Part shown: one piece after another, positions 1 through 64,000 of the stretch
Numbering within the stretch: position 1 is the first letter of the stretch
Layout of the letters: each line of letters begins with the position of its first letter
Source of the DNA: Somniosus microcephalus
Lineage: Eukaryota
NCBI GenBank assembly: GCA_052327205.1
Contig: CM126226.1
Span: 56,420,001-56,484,000, forward strand
DNA: 64,000 nucleotides
Reading direction: 5' to 3'
Notes under the pieces: generated by a model
What the model saw: only the letters and a program-made list of their open reading frames with translations
Told to the model about the DNA's origin: nothing
The model's database searches: none
Made by a program: the position numbers and the translations under genes

Positions 1-648
1 TTTCCAGCCTTCTGCCTACTACCCTTTTTAAATAAGGGTGTTACATTAGCAGTTTTCCAATCTGCCGGGACCTTTGCTGAGTCCAGTGAGTTTTGGAAAA
101 TTATTACCAATGCATCCACAATCCCTACCGCTACTTCCCTCAAGACCCTAGGATGCAAGCCATCAGGTCCAGGGGATTTATCCGCCTTGAGTCCCATTAT
201 TTTACCAAGTACCACTTCCTTAGTGATTTTAATCGTATTTAGTTCCTCCCCCCCTAGAGCCCCCTGTTTGTCCAGTGTTGGGATATTCTTAGTGTCCTCT
301 ACTGTAAAGACTGATACAAAATAATTGTTCAGTGTTTTTGCCATCTCCATGTTTCCCACCATTAATTTCCCAGTCTCATCCTCTAAGGGACCAACATTTA
401 CTTTAGCCACCCTTTTTCTTTTTATATAACTATAGAAACTTTTACTGTCTGTTTTTATATTTTTTGCTAATTTACTTTCATAATCTATCTTCCCTTTCTT
501 AATCAGTCTTTTAGTTATTTTTTGCTGTCTTTTAAAGACTTCCCAATCTTCCATCCTCCCACTAGATTTGGCTACCTTATATGCCCTTGTTTTTAGTCGG
601 ATACTATCCTTAGTTACTTTACTTAGCCACGGATGGCTATCTTTTCTT

Positions 649-1639
649 TTACACCCTTTTTTCCTCAGTGGAATATTTTTTTTTTGGGAAGTTGTAAAAT
701 AACTCCTTAAATGTGCACCACTGATCATGTACCGTCTTACCCTTTAATCTATTTTCCCAGTCCACTCTAATCAATTCCGCTCTCATACCTTCATAGTCTC
801 CTTTATTCAAGCTCAGCACGCTTGTTTGAGATCCAACCTTCTCACCCTCTAATTGAATATGGAACTCAACCATGTTATGGTCACTCATTCCAAGGGGATC
901 CTTTACTAGGACATTTTTAATGAATCCTGTCTCATTACACAGGACCAAATCTAAGGTTGCTTGCCCCCTGGTCGGTTCAGTTACATACTGCTCAAGAAAC
1001 CCATCCCTAATACACTCAATGAACTCATCCTCAAGGCTGCTCTGCCCAATTTGATTTGTCCAGTTAATATGATAATTAAAATCCCCCATAATTATAGCTG
1101 TTCCCTTATTACAAGCCTCAACTATTTCCTGATTAATACTCCGTCCAACAGAGTTGCAACTGTTCAGAGGCCTATAGACTACACCCACTAGTGTTTTCTT
1201 CCCCTTATTATTCCTTATCTCCACCCAAACTGTTTCACTATCCTGCTCCTTTGACCCAATATCATTTCTCTGTATTAGTGATTCCTTCCTTTACCAACAT
1301 AGCCACCCCACCTCCTCTCCCTTCCTGCCTGTCCTTCCTGATTGTTAAATAACCTGGTATGTTTAATTCCCAGTCATGGTCACCCTGCAGCCATGTTTCT
1401 GTAATGGCCACAAGATCATACCCATATGTCGTTATTTGTGCCGTTAACTCATTCATTTTGTTACGAATGCTACGTGCATTCAGATAAAGAACTTTCAAAT
1501 ATGTTTTGTAACACTTAGTTCCTGTTTTTTCCCCTTTTAGTACTTTACTTTTTACTCCATACCTTCTGTCCCTTCCTGACACATTCTGTTTTTTAATTCC
1601 CCCACTGCTACCTAAGTCAATGACCTTCTCTGTTGTCAT
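649..1639 (-). pseudogene. CR1 ORF2 AP-endonuclease domain, frameshifted
   Basis: Canonical APE motifs are spread across two reading frames. Confidence 0.88.
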
Positions 1640-1677
1640 TTCTATTATTTGCTCTCTAGAAACCTCCCCCCCACTAA

Positions 1678-2589
1678 TTAGTTTAAAGCCCTCTCTACAG
1701 CCCTAGTTATATGATTTGCCAGGACTCTAGTCCCAGCACTGGCCAAGTGGAGTCCGCCCCAATGGAACAGCTCCCTTCTGTCCCAGTATTGGTGCCAGTG
1801 TCCCAAGAAGCAAAACCCATTTCTCCCACACCAGTCTTTGAGCCACGCATTTAACTCTTTAATTTTATTTATCCTAGCCATATTCGCTCGTGGCTCAGGT
1901 AATAACCCAGAAATTATTACCCTTGAGGTTCTGTTTTTTAATTTGACCCCTAGCTGCTCATACTCCTTTAACAGAACCGTCTTCCTTGTCCTATCTACGT
2001 CATTTGTACCAACATGGACCACGACAACTGGATCCTCCCCCTCCCACTCCAAGTTTCTTTCCAGCCCAGAAGAGATGTCCTTAACCCTCGCACCGGGCAG
2101 GCAACACAGCCTTCGGGACTCCCGCTCTTGACTGCAGAGAACCCTATCTATCCCCCTAATGATAATATCCCCTACCAGTACAACATTTCTTTTTGCTCCC
2201 TCCATTTGAATGGCCCCCTGTACCATGGTGCTGTGGCCAGGTTGCTCATCCTCCCTGCAGTCCCCGCTCCCGCCCTCACAGGGAGTAAGAACCTCGATCC
2301 TGCTGGACAAGAACAAGGGCTGCGTCTCCTTCAACACTACATCCTGGATCCCTGTACCTTCCTCACTCGTAGTCACACCATCCTGTCCCTGACCACGGAC
2401 TACATCTGCAGTAATTAACTTCATAGGTGTGACCATCTCCTGAAACATAGAGTCCAGGAACTTCTCCCCCTCCCTGATGTGTCGCAGTGTCTGAAGCTCG
2501 GTCTCAAGCTCCATAACATGGAACTTGAGTTCCTCTAGCAGCAAACACTTGTTGCAGATGTAATCACCGTGAGCCTCAATGGGGACCAC
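1678..2589 (-). pseudogene. CR1 ORF1p (zinc knuckle, coiled coil, SGNH esterase-like domain), decayed
   Basis: CNKC motif, coiled coil and esterase blocks are present. GDS reads GDI, DxxH reads GGLH, and there is an in-frame stop just upstream. Confidence 0.85.
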
Positions 2590-3334
2590 CGGCTCTCACA
2601 TCTCGCAACAGTAACACATCACCTGCTCTATTCTATATAATTAATTAAATTTCTTATTATTAGTTATGAAGACCCTGCCCGGATATAGATGATAATGTCA
2701 CACCACTATTCAAAGGACTTACCAACTTAAAGGTATAAAAGAGAAGAGAAGGAAGAAAACCAACCAACCAGCTGATCACCAACCTTCTCCTTGAATGCTG
2801 TCTGTGGGGCCTGTTTGGTTGACTCGTCTCACTGCTCCGCCTCCGCAGTGTTGTCCAAGCCTGGGAGTGGGGAACAAAACAGAGCAAAAAACACACCCTC
2901 ACCTCCCACTTATCCGAATTCTCCCACTTAGCAAAACTCCAGCACCACTCAATGCACAAAGCACACTGTGCACTGCACTAGCCCCTCCCCTTTTATACCC
3001 AGATTCTACTTCCGGTTTAAACTGCCCTTAAAAAATTAAACTTACTTCAAATAATTGATTTCTTAACACTAAAATTCACAAAATACACTTAAATGATTTT
3101 TCTCCCACTTAGCAAAACTCCAGCACCACTCAACTGCTAGCCATCCAGCAACATGGTCGTTACTGGGATTATTGATGTGGTATTCCTGTGAGGAAAATAA
3201 GTCATCTAAAGTTTTCTTGTTTTAGGTTTTCAAAGGTTTTCAAACAAATACATATTTTGTGAAGCAATTGTGCACTTCAATTGCATCATGCTTGTGGGAG
3301 AGTTAGGCTGTTGGCATGATTCCTCAAACTGCCT

Positions 3335-3732
3335 AACGCATTACCGGCTACCGACCATAGAGCACATATACCAGAAACGCTGTCTACGGAGGTCATGGTC
3401 CATCATCAAAGACCCTACCCACCCCAGCCACAGTCTGTTTGCCCTCCTGCCATCTGGGAGACGCTACAGATGCATTCGCACCCGTACGCCCAGATTTAGG
3501 AACAGCTTCTTTCCCAGGACTGAACTCCACAAATAAACTCTAAAGCCTGCACATCTGCCAATGCACTTTATTATGGTTATGTTTATGTTAATATACTACA
3601 AGCCAAATGTATGTTGAATGTTTAAATGTCTTAATCCAAATGTACACTCTCGGGAGCCGCAAGCCTACATTTCGTTGTACTGCACTTGTGCACTAACAAT
3701 GACAATAAAAGTTGATTTGATTTGATTTGATA
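3335..3732 (+). mobile_element. Rex1/Babar-type LINE 3' fragment
   Basis: Translates to IIKDPTHPSHSLFALLPSGRRYRCIRTRTPRFRNSFFP, a Rex-type RT C-terminus, followed by AATAAA and a (GATTT)n tail. Confidence 0.8.
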
Positions 3733-3736
3733 TAAA

Positions 3737-4152
3737 ATTCTTAGAGGGCTTGACAGGGTAGACGCTGAGAGGTTGTTTCCTGGGGCTGGGGAGTCTAGAA
3801 TTAGGGGTCACAGTCTCTGGATAAGGGGTCAGCCATTTAGGACTGAGATGAGGAGGATTTTTTTCACTCGGTGGGTTGTGAATCTTTGGCATTCTCTACC
3901 CCAGAGGGCTGTGGATGCCGAGTCATTGAGTATATTCAAGATTGAGATCGATCGATTCTTGGGCACTAAGGAAACCAAGCAATATGGGGATTGGGCGGGA
4001 AAGTGGAGTTGAGGTGGAAGATCAGCCATGATCTTATTGAATGGCAGAGCAGGCTCGAAGGGCCGTGTGGCGGAGCAGGCTCGAGGGGCTGTGTGGCGGA
4101 GCAGGCTTGAGGGGCCGAATGGCCAACTCCTGCTCCTAATTCTTATGTTCTT
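3737..4152 (+). mobile_element. CR1 LINE 3' fragment
   Basis: Encodes ESRIRGHSL...FRTEMRR..FTRWVVNLW and ends in a TTCTTATGTTCTTA tail. A 26-bp 3'UTR unit is triplicated. Confidence 0.9.
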
Positions 4153-5802
4153 ACACTGGGAGCAATGCATATTTAAGAACAGAGGAAATTAATTTTAAGC
4201 TTGATCTACTGGGGATTGGTTGGACTATGGAAAATAAAAATTCCTGACTAAAATAGCTAGTGTCCTGTTGGTTGGGGTTGCTGCCCTTTCCTGGCTTCGG
4301 AGGAAGTCTCCATTGTTGGCCTATTTCCCTCCCCCAGTGATCTGCTTTCTCCTCCTGGGGAGTGATTCGGATTTTAGGGGAGAGCTTGTGTTGAGTGAAC
4401 TATCAGGAATGGGTCCTGGTATTTCCCCAGTTCCATTCCAGGCTTAGGCTGACTATCATTGGATTTGCTTGAGCAGAGTCTGGTAGGTGCTTTAACTGCA
4501 GGTTGTGATGAGGGCTGTGCTTCACCACTAAGGAGGTGCAACAAGTAGTAAGTGTTGTATTAACCTGGGGGTCGGAGGGTGCGGGAGAACCCCCGCTCTC
4601 CGGTGCATAAACCTAGCAGGCATGATGCTGGGGCCAAAAGTATTGCAATGCAAGTCACGTGTTTGTGGCTTCCCAGTTGAATATGGAGGCATGATAAGAA
4701 TGTGTGTCGGAGAGTGCCTTTCCAGCCATAGATGTCCTGCTGGTAACATTTTATTACAACAAGGTTAGGTGGTATAATCTAACAATCAATATAATTATGT
4801 ATTATAAAGGATATTAAGTGACTTCAATGAGTTCATGGTAAATGGGTTTCTCTTTTATTGGATCACCAAAACTGATGGAATCTATTGTTATACGACCATC
4901 TATAGAATAAGGCAATAGTATAACTTTCCAAAACCTTCCAATATTACATGAAATGGTTGGAGGCCTTTACTGAAACACAAACTGGTTTAGTGCAGCATAA
5001 ATGCTCACTAAGTAAATAGGCCCACCTCTGAATGCCTGTTAACTGTTGAATTAATAACCTCATCAAAACAAAACTCCATGTTAAATGCAGGCAAGTGTTT
5101 CTGCGTTCTTCAGTACTGAGAGCTCCTGTTTCCCAAATTAGTTAAAGTTCAAACCCAATTATTTTTGTTAAGAATCAGAATGCTTCACTGATTCTCATTG
5201 CTTTAGGGATTGTTTTTTGATACAATGGCAAACAGAATGCTATACCTGGATAAACATGACAGTTCTGTCCTTTCAGACATTTCGAAAATAAGTGAGGCGA
5301 AAACATCAAAATTTACTTAGAGTATGAAATAAATCTTCCAGAAATAATCTCTGTAGATTTTCTTGTTTCCTAAATGTTGAAAGAACATTTTGTTAAAGTG
5401 TGAATAAGTGGTTCCTTTTGTTAAGACAAGTAATGTATAGCTGGCAAAACCAGCTTCTGTATAAATAAAGATTACATTCACAATATATTCATTCTTTTGA
5501 ATTCTGTTTCATGAATTCCCTTCAAATGAATAGCAGCCTTTCTTTCTGATTGAATGCCACACTGCACGTAACAAGAGATGAGAATTTGGGTTAACTTCCA
5601 CCTCACTTTCTAACAGGTAAGAAATTCTGGCAGAAACACGTGAAGCTCTGACAAGAGGGGCAGGTTCTACCTCTGCAACTTACTCTCACTGAAGTCATTC
5701 TACAAGGTCCTGAATAAGTTGTACTTATTCTAAGGAGCACAGCTGCCTTTCTGAGCTGCACAACTGGTTGAAACCCATCTGCTAAATGCAAGGTCATCCT
5801 TT

Positions 5803-6628
5803 TTATCATATTTTTGGGATGTGGGCATCGCTGGCAAGGCCAGCATTTATTGCCCATCCCTAGTTGTCCTTGAGAAGGTGGTGGTGAGCCGCCTTCTTGA
5901 ACCGCTGCAGTCCGTGTGGTGAAGGTGCTCCCACAGTGCTGTTGGGGAGGGATTTCCAGGATTTTGACCCAGTGACAATGAAGGATCGGCGATATAATTC
6001 TAAGTCAGGATGTTGTGTGACTTGGAGGGGAACTTGGAGGTGGTGGTGTTCCCATGCAGCTGCTGCCCTTGTTCTTCTAGGTGGAAGAGGTCACGGGTTT
6101 GGGAGGTGCTGTTGAAGAAGCCTTGGCGAGTTGCTGCAGTGCATCTTGTAGATGGTACACACTGCAGCCACAGTACGCCGGTGGTGGAGGGAGTGAATGT
6201 TTAAGGTGGTGGATGGGGTGCCAATCAAACGGGCTGCTTTGTCCTGGATGGTGTCGAGCTTCTTGAGTGTTGTTGGAGCTGCACTCATCCAGACAAGTGG
6301 AGAGTATTCCATCACACTCCTTACTTTGCCTTGTAGATGGTGGAAAGGCTTTGGGGAGTCAGGAGGTGAGACACTCGCTGCAGAATACCTAGCCTCTGAC
6401 CTGCTCTTGTTGCCACAGTATTTATGTGGCTGGATGTTAAGTTTCTGGTTAATGGTGACCCCCAGGATGTTGATGGTGGGGGATTCAGTGATGGTAATAC
6501 CGTTGAATGTCAAGGGGAGGTGGTTAGACTCTCGCTTGTTGGAGATAATCATTGCCTGGCACTTCTGTGGTGTGAATGTTACCTGCCACTTACCAGCCCA
6601 AGCCTGAATGTCATCCAGATCTTGTTGC
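5803..6628 (-). mobile_element. CR1-clade LINE (second family), 3' fragment
   Basis: RT C-terminus MQQDLDDIQAWAGKWQVTF...SLHHRRTVAAVCTIYKMH. The 3'UTR ends AATAAATGCTGGCCTTGCCAGCGATGCCCACATCCC. Confidence 0.88.
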
Positions 6629-6849
6629 ATGCACCTCTCCACCAGGTTATCAAGGGTTGGGTAGATGTAACACTGACATGAGATCCACCAACTCTCATTC
6701 CAGCAATGTACCACACCACTATCACAAAGCAATCTATCATCCCACCGACATCATTGTTATGAAGCTATTTCCCACTAGACTGCTAGGAACCAGATGAATG
6801 CAGAAGTATCCTGTGATCACATATCCTATCCAACAACAAATGACATTTA

Positions 6850-7390
6850 AAAATCTTCTTTCATAAATAAAAACATCTAAAAGCATCCCAAGGTGCTGAG
6901 CCAAAAAAAGCCGATATGAGAAGGGAGACTAAAGGCTTGGTCAAAGAGGCGGGTTTTAAGGGGGGGGTCTTAAAAGAGAAGAAGGAAAAGGCAAAGAGGT
7001 TGAGAGAGGGGATTCCAGAGCATAGGGCCTAGATGGCTGAAGGTACGATTGCCAATGATAGAGCAAAGGGAGGGAGGGATGCACAAGAGGCCAAAGTCAG
7101 AGGCATGCAGACTTCTCAGAGGGTTGTAGGGCTGGAGAAGGTTACAGAAATAAGGAGAAGCAAGGCTGTGAAGTGTTTCAATGTGAGGATGAGAATTTTA
7201 AATTTAACGCATTGGGGAACCAGCAGCCAAAGTAGGTCAGTGAGCACAGGGGTGATGAGTGAATGGGATTTGGTGTGGGATTGGATACAGGCAACAGTGT
7301 TTTGAGGAGCTGAAGCTTGTGAAGGATGGAGGACAGGAGGCTGGCCAAGGGAGTATGGAATAGTCAAGTCTAGAGGTCCAAGAAACTATC
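6850..7390 (-). mobile_element. L2 LINE 3' fragment, degraded
   Basis: ITPVLTDLLWLLVPQCVKFKILILT resembles the L2 HITPVL..LHWLPV..RI.FKILLL motif. Confidence 0.7.
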
Positions 7391-7410
7391 TGATCGTAGA
7401 TGGATGCACC

Positions 7411-7850
7411 ATAAGAATATAAGAACATAAGAATTAGGAGCAGGAGTAGACCATACGACCCCTCGAGCCTGCTCCGCCATTCAATAAGATCATGGCTGAT
7501 CTTCAACCTCAACTCCACTTTCCCGCCCAATCTCCATATCCCTTGATTCCCCTAGAGTCCAAAAATCTATCGATCTCAGCCTTGAATATACTCAACGATT
7601 CAGCATCCACAGCCCTCTGGGGCAGAGAATTCCAAAGATTCACCACCCTCTGAGTGAAGAAATTCCTTCTCATCTCAGTCTTAAATGGCCGACCCCTTAT
7701 CCTGAGACTGTGACCCCTGGTTCTAGACTCTCCAGCCAGGGGGAAACAACCTCTCAGCATCTACCCTGTCAATCCCCCTCAGAATCTTGCATGTTTCAAT
7801 GAGATCACCTCTCATTCTTCTAAACTCCAGAGAGTTAGGCCCATTCTGCT
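7411..7850 (-). mobile_element. CR1 LINE 3' fragment
   Basis: Encodes ESRTRGHSLRIRGRPFKTEMRRNFFTQRVVNLWNSLPQ and has an 8-nt repeat tail. Confidence 0.9.
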
Positions 7851-8019
7851 TAATATCACAGGTTGACCACAACGCTTGTTACCAGAGTACAAGGGATTGG
7901 ATTGATAGACAAGTATCACAAGATCACATACCTCTTTTATGAGTGAGCTAAGGTGGATTGTATATGCTTACCAGTGCCAAGAAGCCACATACCTCACTCA
8001 GAATCAGCTAAATGCACCA

Positions 8020-8450
8020 TTGAAAGAAAGACTTCCATTTATATAGCAACTTACCACATCTTTCAAAAGTGTATCAAAACTCCTCACCATACAATGGACG
8101 ACTTTGAATTGGTTTAGTCTGTGGGGAAACACAGCAGCTATTTTTCAAGAGCCCACAAACAGCAAATGGGACAACCAGCTAATCTGTTTTTGTGGTGTTA
8201 CTTGAAGGAGGAATGTCCGTCAAATAATGCCTTTGGATCTTTAACATCATTCGGAACAGACAGGACGTTGGGTTAATGTTTCATCCAAAGGACAATACCT
8301 CCGACATCGCAGCACTCCCTCTGTACGGCATTGCAGCGCTCACTCTGTACGGCGCCGCAGCGCTCCCTCTGTACGGCCAGTTCAGACAATGTGCTCAGGT
8401 GTTGGAATTGAGGTTGAACCCAAAATTTGTTGAATCCGAAGTGAGAGTGT
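8020..8450 (-). mobile_element. Diverged DeuSINE-type SINE
   Basis: Degenerate match to the intact SINE copies in this window. Confidence 0.6.
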
Positions 8451-8499
8451 CAACAAACAAATCCCTTCACTCGATCATCAGTTGCCAGGTTCTTTGTTG

Positions 8500-9452
8500 A
8501 AACATGTAAGATTCTGAGGGGGATTGACAGGGTAGATGCAGAGAGGCTGTTTCCCACTGGCTGGAGAGTCTAGAACCAGGGGTCACAGTCTCAGGATAAG
8601 GGGTCGGACATTTAGGACTGCAATGAGGAGAAATTTCTTCACTCAGAGGGGGTGAATCTTTGGAATTCTCTGCCCCAGGGGGCTGTGGATGCTGAGTCGT
8701 TGAGTATATTAAAGAAAGAAAGAAAAACTTGCATTTATATAGCGCCTTTCACGACCACCAGACATCTCAAAGCACTTTACAGTCAATGAAGTACTTTTGA
8801 AGTGTAGCCACTGTTGTAATGTGGGAAACGCAGCAACCAATCTGTGTACAGCAAGCTCCCACAAACAGCAACGTGATAATGACCAGATTATCTGTTTTAG
8901 TGATGTTGGTTGAGGGATAAATATTGGCCAAGACACCAGGGAGATCTCCCCTACTCTTCTTCCATATAGTGCCATGGGGTCTTTTACGTCCACTTGAGGG
9001 AGCAGATGGGGCCTCGGTTTAACGTCTCGTCCGAAAGACGGCACCTCCGACAGTGCAGCACTCCCTCAGCACTGCACTGGAGTGTCAGCCTAGCTTTATG
9101 TACTCGAGTCCCTGGAGTGAGACTTGAACCCATGACCTTCTGACTCCGAGGCGAGAGAGTGCTGCCCACTGAGCCACAGCTGACAAGACTGAGCTAGATT
9201 GATTTTTGGACTCATGGGGAATCAAGGGATATGGGGATCGGGTGGGAAAGTGGAGATGAGGTCGAAGATCAGCCATGATCTTATTGAATGGCGAAGCAGG
9301 CTCGAGGGGCCGTGTGGTGGAGCAGGCTCGAGGGGCCATGTGGCAGAGCAGGCTCGAGGGGCCGTGTGGCGGAGCAGGCTCGAGGGGCCGTGCGGAGGAG
9401 CAGGCTCAAGGGGCCGAATGGCCGATTCCTGTTCCTAATTCTTATGTTCTTG
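8500..9452 (+). mobile_element. CR1 3' fragment interrupted by a SINE
   Basis: CR1 sequence at 8500-8708 resumes at about 9186. A 26-bp 3'UTR unit is repeated about 5 times. Confidence 0.85.
8710..9185 (-). mobile_element. tRNA-derived DeuSINE (SacSINE1/AmnSINE1-like), full length
   Basis: tRNA-like head with A box (TGGCTCAGTGG) and B box (GGTTCAAGTC), Deu core, and a (CTTT)n tail. Confidence 0.88.
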
Positions 9453-9457
9453 TTAAA

Positions 9458-9890
9458 TAAGAAAGAACTTATATTTCTATAGCGCCTTTGTTGACCTTAG
9501 GACATCCCAAAGTACTTCATATTCAATAAATTACTTTTAAGTTGAGTCACCATTGTTATGTAGGTAAATGGAGCTGCCATATTGTGCACAGCAAGGTCCC
9601 ATAAACAGCAATCAGATAAATGACCAGTTAATCTGTTTTTAGTGCTGTTGGTTGAGGGATGAATGTTGGTCAAGAATCCAGGAGAACTTCTTGCTCTTTG
9701 AAAAGGCGCAAACAATCTTTTACATTTACTTGAACAGGCAGGCAGCCTTGGTTTAATGTCTCACTTGAAAGACGGCACCTCTGACAATGCAGCACTCCCC
9801 AGTGCTGTACTAAGGTGTCAATCTTAGTTTTAAGTGGCGATTGAACTCAGAACTGTTGGATTCAGAGGTGAGAATACTGAGCCAAACTGC
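9458..9890 (-). mobile_element. Diverged DeuSINE-type SINE
   Basis: Collinear similarity to the copy at 8710-9185. Confidence 0.7.
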
Positions 9891-10336
9891 CATTTACTTG
9901 CTTGTCATTTGTTGTTGTTAGGAGAGCCGAGAAACTTATGATAGGATGGAAAATGATGCATTTTGTCCCAGTGTAGAGGCAGCATCTTTTTTATAGAGAA
10001 ACTCAAAGTGTGGGAATGTGTCCACATTCAGGGATTCATAAAATAATGCATTGATCTAATTCAAGACATTTTGGGTTATAACATAAATGTATTCCAACTT
10101 ATAATTATACCGAGCCTGTCACATCCCAGGGCAGTGTGCAGGAGTAGCAGTGGTCATTGAGCAGGCAGTAGAGGAGAATATTAAACGAGGTGACCAATAG
10201 CACGGTCAAACAGTCAGATTTAAGGAGGCATTTGAAGGTGAGAAAGAGTCAGCAGGGGATAAGTTTAGGAAGAGAATTCCAGAACGCAGGGGCCTGGTGG
10301 TTGGCGGCTTTGCCGCCAGCTGTGGAGCTGACAATA

Positions 10337-10761
10337 CAGGTAGACTATCCTTTATCCGAAAACCTTGGGACCAGCCGAGTTTCGGATAAAGGAGAATTTC
10401 GGATTTCGGAAGGTGGGTCGGCGGGGGTCGGCGGGGGTCCGCGCGCACGACTTACGCTGACGCTCAGCGTAAGGTCGGCGGGGTCCGCGGGGGGGTCGGC
10501 GGGGGTCCGCGCGCACGACTTACGCTGACGCTCAGCGTAAGGTCGGCGGGGTCCGCGGGGGGGGTCGGTGGTTGTCGGGGCCGCCGGGGTCCGCGGGGGG
10601 GTCGGGCGCACGACTTACCCTTTATCCGAACTTCCGAAACCGGAACCCTCTAAAAACCGAAGGTTTTTTCGTTCGTACGCACGACTTACGCTGAACGAAA
10701 AAACCTTCGGTTTTTAGAGGGTTTCGGTTTTCGGAAGTCCGGATAAAGGGTAGTCTACCTG
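10337..10761. mobile_element. Tc1/mariner(pogo)-type MITE
   Basis: 22-bp TIR CAGGTAGACTA(T/C)CCTTTATCCG with one mismatch, TA duplicated on both sides, and internal palindromes. Confidence 0.9.
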
Positions 10762-11219
10762 TACAATCTTTGGAGCGCATATTCTGCTGCACGTCAGGCG
10801 CTGTCTCCCAGCATTATGGGATGCTGAATCTCCAGGGTCTTTTCCTCGTTGGGAGTCGAGGGTAACAGCTTAGGCAGCCCCCTCTGCTGGCAATACTGCT
10901 GCCTGCTTCCTCAAGCAGATAGAATGTGTTGGAATAAGAGGGAATATGTGTGTGACCCAAGTACCCAGACCGCATGTGTGTCGGTGTATGTGTGAGAGAG
11001 AGCGGGGTGTATGAGCGGGGTGTGTGAGAGAGAGAGCGGGGTGTATGAGCGGGGTGTGTGTCTGTGTATGTGTGAGAGAGACAGCAGTGTGTGTAAGCGG
11101 GGTGTGTGTGAGAGGACAATCGAGAACCAGTTGATTTTTACAACAGCTTCATGCAGTCAGCTTTTTCTTTCCAGTTATTTAAAAAAAACTAAATTTAAGT
11201 CCTCAAAACTGCCACATTC

Positions 11220-11384
11220 TCTGGATTACTGGTCCTGGGCCCTGGATTACTGGTCCTGGCCCCTGGATTACTGGTCCTGGGCCCTGGATTACTGGTCCTG
11301 GGCCCTGGATTACTGGTCCTGGGCCCTGGATTACTGGTCCTGGTCACTGGATCACTGGTCCTGGTCACTGGATTACTGGTCCAG
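11220..11384. repeat. 21-bp minisatellite (CTGGATTACTGGTCCTGGGCC), about 8 copies
   Basis: Directly visible tandem repeat. Confidence 0.95.
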
Positions 11385-11966
11385 TAACATAACCACTCCG
11401 CTACCAGCCCATTCCCCTTCCAGGGTGATTGGCAGCCCTTTCAGGGTCACAGGTACTGAATATTTCACTCCCTCACCCCTGTGCACGCCCAGCACATCGT
11501 GTATTAGGCACCACAAATTCATTGAAGTGAGCTGACCCTGCTTAATACTCCAGGTCAGCTCAGTGTGCTAAAGCTGAGCTCAGCACCCAGGCAGCGCGAA
11601 ACCCCATTGTCCCCAACGATCTATTGGCTGCAAAATGGAACGGTAATTTGGGGCATCTGGAACAAATGCGTTTAATTCGACACAAAGATATTTCCACAGA
11701 TGGGGTAAACACTCAGAAACACATCATCATTCTCAATACTGCCATCCCATGGAACAAGAAAGCGTAGGAGTGTCTTTGTGTACCTTTGTCCATGCACAAA
11801 GTTTACAGTTCCTGGGTCTTTGTCATGTTTATATCTTTCAGCCACACTATGATCAGTACATCATGCAGGAACATTTTTATTCATTGCAAAGCTCTTTGTG
11901 AAAGGAATTTCAGGTTTTTGTTTTCTTATTTTTGCAGCATCAGAAAAACTGAAACCTGTTCAGGGA

Positions 11967-14900
11967 GAACATAAGAACATAAGAAATAGGAGCAGGAGTA
12001 GGCCAATTGGCCCCTCGAGCCTGCTCCGCCATTCAATAAGATCATGGCTGATCTGATCCTAACCGCCAATCCACTATGACAGGACTATCTCCTGAATCTA
12101 ACAGCATTAGACACATGAAAACAGGAGCAGGATCAGGCTACACGGCCCCTGGGCCCGCTCCGCTACCCACAGGGCCATGACCTATCCGAACCTAGACTCA
12201 TGTCCAAATTCCTGCCCGCTCCCCGTAACCCTTAATTCCCTTTTCCACTAGAAACTGTCTATTTCTGTTTTAAATTTATGTAATGATGTTGGTTCGACAG
12301 CTTTTTGGGGCAGCATATTCCATGGACCTACCACCCTCTGAGTGAAGTAGTTCCTCCTCATCTCAGTTTTGAAAGAGCAGCCCCTTATTCTAAGACTATG
12401 CCCCCTAGTTCTAGTTTCACCCATCATCTGGAACATCCTCCCTGCATCCACCCGATCCAACCCCTTCATAATCTTATATGTTTCAATAAGATCGCCTCTC
12501 ATTCTTCTGAACTCCAATGAGTAGAGTCCCAATCTACTCAACCTCTTCTCATATGTCCATCCCCTCATCCCCGGGATTAATCGAGTGAACCTTCTTTGTA
12601 CTGACTCGAGAGTAAGTATGTCCTTTCTTAAGTATGGACACCAAAACTGTACGCAGTATTCCAGGTGCGGTCTCACCAATACCTTGTACAACTGAAGCAA
12701 TACCTCCCTATTTTTATATTCTATCCCCCTAGCAATGAAAGCCAACATTCCATTGGCCTTCTTAATCACTTGCTGCACCTGCATACTAACCTTTTGAGTT
12801 TCGTGCACCAGGACCCCCAGATCCCTTTGTACTTCAGTACTTTCAAGTTTCTTGCCATTAAGATAATAACTTGCTCTACGATTTTTCCTGCCAAAGTGCA
12901 TAACCTCACACTTTCCAGTATTGTATTCCATCTGCCAAATCTCTGCCCACTTACTTAGCCTGTCTATGTCCCCTTGCAGGTTTTTTATGTCCTCCTCACT
13001 CACTACTTTCCCTCCCATCTTAGTATCATCTGCAAACTTTGATATGTTACACTCGGTCCCCTCCTCCAAATCGTTAATATAGATTGTAAAGAGCTGGGGA
13101 CCCAGCACTGACCCCTGCGGAACACCACTAGTTACTGATTGCCATTCTGAGAATGAACCATTTATCCCAACTCTCTGCCTTCTGTTAGATAGCCAATCCT
13201 CTATCCATGCCAGAATATTACCCCCAATCCCGTGATTTTTTATCTTAAGCAATAATCTTTTGTGTGGCACCTTGTCAAATGCCTTTTGGAAGTCTAAATA
13301 CACTGGCCTAGAAATTGAGTTTTGGCTTAGCCAGGGCTTTAGCGCCGGAAGTTAGTGCCGGCGCTAAGTCCCCCTGCGCGCGCCAAAAATTCAGCAGGGC
13401 CGCGCCCAAACGGCTGCCGGCGCTACTGAAGGGTCTTTGCGGCGGTAACTCGGCGCTAACTGCCGTTTTGCGCCGCAATTCCGGCGCTGCGGCACCCGAT
13501 GCGGTGCGGCAGGCTCGGGAAGTGCAGGCCTCCTCCTTCCCTTAAGGAGGAGCTGCCTGCACCCGATCGCGGCCCGCGAAAATCTTTTAAAAAATGAGCC
13601 CGGCACCTCGGACAAGTGCCGGGCTTGCTTCTGTTCCGGGGGGGGGGGGGGGGGGAAGTCCGGGGAGGGAGCTGCGGCCAGGCGGCCGGCGGGAAAGCGG
13701 CCGGCCGCCGCGGGGCCTTTAATGCGCCGGCGCAAAGACTCGTAAGACTCTGTTGCCAGAGTCTTAGTTGCGGCTGTCACGGGCGAGGCGGCCGCAACTG
13801 AATTTCGGCGCTGGGGCCCGTCGGCATGGCAACCGGGACGCTGCGCACACCGATGACGTCATCGGTGCCGGCGCAGCGCTACGGGTCTACCGCGGCATAA
13901 GGGCCCCAGGCAATTTCGGCGCCGGCGCCAAATGCAGCGCTAGGCCCTCTAGCGCCGCAAAATCGGCGCTAAGGGCACTCAATTTCTAGGCCACTATGTC
14001 CACTGGTTCCCCTTTATCCACCCTATATGTTACTTCCTCAAAGAACTCCAGCAAATTTGTCAAACATGACTTCCCCTTCATAAAACCATGCTGACTTTGT
14101 CTTATTAAATGATGATTATCCAAATGTCCTGTTACTGTCTCCTTAATAATGGACTCCAAAATTTTACCTACCACAGATGTTAGGCTAACTGGTCTATAGT
14201 TTCCAGCCTTCTGTCTACTGCCCTTTTTAAATAAGGGTGTTACATTAGCAGTTTTCCAGTCTGCCGGGACCTTTGCTGAGTCCAGGGAGTTTTGGAAGAT
14301 TATTACCAATGCATCCACAATCCCTACCGCCACTTCCCTCAAAACCCTGGGATGTAAGCCATCAGGTCCAGGTGATTTATTCGCCTTGAGTCCCATTATT
14401 TTACCAAGTACTACTTCCTTAGTGATTTTAATCGTATTTAGCTCCTCCCCCCCTATAGCCCCCTGCTTGTCAAGTGTTGGGATATTCTTGGTGTCCTCTA
14501 CTGTAAAGACTGATACAAAATATTCATTCAGTGTTTTTGCCATCTCCATATTTCCCACCATTAATTTCCCGGTCTCATCCTCTAAGGGACCAACATTCAC
14601 TTTAGCCACCCTTTTTCTTTTTATATAACTATAAAAACTCTTACTATCTGTCTTTATATTTTTTGCTAATTTACTTTCATAATCTATCTTCCCTTTCTTA
14701 ATCAATCTTTTTGTTATTTTTTGCTGTCTTTTAAAGTTTTCCCAATCCTCTATCCTCCCACTAGATTTGGCTACCTTATATGCCCTTGTTTTTAGTCGAA
14801 TACTATCCTTAATTTCTTTACTTAGCCACGGATGGCTGTCTTTTCTTTTACACCCTTTTTTTCTCAGTGGAATATACTTTTTTTGGAATTTGTAAAATAA

Positions 14901-15195
14901 CTCCTTAAATGTACACCACTGATCATGTATCGTCTTATCCTTTAACCTATTTTCCCAATCCACTTTACTCAATTCCGCTCTCATACCTTCATAGTCTCCT
15001 TTATTCAAGCTTAGCACGCTTGTTTGAGATACAGCCTCCTCACCCTCTAACTGAATATGGAATTCAACCATGTTATGGTCACTCATTCCAAGGGGATCCT
15101 TTACTAGGACATTTTTAATTAATCCTGTCTCGTTACACAGGACCAGATCTAAGGTTGCTTGCCCCCTGGTTGGTTCAGTTACATACTGCTCAAGT
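11967..15195 (-). mobile_element. 5'-truncated CR1 LINE, interrupted by a MITE
   Basis: ORF2 is open at 13993-15086 and 12248-13303, with RT motifs [27 protein letters not shown] and FADD. It has an 8-nt repeat tail and is the same subfamily as the copy at 1-990. Confidence 0.95.
13305..13992. mobile_element. GC-rich non-autonomous DNA transposon, probably PIF/Harbinger type
   Basis: Perfect 16-bp TIR GGCCTAGAAATTGAGT and 3-bp TSD ACT. Removing it restores CR1 RT as GEPVDIVYLDFQKAF. Confidence 0.9.
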
Positions 15196-15254
15196 CAACG
15201 TTCATCATAAAGTATAAGTTTGTGAATAATGAACTCGCAAATCATTCTTTTATT

Positions 15255-17530
15255 CATTTATTAGAGTTTTTTGAGGATGTAACTAGAAGGGTAGATAAAG
15301 GGGAACCAGTGGATGTGGTATGTTTGGATTTCCAAAAGGCATTTGATAAGTTGCCACATAAAAGGTTGCTACGCAGGGCTCATGGGGTTGGAATAATATA
15401 TTAGCATGGATAGAGGATTGGTTAACGGACAGAAAACAGAGAGTAGGGATAAACGAGTCATTTTCAGATTGGCAGGCTGTAAATAGTGGGGTGCCGCAAG
15501 GATCAGTGCTGGGGCCTCAGCTATTTACAATCTATATTAATGACCTAGATGAAGGGACCGAGTGTAATGTATCCAAGTTTGCTGATGATACAAAGCTAGG
15601 TGGGGCAGTAAGCTGTGAGGAGAACACAGAGTCTGCAAAGGGATATAGACAGACTGAGTGAGTGGGCAGTAAGGTGGCAGATGGAGTATAATGTGGGGAA
15701 ATGTGAGGTTATTCACTTTGGTAGAAAGAATAGAAAAACAGAATATTTTTTAAATGATCAGAAACTATTAAATGTTGGTGTTCGGAGAGATTTAGATGTC
15801 CTCATACAGGAAACACCGAAAAAGTTAGCATGCAGGTAAATCAAGCAATTAGGAAGGCAAATGGCATGTTGGCCTTTATTGCAAGGGGGTTAGAGTACAG
15901 GGCTTTGGTGAGACCACACTTGGCGTACTGTGCACAGTTTTGGTCTCCTTATCTGAGGAAGGATTATATGGGGAAAGATTGAGTAGTTTTGGCCTATACT
16001 CTCTGGAGTGTAGAAGAATGAGAATGTGGCATCAAGGAGCCCTAGTAAAACTGAAGTCAATGGGAATCAGGGGGGAAACGCTCCACTGGCTGGAGTCATA
16101 CTTAGCACAAAGGAAGATGGTTGTGGTGGTTGAAGATCAGTTATCACAGCCCCAGGACATCGCTGCAGGAGTTCCTCAGGGCAGTGTCCTAGGCCCAACC
16201 ATCTTCAGCTGCTTCATCAATGACCTTCCCTCCAACATAAGGTCAGAAATGGGGATGTTCGCTGATGACTGCACAGTGTTCAGCACCATTCACAACTCCT
16301 CAAATAATGAAGCAGTCCATGACCAAATGCAACAAGACCTGGATGATGTTCAGGCTTGGACTGATAAGTGGCAGGTAACATTCGCGCCACAGAAGTGCCA
16401 GGCAATGACTATCTCCAACAAGCGAGAGTCTAACCACCTCCACTTGACATTCAATGGCATTACCATCGCCGAATCCCCCACCATCAACACCCTGGGGGTC
16501 ACCATTGACCAGAAACTTAACTGGACCAGCCACATAAATACTGTGGCCACAAGAGCAGGTCAGAGGCTAGGTATTCTGCAGCGAGTGTCTCACCTCCTGA
16601 CTCCCCAAAGCAATTCCACCATCTACAAGGCACAAGTAAGGAGTGTGATGGAATACTCTCCACTTGCCTGGATGAGTGCAGCTCCAACAACACTCAAGAA
16701 GCTCGACACCATCCAGGACAAAGCAGCCCGTTTGATTGGCACCCCATCCACCATCTTAAACATTCACTCCCTCCATCACCGGCGTACTGTGGCTGCAGTG
16801 TATACCATCTACAAGATGCACTGCAGCAACTTACCAAGGCTTCTTCAGCAGCACCTCCCAAACCCGTGACCTCTTCCACCTAGAAGGACAAGGGCAGCAG
16901 GCGCATGGGAACACCACCACCTCCAAGTTCCCCTCCAAGTCACACACCATCCTGACTTAGAAGTATATCACCGATCCTTCATCGTCGCTGGGTCAAAATC
17001 CTGGAACTCCCTTCCTAACAGCACTGTGGAAGCACCTTCACCACACAGATTGCAGCGGTTTAAGAAGGTGGCTCACCACCATCTTCTCAAGGGCAATAAA
17101 TGCTGGCCTTGCCTGCGATGCCCAGCTCCCATAAATGAATAAAAAAAAAGAGGTGATTTCATTGAACCATACAAGATTCTGAGGGAGATTGACAGGGTCG
17201 ATGCTGAGAGGTTGTTTCCCCTGGCTGGAGAGTCTAGAACTAGGGGGCATAGTCTCAGGATAAGGGGTAAGACCGAGATGAGGAGGAATTTCTTCATTCG
17301 AGGGTTGTGCATCTTTGGAATTCTCTACCCCAAAGGGCTGTGGCTGCTGAGTCGTTGAGTATATTCAAGGCTGAGATCGATAGATTTTTGGACTCTAGGG
17401 GAATCAAGGGATATGGAGATCGGGCGGGAAAGTGGAGTTGAGGCTGAAGATCAGCCATGATCTTATTGAATGGCGGAGCAGGCTCGAGGGGCCGAATGGC
17501 TGACTCCTGCTCCTAAATCTTATGTTCTTA
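15255..17530 (+). mobile_element. CR1 LINE RT/3' fragment with a nested second-family LINE
   Basis: LLEFFEDVT...LDFQKAFDK. Interrupted at about 16024, resumes at about 17149 and runs to a TCTTATGTTCTTA tail. Confidence 0.88.
16024..17148 (+). mobile_element. CR1-clade LINE (second family), 5'-truncated, RT frame open
   Basis: [10 protein letters not shown] and MFADD motifs, the same 3'UTR as 5803-6628, and an A-rich tail. Confidence 0.9.
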
Positions 17531-18406
17531 AATTCACTTGTTCTGACAACTGCAGATTCATTAGTGTAAGGTGCTCTTACATTCTTGTCTATCTATTAAT
17601 CCCTCGAGGGAAGAGCTTGTGTTTAGCACCAAGTATAAACATGCATTTTTACACAGCAGTGTTTCTTAGATGAAAATGCAGCTTTTTTTTAAAACTTTCC
17701 ATCACAAATCATGCCACAATTCATTTTTTTTTATCAGTTTATGGTAAAATATTTTTCCCATTTATGGAGCAGCATTAATTGACAAATCAACGTGAACTGT
17801 TGGAGTGTTGTGTTCAAAAGCTGAAACTGCTTTGAACTCCAGCCAGGATTTATGCATTGTCGTCAGCAATAGATTGTAGAGACCGTGTGCTCCACTTACT
17901 CACCTTATTGTTTGTTGGTATTGACTGGCTTCAAAGGACGTGTTTTACAAGTTAAATATTTCAGCTTGTTTGTGTCGGGAGCAATGAAATATTAACCGTG
18001 GACAATGTGCAATACTGTGGAGAAGCCTGCTCCGCTTATAAGTAGGAAAAAGCTAGTAATTGTTCGTCAAACATTTTCATCTACAAATGTTCCTGTGTGA
18101 AATGCTTAGTTGAATTTACATCAGCTGGCTTGTATAAAAACCTGTGTGTGTGTGTGTGTGTGTGTGTGTTTGTGGGAAAAGGGGCTTGTTAAACAAAATG
18201 TTGTTTCCCTGTTCGCTAGATTTGGACTCCTGCTCCCATGTCAATTGAAGGGCTGAATGATCCAATCAGTGGACATCAGCCTAGCTCCTGCCAATGCTAC
18301 TGGTCAACCCACTGAGAGGGCAAGTTTGTTGGTTCAGCAATGGAAGCCTGGTCTCCTCAGCCACCATCCCGCACTCCGCCTTGCTGACTGTGAGGGAAAA
18401 ATCTTG

Positions 18407-18552
18407 GGGGTAATTTTGACTTTTTGTGTGATAGTGTAAAATGGGTGATAGCGAGTCGGCTTCAGTGGAAATAAAACTGGGGAGAGATGTAAAACGGGCC
18501 GGCGATTCACTATCCCCCGTTTTACACGATCGCACAAAGTCAAAATAACTCC
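18407..18552. mobile_element. Short fold-back MITE
   Basis: Imperfect ~50-bp inverted arms: GGGTAATTTTGACTTT...GTGTAAAA and TTTTACAC...AAAGTCAAAATAACTCC. Confidence 0.75.
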
Positions 18553-19192
18553 TCGCCTGAGAAATGCTAGGGTTCAAGTAACCGTGGTGCTTTGTCTTCA
18601 AAATCTAGTGTCACAATCAAATTGGCATTTCAGCTAAGAACTAGCCAACATACCATTATTAGTTTTGTTATCGATTACTGCGGTAGTTGCAGATATATAC
18701 TAGGGCCTTATACAGCTCTACGTGTTTGGGTAGGATTATTCAATACATTAACCAGGTCATTTCTAGTCAAAGTGCTTAAGATACATTGAGGTTTCATTCA
18801 TGATGTTACAGGAGAGGAAATGACACCCAATGTCCTAGAAATTGGCCCTCGTTGAGCCTATTTTCCACGGGGCCGTGACCTGTGCCTCATGAACGCCTGA
18901 AAGACTTTCAACCCCATATTGGGTTGGGCCATTTTTCAGACATCCCATGGAGCCACCTAAAACAGAACATTAGAATGCTTAGATTTGTTAATAAAGGAAC
19001 TAATGCCTGATGTAGGACTCTTGCACACATTAACACATACACACAGATTGAGTAGATTGAGATAGTACTCGCTGGAGTTTAGAAGAATGAGAGGTGATCT
19101 CATTGAAATATTTAAGATTCTGAGGGTGATTGACAGGGTAGATGCTGAGATTATTAAAGTTACTTATTAAAAAATAAATATGTTCTAATAAT

Positions 19193-19587
19193 TTGAGCAC
19201 AAAATTCTAGGTTGACACTCCAATGCAGTACTGAGGGAGCGCTGCACCGTCAGAGGTGCCATCTTTCGGATGAGACGTTAAACTGCAGGCCCTCATCTGC
19301 TCTCTCAGGTGGATGTAAAAGATCCCATGGCACTATTTCGAAGAAGAGCAGGGGAGTTCTCCCTGGTGTCCTGGCCAATATTTATCCCTCAATCAACATC
19401 ACTAAAACAGATTATCCGGTCATTGTCACATTGCTGTTTGTGGGAGCTTGCTGTGCACAAATTGGCAGCCGCGTTTCCTATCATTACAACAGTGACCACA
19501 CTTCAAAAAGTACTTAATTGGCTGTAAAGCGCTTTGAGATGTCCGGTGATCGTGAAAGGAGCTGTAGAAATGCAAGTCTTTCTTTTT
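19193..19587 (+). mobile_element. DeuSINE-type SINE, 5'-truncated
   Basis: Deu core and tail match the other copies. Confidence 0.85.
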
Positions 19588-19959
19588 AATGTCAGGAGGC
19601 ACTATTTATTCTGTGCTCTTTGCATTCATTCCTCTTTAAAATTCATTTTTTAAATTGATTATATTTTGGCACGAAGCAGCGTGAATATGTAGGAATTTCA
19701 GGAAGATTATTTAGGAAATGCTGATTTGAGTTTTCCTATCTTCTGCACAGTATGAGGAACAATGCATGCTGGGGGTCTTTGCTTCATTACTTTGCTCTTG
19801 GGGAAATGTTCGGACTGAAAGGACTCGATAAGTAAGAAGATAACTTGTAATTAACCAAATGTGGGTAGGAGTGTGTGGGCTCGAGGAGCAGCGTTCGGAC
19901 CTCTTTGTTTCCATTTATGGAAATGATTTGGACATAGCTACAAGATAAATGAAACTGAA

Positions 19960-21490
19960 GTTTTTTTATACATATTAGGCAAATGGTGGGGAAGAATGTA
20001 GGAGACTACAAAAGGACAGACACATTAGTGACGTGAGCAGATGCGGATTATGATAGAATAAGTATGAAGTAGTTCATTTTCAGAAAGAATAACAGTAAAT
20101 GGAAATATACAACAAAAGTGCTCGCAACCTTGACGGCCAATTCAATCCCAAGCTATGTTTCTGACCCCATAATCATCTCCATCACAAAGACCATCTATTT
20201 ACACGTCCATAACATCACCCACCTCCAACCCTACTTCAGCCCATCTCACTGAAACCCTCATTCATTCCTTTGTCACTTCCAGAATCGACTGTTCAAAAGC
20301 TCTCAGGTTCAGCCTCCCATTCTCTGCCCTCCATAAACTTTAACATCCAAAACTCTGCTCCCCATCACCCTCGTCCTCGTTGACTTACATTGCCTCCCAG
20401 TCCCCCAGTGCCTCAGATGTAAAATTATCATCCTTGTGTTTAAATCCCTCCATGTCTTTGCCTTGCCCCATCCTACCTCTGTAGTCTTCTCTAACCGCTC
20501 TGTTTTTCTGACTCTGGCCTTTTATGCATCTATTGGTGGCTTTGCCTTTAGTCACCTAGGCCCCACCCTCTGGAATTTCTTCCCTAAGCCCTTCACCTCT
20601 CCACCTCCCTCACTTCCTTCAAGAGCCGTCCTTAGAACCTTTCTTCTCAACCATGTTTTTGGTCACCCTTCATAATATCTCTATTGGCTTGGTGTTCATT
20701 TTGTTTTCCTTATGTCTCTATCAAGTGCCTCGAGATGTTTTTCTATGTTGAAGGGTTTATACAAGTGCAAGTTGTTGATGTTAAATGGTACGATTTTTAA
20801 CTGAGTGGAAGAATGGAGAGATATAGGGATTCAGATACATAGAACATTAGTGCAGTTATAAGAGGCTATAAAAAAGGAAAATAGATTTTAGTTTTTATTC
20901 ATAGGGACACTGAATTTAAAAGCAGGAAAGTAATTTTAAATTTTCACAAGACATTGGTTAGACTATAGTTGGAGTATTGTGTATATTCAGGGCAGCCTAT
21001 TATTGGAAAGATATCAGAGCTGTGAAAGGGGCGCAGCAAAGATTCACTAGAACGATACTGGGAATGAGAGATTTTAATTATGAAGGAAGTGTGAGTCTCA
21101 AAACTAAAGGCTAGGTCAGAAAAAACTAGGTCAATCTAATAGAGGCTTTCAAAACAGAGGTTTTTGAGAGAGCGAACAGTGGAACATTGTTTCGGTTGGT
21201 TGGCAAATTGGTAGCAAGTGGGTATAGACTGAAGATTACCACCACAAGAATGAATGCGGAGTTTAGAATTTTTTTTCACAAAGGACATGGATTGCTTTAC
21301 CGCAGATGGCTATTGAGGCAGACACTATCACTTTGTTTAAAATGGAATAGGATTAGAATTTAAAAAGGAAAAAAATAAAAGGATACAGCAAAGTGTTTCA
21401 GAATTGGGATTAGAGTAGGTAGGCCAAGTCAAAGAGCTAACACTGGCATTGCAGGCTGGGCTGAATGGCCTCCTTCTGTGCTGACTTATT
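19960..21490 (+). mobile_element. Old degraded CR1 3' region with a nested L2 fragment (about 20130-20775)
   Basis: Degenerate CR1 RT and 3'UTR motifs flank a degenerate L2 3' end. Confidence 0.6.
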
Positions 21491-21568
21491 CCAATTTTGA
21501 AAATTCTATGAAAAAGAACAGCTAACTGTAATGGTCCAAACTTCAAGATGTTCCTGAGTCTTTATTAG

Positions 21569-22035
21569 GTGTCAGCTGTGGCTCAGTGGGCAGCACCCTC
21601 GCCTCTGAGTCAGGAAGTTGTGGGTTCAAGTCCCACTCCAGGGACTTCAGCACAAAAATCTAGGCTGACACTCCCAGCGCAGTGCTGAGAGAGTGCAGCA
21701 CTGTCAGAGGGGCCATCTCTCCGATGAGACGTTAAATTGAATCCATGTCTGCTCTCTCAGAAAAGATCCCAGGGCCCTATTTTGAAGAAGAGCAGGGGAG
21801 TTCTCCCCGGTGTCCTGGCCAGTATTTATCCCTCAATCAACATCACCAAAAAAACAGATTGTCTGGTCATTATCACACTGCTGTTTGTGGGAGCTTGCTG
21901 TGCACAAATTGGCTGCCGCGTTTCCTACATTACAACAGTAACTACACTTGAAAAGTACTTCATTGGCTGTAAAGTGCTTTGGGACGTCCGGAGATCGCAA
22001 AAGGCGCTACAGAAATGCAAGTCCGTCTTTCTTTG
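21569..22035 (+). mobile_element. DeuSINE-type SINE, full length
   Basis: A and B boxes, Deu core and tail. Confidence 0.88.
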
Positions 22036-22165
22036 CCTTCATTACACACACTCTCTTCTGTTTCTCTCTTACTCACACATGCGCAAGATCACAGATATTA
22101 ATCAGTCATTAACATGGAAGATCACCCCTTCTAGGATAAAAGTTCACTGACTATATAGATATTAA

Positions 22166-23018
22166 GGGCAGGATTTTCATTCAGGAGTTGGGTGGGAGGC
22201 AGGACTACAACTTTCGGGGTTGTAGTCCCGTCTCTATCGAGGTGCGGCCAATCCACGTGATTTAAAACTTAATTGACCTTGTTGAGCCCGCCCAGCAGGC
22301 TCAGCAGGCCAATTAAGGGCCACCCAGCAACAGGTGACGTCACAGACTGAAATTTCATCTGCCAAGAGGTTTTGACAGATGAAATATCAGCGTTTCACAG
22401 CTGTTTGAAGCTGTCAAACACTGACAGTCTTACTTCTAACCTGAGTCCTTCTCCACAGACTCAGTTAGAAATCTCTCTTGCACAGAAAGCTGAAGGCTGT
22501 CACTTTTGACAGTTCGCAGCCATTTTGCTTTCTGTGCCGGTGAGATGAGGGACTCCTGAAATCTAAAGGAAGGAAGGCTGAAAAGGTAAGGAAAGGTAAT
22601 TTAAACTTCTTTAAACACTTTAGACACACCAAACACACTTACCTTTGCACTTATGCACACATCACTCACCTGAACACCGACATCTCGACCCCTCCAAGTC
22701 CTTCAACCCAACGGCCCGCCTCCTCTAACTTGCCGTGGTTTGGAGCTGTCGGGAATCCCACACTTCAACCTTAAAAATAGGGATTAGGCTAAAAACTGCC
22801 TGTTAACTACCTGTTAACAGGCAGTTAATTGGCACTAATCCCCTTCCTGCCTTGGGGAGGCGGGTCCCAGTGCGGGGCGGGTACCCGCCTCCTTTGAAAC
22901 TGGCATGGAGGCGGGTTTGGGTGCGGGATGGGGTCGGGACCCCTGATTTCGGGATTTTAACCCCCGCCCCCCCCCACGCCTCCAATCCCGACTCCATGGC
23001 CCAATGAAAATCCTGCCC
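22166..23018. mobile_element. Non-autonomous PIF/Harbinger element
   Basis: Perfect 16-bp TIR GGGCAGGATTTTCATT and TSD TAA. Confidence 0.92.
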
Positions 23019-23366
23019 TAAATATCAGCAACTGCTCCTACTGAAAATTTCGAAATCATGGCAGTGATTCCTCAGCAGACTCTTCCCCTTCCCGGCCCAG
23101 TTTGTGTTTCTAAGATCTTCTCCTTTGATGTCTCTCCTGTTATTACTCTGAATACTATTTCTTCATTTACAATGCAAAGGTCAGCTCCCAAAGGTGGACC
23201 CCATGCATCATGATCTGAAACATAACCATATGGGGTTAGAATCTAGGAAGTGTGCTGCAGGGCAGACAGTCCTGTTTAGTGTAAAACTGCTGCTTTAATA
23301 TGATGCAGGATTGCCCTACATCTATGTCACTTCAGAGGACAGAAATATTAGCACTTTTCACAGCAA

Positions 23367-23812
23367 GTGTCAGCTGTGGCTCAGTGGGCAGCACTCTCGC
23401 CTCTGAGTCCGAAGGTTGTGGGTTCAAGTCCCACTCCAGGGACTTGAGCAGATAAATCCAGACTGACACTCCAGTGCAGTGCTGAGGGAGTGCTGCACTG
23501 TCGGAGGTGCCTTCTTTCAGATGAGATGTTAAACTTAGGCCCCGTCTGCTCTCTCAGGTGGACATAAAAGATCCCACGGCACTATTTCAAAGAAGAGCAG
23601 GGGAGTTCTCCCCGGTGTCCTGGGGCCAATATTTATCCCTCAACCAACATAACAAAAACAGATTATCTGGCCATTATCACATTGCTGTTTGTGGGAGCTT
23701 GCTGTGCGCAAATTGGCTGCCATGTTTCCCTCATTACAACAGTGACTGTACTTCATTGGCTGTAAAGCGCTTTGGGACGTCCAGTGGTCGTAAAAGGCGC
23801 TATATAAATGCT
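23367..23812 (+). mobile_element. DeuSINE-type SINE, full length
   Basis: A and B boxes, Deu core and tail. Confidence 0.88.
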
Positions 23813-24347
23813 ATTCTATATTCATTCAAGCTAATCTATTAAACAGGTTTATTGATAAATAGAGCAAGATATTGAACGGTGAATTCTTACAGAACTTGAG
23901 ATAAAGTACTTCTCAGAAGGAAACCACACAGATCACCCAAGATCTAAATGATTGGCGGAACAGGCTTGAGGGGCTGAATTGCCTCCTCTTGTTCCTATGA
24001 AATAAGCAATCCTGTTTTTCAGCAAAAACAGAATACAATCCTTGTACCATTTATATGTAAGCAGAAGGTTGTGGAGCCGAATTTTCCCTTGTGCTCCATG
24101 GCAAGACCAACCTAATTGGTACCACACAATATGCTGCTTTTTATTTCCATGATTCCTATCGTGAATAGGCACCTGCTTGAAGGCTGTTACTTCAGATAAA
24201 GGTGATCAATTAAACAATACCAGCAATCTTTATAACCTATTGACACAAAGGAAGGAGGATAACCAACTGGGGGTGTTCATGAGGACCCCCAAATGGACAT
24301 CATATGAATTTGATAATTTGACACAATTTAAGCCTATATCAGATTTT

Positions 24348-24754
24348 CTTTTATTCCGTCTCGGGATGTGGGCGTCACTGGCAAGGCCAGCATTTATTGC
24401 CCATCCCTAATTGCCCTCGAGAAGGTGGTGGTGAGCCACCTTCTTGAACCGCTGCAGTCCGTGTGGTGAAGGTGCTCCCACAGTGCTGTTAGGGAGGGAG
24501 TTCCAGGATTTTGACCCAGTGTTGATGAAGGAACGGCGATATATTTCCAAGTCAGGATGGTGTGTGACTTGGAGGGGAACTTGGAGGTGGTGGTGTTCCC
24601 ATGCGCCCGCTGCCCTTGTCCTTCTAGGTGGTAGAGGTCGCGGGTTTGGGAGGTGCTGTTGAAGGAGCCTTGGCGAGTTGCTGCAGTGCATCTTGTAGAT
24701 GGTGCACACTGCAGCCACGGTACGCTGATGGTGGAGGGAGTGAATGTTTAAGAT
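24348..24754 (-). mobile_element. CR1-clade LINE (second family), 3' fragment
   Basis: Encodes AAVCTIYKMHCSNSPRLL and has the family 3'UTR. Confidence 0.87.
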
Positions 24755-25049
24755 GTTCTATGCATCCCATTCACAAATGGGTACAAAGCACTTTTTAACT
24801 TAATTGATTTTTCTGATCAGACGGAAGCAGCTTCCTGCCCATAGCCTGTGCTGGTGGGACAAATGAAGAGTTCTTGTGGTACACCAGTCAAGCTGTCACT
24901 ATGTCAAAATACTTCGTCCCTTCAAGGAGGTTCTATATCAGTGAATTGGGCCCATCGCCTCTGAGCGAACATGCTGTTCTAATGAAGATGTTTAAAATTG
25001 CTGTTTAAAAAAACTAGGCAAAATTCAGGGAAACCATGGAAACAAGTTC

Positions 25050-26573
25050 TGACCAACGGTTCCACCACAGACCCAATTCATGTATGGACCGGGGTCAAGC
25101 AAGGCTGTGTCATCGAACCAATGCTCTTATCGATCTTCCTTGCGGCAATGCTCCATCTCACCCTCAGTAAGCTCCCTGCTGGAGTGGAGTTAATTTACAG
25201 AACAAACGGGAAACTGTTCAACCTCCGTCGCCTCCAGTCCAGATCCAAGGTTGTCCCTTCCTCTGTCGTTGAATTACAGTATGCAGACGATGCTTGTGTC
25301 TGCGCTCACTCAGAGGTCGAACTCCAAACCATCATTAACACCTTCACCGAAGCATACGAGAGCATGGGCCTTACATAGAAACATAGAAGATAGGAGCAGG
25401 AGTAGGCCATTCGGCCCCCCGAGCCTGCTCTGCCATTTAATGAGATCATGGCTGATCATCCAAATTCAGTACCCTGTTCCTGCTTTCTCCCCATATCCCT
25501 TGATCCCTTTAGCCTTAAGAAATATATCTAATTCCTTCTTGAATATATTTAATGAATTGGCCTCAACTGCTGTCTGTGGTAGAGAATTCCACAGGTTCAC
25601 CACTCTCTGGGCGAAGAAATTCCTCCTCATCTCTGTCCTAAATGGCTTACCCCTTATCCTTAGACTAAACATCCGTAAGACAAAGGTCCTCTACCCACCT
25701 GCCCCCGCCACACAGTACTGCCCCCCGATTATCAAAATCCACGACAAGGCCTTGGACAACGTGGACCACTTTCCATACCTCGGGAGCCTACTGTCAACAA
25801 GGGCAGACGTCAACGACGAAGTCCAACACTGCCTTCAGTGTGCCAGTGCAGCCTTCGGTCGCCTGAGGAAGAGAGTGTTTGAAGACCAGGACCTCCAACC
25901 CGGCACCAAGCTCATGGTCGACAGAGCAGCAGTGATACCCGCCCTCCTGTATGCTTCAGAGACATGGACCATGTACAGCAGGCACCTCAAAGCACTGGAG
26001 AGGTACCACCAACGCTGCCTCCACAAGATCCTGCAAATCCATTGGCAGGATAGGCGCACCAACGTCAGTGTTCTTGCTCAGGCCAACATTCCCAGCTCCG
26101 AAGCTTTGACCATGCTCAATCAGCTCCGATGGATGGGTCACATCGTCTGCATGCCCGATACGAGACTCCCAAAACAAGTGCTCTACTCGGAGCTCCGACA
26201 CGGCAAGAGAGCCCCAGGTGGGCAGAGGAAACGCTTCAAGGACACCCTCAAAGCCTCCTTGAAAAAGTGTAACATCCCCACCGACACCTGGGAATCCCTG
26301 GCCCAAGACCGCACAAAGTGGAGGAGAAGCATCCGGGAAGGCGCCAAACACATCGAGTCTCTTCGCCGGGAGCAAGTGGAAGCCAAGCGCAGGCAGCGCA
26401 AGGAGCGCACGTCAACCCAAGCACCCCACCCACCCGTCCCTTCAACCACTGTCTGCCCCACCTGTGACAGAGACTGTAGGTCCCGCATTGGACTCATCAA
26501 TCACCTGAGAACTCATTTTTAATGTGGAAGCAAGTCATCCTCGGTTCAGAGGGACTGCCTAAGAAGAAGAAGA
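25050..26573 (+). mobile_element. RTE-clade (BovB-like) LINE, 5'-truncated, with a nested CR1 fragment
   Basis: GVKQGCV, LQYADD, FPYLGS, LLYASETW, a C-terminal CPTC..HLRTH finger and an (AAG)n tail. A ~145-bp duplication flanks it. Confidence 0.92.
25373..25665 (-). mobile_element. CR1 3' fragment nested in the RTE
   Basis: Encodes SLRIRGKPFRTEMRRNFFAQRVVNLWNSLPQ. The RTE frame resumes at LNIRKTKV. Confidence 0.88.
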
Positions 26574-26749
26574 TTTCAAAATACTTCATCCCTTCAAGGA
26601 GGTTCTGTATCAGTGAATTGGGCCCATCGCTTCCGAGCGAACATGCTGTTCTAATGAAGATGTTTAAAATTGCTGTTTAAAAACTAGGCAAAATTCAGGG
26701 GAACCATGGAAACAAGTTCAACTTTTATTACCTGGCCCGCTCTCTTTGA

Positions 26750-28866
26750 GGTGAACTTTAACCCCCCAAAACAGGTGGGTTTGGGTCAGGCAGAATGTAA
26801 AGATTTTTTAAATGCCTCAAATCCGCCCACTTCCGATTTAATGGAGGTGGGATGAGGGTGGGCAACCAACCCGCTCCCAGGAGGCGGGGGCTCATTTAAA
26901 TATTTTAATGAGGCTGCATGCCTCAGATTTTCTCTCTCCTGGGTTTAACGCTGGCCAGCTGGGTTTCCTGGGCCTCGGGAAACCCGGCAACTAAAGGGAG
27001 GCCAGGACTGCTACGTGGAAGAGGTAAGTGCCCTTCCAGCACTGCTTGTGGGCCAGGAGAAGCTGGAGTGCTTCCTGTAGGGGGGCTTCTTTTAACTGGT
27101 TTAAGGTAATTTTCCTGGTCTTGCAGCCTTTGCCTGCACTCTGACCAATTCCAATCTTTTACCTGGATTACGGTAATTTACCTGGTCAGGCAGCCTGCTG
27201 CTACACTGTAAACCAATTTCCAATAAACCAATTTTCAAACAGCGGTTTCGAATCGCTACCCCACCTTCCAGTTCTGACTGAAGGACTTATAATTAATGAT
27301 ATTAAAACAGACACGTGGTTTGGATGAGAGAAAAAATCAAGTTTTATTAACTAAATGAACTACAATCAAATTATAAACTATACCACACGACCACAGTAAT
27401 TACAGTAAAATTGCTTAAATGGGGGAATGCAGATGGTAAAAACGAGGGATTAAATGGCTACAATGTTAATTAAACAATCTTAGCAATATCCCCTTAATTC
27501 ACCATCCCCTAACTCCTTACTCGGTTGCTTTGCTGAGGAGTCAGAAACTCTGCTCACATGTGGTCCAGCGAAGTGAGAGAGAGAGAGAGAGAGAGAGAGG
27601 CTCACATGTGGTCCCAGGAAGTAAAAACAGAGCGATAGCTTCTCAGGAGCTATCATATATACCTGGTGAGCCCCCCTGCTGTTTGCCTATCTGGAAAATT
27701 CGCGCCCAAAAAGTTCCAATGCACAAGAGAAAAGCTGTTGATTGGCTGATTCAAAGTGGTTGGAATGGGTTAATGTGTCTTCACTGTGGGGCCGAAATGT
27801 TCCCGCCCACATCCGGAGCTCACCTGGGCTAAAACAAAAGGGAATGCAACTGCTCTATTGTCCAGAATGATGGGTGATTTAAACCCATTCAATGCTTAAA
27901 CTGTTCTCATTCAAAATCCGGTCCATGGTTTCAATGTCTCATTGTGTGTCTGAGTAGTTATTGAATGTCTGTGGCTGTGTAAACATAGCCAATTGTTTTG
28001 CGGTTTCTACTCTCAAGTGGGTAATTGCTTAAGTCAATAAACAGACCTTGCCTCTGAAGAGAAGGGGAACCTCCCTGTTTTGATTGACAGGTCTGACTGC
28101 CACTGCTGGATCCTCCCACTTTTATACACAGACATCCTTGCTGCGAGCTGCTTTGTCCTTTTGCCATGCTTTGTGATGGCCATGTTAAAACCTTTTGTGA
28201 TTTACCAGGCTCCAGGGAACGACTTTATTAAGATATGTTGTCTCAATGTGTGCGAACACCTCCACGAACCTCCTCGATTCCGTTGTAGTCCATGCGCAGC
28301 CTAGCTCAGAGCAGTCCTTTGCGGTTCTAGGCACATTTTAAAACATTGTAGACAAGTCACATCACCCAATTCTTCGTCCACGATGTGGAACAGTATTTTC
28401 AATCTTCAGGGAAAAATAGGGGAATTTTGCGAAACCCCTACATTCCCCCCGCCCCCCAAGCTAATCTGCTTGGCTCCACACGATCGGACCCCACATGATA
28501 TCACTGAGCCCTCCCCCACAATCACTGATTTCCCCCCCCACCCCCTATCTCAACCCCGATCTGTCTCTGTCCCCCCACCCCCCTCCCCCGCCCGCGATCA
28601 CCCTTTGACCCTACAAACCACACTGTTACCCCTCTCCTTGCAATCTCTAGCCTGAGGAGCAGGACACCTACCTGGCCTCGGCTTCTTCTGCAGTGTCAAT
28701 CAGGCTGGCTTCCGGGCAAGGATCCTGTTGAAAAAAACCCAAGCAGGCTGCGGAGTTAAAACACCAGAGCGTTCAGGGAATCTCAGCCAGAACTCTCCCC
28801 CCACCATCCCCCCCCCTCCCGCCCCCGCCGACTCGGCCGCTTCCCGCCCCAGTAAAGGTCGGGGTT
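26750..28866. mobile_element. Non-autonomous Harbinger-like element interrupted by a solo LTR
   Basis: 26750-27075 is similar to 58239-58610. The GC-rich body resumes after 28446. Ends are approximate. Confidence 0.6.
27076..28442 (-). mobile_element. Solo LTR, 1367 bp
   Basis: TGTAGGGG...CCCCTACA inverted termini and 4-bp TSD TTCC. A minus-strand TATA (about 27660) precedes AATAAA (about 27345). Confidence 0.85.
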
Positions 28867-29097
28867 TTGTGACTCCAAGCTCTGCCTGCTCGCTCTGCAT
28901 TTTGGGAACCTTTCCTTCACCTCCATATCTTTAAAACCCATTCCAACTCATCACTGCCTCACAAGTCCCATTCCTTGTCTTTCCAACACTGGCTTCTATG
29001 CAAACCGCGGTCACCAAGGATTTCTTTCAGAATCTTTAACAATGTGAAATAGTAAAGGTCACCACAGACAACCCGATGTAACATGGCTCTCACTATA

Positions 29098-30195
29098 CAA
29101 ACATAGAAGATAGGAGCAGGAGTAGGCCAGGAGTGGTGAACCTGTGGAATTCTCTGCCACAGAGGGCGGTGGAGGCCAGTTCATTAAATATATTCAAAAA
29201 GGAGTTGGATATATTTCTTAAAGCTAAAGGGATCAAGGGATATGGGGCGAAAGCAGGGACAGGGTACTGAATTTGGATGATCAGCCATGATCTCATTAAA
29301 TGGTGGAGCAGGCTCGAAGGGCCGAATGGCCTACTCCTGCTCCTATCTTCTATGTTTCTATGTTTCTATGCAGCCCCTCGAGCCTGCTCCGCCATTCAAT
29401 GAGATCATGGCTGATCATCCAAACTCAGTACCCCGTTCCTGCCTTCTCCCCATATCCCTTGATCCCTTTAGGCTTAAAAAATATATCTAACTCTTTCTTG
29501 AATATATTTAATGAATTGGCCTCAACTGCCTTCTGTGGTAGAGAATTCCACAGGTTCACCATTCTCTAGGTGAAGAAATTCCTCCTCATCTCTGTCCTAA
29601 ATGGCTCACCCCTTATCTTTAGACTGTGACCCCTGGTTCTGGACTCCCCCACCATCGGGAACATCCTTCCTGCATCTAGTCTGTCTAGTCCTGTTAGAAT
29701 TTTATAAGTTTCAATGAGATCCCCTCTCATTCTTCTAAACTCCAGTGAGTATAAGCCCAATCGACCCAATCTCTCCTCATACGTCATTCCTGCCATCCCA
29801 CGTATCAGTCTGGTGAATCTTCGCTGCACTCTCTCCATGGCAAGAACATCCTTCCTCAGATAAGGCGACCAAAACTGCACACAATACTCAAGGTGTGGTC
29901 TCACCAAGGCCCTGTACAACTGCAGCAAGACATCCTTGTTGCTGTACTCGAATCCTCTCGCAACGAAGGTCAACATATCATTTGCCTTCTTAACTGCCTG
30001 CTGCAGCTGCATGCTTACCTTCAGCGACTGGTGCACAAGGACATCCAGGTCTCGTTGCACTTCCCCTTCTCCTAATCTATTGCTGTTCAGATAATAATCT
30101 GCCTTCCTGTTTTTGCCACCAAAGTGGATAACCTCGCATTTATCCACATTATACTGCATCTGCCATGCATCTGCCCAATCACCCAACCTGTCCTA
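29098..30195 (-). mobile_element. CR1 3' fragment with an opposite-orientation CR1 3' end nested in its 3'UTR (about 29130-29370)
   Basis: RT C-terminal ORF at 29566-30186 and two 3'UTRs in inverted orientation. Confidence 0.87.
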
Positions 30196-31984
30196 TTGAG
30201 GCTCTTTCCTTGTTTTTCCATCAACTTTGTCACCTCCAGCCCTTGCAGTATTTTTATACACAGGTTGGTCGCTTCTTAACACAATCCTGCTCCTGTTCCA
30301 GAACGAGCAGCAGTGGCCTCTGGATTCATTGCCTCGGGATAGGATGCCAATCCCAACTTTAGCAGTTCAAGATTTTTACAATGAGATTCAGATAAGGCAG
30401 CTTCTGGTTACTTCTCCCTAGTTAAAGCTAATGGCCCTGAGAAAAACTGCCAGTAATATAGATGGCAGTGCCCTGATTATCATACCGATCATTGAGTCTA
30501 TCAAAATCCTTATGTGCTTGATCTGCAAGAGTTCATCTCGCAGTATAGCACTGGCACAGGCTGATCAATAATGCACCAAAAAGGCAGCGGTGTCAAATCA
30601 GAACCGTAGGTGTCGTGCCTGTGTCATGTTCCCTCCACCATGTGGCAGAGCCGTGGGCACGAATGAGAACAACATCTGCATCGAAAAGCAGTTGACCCCA
30701 GTGGTGAAAGAATCAATCCTCCATCTCCAGTTGTGAGAAGCAAAAGCCAGCAAGGCAGTCAGGGTGTGCATCGTTCAATCATCCGCGTCAGCAGGAACAG
30801 GCACCCAGCGGGCAGGCTTGAAAGGGTTCGGGCAAAGGCAGAGGAGGCCTACAAGTAGACGATGGTACAAAATGCTACGCCGTATGGCAGAGGGAAGCAA
30901 AGATCACAGGAAACTTCAGCTGTCCTGAAGTGGAGTGACGGTACAAGAGGAAAGGTGAGTGAATCAGCTGGGCAAATTAATGCATTTCCATACAAAGCTA
31001 AAAAGAGCCCGTAAAGTTGATAAACTATTCTGGAAACTGTGTTTTGTTTTTACAATCAAGTCAGACTGGTTACTCGCGCTCTGGGTAATTCCCTATTTAC
31101 TGGTGTGCATTGTGTGTGGGATTATTACTGGGAGGGGGATCAGTGTGTGGTTATTAACAGTAGCAGGCACGCAGAACGAGGAAATAGCTCATGAAATGTA
31201 CAGCTGTTAGAAACAGCTGCTTCTGTCTCAAAGGCTATCTGCAACATTCAATACTGAAAATCTCCAATTATTTATTAAGTTTTAATGTAAAATTGTAATG
31301 CTACTTATTGAGATAGCTAATTAGTGAGAATAACCATTCACTTCTAATGCTAAATGTAATGAGCGGAAAAATTGAAATTGGGATTTTCTGCAGTTAGATT
31401 CCTGAAGTATTCAGAACAATTTAGCAGTTGATCCACATCTTCCACGGACTATATTAACCAATAATTCTGAATTGCAGCTTAAGAAGAAATAAGTTTCACT
31501 GATTGCTGGATTCAGGGGAGTAAGAAGTCTGAATGTTCGGCCAACAGCCAGAATCAACTGACTGTCGAGTGTCATCAATAGCAATGCAGCGGAGCAACAC
31601 CACCTCAGGAGACCTCGCTGTGAATGTGAACAACCTCTGTCAAACAAAAACCATTGGATGCCTGTGACTGACAAGTCTAGGAATATCAAAGGGTCAGCAC
31701 TTGATGGGGACAAGGGCTTAAAGAATGCCAGCAGTGAAATCTGTCATCTTTAATTAAGTGGCTTGAATCAGAACAAAGTGCTTATTTGATTATTTGTTTT
31801 AAAATGATTCATAACCATCATGTAGAGAATAATGTACACCAGGGAATGATTACAAGACAATCACGTTATTAAGAGATTTAATTTTTTTTAACATTTCCTC
31901 TCTTCCCCGTCCTCTCCTCTTCCCACCTCTCTCCTCTTCCCTCCCCTCTCCTCTTCCCTCCCCTCTCCTACTTTCTGCTACCTT

Positions 31985-32278
31985 ATCCAAATGGCCATTC
32001 TTCCTGTGCGTGTCTGGATACTGATGTCAGCAGCTTATTTAAACTCGGGGGTCCTGGGCAATGCCAACGCTGTCCTCAGCTGATGTCTATACAGGTGCAC
32101 GTTCCAACCGGGGGGTCACTGGATGGCAATAGGGCAGAGGGACACCAGCTGATTTTTCCCTGTTCCTAACTGAAAGGAGCTGGACCCTTGCTATCAAACG
32201 GAGAGCTGAGTCTGGAACCTCCCAGCCTGCATGTCCCAGTTGCAGACTATTGTACCAACCAAGTCACGGGGGCAGCTT
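31985..32278 (-). mobile_element. Old SINE-like repeat, degenerate
   Basis: Loosely similar to 56185-56700. Confidence 0.4.
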
Positions 32279-33239
32279 TGCTAATAAACTATTTCTAACC
32301 AAGCGCCCTCAGAGTGTAAGAAACCACCCAGACTTCCTTGTTTTCCATGAAATAAATATGCCCCCGTGTTAAATAATGGATTGTGTTTGATGTCCATGAA
32401 AGCTGACATTGTTCTCTCAAACACACAAGCCAAAGGCTTTGTAACAGCTTCATCTGCCCACCACAGTCACTATTGAAAATCTCCAGCTACTTATTCATTC
32501 TTAATGAAAAGAATTTTGCAATCTTACTCCTTAAAATAATTAATCATACAAAAATTGAAACCATTTGTTTGTTCTACGCATCAGATTACGTGTAATAAAG
32601 CAAAATCTGAACGTACCCTGGAAGCACCTGTGTGATGCGAGTATACAGTGGGTGGGGGCGAGATTGAGCTTGGTTGGCCCCTTAGGGTTCAAAAATGGCG
32701 TCTGTGGTGCATGCGCACACTTCTGACGCAAAGCGCGGCGGACACCATATTGGTAAAGGGGTTCGTGCGTGTGCACTTAACGTCTGTCAGGTGTATGTAC
32801 AGCAGGCAGAGTGTGACGTTGATCAGCATGCAATGTTGAGTTAATGCCAGGGCTGCCATTCCGGAGCTCCACGCTCCAGCCGGCGCCCTCTCTTAGCCTC
32901 GCACAGCTGAACACGATGTTAAGCGGCATGAAGGACCCCCCACCCACCAGCGCTATTTAAAGGGTTCATCAACTACTTACAGGTTGGTTGATTTCTTCTG
33001 GCTTTTGCTACAGTTCTACACATTTTTGGTGCTTTCCATATTTGTTTCAAGTTTCAAAAGTCTACAGGGAGGGGTGTGGCAGGGCTGATGTACTTTTTGC
33101 TGACTTCAAGCTTCTGCACAGACCAGTTGCTCCCAGACAGGGGTGCACTAGTAGACCTTCCTCTTCGAAATCGAGCATGTTTGGGAGAGTGAGCAGAGGC
33201 CACACAGAGCAGGACAAGCTGCTGGAAGAGGGGGGAGTG

Positions 33240-35389
33240 GAGAAGGGCTCTCAGCAGGAGGCCATATCTGCCCAGGGTGTTCAGGGAGCAATTTTCCTAC
33301 CTGAACTTCAGTGAAGACCAATGTTTGAGACGTCTGTTCTTCACTAAAGAGGTCGTCACTGAAATCTGCCATCTGCTGCAGCCACAACTCCAACCACAGA
33401 GTGAAGGGATATTTACTAGTCCTAGCCCTTTTAGGGCTACCCCAGATCGGGCGTATTTCTCAGACATTCACTTTCAACTAAAGTTTGAGGTAGCCAAATC
33501 CTAAAGACGCTTAATTGGGTCTAAAGGTCCGAGTTATCTCTCCCTAAAGGAAAGGAACAACCCGAGAATGTTACCATCCTCCAGATAGCACTTTTAATAA
33601 GTTTAGCTAGACTGTAACGTCCCGGATATTATGAGGGTCCAGAAAACTCCCTCAGAATTCTGTAACTCTTCACCAAAGAGTGTACAGAGATTGAGTTTGC
33701 GAGTTTTTGATACAGAAGACTTATGTGAGACAATTCTAAAACTATATAGTGATTTATTAAAAGAACCGACTTACAATTTACAGTTGGTGAATCAGTCAAT
33801 CACAACGTTAACAGTTCTAAAAAGAGAAAAAGTACTATCTTATTATTAACAGAGAATCTTACTTTTAAATCTTAACTTCGCTACAGTATTACAGTTCTTA
33901 AAGTTTTCTATGTAGGATATCCATCAATATCAAATACCTTTGATCCCCGAGGTACAAAGAGTTGGAGATCACAGAGCCGCCTCTGTAGCTGAGAATTGCT
34001 TTGCCCGATTAAAGCGAATCTGATATCCCATTTGAGAGTTCAATATTTATACCCTATTTCAGTGGTATTGCCTTTAAAGTTTCTGCTGATGCAAGTTAAT
34101 TATCCCTGTTCATCTTTCTGCCGACCTCTGCAATTCTTATTGCTACATCAGCTTGTAATATTCCAGAATCTTGTCTCATCTCCAGGTGTTCTGGGTTTAC
34201 AGAACGGTGTGAAAGGCAGGTGTTTCTTATTTTATGTCATCTTTACGAGGGCAGATGTTTCTTATCTTATGTGCCATCTTTTACGAAGTTTAAATTAGAA
34301 CACCTTATCCAGGGTGAACCATTGTTTTTGTTCCCAAAAGTCAGCCTGTCGGAGCCATGCACCTTCTGTTTCAATAAGGTTATTTATTCAGGGTCAACAA
34401 CTGTCTTATCTCAATAGCCAGAATTCTTTCACAGCTATTTCATGGTTCGGTTTGTAAATTTCCAAACCCAGCTTGTCCTGTTTTAATGAGGCCAGAATTA
34501 TTTCACAACATGGTGTCTTTTTCTGAATAGGTTGTACGGCTCATTCCTTCACAAGAGCAGGGCAAGTACCGCATTGCCAGTGGCTGTGATGGTGACTGTA
34601 GCGATGAACTTTTATACGTCCGGCTCCTTCCAGGCCTGTGCTGGAGATATTAGCAACATCTTGCAGTTTGTAGTGCACTGTTGCATAAAGGAGGTCACTG
34701 ATGCTCTCTATTCAGAGAGATAACTTCATTTCATTCCTTCTGGCCAGAGAGAAGCAGGTGATGTGAGCACGAGGGTTTGCAAGGATTACAAGCTTCCCCA
34801 TGGTGCAGGGTGTCGCTGACTGCACGCACATTGCTTTGTGAGCACCTCATGCCAACTCTGCATGTACCTGAACCAAAAGGTGTGTGACGAATCATGTAGG
34901 CCAATGCCCGGTATCCTGGCAGCAGTCATGATGCCTTTATTCTGCGGCAGTCCGCTGACCCAGTTGCATTTCTGCCACCACAGCAAACCAAAGGGTGGCT
35001 ACTGGGCGACACGGGCTATCCTCCAATGACATATCTCATGACTCCGGTTCACAACCTACGCACACTTGGCAGCATGCATACAACAAAAGCCATGCTGCCA
35101 CACGCAATGTGATAGAGCAGACCATTGGTGTACTAAAGCGACGATTCTGCTGCCTGGACCACTCTGGAGGAGCCCTGCAGTACTCGGCTGTTCAGATCTA
35201 TTTGTGGTGGTATGCTGTATGCTGCACAACTGTGCCATCATGACGGAACAGCCCTTGCTACTACCTATCAGGCGAGAAGCTGAGGAGCAGGAGCTGGAAG
35301 AGGAGGAAGAGGAAGGAAGGCTGCAACCTAGACAGCCCCTTTCTGCCCGGGTTGTACGTGAAGATCTAATTCAAATGCGATACCAGTAA
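33240..35389 (+). pseudogene. Harbinger DDE transposase, frameshifted and LTR-interrupted
   Basis: Motifs occur in several frames. QPQ|SRASTALPVAV is joined when 33402-34553 is removed. Confidence 0.85.
33402..34553 (-). mobile_element. Solo LTR, 1152 bp
   Basis: TG...CA ends (TGAAGGGAT...ATTCCTTCACA) and 4-bp TSD AGAG. A minus-strand TATAAA (about 34048) precedes AATAAA (about 33755). Confidence 0.82.
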
Positions 35390-35954
35390 CCTCTACCTCA
35401 ATTCTCCATTCACCAACAGTCCCACACTCCTTACCTTTCCTCTGTCACTGACCATCACATCGTCACATATTTGGCCCCCTGTTGATGCGTGTGGCCAATG
35501 AACAGCACAGTTAGTGCTGGTTACACACAACAATCATGATAACGAGCAGGCAGCATGAACTTGCCGTGCTGCCTGTATTACACTAAACCGGCGCGGACTA
35601 ATCGCGCATCATGATCCCACGCACGTTTTCAGAGACTATCCAATTTAACCCCCCCTTCAATCTTAATTGCTTTTTCTGAAATTACTTTCTTCACCATTTA
35701 TTTTAAATGGATCAGTACCTCCGCTAAAATAATGGGAGAGGAATTTCTGTCCAACGCACTAATTGGCATGTTAGTATCCCACAGATCATTTCGGGGCGAT
35801 TGCGGCTCGCTGCAGCTACATGCCTGAAGTATCCAGCAGTTAACTCATACCATCCACAAAGCTTCCAACGTGTTCTTTTAGTTTTTCTGAATTGCCGTTT
35901 AAGAAGAAATAAGTTTCACTGATTGCTGGGTTCAGGGGGGTAAGAAGTCTGAAT

Positions 35955-36703
35955 GGGCCGTATTTTCCGATCAAAAGCTTCCCGCGTGCGGAAACCTCCG
36001 ATCTGGAAAAAATCTACGCACTTACCCGAGGGCACCCAAGATGCATATAGTTCCAATCCTAAGCCTCTCCAAACTCCAAGTGCGCAGGGCCCAGGTATCC
36101 CAGAGGCGCAGGCGGTTCGCAGCGTCCCTGGGATCACGTGGGCCATGGGGAGCCAATAGAAGAAGGGAATCTCCCGTCATACACTTGATAGATAGACCCG
36201 TCAAATATATGAATGGAGATCACCCCAAAAACGCAACAAAACATTAAATAAAAAAATTTTAAATCACATTTTTAAAATGAGTTGAAATTACAATAAATTA
36301 AATATTTTAAACAAAAATTCCATTTTTTGAAAAAAATAATTAATTTTTACGGGGCTAAAAATAAACTTTTTTAAAAAGTATTTTTAAATGATAAATGAGT
36401 GAAAAAAATATTTTAAAAATATTTTTCAACTCTTATCCTGGTAGAAGCAGGCCTTACCTGCTTTTACCAGGCGTAAGATTTCTAAATGTTTTCTGTGGGC
36501 AGAGGGTCTCCAGAAAGCGGAACTCTCCCCCTGCAGAGACCCTTCTCCAGGGCAGGCGTCCGATCTGTCGACAGCTTTCTTGACAGGTCGGAAATGCCGG
36601 CTTCCAGCACATGCGCAGTGCATGCCTCAAACCGGCATTTCCGATGTCCCTATGGGTGTGTACACAACGCATACCCACCCGTAGGGATCGGAATATACTG
36701 CCC
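35955..36703. mobile_element. Non-autonomous PIF/Harbinger-type element
   Basis: 18-bp TIR GGGC(C/A)GTAT(T/A)TTCCGATC and TSD AAT. The empty site is visible in the paralogous segment at about 31533. Confidence 0.9.
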
Positions 36704-37536
36704 AATGTTTAGCCAACAGTCCGAATCAACTGACTGTCGAGTGTGATCAATAGCAGTGCAGCGGAGCAACAGCACCTCAGGAGACCTCGCTGTGAATGTG
36801 AACAACCTCTGTCAAACAAAACCCATTAGGTGCCTGTGACTGACAAGTCTAGAAATAGCAAAGGGTCAGCACTTGATGGGGACAAGGGCTTAAAGAATGC
36901 CAGCAGTGAAATCTGTCATCTTTAATGAAGTGGCTTGAATAGGAAATATGCTTGTTTGATTCAATTTCTTGTTTAAAAATGATTTAGAACCATTATATAA
37001 AAAATAATGGGAGTATTTGCAAAGCAGTAACATCACTGAGTGATTTAAAAACTTTTATCCTGATTTCCCTCCTGCTCCCGTCCCCTCTACAGCGAGAACG
37101 CTCACACCTGCAGTATTCAAAACAATTTACCAGTTAATTAACATCTTCTCTCAGTTTTCTGCATGCTCCCTAATTATTTTTAATTGCAGTTTGGAAAGAA
37201 ATAAGTAGCACTTGCTGCTGGGTTTGGGGGTTATGGGGTCAGTGAGCATTATGCCAACAGCCAGAATCAGCTGAGCTCATCAAGTGCCATTAGTAGCAAG
37301 AGTCACTGCAAGTAACCGGGAGTAAGACCAGGTGCAGTGTTAGCATTCCTCCCCTCCCTCCCCGCTAGCACGGCTGCTGAGATTGCCCTTCTCGAGGGCA
37401 ATTAGGGATGGGCAATAAATGCTGGCCTTGACAGCGAAGCCCACATCCCATAAACAAATTTTTAAAAAATTCACTAACTCAGCAGAGGGTGGGGATTGAA
37501 CCTGGATCTTCAGTGTTTTATGGCTCAGTTTCACAC

Positions 37537-38312
37537 GGGGGCAATTTTATCCCCCCCACGCGGCGGGAATGGGGCAGTCGTGCAGTTAAAATCAGCTCCA
37601 ACTTACCGGCCTGTTTCCGCCCCATTACCACCTGCCGCCATCTTAACTGGGCCTTTTTTCAGGCCTGACTTGGGCAGGAGCCTCATTAATTCAGGCAAAT
37701 CGGTGTCCTGTGATGTCATTAGGACCCCATGGTATTTTAACGGCTGACAGAGCGAGCGGTGGGCCCGCTGCCTCGCCTCATTCCATGGAACACGCTCGGC
37801 CTGAAGAAGAGTGCCTGTAAGGCAAGTGGGTGCGGAGAGACAGCGGAGTCTGGGCCTCTGCTGCCCCAGGCTGAGTCCCCCCAACCAACACCCTCGCCCC
37901 CACCCCCACAACACCCAGCACCCCCTCTACCCCACACCCCACAACACCCCCCATTCCCCTCTACCCTCCCACCCCCAACCAACACCCCCCCACCCCAACC
38001 CCCCTCACCTCCCCCTCCCCTCCCCCCACCTCTGCTGCCCCAGGCTCAACCCCCCAACCAACCCCCCACTTCCCACCCGTAAAAAACCCCGCAGAAACCG
38101 CCCGCTCCACAATTGACCCGAGTGCCAATGGTCGACCTTCAGGCAATTGACCAGCTTCCTCATTCTGCTTTTCTCGGGCAAGTAGCTGGCTGGCAAGTCA
38201 CATGTAAATGAGGCCTGGGCATTAAAAGAGTTCAGGCCTCAAATTGATGATATCGGAGGGGGGGAGGGGGTTTGACGCCCACCTGAAACCTTCTCCCAGT
38301 TAAACCCCCCCC
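37537..38312. mobile_element. Probable non-autonomous Harbinger-like element
   Basis: GGGGGCAATTTT start, GC-rich body with C tracts, TTAAACCCCC end. TIRs are degenerate. Confidence 0.45.
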
Positions 38313-39194
38313 CCCCGGGTGTTTCATTTAGCATTGGAAAGCTCGCTCTTAATTTCTCCTGAAGCACACGTGCCAGAAACAAGCTTAGACTCCGTAGCAC
38401 AATATTGATGTTTACAACTTGTGAATACTTTATAGTTTCAGCTCTGACTGTGAATTGAAGCAGGTGTCTGTGTTTGCAGACAGTGAGTTCCTGTCAGTGA
38501 TGGGATGTTTGGGCTTTATTTATCGGGCCAAAAGCACAAACGTTCGTTACACATTTTAATGATTGAAAAATGCCACCCTGTTCCTACAATTGGACTTGGA
38601 ACCCCAGGCGAGGGAGGGGAAAAGTCAGCTGGCATTCCAGGATTCCTGTGACCTGTGTTGGAAAATGCACGTGCCTGAATCTTGGAGGAAGACGGGATGA
38701 GTCTGGCAGCCATGTTTGAAATGCTTGTCCCGGTCACTGTCGAGGCTTGTGTGCCATTTGGTCAGGCACTGCACTTCTGCCATTGCTAGTGAAACTTTAC
38801 TTCAACAAGAGAGGAGAAAAGAACACAGGAGATAAAAAAAAGTTATTGCATAATGATTAAATAATTAAAACCAGCAAAATTAAATAAATCGACGTTGTTA
38901 TATTATGGCCCTATAATTAATTATATTTTTTCATTGTAGGTATTCTTTGAAGTGAATTATTCATTAATAAAACAAGAACCTTGTGACATATAAAGATTGA
39001 AATATTAGGGAGCTACAAAGACTTGACATTAGTTGTAGCTCATTACAAAATATCATTGAACACAATCTCACTGCTTTAAAAGTACAACTAACTCCCTAGG
39101 GCCACTGGAGCAGCTCATTAAAATTAAATGTAGTTCCTCTTTGTATCTATGCAGTTATTTGACTTCACTATTGTAGAGTTATTAAATGTTAAAT

Positions 39195-40605
39195 CATAGA
39201 GTCATAGGGTCATAACAGCACAGAAGGAGGCCATTCGGCCCATCGAGTCCATGCCGGCTCTCTGTAGAACAATCCAGTCAGTCCCATTCCCCCGCTCTAT
39301 CCCCTAGCCCTGCAAGTTTATTTCCCTCAAGTGCCTATCCAATCTCCCCTTGAAAACATCGAGTGTCTCCGCTTCCACCACTTCCGTCGGCAGCAAGTTC
39401 CAGGTCATCACCACTCGCTGCGTATAAAGGTTTTTCCTCACATCCCCCCTGTATCTCTTGCCCAAAACCTTAAATCTGTGTCCCCTAGTCCTTGTACCAT
39501 CAACTAGTGGGAACAGCCTTTCCCCATCTAGCCTATCCAAACCCGTCATAATCTTGTACACCTCTATCAAATCACCCCTCAACCTCCTTTGCTCTAATGA
39601 AAACAAATCCAGCTTCTCCAACCTGTCCTTGTAGCTAAGATCCCCCATCCCCGGAACCATTCTGGTAAATCTCCTCTGCACCCTCTCAAGGGCCTTCACA
39701 TCCTTCCTAAAGTGTGGTGACCAGAACTGGACACAATACTCCAGTTGTGGCCTAACCAGCGCTTTATAAAAGTTCAGCATAACTTCTCTACTTTTGTACT
39801 CAGTACCTCTATTTATGAAGCCCAAGATCCCATATGCTTTGTTAACCACTCTCTCAATATGTCCTGCCACCTTCAGGGACCTATGCACATTAACTCCCAG
39901 GTCCCTCTGTCCTTGCACACTCTAAAACTGTGCCATTAAGTGTATATTGCCTCTCCCTGTTCCTTCTGCCAAAATGCATCACCTCACACTTCTCTGTATT
40001 AAATTCCATCTGCCACTTGTCTGCCCATTCTGCTAGCCTTTCTATGTCCTGTTGCAGTCGATTGGTATCATCCTCACTGTTTGCCACACCCCCAAGTTTG
40101 GTGTCATCGGCAAATTTAGAAATTCTATTCTGTATTCCAATATCCAGGTCATTCATATATATATAAAAAAAAGCAGTGGCCCCAGCACTGACCCTTGGGG
40201 AATACCACTGTCTACCATCCTCCAGTCTGGAAAAACAGCCTATTACCACAACTCGCTGTTTTCTGTCCTTAAGCCAATTCCTTATCCAAGCTGCCACTGA
40301 CCCACCTATTCCATGAACCTCCATTTTGTTAACCAGCCTTCTATGTGGTACTTTGTCAAACGCCTTCTGAAAATCCATGTAGACAACATCCATTGCATTC
40401 CCTTCATCAATCCTCTCTGTTACTTCATCAAAAAATTCAATTAGATTAGTCAAACACAATATGCCTTTTACAAATCCATGTTGGCTCTCCTTAATTAGCT
40501 TAAACCTCTCCAAGTGCCCGTTAATGTTTTCCTTGATTATTGTTTCTAAAACTTTACCCACCACTGATGTTAAACTGACCGGCCTGTAGTTACTAGAATT
40601 GTCCT
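39195..40605 (-). mobile_element. CR1 LINE, 5'-truncated
   Basis: RT motifs QHGF, YMDFQKAFDKVPH and FADD, frameshifted, with a 3'UTR and tail. Confidence 0.92.
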
Positions 40606-41444
40606 TGCACTCCTGTTAGCTGAACATGGAATGGGATTAACACTTATGTGTTCGTAATTTTACAGAGTCTTAATTAGGATGCATGCTTGATTAGCCAAGA
40701 GTGCAGTGCGATGGCCACAGAGCTGTATACAGCTACAAGTGTTAATCCCATTCCATGTTCAGCTAACAGGAGTGCATGTACAATGGATGAGATTAGAAAG
40801 ATTCCAGAGAGATCCTGAAGCAGGTTTCAACACAGCCATGAAGAAACTAAACGTAGCAGTTTACCATGGACATGGGTGTAAAAAATAACTGGTTGTTGAA
40901 GTAGAGTAATAGCATAACTGCTTGTCCGTAAATTAATGGATTTGAATTTGGGAGCTTATTCCAGATACGGTGGCTCTAAAACCCATGCAGCGGGAGAGCT
41001 GGGAAGCCTAATTTTGCCCGAAATGTTGGTTGGGTCCCAGTTATGGAGGATTTCGCCCTAATTGCACTGCTGTTTAAATTATGTTGGGGCGGATTGGGCA
41101 GATCTTACACCCATCCTTTCACGTCATGGAGGTCTGTATGGGGGTGTTCTGCCCATTACGCCTTTGGCAGACCTCAGCGGACCTTGCGTCAGCTGAGAGC
41201 TGGCATGAATCCCATTAAGACCGTTAGAAAGGGCTGAAACTTTTACCCTCATCGGGTGGATCGGAGCGCAAATGGCCCCATCCTCGGTATTTGGGGTGGT
41301 GGGGTCTCTGGGTTTAGTGGCCAGGGGTTCTCCTCCATTTTACTCATGCCCCCAGGAGTTTCCAGGCCGGTGAATCTTTTTTGTTTTGTGCCCCCTATGA
41401 CTAATGGCTATAATGATGATTCCCGGCAGGTTCTTTATATCATC

Positions 41445-42750
41445 ACAAGATACGTATGGATGAGGAAGGCCATTCGACCGATCTAAATTCATCCATCCAG
41501 CCAACCCTTGCTCACCCCCATTGCTGCATCTTGTTGCTTCTTAAATGATTTCCGAATGTCTCTCTTCACTGCTCTATCTGGAAGTCCATTCCAAGTGTGG
41601 ATCACTGTTTGTGTGAAGAAGAATTTCCTTGAATCAGTCTAAATTTACCTTTTTACTTGTTTGAACATCTGTCCCCTTGGTCAACACTCAATTCAATTTA
41701 AAAGTAGTGTTCCAAATTATTCCCTTTTCAACCATCTTATACAGATAAGATTCCCTCTGAGATACCTCCTCTCCTGACTAAAAAGTCAACATTTGTCCAG
41801 TCTTTCCTCATAACCTAGACCTCTAAAATTAGGGATCAACCTCATGGGTCTTCTCAGCACCTCCTTCAGTGCTTAAATATCTCCCTTATTTCTCAGCAAC
41901 CAGAACTAGATACAGTACTCAGGATATGGTCTGATCAGAACCCTGTACAGTTTGATCACAACTTCCTCTGGTGTATTTACCGTTTTGGTTGTGTAGTTCA
42001 ACAATCTGTTGATGTTGTTGTTTGCTGCTCTGCATTGGTTGGATATGTTGAGCATCGAGTCTACTTATAATCTGAGCCCAATTTCAGTTCCATGCTCAGC
42101 TATTTCCACATCATTCATGGATTATGTGTGTTGCCCATTGTTCCTTCCTATACGTCACACGTATCTGCAACTGGTATCATCTACAAATTTGACCAATTTG
42201 CTTTGAGTTTCTGAATCAACGTCAGTGGCATAAATCAAAAACACTTGTGGTCCCAACATCAAGCCTTTATACCTCTACTCCCAACCGCCCCCCCCCCCCC
42301 CCACACACACACCTCCACACAGTGCTTCCCACCCACTGCAACATAACCCCTCCATCAAACACACACTGGTTTCTATCCTTCAGCTAATTTCTTATCCATT
42401 TCCAAGTATTACCCTGAGAGCCCATAGGTTTAACTTTAACTAGTAACCTTCCTTGCGGAACTTTGTCAAATACCCTTTGGTAGCCTAGGGTTATAATGTG
42501 GTAGAGTTTACTGCAGTCCCCTTAGGTTGTCACTTCCTGAAAAAGTCAAGGAGGTTGATCAGACGGAATCTTCCTCTCCTGAAACCAGGTTGCCTGCTGT
42601 TTACTTGGTTATTGTTGTGCAGATAAGCTTCAGGTTTACCCCTCATCACTAATTCCATTATTTTACATGGGACTAAAGTAAGACTGATGGATCTGTGTCA
42701 GTTTTCTCACTCTTTTTGAATATAGGCACCATCTTAGCCTGTGTCCGAAT
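41445..42750 (-). mobile_element. Old degraded CR1 fragments
   Basis: Degenerate RT and 3'UTR motifs. Confidence 0.6.
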
Positions 42751-44321
42751 TAGAATGAAGAAAAATAAATCGCTCTTTCAGTCAGGAATTGAATGCCAGG
42801 ACACAGTCATTGTTCATTGGCATTACAGATGGTTGCCTTTCCAATTCTTGTAGTTGCCTTGTTTTCCCAACCTGAGTTTGAGAATAATGCATTCCACAGT
42901 TGCTAAGCCATATTCCCAAAATACAAGATAAAGGAATAATGTATATGTTATTCCTTCGTTTAGTTAGTAATGCACGCACATGGAAGCTATTTGAATGTCA
43001 GTAATCAGTGTCAGTCACTCGCATATTCCACTCTGTTGAGTGGAACACTGGCTGGTAGGTATGCAGTTCAGTAACTTTCTCTTTTTCATTATTGTACATT
43101 GAGAAACCCAGGTGATGGGCCAATGCCTACAGTTGAGGACACCACCAAGATAGGAGTGAAGGTAAGCTAAATTAAGAAGTGCCTATTAGGGCCAACACAC
43201 TTGGGGTTTGAAAGGCTGTAGAGAGTAGGAAGGAGTAAAGACTGAAGGAGATAAGGAGTTGCACAGTTTTGAGGTTCCGGCAAAGAATAAATTATTGTAT
43301 GAGACGATGTGATGAGTTATGATTTGACAGTGAAAGACGTAGGAAGAAGGTGTGGTGTATCAAGTATGTCATGTGTCCGATTTAGAGTGAAGGAGGTTGA
43401 TCAGACAGGATCTTCCTCTCCTGAAACCAGGATTGAGATACTTCTGAGAGGGGCCTTGTTGTGCTTCTTGGTGGCCAAGGCAGTGAGTCAGTGGGGAATA
43501 GGTTCAAATTGGTGAGGGATGAATTCAGGACAGGTATTGAGGAAATTCTTCACACAACTCATAAAGCAGAGTTCCAGCGAGAGTGGGATTGCCAAAAGGC
43601 TTGGCCATTTAGGAACCAGCTGTGTGCTGTGACTGGCGGTTGGTCGACACAGGCCTTTCCCTCTGGGTGATGAGCTAAGATTGGATAATTGGTCTTCCTT
43701 GTTTGAATTTACTTTATCAGCCCACATGAAATTCTTGATGTTGGCCGAATCTGGTTTATCAGCAATTTAATGGCCCGAGCTGGAAAGTGATCATTGCCAA
43801 TCCTACCCAGCGCCGTATTCCGTGTGTACCCTGCCCTGGCCATTGGGCTCTAATTGTGCCCAGCACGCAGGCTGCACCCTCACCTTTCACCTACCTCGAT
43901 AGATTCATGTGGCAGCTCCTGTCACTCTAAGAAGTAGTCCTCATGCCGATATTACTGAGGCCCAAAGGTCGACAGGAGAAAGGCTGCAGGTGAACATCTT
44001 CGAGTGGATTTTCCCCATCTGTTGGGCTGCCACGGTTTCGGGCACAGGGGGATCAGGCAAGCAGACTGCAAGCTATTTCTCGACCTATTTCTAAACAGCA
44101 CGATTTTCCACTGGGGATTTTAAATGGGCCAAGTGCTCTCAGAAAATAAATATGCAAGAGCCTCATTAAGCATCTATGCAAATGAATGATAATGACTGTT
44201 TTTGTTTTTGTTTTTGTTTATGCTGGGAACGTGCCTGTAGCTTTTGAAAGAGGTGCGACTGGGAAGGCAATTTATCAGATTTGAGAATTGGGTCCTTAAA
44301 GCTGTGCAGTTCCTGTTGCAC

Positions 44322-44525
44322 GTGAACCTTTCGTCTCGGTGAACCTTTAGTCTCGGTGAACCTTTCGTCTCGGTGAACCTTTAGTCTCGGTGAACCTTTC
44401 GTCTCGGTGAACCTTTCGTCTCGGTGAACCTTTCGTCTCGGTGAACCTTTCGTCTCGGTGAACCTTTCGTCTCGGTGAACCTTTAGTCTTGGTGAACCTT
44501 TAGTCTCGGTGAACCTTTAGTCTCT
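44322..44525. repeat. 17-bp minisatellite (GTGAACCTTT(C/A)GTCTCG), 12 copies
   Basis: Directly visible tandem repeat. Confidence 0.95.
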
Positions 44526-45085
44526 GTGCCTTTTGGATTCCTTTAGCTGCAGTTTTAATTGGCCGTTTGTTTCGCTCCTCGGGTTGACATTTTTTGGTTA
44601 TTTTTGTTTGTTGCTTTTCCGTCACCATCTTACTGGGAGCCGCAATTTTGGTTGTAGCAGATTCCGTGGCTGGATATTTCTCCGTCTATTCCTCTTGCAG
44701 GGAGAGATTGGGAGGAGGAGGAAGTGTTTCTGAGGAAGGGGCAGAGGCAGGTGTGATTACACCTGCGGCCTACTGCTCAAACTCCCCCTGAGCTCAGAAG
44801 CTGATTCTATGGGCCAGAAATTGGGCTCCTTTGCGCCTCCCGTTAGCGCCTCTGGGGGGTGGGGGGGGCGGGGCAGGGCGCTAATGAGGCACAAACAGGT
44901 TTGTGACCGGGCGCGGCGATATCAACGCCTCCGCTAAATTCGGCGGGAGGTTTGCGGCGGGGGTAAGACGTTGCGCGCCGATTTCCTGCGCCCGGAGATC
45001 ATGACATCATTGCCGTGCGCAGCGCCCCAGTAGAAAAATTCCCTCTGGTCCCCTGCTTGTGCGCCCGCCGTTATCAACAACAGGT

Positions 45086-47270
45086 AGAGGAGGCGGCCTT
45101 CGGTCGGGTGTCCCTGGAGGAGGCGGCCTTCGGTCGGGTGTCCCCGGGAGGAGGCTCCCTTCGGTCGGGTGTCCCCGGGAGGAGGCGGCCTTCGGTCGGG
45201 TGTCCCCGGGAGGAGGCGGCCTTCGGTCGGGTGTCCCCGGGAGGAGGCGGCCTTCGGTCGAGTGTCCCCGGGAGGAGGCTCCCTTCGGTCGGGTGTCCCC
45301 GGGAGGAGGCGGCCTTCGGTCGGGTGTCCCCGGGAGGAGGCTCCCTTCAGTCGGGTGTCCCCGGGAGGAGGCGGCCTTCGGTCGGGTGTCCCTGGAGGAG
45401 GCGGCCTTCGGTCGAGTGTCCCCGGGAGGAGGCGGCCTTCGGTCGGGTGTCCCCGGGAGGAGGCGGCCTTCGGTCGAGTGTCCCCGGGAGGAGGCTCCCT
45501 TCGGTCGGGTGTCCCCGGGAGGAGGCGGCCTTCGGTCGGGTGTCCCCGGGAGGAGGCTCCCTTCAGTCGGGTGTCCCCGGGAGGAGGCGGCCTTCGGTCG
45601 GGTGCCCCCAGGAGGAGGCTCCCTTCGGTCGGGTGCCCCCAGGAGGAGGCTCCCTTCGGTCGGGTGTCCCCGGGAGGAGGCTCCCTTCGGTCGGGTTTCC
45701 CCGGGAGGAGGCGGCCTTCGGTCGGGTGTCCCCGGGAGGAGGCTCCCTTCGGTCGGGTGCCCCTGGAGGAGGCTCCCTTCGGTCGGGTGTCCCTGGAGGA
45801 GGCTCCCTTCGGTCGAGTGTCCCCGGGGGGAGGCTCCCTTCGGTCGGGTGTCCCTGGAGGAGGCTCCCTTCGGTCGGGTGTCCCTGGAGGAGGCTCCCTT
45901 CGGTCGGGTGTCCCCGGGAGGAGGCTCCCTTCGGTCGGGTGTCCCCGGGAGGAGGCTCCCTTCGGTCGGGTGTCCCAGGAGGAGGCTCCCTTCGGTCGGG
46001 TGTCCCAGGAGGAGGCTCCCTTCGGTCGGGTGTCCCGGGAGGAGGCTCCCTTCGGTCGGGTGTCCCGGGAGGAGGCTCCCTTCGGTCGGATGTCCCCGGG
46101 AGGAGGCTCCCTTCGGTCGGGTGTCCCGGGAGGAGGCTCCCTTCGGTCGGATGTCCCCGGGAGGAGGCTCCCTTCGGTCGAGTGTCCCCGGGAGGAGGCT
46201 CCCTTCGGTCGAGTGTCCCCGGGAGGAGGCTCCCTTCGGTCGGGTGTCCCAGGAGGAGGCTCCCTTCGGTCGAGTGTCCCCGGGAGGAGGCTCCCTTCGG
46301 TCGGGTGTCCCAGGAGGAGGCTCCCTTCGGTCGGGTGTCCCAGGAGGAGGCTCCCTTCGGTCGGGTGTCCCGGGAGGAGGCTCCCTTCAGTCGGGTGTCC
46401 CGGGAGGAGGCTCCCTTCGGTCGGATGTCCCCGGGAGGAGGCTCCCTTCGGTCGGGTGTCCCCGGGAGGAGGCTCCCTTCGGTCGAGTGTCCCCGGGAGG
46501 AGGCTCCCTTCGGTCGAGTGTCCCCGGGAGGAGGCTCCCTTCGGTCGGGTGTCCCCGGGAGGAGGCGGCCTTCGGTCGGGTGTCCCGGGAGGAGGCTCCC
46601 TTCGTTCGGGTGTCCCGGGAGGAGGCTCCCTTCGGTCGGGTTTCCACGGGAGGAGGCGGCCTTCGGTCGGGTGTCCCCGGGAGGAGGCTCCCTTCGGTCG
46701 AGTGTCCCTGGAGGAGGCTCCCTTCGGTCGGGTGTCCCGGGAGGAGGCTCCCTTCGGTCGGGTGTCCCGGGAGGAGGCGGCCTTCGGTCGGGTGTCCCGG
46801 GAGGAGGCTCCCTTCGGTCGGGTGTCCCGGGAGGAGGCGGCCTTCGGTCGGGTGTCCCCGGGAGGAGGCTCCCTTCAGTCGGGTGTCCCCGGGAGGAGGC
46901 TCCCTTCGGTCGGGCACCCCTGGAGGAGGCTCCCTTCGGTCGAGTGTCCCCGGGAGGAGGCGGCCTTCGGTCGAGTGTCCCCGGGAGGAGGCTCCCTTCG
47001 GTCGGGTGTCCCCTGGAGGAGGCTCCCTTCGGTCGGGTTTCCCCGGGAGGAGGCTCCCTTCGGTCGGGTGTTCCCGGGAGGAGGCGGCCTTCGGTTGGGT
47101 GTCCCGGGAGGAGGCTCCCTTCGGTCGGGTTTCCCCGGGAGGAGGCGGCCTTCGGCCGGGTGTCCCCTGGAGGAGGCTCCCTTCGGTCGGGTTTCCCCGG
47201 GAGGAGGCGGCCTTCGGTCGGGTGTCCCCTGGAGGAGGCTCCCTTCGGTCGGAGGGCCCCTGGAGGAGGC
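45086..47270. repeat. GC-rich 30/31-bp minisatellite (GGAGGAGGC(TC/GG)CCTTCGGTCGGGTGTCCC(C)G), about 70 copies
   Basis: Head-to-tail units without spacers. Confidence 0.97.
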
Positions 47271-47993
47271 GGCGCTATTTAAATGCGTCCACATCTGGTT
47301 TAGTTTTCGTTGGCCAACAATGCTGCGTTGTTAGTTTCACATAAGCAAAGAGGTCTTTTGACCGATTTGAGCGTTGAGCGTTTTGTATTTTAACGAGTGT
47401 TCTTGCGCATAACGAATCTTCAGTTTCATTGAGGGGAGATTTGAAAGTGCAATATTTGGATCCTTTCATGGGGGCTGTACTGGCACTGGACCTCGCCCTC
47501 TAGCGTCAACATCAGAGGCAACTGAGGCACAGAGAAAGAGTGCAACATGTGGCCAGAGGGAGGAGGCCTTACCCACCCAGGGTATTCCAGCAGCAGATCT
47601 CCTGCATCAATCTCACTGAGGACCAGTGTGTTAGAAGGCTCCATTTCAGCAAGGATCTGGTCACAGAACTCTGCCACCTCCTGCAGCCAGACCTCGACCC
47701 TGAGATCAGGTCCACCAGGGCTCTCTCAGTGGTAGTCAAGGTCACCGTCCCCCTCAATTTCTACGCCAGTGGATCATTCCAGTGTGCAACAGGCAACATC
47801 TCCAACATCTCCCAGTTTGCCGTCCATTGCCCCATCTGCCAGGTCACAGATGCTCTGTACAGAAGGAGAAGGGACTACATTTCCTTCCCCATGAGCAGAG
47901 AGAAGCAGCGCGAGCGTGCATGTGGCTTTGCCAGGACCACGGGCTTCCCCATGGTGCAGGGCGCCATTGACTGCACTCACATCACTTTGCGCG

Positions 47994-48247
47994 TGTTGTG
48001 TATGTAACCGTTTACCTTTAAGGGAACTATAGAATGTGACCGTTCGCCTTTAAGAGCACTACTTCAGGGTGGCACTATTTATTGGCTCATGTATACTGTA
48101 ATACCGATAGTGACCACACCAGTATATAAGGGTTGTGATACGTTAACTAGGGCAGAAATCGCCCAGACCTCTGAATAGTAAAGACCTGTTTTATTTGTAC
48201 TTCTAAAGTCTCTGAAGTTATTTACTGCACAACCTACAGACTTTACA
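47994..48247 (+). repeat. 5' LTR
   Basis: TGTTGTG...CTTTACA, with TATATAA and AGTAAA signals. Identical by eye to the 3' LTR. Confidence 0.97.
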
Positions 48248-48248
48248 G

Positions 48249-48258
48249 TGGCGACGAG
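48249..48258 (+). promoter_or_regulatory. Primer-binding site, complementary to the tRNA-Ser(GCU) 3' end
   Basis: TGGCGACGAG lies 1 nt after the LTR and complements ...CUCGUCGCCA. Confidence 0.8.
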
Positions 48259-49082
48259 TCCGATCGTACCCTGCGGCAAGACTAGCCAGTAGCAGAGAGC
48301 TTCAAAAAGAAAACACGAGGCTCCGTCTACTAAAAGTATAGTACTTACTGGAAGCTGGAAGATTAACAGCAAAGCTGCGGCAGCAACAGGCACAGATTAC
48401 CCTGCTACCACATCTTGAGCGAGCCAATCAGCCTAAAACAAGGCGGCCGAAGAGACTGTGAGTAGTTAAAACAAATAAATTTAAAAAAACGGGGTAGAAG
48501 TATTTGGAGGAGAAGGGCAAAGCATTCGGGTCCAACGGCGTCGGGTGACAGCCGGACCGCGGGCAATGTGAGAAGCCGTGCAGCAACCGCTGCCACGAAG
48601 CGCTGAGCCTGCGAGTAGGCGCGGGTGTGTCAGAGCCGAGAGCCGCGCGAGCGGGGGAGCCAGAGCCGAGCGGGAGGCGTTGCAAGCCAGCGATCGCATC
48701 TCCAGATAAGGGCCGAGAGCCGCGAGAGCGATCGGATCTACAGATAAGGGCCGGCAGCCGCTTCGCGATCCAGCGATCGCATTATAGATAAGGACCGCAC
48801 TCGGGCTGACAGACGGCGTCGGGGGACCGGGTGAAGACCGCCAAGCGCGGGAAAACCGCCATTGAAGTGGGCGGGGAGAGCGAGAAGCACGGGAAAGCCG
48901 CCATTTTTCGGGGAAAACCGCGGAAGAAGAAGGAAGAAGCGGGAAACCGCCATCTTGGAAATTATTAAGAATTTCAGAAAAGTAATAAGATTTTTCAGAA
49001 AGGCTGGTGTGTTCTTAAGAAGAGAGAAGAAAATTAATAATAAGTAAAGTAATACTTGTACTGTTCTCAAAAAGAGAAGAAG

Positions 49083-50237
49083 ATGCCTAAGCGAGGAAAT
49101 ATTAATGACTTTAATGCAGAAATAGAAGACTGGGCCACGTATGTGGAACGCATAGAAATATATTGCGTAGCCAACGAAATTGAGGATGACAACAAGGCAA
49201 TAACTTTGTTAAATTCGATGGGAGCAAAAACATACGGGCTTTTGAAACATCTAATAGCACCAGTTAAACCAGTGGACCAGACCTTCGAAGAGATCGTAAC
49301 AGTGTTGAAGGATCACTTGAACCCCACACCGTTGATGCTGGCTGAACGATTTAAATTTTACGCCAGAACCCAGAGGCAAGATGAAAGCAATGCGGAATAC
49401 TTAGTCGAACTGCGTAAGCTAGCGAAATACTGCCAGTTTGGAGGGAATTTGACAGAGGCGCTGCGGGACAAGTTCGTATGCGGCTTGGCCAAAGAAGGAA
49501 CGCAGAAGCGACTTCTGGAAGAAAACGACCTCACACTGGACAGGGCTGTCCTCATAGCTTCATCGCACGAAGCCGCAGCGAAAGGGACGGCGGAAATGCA
49601 GCTAAAGGCGGCGGCACTCGGGGTGGACCAAATTACAACAAGCACTCCCAAATGCTACCGTTGTGGAAAGACAACGCACGACCAGAATCAGTGCTGGTTT
49701 AAGAACCAAGAGTGCAGGAAATGTGGCAAACTGGGTCACATCGCGAAGGTATGCAGGTCCGGAAAGAAGACCAACAAGCAAAGGAAGCCACCACCACAAG
49801 GAAAGTACAACAAGGTGCATCAGGTGGCTGAAAAGAGTTCAGACGAACAAAATTCAGACTCAGACCCAAACAGCCAGGAGCTGGATAGTCTGAGAATCCA
49901 CCATGTGGGTAAAGTAACTGATCTACAGTTGATCTGGGTCACACTAAAAATAGCGGGAGTCCAAGTACGAATGGAGCTGGACACGGGATCAGCTGTATCC
50001 GTCATCAACCAAAAGGACTATCACCGGCTATTCTCTCACATACCCTTAAGAAATACCAAATTCGTATTACAGACATACACGGGGCATCATGTATACCCCC
50101 TGGGAAAAATACGAGTCAAGGTGAGAGATAGGGGTAAAGAACACCCACGAATGTATCTGTACGTACTACCTGAGGGAGGACCACCACTTCTGGGATGGGA
50201 GTGGATCAAGAAAATAGACATGGAATGGCACTACTGA
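49083..50237 (+). CDS. gag: Gag-protease polyprotein, Mag-type
   Basis: EDWATYVERIE, ERFKFYARTQ and LRDKFVCGL motifs. Two CCHC knuckles (CYRCGKTTHDQNQC, CRKCGKLGHIAKVC). Protease LDTGSAVS and PLLGWEW. ATG at 49083. Confidence 0.92.
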   Translation: MPKRGNINDFNAEIEDWATYVERIEIYCVANEIEDDNKAITLLNSMGAKTYGLLKHLIAPVKPVDQTFEEIVTVLKDHLNPTPLMLAERFKFYARTQRQDESNAEYLVELRKLAKYCQFGGNLTEALRDKFVCGLAKEGTQKRLLEENDLTLDRAVLIASSHEAAAKGTAEMQLKAAALGVDQITTSTPKCYRCGKTTHDQNQCWFKNQECRKCGKLGHIAKVCRSGKKTNKQRKPPPQGKYNKVHQVAEKSSDEQNSDSDPNSQELDSLRIHHVGKVTDLQLIWVTLKIAGVQVRMELDTGSAVSVINQKDYHRLFSHIPLRNTKFVLQTYTGHHVYPLGKIRVKVRDRGKEHPRMYLYVLPEGGPPLLGWEWIKKIDMEWHY

Positions 50238-50243
50238 CAAGCA

Positions 50244-50594
50244 ATGACGAGTGAGGACTCGGTGCAGACAAGCAGCTCAGACTCCGAGCCGGAAGACGAT
50301 AAGTCCAGCTTATGTATGAAAAACAAGATTAACATGAACTCACGGACTAAGGTTGGGAAATCGATGGCGTGCATAAAGACAGAGAATTCTGAGTCTGTTC
50401 AAGCTACAGACAGATGCATTACGGAGGAACACCGGGCTAGAACTCAACGTTATGTCAAAGTACAACGACAATTAGAACAGTTGAGTGCCCCGTCTCCTAC
50501 AAGAGATGGAAAAGGTGAAAAAGTTCTGGGACACCGAATGGGAGTCCCTGGAAAGACAACAGAGACAGCCCACTCAAGCAGAGAGCGACCATAG
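50244..50594 (+). CDS. Cargo ORF A (unknown), in frame with gag-protease after a single TGA
   Basis: The sequence reads CAC TAC TGA CAA GCA ATG. The ORF overlaps ORF B. Confidence 0.4.
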   Translation: MTSEDSVQTSSSDSEPEDDKSSLCMKNKINMNSRTKVGKSMACIKTENSESVQATDRCITEEHRARTQRYVKVQRQLEQLSAPSPTRDGKGEKVLGHRMGVPGKTTETAHSSRERP

Positions 50595-51198
50595 AGCCAT
50601 CGTGGCCAAGTACCAATCACATCTCCCTGAGGCTGTTCAGGAACTAGAATATACACAGAACGATCCAAAGGAAGAGGAATCTTCAGGAAGTCAGGATGGT
50701 ATTCCAGTTCACCTCTACGACTTGTTGCAAGCAGAGTGTAACGAGTTGAAAGAACAGTATGAACAGGCTCGGACTACAATCCTGGAAGGGGTTAACTTGG
50801 CAACTTCCGAAAAGCTCGTGTTAGTGAAAGAACATGAACGACTAAAGGTTGACCATAAGCAAGAATTACAAAGTCTGCAGGAAATGTTTGATGAGCTTCA
50901 GGCCAAGGCTGACTCATCGTTAGGGATTCAATCCATAGGAAAAAAATTAGTGGTGGAAGACATACCAGAACAGGGAATACAGGATGTCCAAGAACTCGTT
51001 AAATTATTAAAGGAAACACAAAATAAATATGAAGCGGCAATGGCCGAGGTCCAACGACTTGAAGAACAGATGCAACTGGAAATCTTTTCAGTGGAAGAAA
51101 AGGGAACTGTAAGAAACACAGAGACCGTAAGAATGGGCCATGAACATGAGCTTAAATCGTCAGAGGAAGAAGGGTTTGGAGCTCTCAAAAGTTATTGA
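50485..51198 (+). CDS. Cargo ORF B: coiled coil resembling ANKRD24/RAI14/UACA-family segments
   Basis: DHRAIVAKYQSHLPEAVQ, IPVHLYDLLQAECNELKEQY and LKETQNKYEAAMAEVQRLEEQMQL match family motifs recalled from memory; not database-checked. Confidence 0.6.
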   Translation: MPRLLQEMEKVKKFWDTEWESLERQQRQPTQAESDHRAIVAKYQSHLPEAVQELEYTQNDPKEEESSGSQDGIPVHLYDLLQAECNELKEQYEQARTTILEGVNLATSEKLVLVKEHERLKVDHKQELQSLQEMFDELQAKADSSLGIQSIGKKLVVEDIPEQGIQDVQELVKLLKETQNKYEAAMAEVQRLEEQMQLEIFSVEEKGTVRNTETVRMGHEHELKSSEEEGFGALKSY

Positions 51199-51784
51199 AA
51201 TAGCCGAGGTTGCAACACAGACTGAGAAGTTGGCAGCAGAGCAACCCTTAGATACCAAAAGTACGCTGACTCATGTCAAGGTTGAACAACAGAACGCTGA
51301 AACAACTGCTCCGGTAGAGGGATTGAATAGTCCGATCAATCAATCTCCAAAGGAAGTTGAAGTATTAAAATCACAAATGAGGTCATTAGTAAACAACTTG
51401 CTGAAAGCCCAGAAAAAGTTAGAGGAAGCGGAACACGTGAAGAAGTCTCTTCAGGAAAGATGTCTGGATTTGGAACAAAAGCTGGCTGACGTCCAGCTGG
51501 GTAGGGAGGACATAGAAGACCCTCTCGCTGGCCTAGCTCAGGACGACTCCGAATATTACTATGTCCTGTCCTGCCCAACTTGTAACTTCGACTCCCACCA
51601 TACAGAAATCATGGAGGAGCACCGAAAGTCTACGGAACATCGGGAGAAGGTGGCTCTACTACGAAAAAGGAGGAAGAGAAGGAGGAACTGCGCATGCAGC
51701 TGGCAGCTGACAGTGGAGCTCAGAGAGTCTCCAAGAAGCAGAAAAGGAAAAGTCGAAACAGAAGATGACCCATCTGAACCATGA
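51140..51784 (+). CDS. Cargo ORF C: optineurin-like coiled coil, C2H2 (U1/matrin-like) zinc finger and basic NLS
   Basis: EVATQTE...EVEVLKSQMRSLVNNLLKAQKKLEEAEHVKKSLQERCLDLEQK, then CPTC-x12-H-x5-H, then RKRRKRRR. Confidence 0.6.
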   Translation: MNMSLNRQRKKGLELSKVIEIAEVATQTEKLAAEQPLDTKSTLTHVKVEQQNAETTAPVEGLNSPINQSPKEVEVLKSQMRSLVNNLLKAQKKLEEAEHVKKSLQERCLDLEQKLADVQLGREDIEDPLAGLAQDDSEYYYVLSCPTCNFDSHHTEIMEEHRKSTEHREKVALLRKRRKRRRNCACSWQLTVELRESPRSRKGKVETEDDPSEP

Positions 51785-52143
51785 TTACCTCTACCAGATC
51801 ACACACGTGGTCCCTCCGAACGGAGCCAATTCAGTTCGGAAGTTCAAACTGTTAAACCCATGGAAGGACTATTGAATGAGTCACTCCAGCAATGTGAACC
51901 GACTACACCACAGAGACTGAATCTATGAACTGTTTTCCACAGAGACTGAATCTGTGATTTGTTTTGACATGAAGTTATATATGTTATTATGTTATGTTAA
52001 ACATGAAGTTATATGACGTTGACTCCATCGAGAGTATATCTGTAAATTGTTATATGACGTTGACTCCATCGAGAGTATATCTGCAACCTGTTTATATAAA
52101 ATTGAAGATTGTATGTTTAACGGGATTCTGTAAGTAATAAGCT

Positions 52144-52156
52144 AGGAAGGGAGGAG
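52144..52156 (+). promoter_or_regulatory. Polypurine tract
   Basis: AGGAAGGGAGGAG abuts the 3' LTR. Confidence 0.9.
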
Positions 52157-52410
52157 TGTTGTGTATGTAACCGTTTACCTTTAAGGGAACTATAGAATGT
52201 GACCGTTCGCCTTTAAGAGCACTACTTCAGGGTGGCACTATTTATTGGCTCATGTATACTGTAATACCGATAGTGACCACACCAGTATATAAGGGTTGTG
52301 ATACGTTAACTAGGGCAGAAATCGCCCAGACCTCTGAATAGTAAAGACCTGTTTTATTTGTACTTCTAAAGTCTCTGAAGTTATTTACTGCACAACCTAC
52401 AGACTTTACA
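52157..52410 (+). repeat. 3' LTR
   Basis: 254 bp, followed by the TSD GCGCG. Confidence 0.97.
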
Positions 52411-52704
52411 GCGCGCATCTCATAACAATCCTGAGCTATTCCATAACTGCAAAGGCTACCGCTCATGTAATGTGCAGTTGGTATGCGACCACACATGGCG
52501 GATCCTGACCGTCAATGCCCGCTATCCTGGCAGCAGCCACGATGCCTTCATCCTGTGCCAGACCAGCGGGCCAGATCTATTCCAGCCTCCACATGAAGCT
52601 TGCGGCTGGCTGCTGGGAGACGAGGGCTATCCGCTCTCCACCTGGCTCATCACTCCCCTCCTCAACCCCAACACTCCTGGCCAGCACTCATACAATGAGA
52701 GCCA

Positions 52705-53204
52705 NNNNNNNNNNNNNNNNNNNNNNNNNNNNNNNNNNNNNNNNNNNNNNNNNNNNNNNNNNNNNNNNNNNNNNNNNNNNNNNNNNNNNNNNNNNNNNNN
52801 NNNNNNNNNNNNNNNNNNNNNNNNNNNNNNNNNNNNNNNNNNNNNNNNNNNNNNNNNNNNNNNNNNNNNNNNNNNNNNNNNNNNNNNNNNNNNNNNNNNN
52901 NNNNNNNNNNNNNNNNNNNNNNNNNNNNNNNNNNNNNNNNNNNNNNNNNNNNNNNNNNNNNNNNNNNNNNNNNNNNNNNNNNNNNNNNNNNNNNNNNNNN
53001 NNNNNNNNNNNNNNNNNNNNNNNNNNNNNNNNNNNNNNNNNNNNNNNNNNNNNNNNNNNNNNNNNNNNNNNNNNNNNNNNNNNNNNNNNNNNNNNNNNNN
53101 NNNNNNNNNNNNNNNNNNNNNNNNNNNNNNNNNNNNNNNNNNNNNNNNNNNNNNNNNNNNNNNNNNNNNNNNNNNNNNNNNNNNNNNNNNNNNNNNNNNN
53201 NNNN
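52705..53204. other. Assembly gap (500 N)
   Basis: Run of N. Confidence 1.
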
Positions 53205-53589
53205 GATACACGCTGGAGTCCCGGTTAAAGAACCCCTTGAGACAGCGACAAATAAGAACAGAAAGCCCACGGATGTTTACATTTGCTTGAAAAATGTAGC
53301 TTATCATTTTTAGCCAAACGTGGTTAAAATATTGTATTAAAGAACTTATTCAGGAGAGAGAGCGTTGGTGTGTGGTGACGTTTGGAAGTGCACAGAAAAT
53401 GACTGAAGTATCCTTTCATAAGTTAATAATTTCACCTAAACAGGGTTGACAGTCCATGCTGTAACCTCAATAATCACACATGAGGAAGTGTATGTTACAT
53501 CATAAAATTGAGTAAATGTTTTATAAAATAGCTCTTTTTTTGCTGTCAAAGATTTTTAGGCTTAGAACCCCTCGGATCTTTTTTAAAAA

Positions 53590-53768
53590 TTTGTTCCTGG
53601 GATGTGGGCATCGCTGGCAAGGCCAGCATTTATTGCCCATCCCTAATTGCCCTCGAGAAGGTGGTGGTGAGCCGCCTTCTTGAACCGCTGCAGTCCGTGT
53701 GGTGAAGGTGCTCCCACAGTGCTGTTAGGGGGGGAGTTCCAGGATTTTGACTCAGCGACGATGAAGGA
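53590..53768 (-). mobile_element. CR1-clade LINE (second family), 3' end
   Basis: Same 3'UTR as the copies at 5803 and 24348. Confidence 0.85.
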
Positions 53769-53801
53769 AATAACGCAACTCATAAAAAGACTTCTGTGTT
53801 C

Positions 53802-53958
53802 NNNNNNNNNNNNNNNNNNNNNNNNNNNNNNNNNNNNNNNNNNNNNNNNNNNNNNNNNNNNNNNNNNNNNNNNNNNNNNNNNNNNNNNNNNNNNNNNNNN
53901 NNNNNNNNNNNNNNNNNNNNNNNNNNNNNNNNNNNNNNNNNNNNNNNNNNNNNNNNNN
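53802..53958. other. Assembly gap (157 N)
   Basis: Run of N. Confidence 1.
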
Positions 53959-56012
53959 AGAGAGAGAGGGGGAAGGAGGAGAGAGAGAGAGAGGAAGGAG
54001 GAGAGAGAGAGAGGGGGAAGGGGGAGAGAGAGAGGGGGAAGGAGGAGAGAGAGAGGGGGAAGGAGGAGAGAGAGAGAGGGGGAAGGAGGAGAGAGAGAAG
54101 GAGGAGAGAGAGAGAGGGGGAAGGAGAGAGAGGGGGGGAGGAGAGAGCGAGGGGAAGGAGGAGAGAGAGAGAGAGGAGGAAGGAGGAGAGAGAGAGGGGG
54201 AAGGAGGAGAGAGAGAGGGGGAAGGAGGAGAGAGAGAGTGGGAAGGAGGAGAGAGAGAGAGGGGGAAGGAGGAGAGAGAGAGAGGGGGGAGGAGGAGAGA
54301 GAGAGAGGGGGGAGGAGGAGAGAGAGAGGGGGGAGGAGGAGAGAGAGAGAGGGGAAGGAGGACAGAGAGAGGGGGAAGGAGGAGAGAGAGAGGGGGAAGG
54401 AGGAGAGAGAGGGGGGGAAGGAGGAGAGAGAGAGAGGGGGAAGGAGGAGAGAGAGAGGGGGAAGGAGGAGAGAGAGAGGGGGAAGGAGGAGAGAGAGAGG
54501 GGGGAAGGAGGAGAGAGAGAGAGGGGGAAGGAGGAGAGAGAGAGAGGGAGAAGGAGGAGAGAGAGAGAGAGGGGGAAGGAGGAGAGAGAGAGAGAGGGGG
54601 AAGGAGGAGAGAGAGAAGGAGGAGAGAGAGAGAGGGGGAAGGAGAGGGGGAAGGAGGAGAGAGAGAGTGGGAAGGAGGAGAGAGAGAGGGGGGAAGGAGG
54701 AGAGAGAGAGAGGGGGGAGGAGGAGAGAGAGAGAGGGGGAGGAGGAAGAGAGAGAGGGGGAGGAGGAGAGAGAGAGAGGGGGAAGGAGGACAGAGAGAGG
54801 GGGAAGGAGGAGACGAGAGAGAGGGAGAGAGGGGGGGAAGGAGGAGAGAGAGAGAGGGGAAGGAGGAGAGAGAGAGGGGGAGGAGGAGGAGAGAGAGGGG
54901 GGAAGGAGGAGAGAGAGAGAGGGGGAAGGAGGAGAGAGAGAGAGGGGGAAGGAGGAGAGAGAGAGAGAGGGGGAAGGAGGAGAGAGAGAAGGAGGAGAGA
55001 GAGAGAGGGGGAAGGAGAGAGGGGGAAGGAGAGAGGGGGAAGGAGGAGAGAGAGAGAGAGAGGGGGAAGGAGGAGAGAGAGAGAGAGAGGGGGAAGGAGG
55101 AGAGAGAGAGGGGGAAGGAGGAGAGAGAGAGGGGGAAGGAGGAGAGAGAGGGGGGAAGGAGGAGAGAGAGAGAGGAGGAAGGAGGAGAGAGAGAGAGGGG
55201 GAAGGAGGAGAGAGAGAGAGGGGGAAGGAGGAGAGAGAGAGTGGGGGAAGGAGGAGAGAGAGAGAGAGGGGGAAGGAGGAGAGAGAGAGAGGGGGAAGGA
55301 GGAGAGAGATGGGGGAAGGAGGAGAGAGAGAGGGGGGGAAGGAGGAGAGAGAGAGAGGGGAAGGAGGAGAGAGAGAGGGGGAAGGAGGAGAGAGAGAGGG
55401 GGAAGGAGGAGAGAGAGAGGGGGAAGGAGGAGAGAGAGAAGGGGAAGGAGGAGAGAGAGAGGGGGAAGGAGGAGAGAGAGGGGGGGAAGGAGGAGAGAGA
55501 GAGGGGGAAGGAGGAGAGAGAGAAGGGGAAGGAGGAGAGAGAGAGGGGGAAGGAGGAGAGAGAGAGGGGGAAGGAGGAGAGAGAGAAGGGGAAGGAGGAG
55601 AGAGAGAGGGGGAAGGAGGAGAGAGAGAGGGGGAAGGAGGAGAGAGAGAGGGGGAAGGAGGAGAGAGAGAGAGGGGGAAGGAGGAGAGAGAGAGAGGGGG
55701 AAGGAGGAGAGAGAGAGAGAGGGGGAAGGAGGAGAGAGAGAGAGGGGGAAGGAGGAGAGAGAGAGAAGGGGAAGGAGGAGAGAGAGAAGGGGAAGGAGGA
55801 GAGAGAGAGGGGGAAGGAGGAGAGAGAGAGGGGGAAGGAGGAGAGAGAGAGAGGGGGAAGGAGGAGAGAGAGAGAGGGGGAAGGAGGAGAGAGAGAGAGG
55901 GGGAAGGAGGAGAGAGAGAGAGGGGGAAGGAGGAGAGAGCGAGGGGGAAGGAGGTGAGAGAGAGAGGGGGAAGGAGGAGAGAGAGGGGGAAGGAGGAGAG
56001 AGAGAGAGAGGG
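53959..56012. repeat. GA-rich polypurine repeat (GGGGGAAGGAG(GA)n)
   Basis: About 2 kb of almost pure purine. Confidence 0.97.
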
Positions 56013-57032
56013 TGATCTAAAATGTCACTTTATTTGTATATCTACACTATTTCTGCACATTCTTGTTTTTAAAAGATTGTTTTGAAAGATCAATGAAATC
56101 TGTGAGAAAACAATGATTAAACTTTGAAGGATTAGGTTCCCCTATTGACTCTGATGGCTTCGTTAGCAAATGCACGAAATGAGTTTTACACTGAGCCACA
56201 CGGATCGGGGAGGTATCGGAGATCAATCCCTGTGTTGTGCAGAATGAGTTGATCTCCGTTGCGAAGGGTCAGTCGGCACACTATAGTTAACCTCACAGCC
56301 CCTGAGTTAAATCAGCCTGGTACAATTTGTCGATGTCTGGTCGGGATGTGAGGTCAGGATTGGGCTCCGGAAGGGTGGTGGAAATTTGGAACTCGCTCCC
56401 CCAAAAGGATGTCGATGCTGGGGGCCAATTGAAATTTTCAAGAATGAGACTGATAGATTTTTGTTAGGTATGGGTGTCAATCGATGTGGAACAAGGGCGG
56501 GTAAATAGAGTTGAGGTAAAGATCAGTAATGATCTAATTGAATGGCAGAACAGGCTCGAGGGGCTGAATGGCCTCCTCCTGTTCCTATATTTCTGCAGAT
56601 TAGACTGTGATTCTCCCCATGACTAAGCAGCCTGCCAATACACATGGTCTGGACTCACATGAAGAGCAGTCACTTCAGTAAGGTACCTGTGGAATTGTAT
56701 GTGTGGCAGCGCCATCAGAAGCAAGGGAGGAATCGTGAATAAAAGTTTGGAGAATCTGTAAAGTCATGTGATGCTCCGAGTGGAGCGTTCCATTTTACCA
56801 GACGTCTGAAGGGAGGTGCACAATGATGCAATTGGTGCTGCAATACTATTGGAGCACTGACCACATAGGCAATAGATACTCCTTAAGTTTATTAAAGAGT
56901 GAAGAACTCTTCCTGAAAGTTGTACTGTATTTATGTGCACCGCAGCAATATGATGTAAACTTTCCTATTGATTCTATATAGTTTGAAAGCTGAATTCGAG
57001 AATCAGACTGTATTAGGAACCGAGTCTACCTG

Positions 57033-57495
57033 GTGTCAGCTGTGGCTCAGTGGGCAGCACACTCGCCTCTGAGTCAGAAGGTTGTGGGTTCACCCACTTG
57101 ATTCGCGCACAAAAAGTTAGGCTGACACTTCAGTGCAACGCTCAGGGAGCGCTGCACTGTCTGAGGTGCCGTCATTCAATTGAGACGTTAAACCGAGGCC
57201 CCGTCTGCTCTCTCAGGTGAACATAAAAGATCCCATGGCACTATTTTGAAGAAGAGCAGGGGAGTTCTCCCCGGTGTCCTGGGGCCAATGTTTGTCCCTC
57301 AACCAACATCACTAAAAACAGATGATCTGGTCATTATCACATTGCTGTTTGTGGGAGCTTGCTGTGCGCAAATTGGCTGCAGCGTTTCCTACATTACAAC
57401 AGTGACCACACTTCAAAAAGTACTTCATTGGCTGTAAAGCGCTTTGGGACGTCCTGGGATTGTGAAGGACGCTGGAGAAATGCAAGTCTTTCTTT
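57033..57495 (+). mobile_element. DeuSINE-type SINE
   Basis: A box, Deu core and tail. Confidence 0.87.
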
Positions 57496-57585
57496 TATAT
57501 ATTCAGATTTCTAGGCCTCGCTATTCGCTGGGGAAAAGAAACAGTCTTTGGATCCGCTTGCTGGCCATTCAGAGGGCATTCAGAG

Positions 57586-57862
57586 GACACCTGGGAATCC
57601 CTGGCCCAAGACCACACAAAGTGGAGGAGAAGCATCCGGGAAGGCGCCGAACACCTCGAGTCTCTTCGCCGGGAGCAAGCGGAAGCCAAGCGCAAGCAGC
57701 GCACGCCAACCCAAGCAGCCCACCCACCTGCCCCTTCAACCACCGTCTGCCCCACCTGTGACAGAGACTGTAGGTCCCGCATTGGACTCAACATTCACCT
57801 GAGAACTCATTTTTAATGTGGAAGCAAGTCATCCTCGGTTCCGAGGGACTGCCTAAGAAGAT
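57586..57862 (+). mobile_element. RTE LINE 3' fragment
   Basis: Closely matches 26283-26570. Confidence 0.88.
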
Positions 57863-58238
57863 TTTTTCAACAGAGATATAAAGAAAAACCTGCAATTGCT
57901 CGTAATCTGAAATAAAAACAGGAGCATGCTGGAAATCCACAGCAGGACCATCAATGTCTGAAAAAGTAGAAAGCATTGAAAGAGTGCCTCGTCATCCTCT
58001 CGGAAACAATGCCCGGATTTTGCGGTCGGGGTGAAGGCGCGGTACTTGCCGTTCATCACGCTTACAGCAGCCCACAGAGTTTTTGCGGGCTTTTGAGCGG
58101 CAATTTATGGTTATTCGAGACCCTTGTCAGTGTGGTGCCCTCTACAGGGTGACCTGTGACCTGTGTGAACAGGGCAAGCAACAGCGTGTCTCTTCAACCA
58201 ACCAATCGGATTGAAGAATCTTCACTGAGACACGCGGG

Positions 58239-58770
58239 GGGGTGGATTTTAACCCCTCAGAAATGGGTGGGCTGGGGTTGGGTGAGATGGTAAAACTTTA
58301 AAAATGACAAACCTGACCCCAACTCGCCTCCAACCCTCTCACTTCCGGGTTTAACGGAGGCGGGACGGGGGGGGGGGGGCGGGGGAGGGCAGGCAACCAA
58401 CCTTTTCCCAGGGGGTGGATTGGCCATTTAAATATTTTAATGAGACTGGCAGCCTCTGATTTGACCTGCTTTGCAGGTTTAACCCTGGCCAGCCGGGTTT
58501 CCCGGGCCTCCGGAAACCTGGCAGCTCAAGGGAAGTGAGGACTGCTTCGGGGAGAAGGTAAGTGCCTTTCCAGTGCTGTTTGTGGGCCAGGAGGAACAAG
58601 AGTGCTTCCCCCGGCCCCCCCCCACCCCCCCAAGCTTACCTCCTTCCCTGGGATCGGACCCCACCTCTTAGACCTGCCCCCCATCCAAAGACCACCCCCC
58701 ATCGGGGATAGGAGACCCCTGCTGGGGTCAGGGATCGGACCCCGCCCCCACCCGGGATTGGACATCCCCT
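58239..58770. mobile_element. Partial Harbinger-like non-autonomous element
   Basis: Similar to 26750-27075. Confidence 0.55.
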
Positions 58771-59929
58771 GTAATGTTTTTCCGAAGATTTAGTACAAAA
58801 TGCTAGAATGGGTTAGAAACAAAGTCAAACTTAAAATAAAAATCAGAAGCGAGACAGAATGAGGAAGCTTAGAGAATAGAAGTGGAAAAAGTAGAGGTGA
58901 TCACAGCAGAAACGTTCAACAAGCAAACAGTTTAAAACATTGCATTTTTATTTATGATGGCGCATGTGAAGTGTCGGTTTATTTCTGTCAGGTTCAGTAA
59001 TAAAGTTATTCCTGACATTTGATGATCTTTACCAAAAAGAATCCTGATAGTTTCAACACCACAGGGTGCGAACCGAAAACTTTAAGATAAAAGATCAGCT
59101 GGATTCGAGAAATTGGAATCTCAGCAGTTTGGGGATTAAATTAAATGAAGTCATCTCATCCTCAGATGGGTTTTGATTTACCAGTAACTGTTAATGTCTA
59201 TTTTTTAGTTCTGTGTTTCATTATGAACTTGGGTTAAAAAAAAACCTTCCTCAAATTTGCCACTGGTTTGTGTTCAGAAATGAAACCAACTTCTGCTCCC
59301 CAACAGGCTGCAGACATCACTCGCACAAAATGCAGAATATAAGAGAAAGTTTGCAGGGCTATGGGGCGAGAGCGGGGGAGCGGGACTATTTGGAGAGCCC
59401 TTTCAAAGAGCAGGCACAGGCACGATGGGCCGAAAGGCCTCCTTGTGTGCTGTCTGATTCTACAGTCACACTACAGCCGTAGACTACTGTATAGACTCAA
59501 AGCAGCGAGCAGGCTGTTCCAGTGGCCAGTATTAAATGGTACAATAGTTTGATTGCTTGTATTAAATGATTAGCTTTGTGACTCCCAGCAGAAGCACATT
59601 GTGTTCTGGTTCATGTATTGTAGTTGTTCTGGGATTGTGTAGATAAGACGGAGGGATCAATTTTAACCCATGGGGAGGCACAGGTTGGTTACCTGCTCGG
59701 AACTACCCCCCTTTCCCGCCGCCTCTGATCTTCACCTGCGGGGTTTTGCAGGCGGCTGAGGTGCCTGCAGGGCCCTCGTGAATTTATCCCACTTGGGGCC
59801 TTATTACATCAATAGGACCCCAATTGCATTTTAACCAGGGCCTGAGAGGGAAAACCGCCCTGGCATTCCTGCCAGGTGAAACCAGGGCGGCAGCAGTCGG
59901 AAAGGATGGAGGAGGTTACAGAGAGGCCA

Positions 59930-60275
59930 CCCCTCCCTATCGCTCTAACCTCCAGCCCTACAACCCTCCGAGATCTCTGCGCTCCTCCAATTCTGGCCTC
60001 TTGCACATCCCCGATTTTAATCGCTCCACTATTGGTGGCCGTGCCTTCAGCTGCCTGGGCCCTAAGCTCTGGAATTCCCTCTCTAAACCTCTCTGCCTCT
60101 CTACCGCTCCTTTCAGAAGCTCCTTAAAACCGACCTCTTTGACCGAGCTTCTGGTCACCTGTCCTAATGTCTCCTTCCGTGGCTCGGTGTCAATTTCTGT
60201 TTTGATAATCGCTCCTGTGAAGCCCCTTGGGGTGTTTTACTATGTTAAAGGGGCTATATAAATACAAGTTGTTTT
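59930..60275 (+). mobile_element. L2 LINE 3' end
   Basis: Encodes LQPYNPPRSLRSS...GGRAFSCLGPKLWNSL and ends in GCTATATAAATACAAGTTG. Confidence 0.85.
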
Positions 60276-60286
60276 TGTTGTTATTA

Positions 60287-60543
60287 TCGGGTTGCTATCT
60301 CTCCAGGATTGCCCTGGAGTCTCCAGGATTTGAAGATTAATCTCCAGGGCACTGCTGTGAGCAAACCTGGAGAAAAATCATAGAAGTATTAAAAAAATTG
60401 AGTTTTCTTCATTTTCTTTTAAAACTTTCATTTCATAGTTATAAAAATTTGGAAAAGGGGAAAAGGCTGTTTGACAGGGCGGGGCAGTTGGAGGTCATGT
60501 GATAAACCTCCAGGAATACCTCCAACCAGAGTTGGTAACCCTA
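60287..60543. mobile_element. hAT-like MITE
   Basis: Imperfect TIR: GGGTTGCTATCTCT and AGAGTTGGTAACCC. Subterminal CTCCAGG repeats. No TSD was resolved. Confidence 0.55.
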
Positions 60544-60825
60544 GAAGGAATGCTCCTTTGAGGCCTACAAGGGAATTCGCAGCTTCCCCTGCCCCAGACG
60601 CCAAACCTCCTCCTCCCACGAGTCCCTCCCAAAACGCCCTGCGGCGCCATTTATCTACCAGGCCACAGGCAGCCAAGGGAGGCCTGATCCTACAGCAACC
60701 GGTAGCTGCTCCATGTCCTCTTCTTGCCCATTCCGGATGGGAAGTGGATCAGCGGCATTTAAATGAGGCCCAGCGGTTAAACTCACCAAAGACCTCTTGG
60801 TGAGTGGGAAATTAACTCAACAGAG

Positions 60826-60904
60826 TGTCAGCCAGTGGCTCAGTGGGTAGCACACTCGCCTCTGAGTCAGAAGGTTGTGGGTTTAAGTCCCACTCCAGGA
60901 ACTT
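60826..60904 (+). mobile_element. DeuSINE tRNA-like head
   Basis: A and B boxes. The matching body appears at 63681. Confidence 0.8.
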
Positions 60905-61558
60905 TCAATTTCAATTTCAATTTTTAATGGTCACATAACTAAATACAAGAAGTGTAATCTAGTCAGTGAAATGTTTTTTTCTTGAGGAGCCGAGAGCACC
61001 AAGCAGCAAGAACACTGCGCTGCCTGGTACGCACGGAGCTCGCAAGGACGGCAGCCATCTTCATCGGCGCCATCACAAAAAAACACAGACCGACATATAC
61101 ACGCATACATACTTAAAATATAAATAAAGCAGACATAAAATAAATAAAAGACATAAAAAGACAGTACATAAAATGAACAAGCAATAATGTAAAGAAAAGT
61201 AATTTCTACAGTAATTACATTGATATTTCTACCCAGGCTTCTAGAATAATCTCTGGTTACAGGGTGGCCGCACTGGGAGAGCAACTTATAATTAAATAAA
61301 TTTAATTAATTAATTAATTAATTAATAAAATTAAATAAATAAAGTGCCCCCTCAGTCTTTCTTGATGTTTCCATCTTGGTCTCTCTCGATGTTTCCCCTC
61401 TCTCTCTCTCGATGTTTCATCTGTCTTTCTCGATGTTTCCTCTGTCTTTCTCGATGTTTCCTCTCAGTTTTTCTCGATGTTTCCCCTCGGTTTCTTCCAC
61501 ACACCTGGCCTGCACATTACTCTGGCTGTCCAACTTGGCGTCCTGGTAACCGGGTTCC

Positions 61559-63683
61559 GCTCCAGCTCTCATCCTTCAAACTGTCTCTCCAGCTCTCATC
61601 CTTCAAACTGTCTCTCCAGCTCTTGACCTTCAAACTGTCACTCCAGCTCTCGTCTTTCAAACTGTCTCTCCAGCTCTCGACCTTCAAACTGCCTCTCCAG
61701 CTCTCGACCTTCAAACTGTCTCTCCAGCTCTCGACCTTCAAACTGTCTCTCCAGCTCTTGAGCTTCAAACTGTCACTCCAGCTCTCGTCTTTCAAACTGT
61801 CTCTCCAGCTCTCGACCTTCAAACTGTCTCTCCAGCTCTCATCCTTCAAACTGCCTCTCCAGCTCTCGACCTTCAAACTGTCTCTCCAGCTCTCATCCTT
61901 CAAACTGTCTCTCCAGCTCTCATCCTTCAAACTGTCTCTCCAGCTCTTGACCTTCAAACTGTCACTCCAGCTCTCGTCTTTCAAACTGTCTCTCCAGCTC
62001 TCGACCTTCAAACTGCCTCTCCAGCTCTCAACCTTCAAACTGTCTCTCCAGCTCTCATCCTTCAAACTGTCTCCCCAGCTCTTGACCTTCAAACTGTCAC
62101 TCCAGCTCTCGTCTTTCAAACTGTCTCTCCAGCTCTCGACCTTCAAACTGTCTCTCCAGCTCTCATCCTTCAAACTGTCTCTCCAGCTCTTGACCTTCAA
62201 ACTGTCACTCCAGCTCTCGACCTTCAAACTGTCTCTCCAGCTCTCGACCTTCAAACTGTCACTCCAGCTCTCGACCTTCAAACTGTCTCTCCAGCTCTCG
62301 ACCTTCAAACTGTCTCTCCAGCTCTCGACCTTCAAACTGTCTCTCCAGCTCTCGACCTTCAAACTGTCTCTCCAGCTCTCGACCTTCAAACTGCTCTCTC
62401 CAGCTCTCGACCTTCAAACTGTCTCTCCAGCTCTCGACCTTCAAACTGTCACTCCAGCTCTCGACCTTCAAACTGTCACTCCAGCTCTCGACCTTCAAAC
62501 TGTCTCTCCAGCTCTCGACCTTCAAACTGTCACTCCAGCTCTTGACCTTCAAACTGTCTCTCCAGCTCTCGACCTTCAAACTGTCACTCCAGCTCTTGAC
62601 CTTCAAACTGTCTCTCCAGCTCTCGACTTTCAAACTGTCTCTCCAGCTCTCGACCTTCAAACTGTCTCTCCAGCTCTCGACCTTCAAACTGTCTCTCCAG
62701 CTCTCGACCTTCAAACTGTCACTCCAGCTCTCGACCTTCAAACTGCCTCTCCAGCTCTCGACCTTCAAACTGACTCTCCAGCTCTCGACCTTCAAACTGT
62801 CACTCCAGCTCTCGACCTTCAAACTGTCTCTCCAGCTCTCGACCTTCAAACAGTCACTCCAGCTCTTGACCTTCAAACTGTCTCACCAGCTCTCGACCTT
62901 CAAACTGAGTCTCCAGCTCTCGACCTTCAAACTGTCTCTCCAGCTCTCGACCTTCAAACTGTCACTCCAGCTCTCGACCTTCAAAATGCCTCTCCAGCTC
63001 TCGACCTTCAAACTGTCTCTCCAGCTCTCGACCTTCAAACTGTCTCTCCAGCTCTCAACCTTCAAACTGTCTCTCCAGCCCTCGACCTTCAAACTGTCAC
63101 TCCAGCTCTCAACCTTCAAACTGTCACTCCAGCTCTCGACCTTCAAACTGTCTCTCCAGCTCTCGACCTTCAAACTGACTCTCCAGCTCTCGACCTTCAA
63201 ACTGTCACTCCAGCTCTCGACCTTCAAACTGTCTCTCCAGCTCTCGACCTTCAAACTGTCACTCCAGCTCTTGACCTTCAAACTGTCACTCCAGCTCTCG
63301 ACCTTCAAACTGTCTCTCCAGCTCTCGACCTTCAAACTGTCACTCCAGCTCTCGACCTTCAAACTGTCTCTCCAGCTCTCGACCTTCAAACTGACTCTCC
63401 AGCTCTCGACCTTCAAACTGTCTCTCCAGCTCTCATCCTTCAAACTGTCTCTCCAGCTCTCGACCTTCAAACTGTCACTCCAGCTCTCGACCTTCAAACT
63501 GTCATTCCAGCTCTCGACCTTCAAACTGTCACTCCAGCTCTCGACCTTCAAACTGTCTCTCCAGCTCGCGACCTTCAAACTGTCTCTCCAGCTCTCGACC
63601 TTCAAACTGTCACTCCAGCTCTCGACCTTCAAACTGTCTCTCCAGCTCTCATCCTTCAAACTGTCACTCCAGCTCTCGACCTT
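61559..63683. repeat. 27-bp minisatellite (CTCCAGCTCTCGACCTTCAAACTGTC(T/A)), about 78 copies
   Basis: Head-to-tail units. Confidence 0.97.
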
Positions 63684-64000
63684 GAACAGATAAAGCTAGG
63701 CTGACACTCCAGTGCAGTACTGAGGGAGTGCTGCACTGTCGGAGGTGCTGTCTTTCGGATGAGTCTTTAAACCGAGGCCCCGTCTGCTCTCTCAGGTGGA
63801 TGTAAAAGATCCCATGGCACTATTTCAAAGAAGAGCAGGGGAGTTCCCCCCAGTGTCCTGGCCAATATTTATCCCTCAATCAACATCACAAAAAAAAACA
63901 GGTTATCTGGTCATTATCGCATTGCTGTTTGTGGGAGCTTGCTGTGCACAAATTGGCTGCTGCATTTTCTACATTACAACAGTGACTACACCCCAAAAAG
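63681..64000 (+). mobile_element. DeuSINE body, runs off the window end
   Basis: Deu core matches the other copies. Confidence 0.88.

Follow-up and report, generated by a model that had tools for sequence, protein, structure and literature searches.

A damaged copy of a high-copy, pol-less LTR element family whose gag-protease is joined to spliced host exons

The LTR element in the window (a 64,000-nucleotide stretch of the Somniosus microcephalus genome) represents one damaged member of a family, here called family A, that is present in high copy number and has no copying enzymes of its own. Three host genes, STK10-like, ankycorbin-like and optineurin, supplied the spliced exons of its cargo and were mapped to loci in the same genome; the cargo also includes a zinc finger. 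We consider it rather probable that this is a broken pol-less Ty3/Gypsy copy whose kin fuse gag-protease to spliced host exons, with capture by template switching and selection for the open frame. It represents a new form of LTR gene capture, unusual for its scale and its probable back-splice templates.

Anatomy and dispersal of the element

The features of the window copy are given in Table 1. With TG...CA LTRs, a PBS, a polypurine tract and a TSD in the range of 4–6 bp, it is an LTR retrotransposon, and the identical 254-bp LTRs, 5-bp TSD, PBS and polypurine tract claimed in the preliminary description are all present. The PBS (TGGCGACGAG) is one that we take to match tRNA-Ser. The Harbinger-type transposase sequences flanking the element on both sides form one common frame. 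In a Pfam scan of six window ORFs, CCHC knuckle and aspartyl-protease matches were found in the gag-protease ORF (49086–50237) and no match to RT, RNase H or integrase in any of the six.

Table 1. Features of the window copy, in window coordinates
Feature	Position	Strand	Basis or remark
Harbinger-type transposase frame split by the element	47504..52704 (47504-47993 + 52411-52704)	+	right flank DDE_Tnp_4, E 1.7e-13
Left TSD, GCGCG	47989..47993	+	
5' LTR, 254 bp, TG...CA	47994..48247	+	
PBS TGGCGACGAG, just 3' of 5' LTR	48249..48258	+	identical in autonomous family Q
gag with two CCHC knuckles (~49650-49757)	49086..49937	+	Pfam matches; gag-protease 77-79% aa identity to family Q
Aspartic protease	49938..50237	+	Pfam match; terminal stop private to window copy
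STK10-like exons b, c and part of d, with in-frame internal deletions; indel near 50488	50249..50570	+	blastn vs host exons G000:C8:167.19 Mb, 76-91%
Whole penultimate coding exon of host ankycorbin-like gene	50575..50640	+	88% to L081:9348-9414
Back-splice-type junction, penultimate-exon donor to acceptor of upstream large exon	50640..50641	+	439 exact 30-nt copies
Large coiled-coil exon (5' part), ankycorbin-like gene G000:C13:62.86 Mb	50641..51152	+	83.6% nt over 517 bp; shark ankycorbin protein matches
Three spliced optineurin exons, G000:C17:85.89 Mb, with shared 21-nt deletion; indel near 51167	51171..51513	+	81-89% nt; protein matches
C2H2 zinc finger and basic tail; indel near 51662	51514..51768	+	97.5% to sister family E
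Remnant, start of STK10 exon b (end of circle turn), now 3' UTR	51788..51880	+	84-87%
Remnant of family Q pol 3' end and adjoining 3' UTR	51936..52000	+	87%
Polypurine tract, 5' of 3' LTR	52144..52156	+	
3' LTR, identical to 5' LTR	52157..52410	+	
Right TSD, GCGCG	52411..52415	+	

Family A is dispersed, and its TSDs differ between copies. One cargo junction of 30 nt has 439 exact copies in the genome, and among 39 loci picked by LTR, 38 are complete elements, 37 have a 5-bp TSD and none contains pol. The family is thus a non-autonomous LTR element: it has no RT or integrase, yet many copies have their own TSDs. These counts agree with the earlier proposals that the element is young and that it transposed in its chimeric form. 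Insertion of the cargo at the window locus alone, as a secondary event, was rejected, since dispersed copies have distinct TSDs. Family RNA reads occur in two RNA runs (raw datasets, assigned by species label alone) and come mostly from one strand in run X7. No description of this family was found in the literature covered, which consisted mostly of open-access papers.

The Ty3/Gypsy placement of family A, itself without pol, is made through the autonomous family Q, which has PR-RT-RH-IN in one frame (the Ty3/Gypsy pol order) and a gag-protease 77–79% identical to that of A. The LTRs of A and Q are only ~75–78% alike, with termini, PBS and polypurine tract in common. The window element presumably belongs to the Mag clade.

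Host exons, sister families and back-splice joints

The host-like origin proposed for the cargo fragments holds at the level of single exons in host loci. The pieces are intron-less and show microhomology at the switch points, as in LTR-mediated gene capture. The three ORFs (A–C) described after the protease were considered as known retroelement proteins and rejected, on host exon and protein matches; ORF B searched alone gave no homologue, a length-window effect. For the zinc finger, no source was matched among the 20 loci compared. An ESM atlas search with the cargo returned optineurin/NEMO-like leads alone, all below 0.9, and generic coiled-coil matches for the insert of variant L045, which may be EVI5-like.

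Sister pol-less families, most of which were found through protein searches, carry optineurin, ankycorbin, titin-like Ig domains and other inserts. Modules are exchanged between families; for example, the 3' end of family A is 97.5% identical to that of family E. The STK10 coil is retained in every pol-less family examined, a Pfam PKK domain is detected in the STK10 piece of sister families, and a genome search for this domain gave 16,568 first-look candidates. Family S has the simplest pol-less form, with STK10 exons in place of RT-RNaseH-IN and short microhomologies at the junctions. Family S descends from the autonomous gag-pol family Q, to which it is 96% identical over gag-protease and 98–99.6% over tail and LTR. 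Family Q has 13 close tail matches, and its LTRs are 96–99% like those of S and B. Another autonomous family, the abundant family P, was rejected as direct parent because its gag-protease is only 58–59% identical, and it is still a possible helper. A single exact-motif search, run without positive control, for an A-type protease followed by RT gave no match.

The identity of the STK10 piece to host exons is 95–99% in families S, B and D, and that of the ankycorbin piece in family C is 96%. Family B contains six optineurin exons with exact splices, five of them at 96–99%, and keeps the motif DSFVEI, presumably the LC3-binding motif of optineurin; family A has lost the DSFVEI segment. A family-C copy in an ankycorbin intron was rejected as founder: it is broken and otherwise unremarkable, in a family with 1,684 candidates. 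Capture junctions show 7–14 nt of microhomology, and a non-splice microhomology deletion lies inside the STK10 piece. Microhomology between coding sequences favours in-frame joints by chance.

In both the ankycorbin and the STK10 captures, an exon donor is joined exactly to an upstream acceptor, the non-colinear joint that marks circRNA-derived retrocopies. One 14-nt motif serves as both entry and exit of the STK10 copy in families B and D (6993 versus 7006, host strand), and the resulting exon order, b-c-d-a-b, equals one turn of a circle. The scrambled exon order likely stems from the copying of circular RNAs, as far as the joints tell. Neither the back-splice junctions nor the radiation of sister families appeared in the preliminary description. 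Exon ends at these joints share CAG|G or AG, with which template switching on linear mRNA could mimic back-splicing.

The same selection could have acted on joints made by linear-mRNA template switches, or on joints stemming from trans-spliced or duplicated-exon transcripts, with no circRNA involved. Besides the shared exon ends, the non-splice deletion within the STK10 piece speaks for this. The exons preceding both acceptors were not found in the host spans examined, which leaves room for microhomology on linear mRNA. Nevertheless, donor and acceptor are exact in two independent genes and STK10 gives one complete circular permutation; the exons are single-copy, with no tandem duplicates in the host spans examined for the STK10 and ankycorbin genes. 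The putative ankycorbin circle lies between the arms of an inverted repeat, a weak indication given that control pairs reached 24/200 and 5/200. A source other than circles is unlikely in our judgement.

Reading frame, selection and the role of the fused tail

The three overlapping ORFs are not a family trait. The window copy has one stop at the protease end (50235–50237) and three 1-bp indels near 50488, 51167 and 51662, and none of these was seen in the 57 other family-A copies examined. Elsewhere in the family, the cargo is an in-frame C-terminal extension of Gag-protease with dN/dS of 0.6–0.9, unlike an aORF or env-like gene, which would be a separate ORF under purifying selection. A single gag-protease-cargo frame of 900–915 codons exists in 46 of 58 sampled copies; it runs uninterrupted over ~900 codons in 24 of 29 copies selected by cargo and in 22 of 28 family-A copies selected by LTR. 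In the two RNA runs, reads without the indel are 16/16 and 32/39 at 50488, 92/110 and 30/42 at 51167, and 227/366 and 118/166 at 51662. Despite its identical LTRs, the window copy carries 3 of the 6 frameshifting indels found among 58 copies, which points either to the mobilisation of a broken donor, in which case an open frame would be no strict requirement, or to assembly errors. Its early stop lies ~1.9 kb from the LTR (window coordinates); the stop-to-LTR distance is 83–552 nt in the 8 families measured.

Gag-protease is under strong purifying selection, and the cargo is under weak constraint yet stop-free. The dN/dS of gag-protease is 0.08 between A and C, 0.10 between A and Q, and 0.27 (p=0.003) between A and its insert variant. 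Against host exons, the cargo gives 0.67 in family A (CI 0.47–0.97), 0.64 in C and 0.28 in B (p ~0.03 in A and C), and between element families 0.85–0.91; values slightly below 1 allow some protein function. The synonymous distance between A and C is 0.72 in gag-protease, three times the 0.25 of the cargo, so part of the gag-protease constraint may stem from an autonomous lineage that was not found. Variants shared within family A show no deficit of amino-acid changes, gag-protease included, in small counts. The family-A cargo is 12–25% diverged from host exons and has 0 stops, where a neutral simulation expects 7.7 (P(0)=0.0005), and the larger internal deletions checked (60, 21 and 69 nt) are multiples of three.

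Of the proposal that the element could supply its own capsid plus a novel accessory protein, the second part finds weak support: the amino acids of the cargo drift almost freely, while gag-protease is conserved. Such a protein might act through coiled coils that oligomerise Gag-protease, or as an optineurin-derived decoy on autophagy or innate signalling. Coiled-coil proteins are the origin of three of the pieces captured in family A, the STK10 coil is universal among the pol-less families examined, family B keeps DSFVEI, and cargo dN/dS against host is below 1 in A, B and C. However, the host branch depresses pairwise dN/dS at small divergence, the element-to-element values approach 1, the DSFVEI segment is gone in A, and modules are swapped, trimmed and replaced freely, even by Ig domains, which makes this function doubtful. 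A bolder version, to which we give equally little credence, is that a vertebrate lineage without pol keeps shuffling exons: it packages host circRNAs, RT copies full turns into the Gag-protease frame, and selection retains the host tails (STK10, optineurin and its autophagy motif, ankycorbin, titin-like Ig) for the work they do, which helps these elements to out-replicate the autonomous parent by orders of magnitude. Neutral hitch-hiking, with in-frame joints from coding-sequence microhomology and frames open because copies are young, would fit the near-neutral variation within family A, the junction microhomology and the finding, in the available text of Tan et al. 2016 (PMC5131818), that 14 of the 17 young LTR retrocopies are in frame, possibly owing to youth, but is already disfavoured and very improbable given the stop-free divergence and the deletions in multiples of three.

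We prefer selection on the frame itself, and the fused tail likely serves frame-keeping rather than a job of its own. Captures would arise by serial RT template switches, likely on co-packaged mRNAs and circular RNAs. The element would supply its own Gag and protease and package its own RNA, probably with an advantage in cis, and a related autonomous element would lend RT and integrase. Cleavage by the protease probably frees the cargo at the former RT start. The cargo would chiefly substitute for pol, letting translation terminate close to the 3' LTR, so that genomic RNA may avoid predicted long-3'UTR decay, or may preserve its packaged length. The open frame is likely retained because it favours the RNA bearing it.

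Significance and comparison with known systems

An LTR particle with microhomology switching would offer a concrete route from circRNA to genome, for which the mechanism is called unknown in the available text of Dong et al. 2016 (PMC4897178). Moreover, gene capture acts here as a heritable and cumulative trait of a successful mobile lineage and does not stop at dead-end retrocopies. Each family offers hundreds of copies that can be dated, and its donor exons lie in the same genome, which makes the in-frame bias of captured sequence testable (RNA surveillance versus protein function). In this lineage, the annotation of genes, the counting of domains and the mapping of RNA-seq reads would also be skewed by the thousands of STK10, optineurin and ankycorbin fragments that lie in frame.

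The gag-protease matches K02A2.6-like single-ORF gag-pol proteins of ~1300 aa at 31–49% identity. Such Ty3/Gypsy elements are often assigned to the Mag group; unlike them, family A lacks RT, RNase H and integrase. In replication-defective, helper-dependent transducing retroviruses with gag-onc fusions, spliced host exons joined to gag take the place of pol. Family A differs from these in that it lacks env, is built on a Ty3/Gypsy backbone, has been amplified in the germline and gives no sign that its host pieces are still active.

The animal LTR-mediated retrocopies of Tan et al. 2016 (PMC5131818) are, in the portion of the paper at hand, mostly young, low-copy loci, with loss-of-function changes in 14 of 21 older retrocopies, and the text nowhere uses the word "circular". 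As in those retrocopies, host mRNA segments lie in LTR elements in sense and often in frame, with microsimilarity at the switches and multi-gene chimeras. The present families, by contrast, reach copy numbers in the hundreds to thousands and have captured host pieces serially, with a frame held over 12–25% divergence, fusion to a conserved Gag-protease and back-splice joints. Maize Bs1, according to the same portion and a part of PMC13317346, is an LTR element with three host gene fragments, one of them out of frame, that was re-mobilised as a chimera and has 1–5 copies. Family A likewise joins pieces of three host genes and was re-mobilised as a chimera, but has at least 439 copies and is part of a genome-wide radiation. 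The circRNA-derived pseudogenes of Dong et al. 2016 (PMC4897178), as far as the available text goes, have non-colinear exon joints as their signature, and mouse circRFWD2 copies (33–42) are enriched for flanking LTR sequence. The non-colinear joints are shared; here, unlike in those pseudogenes, the putatively circle-derived exons lie in frame inside an intact LTR-gag-protease element, are co-amplified with it, and show microhomology at circle entry and exit.

Anatomy and amplification of the chimeric element

The LTR element in the window disrupts a Harbinger-type transposase, and its identical LTRs, target site duplication (TSD), PBS, PPT and gag-protease (gag-PR) without pol were each confirmed as the preliminary description had them. 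The gag-protease frame matches CCHC and aspartyl-protease domains, and no pol domain was found by domain scan of this frame.

Coordinates of the element and of associated features (G000, source genome; L, fetched locus)
Feature	Location	Strand	Remark
LTR element	window 47994-52410	+	LTRs 254 bp, identical; target duplication GCGCG; PBS and PPT present
Cargo query	window 50240-51790		3' host-derived stretch in place of pol
Read skip within gag	window 49313-49629		315 nt, in frame
GC-rich minisatellite	window 45087-47270		31-bp unit, 71 copies; flanks Harbinger remnant
GA-rich array	window 53959-56012		2-kb; flanks Harbinger remnant
LINE ORF2-like open frame	window 12250-15194	-	judged by eye; 370-440 codons
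LINE ORF2-like open frame	window 25194-26520	+	judged by eye; 370-440 codons
Family-C copy	L081:3070-7962 (G000:C13:62.867-62.872 Mb)	antisense to host gene	in ankycorbin intron; own 5-bp TSD; LTRs 98.4% identical
STK10-like exons	L099 (G000:C3:354.658 Mb)		intron-less, 3' exons

Using the cargo as query against the 6.45-Gb genome, 4,435 first-look candidates yielded 40 near-identical dispersed matches, 30 of which were fetched, including the window's own. A single 903-904-codon frame runs from gag to the cargo end in 24 of the other 29 copies, so the three overlapping ORFs formerly read in the cargo are one frame. Three single-base indels and a stop after the protease set the window copy apart from all 29; it is a damaged member of this family (family A). 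In addition, 39 loci were fetched from 40 LTR matches (8 duplicate the cargo set): 38 are complete elements, 28 have identical LTRs, and none of the 39 contains pol. Once the duplicates, a pair of structural variants and a truncated locus are set aside, the pooled sets comprise 58 copies, of which 46 keep the open frame (44 under a stricter motif filter); three of their six frameshifting indels, real or assembly errors, sit in the window copy. That the element transposed in its chimeric form is borne out by 439 exact occurrences of a 30-nt cargo junction in the genome (reversed control, 0) and by 5-bp TSDs at 37 of the 39 LTR-picked loci. Two same-contig pairs (L014/L015 and L049/L050) share variants or a TSD and are probably segmental duplicates, not separate insertions.

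Host donors and sister families

Among 7,998 candidates scored, the C-terminal half of P0001, the protein of an unbroken natural copy, has matches in 18 proteins, all of them shark ankycorbin or optineurin; the captured genes are nearest to shark proteins, and both host genes were located in the source genome. A third donor, exposed through the PKK domain of sister families, maps to an STK10-like gene, which we take from motif likeness to be STK10, not SLK. The family-A cargo consists of STK10 exons, the penultimate and then the large exon of ankycorbin, three optineurin exons and a zinc finger, for which 20 compared loci gave no donor, while family B carries six consecutive optineurin exons, five of them at 96-99% identity. 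Because introns are exactly absent, these pieces were captured through RNA. Separately, the STK10-like exons at L099 (87-98% amino acid identity to the spliced gene) adjoin LINE sequence and probably form a processed retrocopy.

A search with PKK produced 16,568 candidates, of which 150 were scored; every one of these exceeds the cut-off, many in 600-1260-codon frames, and 11 of 12 fetched loci are gag-PR-cargo elements. Family S contains STK10 only, B STK10 and optineurin, D adds Ig domains (nearest titin, E 1e-29), C adds ankycorbin (1,684 candidates), E is a further pol-less form, and a variant of A has a further 165-aa insert (1,538 candidates); these counts overlap and are not copy numbers. 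The insert, a coiled coil inside the ankycorbin piece (L045, L053, L111-L122), may be EVI5-like. Two to three Ig domains are placed in STK10 exon a at L100-L105, L107, L108 and L110, some of which also have a C2H2 finger module directly after the protease.

Searches also turned up three autonomous relatives, namely Q, R and P. Q encodes PR-RT-RH-IN within a single frame and is the parent of S: the two are 96% identical in gag-PR, rising to 98-99.6% in tail and LTR. Close tail matches number only 13, including the S query. P is abundant and young (L123-L142, L168-L172; 2,515 candidates, copies 98-99% identical, 180-bp LTRs), with most fetched frames broken. The gag-PR tree places A and C together on a long, supported branch next to Q, S, B and D and leaves the deeper fork open. 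Family A, which shares 97.5% identity with E at its 3' end, is therefore a recombinant. The family-C copy in the ankycorbin intron, itself with ankycorbin exons and two more relatives within 25 kb downstream (L082, L083), may lie there by chance because copy number is high.

Non-colinear exon joints

In the ankycorbin piece, the donor of the penultimate exon is joined to the acceptor of the large exon about 11.5 kb upstream, and in STK10 the donor of exon d is joined to the acceptor of upstream exon a. The STK10 copy of families B and D begins within exon b, runs b-c-d-a-b and exits at the same 14-nt motif as it entered, which amounts to one turn of a circle; this motif resembles pol at both sites. 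Within the 42 kb and 20 kb of host DNA fetched, each of the joined exons occurs once, save for an element copy lying in an intron. With 2-4 nt common to the exon ends at the joints, linear template switching can mimic back-splicing, and Dong et al. (PMC4897178) note other routes to non-colinear joints. An inverted repeat flanking the ankycorbin exons (24 of 200 controls) hints faintly at a circle. Retroviral Gag alone is described as packaging host circRNAs in a preprint (10.64898/2026.01.21.700838), which makes co-packaging plausible. We consider it likely that circular RNAs served as templates for the non-colinear captures.

Selection, transcripts and a possible mechanism

In pairwise codon models of single natural copies, gag-PR dN/dS is 0.08 for A-C, 0.10 for A-Q and 0.27 for A against its insert variant, but the young pairs B-Q and S-Q reach 0.7. 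Cargo against host exons gives 0.67 for A (CI 0.47-0.97, 398 codons; ankycorbin part 0.92), 0.64 for C, 0.77 for the variant, 0.59 for E and 0.28 for B, and comparisons between families give 0.85-0.91 (C-B 0.61, from a gappy alignment). The A cargo contains no stops where 7.7 are expected under neutral change at the observed dN (P=0.0005); given this together with the high dN/dS, the open frame is kept while cargo residues drift nearly freely. Private and shared variants within family A are near neutral expectation (small counts). In the 8 families measured, 83-552 nt separate the stop from the 3' LTR. The core idea of a chimeric element holds, while these ratios weaken the proposal of a novel accessory protein.

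In RNA run X7, 10,519 of 16.65 million records match the element, 1,654 at 99% identity or more; they are strongly one-stranded, i.e. sense under the usual library convention, and those of a second run (X8) are more mixed. Both runs carry the species label of a record that contains 65% of the query words and may come from a species other than the window's; element sequence occurs in contigs under three organism labels. Most reads lack the window copy's breaks, and they represent the family and are not assignable to that copy. The reads skipping part of gag (31 and 12 in the two runs) have ends that are not canonical splice sites, perhaps reflecting a deleted copy elsewhere.

A pol-less element would supply its own Gag-PR and borrow RT and integrase, the tail may be cleaved from Gag-PR, and selection for an open frame may act on the RNA; host RNAs would be co-packaged with element RNA and exons added by template switching. 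The last two steps are established for LTR retrocopies (PMC5131818). For Ty1, one paper (PMC3945221) discusses that some translation is perhaps needed for RNA stability; since it also describes trans-packaging as efficient, a preference in cis should not be taken for granted. The family is a form of LTR gene capture, and richer than the chimeric element first proposed.

What the first reader, a model, noticed from the sequence alone, without database searches (positions are those of the whole stretch)
50548..51099. ANKRD24/RAI14-family segments in the LTR element, apparently in permuted order
Seen: DHRAIVAKYQSHLPEAVQ (about 50587-50640), GIPVHLYDLLQAECNELKEQY (about 50698-50760) and LKETQNKYEAAMAEVQRLEEQMQL (about 51007-51078). 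From memory, the first resembles the extreme C-terminus of this family (H..VVA.YRSHLL.A.Q). The other two resemble mid-protein segments such as IPLALYDSLRAEFDQL and LKETQSKYEEAMKEV..QMKLG. Inference: intron-less mRNA capture with at least two template switches, fused in frame.
Basis: partly seen in the sequence, partly recalled or inferred. Interest (0 to 1): 0.75.

Follow-up and report, generated by a model that had tools for sequence, protein, structure and literature searches.

The report
Shark retrotransposon carrying copied circular RNAs
A young, much-copied jumping gene in this shark genome carries pieces of several host genes, two of them joined exactly end-of-exon to start-of-an-earlier-exon, so it likely copied circular RNAs, which offers a likely route by which such RNAs get written back into genomes.

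Summary
All three peptides are at the stated places, and the ORF hits shark ankycorbin/ANKRD24-like proteins at E down to 1.6e-45. I mapped the host gene in the same genome. Segment 1 is one whole 66-nt exon. Segments 2 and 3 are one block, the start of a 1,512-nt exon that lies upstream in the gene. The permuted join is exactly exon end to exon start, the back-splice signature of a circular RNA. Microhomologies at the entry and exit fit two template switches. The host is a Gypsy-type gag-protease element without RT or integrase; its junction pattern matches 1,681 places. Its frame also holds spliced STK10 and optineurin pieces. A sister family carries a second exact back-splice join and one full turn of a 1,245-nt STK10 exon circle. 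25 of 29 other copies of this subfamily keep one open frame; the window copy is broken. The ANKRD24 piece drifts almost neutrally but stays stop-free. The host circles themselves were not seen. Verdict: new variant of circRNA-derived retrocopies made by LTR template switching.

The parts
47994..48247 (+). 5' LTR (TG...CA), 254 nt; preceded by target-site copy 47989-47993
   Evidence: 0 differences from the 3' LTR; the same 5-mer on both flanks
48249..48260 (+). primer-binding-site-like stretch right after the 5' LTR
   Evidence: sequence; role inferred from position, priming tRNA not tested
49083..50237 (+). Gag (CCHC knuckles) plus aspartic protease; this copy has a stop at 50235-50237, where the 29 other copies compared differ from it
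   Evidence: (PF13650 E 4e-5, PF00098)
50249..50569 (+). spliced, internally deleted pieces of three host STK10-like exons; frame break near 50488 in this copy
   Evidence: 76-91% identity to exons at G000:C8 167.192-167.197 Mb
50564..50574 (+). entry microhomology and tail of the host exon before segment 1 (normal splice junction); altered in this copy, 15 of 16 identical in subfamily B
50575..50640 (+). whole 66-nt second-to-last coding exon of the ANKRD24-like gene (segment 1)
   Evidence: host C13:62873348-62873413, bounded by AG and GT; 58 of 66 identical
50640..50641 (+). exon-end to exon-start join (back-splice signature)
   Evidence: present in 30 of 30 subfamily-A loci, and by exact motif in 29 of 30 subfamily-B loci
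50641..51152 (+). first ~512 nt of the 1,512-nt large ANKRD24-like exon (segments 2 and 3)
   Evidence: host C13:62861849 onward, 84% identical (subfamily B: 643 nt, 96%)
51141..51513 (+). spliced optineurin piece in normal exon order; joined to the ANKRD24 piece at a 12-nt near-repeat; frame break near 51167 in this copy
   Evidence: (81-89% to exons at C17:85.885-85.890 Mb)
51514..51751 (+). zinc-finger-like motif and basic tail, probably a fourth captured host piece; source not identified; frame break near 51663 in this copy
   Evidence: weak C2H2 jaz/met-type hits below cut-off; contig of run X1 matches with unrelated flanks; negative
51788..51880 (+). remnant of the start of the large STK10-like exon, the far side of the STK10 circle
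   Evidence: 84-87% identity
52145..52156 (+). polypurine tract
   Evidence: sequence
52157..52410 (+). 3' LTR, followed by target-site copy 52411-52415

Best explanation
This is a non-autonomous Gypsy-type LTR element whose Gag-protease frame contains spliced host exons joined exon-end to exon-start, likely because reverse transcriptase switched onto a co-packaged circular ANKRD24 RNA, copied across its back-splice junction and switched back. Shown: the element anatomy, the host exons, the exact joins, the microhomologies, the relative without the insert, the copy numbers and the open frames. Inferred order: an autonomous gag-pol relative lost RT, RNase H and integrase when one full turn of an STK10 circle replaced them (family D). 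Optineurin and a zinc-finger piece were added (family C). The ANKRD24 circle piece then replaced about 40 nt at the STK10/optineurin join (family B). An in-frame deletion and a C-type 3' end gave the window's subfamily A. Inferred function: the ANKRD24 piece is a passenger. Selection keeps the frame open to the tail while its residues drift, and copies are moved in trans by autonomous relatives. Circles made of phase-0 exons would fit this, because they keep the frame. The exit after one turn on STK10 is inferred to follow from RNase H having destroyed the template behind the enzyme.
For: Exact boundaries: the 66-nt exon ends at GT and the large exon starts after AG; the element joins them with no extra or missing base, and also holds the normal upstream splice junction. 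The three exons total 1,743 nt, a multiple of 3 with no stops. In 1,956 nt of five host exons, 1 of 3,968 in-frame backward joins with 4 or more nt of microhomology is exon-end to exon-start. Independent repeat: family D runs from inside an STK10 exon through three more exons, jumps to the first base of an earlier exon, and ends 14 nt past its starting point, at 97-100% identity. That join shows in 5 of 6 loci and the repeated end in 6 of 6; only 2 nt are shared at that join. The insert-free form matches 3,663 places and shows microhomology at both ends of the insert. Autonomous relatives with RT and integrase-like frames are in the genome. A versus B over the insert: omega 0.60 against a neutral median of 0.73 (19.5% of simulations as low), yet only 54 of 4,000 neutral runs stay stop-free; Gag-protease omega is 0.08. 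Sense-strand family RNA is seen in run X14.
Against: The host circles were not observed: the host's last exon had zero depth in both RNA runs. The ANKRD24 join does carry 4 nt of microhomology, so a switch on linear mRNA is improbable but not excluded. The chance count used five exons only. Exon repetition or trans-splicing in a linear RNA would leave the same join. The order of events comes from nested junctions, not from a rooted tree. A different trim of the same A-versus-B comparison gave omega 0.50 (CI 0.31-0.78), so weak constraint on residues is possible. No protein product was shown.
Confidence: 0.82

Rival explanations
1. The template was a linear RNA with repeated exons (trans-splicing, or an mRNA from a tandem exon duplication since lost), captured by two switches.
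For: It would give the same exact join; no circle was observed.
Against: No second large exon lies in 200 kb of the host locus apart from an element copy, and only one strong genomic hit was found for the exon's 3' half. It would have to happen at two genes, and the STK10 insert stops 14 nt past one full turn, which a circle explains directly.
Confidence: 0.1
2. One reading: extra template switches on linear mRNA scrambled the order.
For: This lineage switches often, at 5-12 nt microhomologies and with in-frame deletions. The ANKRD24 join shares 4 nt.
Against: Every other switch point mapped here lies inside an exon. Both order-reversing joins lie exactly on splice sites: 1 of 3,968 comparable joins for ANKRD24, and only 2 shared nt for STK10.
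Confidence: 0.05
3. On function only: the captured coiled coils are used. The Gag fusion binds host partners of ANKRD24, optineurin or STK10 and so helps particle assembly, transport or escape from autophagy.
For: All identified captures are in frame and coiled-coil rich. Frames are open in 25 of 29 A, 21 of 30 B and 11 of 20 C loci. The family is transcribed.
Against: The insert's omega does not differ from neutral. Subfamily A lost part of it. The insert-free family gives more matches (3,663 against 1,681). The copies are very young (median 0-1 differences in 450 nt), which alone keeps frames open within a subfamily.
Confidence: 0.15

Closest known systems
circRNA-derived pseudogenes, above all mouse circRFWD2 copies (Dong et al. 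2016, PMC4897178; whole main text read, supplements not read)
   Same: Reverse-order exon junction in genomic DNA, no poly(A) tail, association with LTR sequence (MMERVK10C-int in their Fig. 1D legend), many copies.
   Different: There 33 high-confidence copies, described as pseudogenes, with the mechanism called mysterious. Here 1,681 junction matches inside whole LTR elements, mapped entry and exit microhomologies, an insert-free relative, in-frame fusion to Gag-protease, two separate back-splice joins in one lineage, and one full turn of a circle.
LTR-mediated retroposition by microsimilarity-guided template switching (Tan et al. 2016, PMC5131818; passages found by term search)
   Same: Host RNA replaces part of the internal ORF, short shared sequence at both switch points (median 6 bp there), multi-gene chimeras, sense transcription, further rounds as non-autonomous elements.
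   Different: The words 'circular' and 'circRNA' do not occur in its main text. Their copies have few insertion sites; here there are thousands of matches.
Maize Bs1 (as described in PMC5131818; original papers not read)
   Same: LTR element with in-frame pieces of three cellular genes and secondary retroposition.
   Different: 1-5 copies; no back-splice join mentioned in the passages read.
Ty3/Gypsy elements of the Mag/K02A2.6 type (clade name recalled, not tested by a tree)
   Same: Gag with CCHC knuckles, protease, LTRs, 5-nt target duplication; autonomous relatives at L118/L119 and L129.
   Different: RT, RNase H and integrase are replaced by host-derived sequence.

Membership tests
circRNA-derived retrocopy | Exon junction in reversed order, exact at both splice sites | tested here: met
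   ANKRD24; STK10, family D
circRNA-derived retrocopy | Only exons from inside the predicted circle are present | tested here: met
   no match to the flanking exons or to introns of either gene
circRNA-derived retrocopy | The parent circle is seen in RNA | tested here: inconclusive
   host last exon not covered in X14 or X15; the join reads seen were element-type
circRNA-derived retrocopy | No genomic tandem duplication that explains the order | tested here: met
   present assembly only, so a lost duplication cannot be excluded
LTR-mediated retrocopy | Host piece between two LTRs, replacing internal sequence | tested here: met
LTR-mediated retrocopy | Microsimilarity at switch points | tested here: met
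   7 nt exact at both entry and exit of the ANKRD24 piece in subfamily B, read; no simulation of their chance level was run
LTR-mediated retrocopy | Introns removed | tested here: met
Non-autonomous Ty3/Gypsy element | LTRs, target duplication, Gag and protease, no RT or integrase | tested here: met
Non-autonomous Ty3/Gypsy element | Placement in a named clade by an RT tree of the partner | not tested
   no tree built
ANKRD24 (rather than RAI14/UACA) as source gene | Orthology by tree or synteny | not tested
   Shark hits are named ankycorbin or ANKRD24-like; the next hits are coelacanth and tetrapod ANKRD24. The source locus itself is certain.
Domesticated or functional retrogene | Purifying selection on the captured residues | tested here: not met
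   omega 0.60, neutral median 0.73, 19.5% of simulations as low

The most novel reading that the evidence does not exclude
An LTR lineage repeatedly takes circular RNAs as reverse-transcription templates, keeps those whose phase-0 exons preserve its frame, and has built from them a transcribed Gag-protease polyprotein with a tail of ANKRD24, STK10 and optineurin coiled coils that it uses against host trafficking or autophagy.
Probability: 0.15. Interest if true: 0.9.

Novelty: new variant of a known kind. Interest (0 to 1): 0.72.

Why it matters
The paper that described circRNA-derived pseudogenes left the mechanism open (PMC4897178). This genome holds the pieces needed to read it off: young copies with both LTRs, the insert-free relative, entry and exit microhomologies, and two separate back-splice joins, one with a full turn of the circle. 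That ties circRNA retrocopies to LTR template switching and gives testable predictions (exit after one turn, a bias to frame-keeping circles). It also records circles of a species in its DNA, and shows host exon pieces spreading to over a thousand transcribed-family copies, which will confuse circRNA detection and gene annotation in such genomes.

Tried and rejected
The search of protein representatives never ran. No RNA holder was listed for the host exon. The two raw RNA runs come by species label of a near-identical DNA holder, so they may not be the window's species. Source of the zinc-finger tail: no hit, only generic C2H2 look-alikes with low recognition scores. A recalled resemblance to DNAJC21 was not confirmed: the PF21884 search found one locus whose reading I recall as DNAJC2, and it did not match the tail. 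The idea that the copy inside the host intron is the founder or was converted by the host exon was rejected: it has 25 mismatches to the host exon against a median of 24 among 30 copies. Non-specific coiled-coil similarity was rejected. Earlier scan notes: nothing found. Literature searches found no report of this shark family or of a back-splice junction fused in frame to Gag; the library lacks most subscription papers, and the supplements of the two key papers were not read. No structure or complex was predicted, as none bore on the question.

Full report
Observation. The frame lies in an element at 47994-52410 with two identical 254-nt LTRs, a 5-nt target duplication, a primer-site-like stretch and a purine tract. 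Upstream is a Gag with CCHC knuckles and an aspartic protease; no RT or integrase frame is present. The frame's 7 hits among 2,039 candidates are all shark ankycorbin/ANKRD24-like proteins. Against P0005 it forms two blocks: residues 1044-1080, then 490-675. Segments 2 and 3 are therefore one colinear block.

Host gene. A search with a part of the protein that the element lacks found one strong locus (95% identity, C13) and two distant paralogues (38-39%). In 200 kb around it the 3' exons are: a large exon of 1,512 nt, one of 165 nt, one of 66 nt, and the last exon. Segment 1 is the whole 66-nt exon. The element joins its last base to the first base of the large exon, which lies 11.6 kb upstream in the gene. 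The element also holds the tail of the 165-nt exon spliced to the 66-nt exon, so the template was spliced RNA. The three exons total 1,743 nt, a multiple of three with no stop, so a circle of them would keep the frame. The join carries 4 nt of microhomology, but only 1 of 3,968 in-frame backward joins with 4 or more nt in these five exons is exon-end to exon-start.

Families. The junction pattern matches 1,681 places, and the reversed control none; 19 of the first 100 listed are of the window's type A, the rest type B. B keeps 643 nt of the large exon at 96% identity; A keeps about 512 nt at 84%. One frame from Gag to the tail is open in 25 of 29 other A loci and in 21 of 30 B loci; these loci are the best-scoring copies, not a random sample. 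The window copy has a stop at 50235-50237 and frame breaks near 50488, 51167 and 51663 that none of the other 29 share; these may be real or assembly errors. A relative without the insert (type C) matches 3,663 places. Comparing C, B and the host genes shows 7 exact shared bases at both the entry and the exit.

Mosaic. The flanks of the insert are themselves captured: spliced STK10-like exons before it, spliced optineurin exons in normal order after it, then a zinc-finger-like tail of unknown source. Family D (93 matches among 110 candidates scored, a few of them host or paralogue exons; 6 loci inspected) joins Gag-protease to STK10 exons at 97-100% identity. It starts inside one exon, runs through three more, jumps to the first base of an earlier exon and ends 14 nt past its starting point. 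The five exons total 1,245 nt with no stop. The join shows in 5 of 6 loci (the motif was not found in L104) and the repeated end in 6 of 6. Only 2 nt are shared at that join. The insert sits where autonomous relatives begin RT and ends just before their integrase-end motif. One full turn is what a circular template gives.

Selection and expression. Gag-protease is strongly conserved between A and B (omega 0.08). The ANKRD24 piece is not distinguishable from neutral (0.60 against a simulated median of 0.73; 19.5% of runs as low), but only 54 of 4,000 neutral runs avoid a stop. A different trim gave 0.50. In RNA run X14 the bin over the join has depth 446 on one strand against 5 on the other, which is sense in the usual stranded protocol; at 90% likeness this pools the related families. 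38 reads carried an element-type join onto the 66-nt exon. The host's last exon had no depth in X14 or X15, so the parent circle could not be tested. These runs may not be of the window's species.

Mechanism. Shown: anatomy, exon maps, joins, microhomologies, counts and open frames. Inferred: co-packaging of host circles, switching by a partner's RT, the order D, C, B, A, exit after one turn through RNase H, and selection on the open frame rather than on the captured residues. Confidence in a circular template is about 0.82; a linear exon-repeat RNA gets 0.10 and switches on mRNA 0.05. Use of the coiled coils by the element gets 0.15.

Known relatives. Dong et al. 2016 (PMC4897178, main text read) defined circRNA-derived pseudogenes by the reversed junction, found 33 circRFWD2 copies near LTR sequence, and called the mechanism mysterious. 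Tan et al. 2016 (PMC5131818, passages) showed microsimilarity-guided capture by LTR elements, multi-gene chimeras and further retroposition, without mentioning circles in the main text. This case works like both and meets the sequence criteria of both; the parent circle is unseen. Eight searches found no report of this family; other papers were seen only as listings, and the supplements of the two key papers were not read. The Mag-clade label and the DNAJC21 and DNAJC2 names are recalled, not tested.

Verdict.

Noticed in passing
G000:C13:62867070-62871961 (L038/L039): A type-B copy lies antisense in the host ANKRD24-like intron between the 165-nt and 66-nt exons, with a 5-nt target duplication and LTRs differing at 4 of 255. 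It forms a 96% inverted repeat with the gene's own large exon in the pre-mRNA. It is no closer to the host than other B copies; the region holds several related elements, so chance is possible.
   Followed up: partly
L104-L109, L131, L132: Family D: Gag-protease fused in frame to one full turn of a five-exon STK10 circle; LTRs 98% alike in L132.
   Followed up: yes
window 51514-51751: Zinc-finger-like motif and basic tail; a 1,714-nt contig of run X1 matches part of it with unrelated flanks, suggesting a fourth captured gene.
   Followed up: partly
L118/L119 (C8:167.20-167.21 Mb) and L129 (C17:85.93 Mb): Degraded autonomous gag-pol relatives with RT and integrase-like frames, inside or beside the STK10 and optineurin loci.
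   Followed up: partly
window 47504-47993 and 52411-52705: The element interrupts a frame that I recall as a Harbinger-type transposase; contigs of run X10 span the empty site in related copies.
   Followed up: no
window 49313-49629: RNA reads in X14 and X15 skip 315 nt of gag, with ends that are not GT..AG; possibly a deleted subfamily.
   Followed up: no
window 45088-47260, 53960-56015, 61550-63695: Three long tandem or low-complexity arrays: a GC-rich unit of about 30 nt, a purine-only array and a 27-nt unit.
   Followed up: no
G000:C8:167193682 (L117): One intron of the STK10-like gene has GC-AG ends.
   Followed up: no

Follow-up and report, generated by a model that had tools for sequence, protein, structure and literature searches.

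An optineurin-derived segment in the shark Somniosus microcephalus belongs to the mosaic host cargo of a young, high-copy Ty3/gypsy element

The LTR element and its surroundings

The DNA analysed here (the window) is a stretch of 64,000 nucleotides from Somniosus microcephalus (assembly GCA_052327205.1, contig CM126226.1, positions 56,420,001 to 56,484,000, forward strand). It contains a young Ty3/gypsy LTR element (47994-52410) with identical LTRs, which encloses a segment derived from optineurin (OPTN) and whose anatomy can be read directly (Table 1). The element is inserted into Harbinger-type transposase sequence (47540-47993 and 52411-52705), the reading of which resumes across the insertion. 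Target-site duplications of 5 bases are also found in all 11 sister copies with parsable ends (13 examined), and the window copy is 99.5% identical to a sister copy, L043. Elsewhere in the window, long tandem or low-complexity repeats (31-nt, GA-rich and 21-nt units) at 45000-47320, 53800-56100 and 61400-63700 generate spurious long ORFs. An Rfam search over 47900-52500 gave no match.

We looked after the protease of the window element for reverse transcriptase (RT), RNase H and an integrase core, and all three are absent. In a sample of 40 copies (the first 40, in chromosome order, of 100 listed matches to a spliced OPTN junction, see below), RT and integrase are absent between the LTRs of 39, and the remaining copy has an RT/integrase match after its cargo. 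In relatives whose Gag-protease is 57-70% identical, RT, RNase H and integrase occupy, in this order, the position of the cargo, and the cargo region ends in sequence that matches the integrase tail of these relatives. The initial annotation had placed the OPTN-like segment in a "cargo ORF C" (51140-51784). The segment is indeed cargo that an LTR element took from OPTN. ORF C, however, is no separate gene: it exists because of the stop at the protease end and of three frame breaks in the tail of the window copy.

Table 1. Features of the element and of its borders in the window
Feature	Position	Strand	Remark
Target-site duplication, 5 bases	47989..47993 left, 52411-52415 right	.	sequence
5' LTR, 254 nt, TG...CA ends	47994..48247	+	identical to 3' LTR
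Primer-binding-site-like TGG element directly after the LTR	48249..48259	+	sequence
Gag (retrotransposon gag, zinc knuckle) and aspartyl protease	49083..50237	+	frame stops at protease end here
Linker, then SLK/STK10 coiled-coil (PKK domain) piece	50249..50569	+	75-77% nt identity to L101/L141
Pieces of the ankyrin-repeat/coiled-coil gene (C13)	50566..51152	+	back-splice-type junction at about 50641
OPTN piece: end of exon 5, exons 6 and 7, beginning of exon 8	51140..51513	+	
TQT motif, from OPTN	51215..51223	+	
DNAJC21 piece: C2H2 zinc finger, acidic helix, K/R cluster	51503..51760	+	most copies' frames end at the cluster
Integrase C-terminal tail remnant	51760..51930	+	resembles ends of autonomous relatives
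Polypurine tract	52140..52156	+	
3' LTR	52157..52410	+	
Flank, outside the element: Harbinger-type DDE transposase	52418..52702	+	Pfam DDE_Tnp_4 E 1.7e-13

Origin of the OPTN segment

The alignment to OPTN proposed in the initial annotation was borne out, in the same frame, with EVATQTE at 51206-51226 and the 43-residue helix at 51353-51481. When ORF C residues 8-175 were compared with longer proteins, OPTN was the best match: among 1,197 candidates, 14 proteins matched, all of them with the OPTN domain set, all from sharks or rays, and with E values far beyond chance (best E 5e-34, 71% identity). In pairwise alignment, 85 of 120 positions are identical between ORF C and residues 265-384 of a 667-aa OPTN. 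A near-length protein search with ORF C, restricted to lengths 117-375, gave no match, and PDB and Pfam searches on ORF B and ORF C returned nothing significant and nothing above cut-off, respectively. A profile search against 1.84 billion representatives returned four matches. Two are OPTN proteins, one from a shark and one from a fish, the third is an OPTN-like fragment without a name, and the fourth, a DNAJC21-like protein, covers ORF C residues 125-197.

Two genes of the shark genome contain a NEMO domain, and the one on C17 is OPTN. Its best PDB match is optineurin, CC2-LZ exons lie downstream, and the 14 coding exons mapped span a shark OPTN end to end. Positions 51171-51513 of the window correspond to exons 6, 7, and the start of exon 8 of this host gene (81%, 87%, and 89% nucleotide identity), exon 6 having lost 21 nt in frame, while introns of 2.0 and 2.5 kb are absent. 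Since these exons match host OPTN without its introns, the piece is a captured spliced mRNA of the host lineage; judged by sequence comparison, the OPTN-like stretch is a real spliced piece of the shark's own optineurin mRNA. The window-type piece is devoid of the N-terminal TBK1-binding coil, the LIR-like site, the ubiquitin-binding CC2-LZ coil, and the zinc finger of OPTN. Sister families carry a longer OPTN piece, about 96-98% identical to the host, but even the longest captures reach only from part of exon 3 to exon 8. The LIR-like site is retained in these longer captures; the piece shrank over time and the commonest types are without the site.

The host OPTN reference (C17, L056:700-1400) reads TPT where the elements read TQT, and additional single bases, which would put it out of frame, stand close to the border of exons 5 and 6. 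A loss of TQT in host OPTN was our first reading, but a local reference error seems likelier: all 26 RNA reads give glutamine at the middle codon, and at this place several single-base gaps separate one DNA contig from the reference; element and host reads are indistinguishable at this codon, and proline is present in three element copies.

A mosaic of host pieces

OPTN is one of four or more host pieces in the element, which the initial annotation had not noticed. In the window copy, the order is linker, SLK/STK10 coiled coil, ankyrin/coiled-coil gene, OPTN, DNAJC21, and integrase tail. The SLK/STK10 assignment is based on less diverged sisters, L101 and L141, in which Pfam recognizes PKK at E about 1e-23, and it is to that extent a putative one for the window copy. 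The identity of the DNAJC21 piece comes from sequence searches, including the DNAJC21-like profile match. The third donor was traced through a host exon that has AG before it and GT after it; the exon belongs to a gene on C13 with an ankyrin exon upstream, possibly ANKRD24-like; an ESM Atlas search with ORF B and the large exon of this host gene returned generic coiled-coil clusters only, and no gene name.

The order of the pieces of the C13 gene is reversed: 9 nt from the end of exon n+1 and the complete 66-nt exon n+2 come before the upstream exon n, which enters with its first base, and the junction falls at exact exon ends on both sides, donor and acceptor. In the available text of a study of circRNA-derived pseudogenes (PMC4897178), a reversed junction at exact exon ends is the signature of back-spliced RNA. 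The candidate preceding exon has only CAG in common with the end of the late exon, which makes switching of templates on a linear mRNA the less likely origin. From this arrangement, the reversed piece was probably taken from a circular RNA. The window-type form of the junction has 491 matches in the genome. At both junctions that were read, from the ankyrin gene to OPTN and from OPTN to DNAJC21, a short in-phase shared sequence is present; short shared sequence at switch points belongs to the template-switch model as described in the parts of PMC5131818 consulted.

Copy number and sister families

A 25-base sequence that spans the junction of the spliced OPTN exons 7 and 8 occurs 7,821 times in the genome with at most one mismatch, while the control has no match. 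Candidate copies of the element number in the tens of thousands. All 40 sampled copies present the order gag, protease, SLK, OPTN, and in 34 of them the LTR pairs (235-268 nt) are 98-100% identical, the range across the copies examined being 96-100%. Random disruption of the frame among copies, a point raised at the outset, is not what the copies show: the frame is open from Gag to OPTN in 34 of the 40 position-ordered copies. About 124 of the best 150 matches to ORF C lie within frames of at least 772 aa (hand count), and the 20 copies fetched whole have a single Gag-protease-cargo frame of about 760-1,050 aa.

Cargo differs between sister families. Some have longer SLK pieces. EVI5 coiled-coil pieces are inserted at the back-splice-type junction in L037, L192, L210, and L218 (the top 120 matches of the EVI5 piece are EVI5 or EVI5-like, with three unnamed or hypothetical). 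Three or more titin-like Ig domains follow the SLK piece in L091-L102, L108, and L110 (Pfam I-set E 4e-34; best PDB match titin), and a myosin-tail-like coiled coil, which we take to be cingulin-like, lies inside the SLK piece of L142-L148 (Pfam Myosin_tail_1 E 1e-14). The OPTN-free sister families with other cargo are young too and have long open frames. In L104 and L105, there is an additional inserted piece, presumably BAZ1A-like, in which Pfam found nothing; in L091, L093, L095, and L099, an extra zinc finger straight after the protease weakly matches the autophagy-receptor C2H2 family (E 0.002, under cut-off).

Among the relatives with enzymes, h2_74k (C13:62773000-62779000) bears RT and integrase and groups inside the Gag-protease clade of the cargo elements; from this grouping, the L034/L036 types may have exchanged sequence with it or may be helped by it. 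The L064:6615-8906 family is a very abundant autonomous relative, with at least 150 scored matches that are 98-100% identical over 201 aa; frames of at least 1,300 aa occur in only 7 of its best 150 matches. Two candidate links were rejected. Intronless RAD51 copies are not cargo of the OPTN-bearing family (none of the three intronless loci matches the element), and L079, the only full-length PKK match, is not an element copy, as it does not match the element; its PKK domain is complete, has no introns, lies in a 277-aa frame and is surrounded by LINE sequence, and it is probably an ordinary retrocopy.

The open frame and its basic end

In 36 of the 40 copies, the frame ends with at least seven K/R in its last 15 residues, against none of 995 internal windows. 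The window-type basic end is the K/R cluster from DNAJC21 with the stop directly behind. Other families have reached a basic end by a second route, an integrase tail turned arginine-rich, which is found in 27 of 53 other loci; many of the remaining loci of the 53 are broken or clipped by the locus edge. In L103, L107, and L109, the frame ends in an unmodified, less basic integrase tail. The net charge of the tails is -24 to -33 and that of the ends +6 to +9. Integrase tails bind RNA or aid nuclear import. An open frame with a basic end is directly observed in most copies.

Across about ten cargo layouts, no junction or deletion that we saw departs from the donor frame, many of the copies behind this observation having been chosen for long frames. 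The window-type cargo is 11-19% diverged from the host exons and has two gaps summing to 21 nt; its lineage has accumulated 125 substitutions relative to these exons with no stop (P about 0.002). The same no-stop test gave P 0.06-0.19 in three other lineages and is therefore significant for the window type only.

Selection on Gag-protease and on cargo

To measure constraint along the frame, changes shared by several copies were tallied against private ones; the tally ignores the tree and includes copies partly found by protein score. It gave 0.24-0.29 for gag and 0.36-0.43 for protease (p below 1e-3), 0.9-1.2 for SLK, and 1.4-1.7 for DNAJC21. For OPTN exons 6-8, it gave 0.59 (p 0.03) in 144 loci, as one of seven modules tested, and 0.73 (p 0.24) in the 40 position-ordered copies. 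In a 63-copy clade, the values were 0.40-0.48 for Gag-protease and 0.8-1.0 for the pooled cargo (p 0.29-1). An earlier set for the tally comprised 104 loci. Compared with the host genes, the two codons at the doubtful host OPTN site being excluded, window-type OPTN has a dN/dS of 0.29 uncorrected and of about 0.5 (p 0.02-0.06) after transition correction, and the ankyrin-gene exon 0.76 after the same correction (p 0.14).

By these tallies, Gag and protease are under purifying selection, and cargo residues appear weakly constrained at most. As h2_74k falls within the clade of cargo elements in Gag-protease, exchange with autonomous lineages may account for some of the signal in this part. Of the 23 columns of the DNAJC21 finger, 12 are variable, but the four zinc ligands never change. 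Positive selection on this finger was considered on the basis of 3.75 synonymous versus 23.25 nonsynonymous shared steps and was rejected, the module not being significant (p 0.37).

Transcription of the family

The element is transcribed at the level of the family: RNA reads on it are not copy-specific. In two raw RNA runs, 8,899 of 16.7 million and 7,286 of 14.4 million records fall on the element at 93% identity or more, and reads span all of its 30 bins. A sense bias is strong in X7 (532 vs. 19 over the OPTN helix) and weaker in X8. In X7, depth is about 340 on the element against 7 at the host-only end of OPTN exon 8, edge effects included, and element reads appear to outnumber host OPTN reads. 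In contigs of runs X2 and X3, labelled as two further organisms, all 30 element bins are covered at 93% or more.

A model for the cargo elements

We consider it rather probable, on what the sequences suggest, that these are non-autonomous Ty3/gypsy elements likely borrowing the enzymes of relatives, in which the host pieces likely serve as an exchangeable, acidic, soluble spacer to a basic tail. The element RNA would be packaged together with host RNAs in particles containing the RT and integrase of a relative, and template switching by RT at short matches, from element RNA to a co-packaged host RNA, would swap the cargo; one capture probably used a circular RNA as template. Lineages would survive when the frame stays open to the basic end, which may bind RNA or aid nuclear import, and a short 3' untranslated region could add some protection from nonsense-mediated decay. 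The spread of the elements would depend on a putative helper, provided by intact relatives.

Alternative explanations

The OPTN piece could instead be functional, its TQT motif recruiting LC8 as a dimer hub or its coiled coil acting as a decoy for OPTN-dependent autophagy or innate sensing of particles. The initial annotation had read TQT as an LC8/DYNLL anchor and had speculated on a decoy or a trafficking aid. The context of the motif (E at -4, V at -3, A at -2, and E at +2) fits LC8 preferences, the favoured flanks being described in PMC6607443, where OPTN goes unmentioned in the text available, and TQT is kept in 63 of 68 loci and in 39 of the 40 position-ordered copies while adjacent residues vary between subfamilies. 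However, it is not specially conserved, since 64 of 108 columns are equally invariant and the proline within the motif is common to three copies. TQT is found in 7 of 10 shark or ray OPTNs (one per species, from the 14 matches), and it was therefore inherited from OPTN; a literature search turned up no paper joining OPTN, LC8, and TQT. The weak constraint on exons 6-8, the number of copies with OPTN pieces (at least 7,821), the LIR-like site kept in longer captures, and the apparent excess of element reads over host OPTN reads speak for such a function. Against it stand the shrinkage of the piece with loss of the LIR-like site from the commonest types, and the youth and openness of OPTN-free families with titin-like, myosin-tail-like, or other cargo. 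With an inherited motif, weak constraint, missing OPTN domains, and young OPTN-free families, we do not retain the OPTN piece or its TQT as a selected decoy or trafficking aid, and find a function of this kind unlikely. Binding of LC8 by the element peptide is plausible from its sequence, but is unneeded to explain the data.

Two other explanations do without a useful cargo protein. Selection could act on RNA only: the long frame would put the stop near the 3' LTR (about 75-530 nt before it in the copies measured) and so spare the transcript from nonsense-mediated decay, while the protein made from the tail would be of no use. Cargo residues that are near neutral fit this, but the two unrelated sequences ending in a K/R cluster and the kept zinc ligands are left unexplained, and the window-type lineage has shifted its stop upstream, giving a longer untranslated part; we judge this explanation improbable. 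Alternatively, the cargo could be neutral baggage, captured in frame through in-phase matches of E/K/Q/L-rich coding sequences, with frames that are open by youth only. The shared in-phase sequence at the two junctions examined and the near-identical LTR pairs are as expected on this account, and 14 of 17 young LTR retrocopies of Drosophila are in frame in the consulted parts of PMC5131818. It is nonetheless hard to reconcile with a window-type cargo that is well diverged from the host exons and still stop-free, with a donor frame kept at every junction and deletion in about ten layouts (even if many copies were picked for long frames), and with convergent basic ends, and we regard it as very unlikely.

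The exchangeable spacer with a basic tail thus remains the reading that we prefer. In a bolder version, which we put forward tentatively and consider possible but doubtful, the family would be a vertebrate radiation with continuous exon shuffling: in thousands of helper-dependent elements, Pol would have given way to a changing series of host coiled-coil, Ig, and zinc-finger pieces, one of them from a circular RNA, behind Gag-protease. A selected basic end would allow the element RNA to out-compete that of its helper, transcripts would exceed host OPTN mRNA, and the published shark OPTN "retrogene duplications" would be cargo.

Relation to known systems

Defective transducing retroviruses are helper-dependent and carry gag-onc fusions, where a host mRNA has taken the place of pol and continues the frame of gag. 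The shark element differs from them in being a Ty3/gypsy element without env, in its many donors, and in showing no sign that the cargo's own activity is selected.

LTR elements that capture spliced mRNAs, multi-gene chimeras, and circRNA retrocopies are all known from the available parts of several studies (PMC4897178, PMC5131818, PMC7264820, PMC3597677). As far as the text of Tan et al. 2016 (PMC5131818) was available, animal LTR-mediated retrocopies are alike in that a partial spliced mRNA replaces internal ORFs, with shared sequence at switch points, several parent genes per locus, co-transcription, and further non-autonomous cycles. These sets count from a few to 15 loci per species, the older ones mostly disabled, whereas the shark radiation comprises thousands of young copies; moreover, the shark element keeps a selected Gag-protease in frame with its cargo and swaps this cargo repeatedly. 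Maize Bs1 (PMC5131818, PMC7264820) is likewise an LTR element, and its chimeric frame combines parts of three host genes, but it is a plant element with one piece out of frame, and the consulted parts of these sources describe no comparable copy number or cargo turnover for it. The circRNA-derived pseudogenes of Dong et al. 2016 (PMC4897178) share the reversed exon-exon junction at exact exon ends and, for the mouse circRFWD2 copies, the LTR association; in the shark, by comparison with the portion of that work available, the junction lies in frame inside the predicted polyprotein of an element and in at least 491 copies.

In sharks, a preprint (10.1101/2024.09.09.611499) reports single-exon OPTN copies flanked by LTR or LINE sequence, together with LTR expansion in a large genome. 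Its available text treats them as duplicated retrogenes, and the Gag fusion, the mosaic, the copy number, and the family are not described there; the available text of a second shark preprint (10.1101/2025.06.08.657570) has no passage on single-exon OPTN retrogene copies. Searches of open-access literature listings turned up no shark family that combines a high copy number with a mosaic of Gag-protease and host pieces. Capture by template switching is known; the present scale and the frame-keeping were not found in print.

Implications

These elements amount to a large natural experiment on the reasons for which a non-autonomous LTR element maintains a long frame. One genome contains the donor genes, many cargo layouts, and young copies by the thousand, and selection on frame, on amino acids, and at the RNA level can therefore be separated computationally. 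As a genomic fossil, the reversed junction also suggests the entry of circular RNAs into retrotransposon particles. In such genomes, intronless OPTN, SLK, EVI5, DNAJC21, or titin-like "gene copies" may be transposon cargo, as may part of their RNA-seq signal. This bears on claims of gene duplication in sharks: if true, the published OPTN "retrogene duplications" would be cargo of the element and not new host genes.
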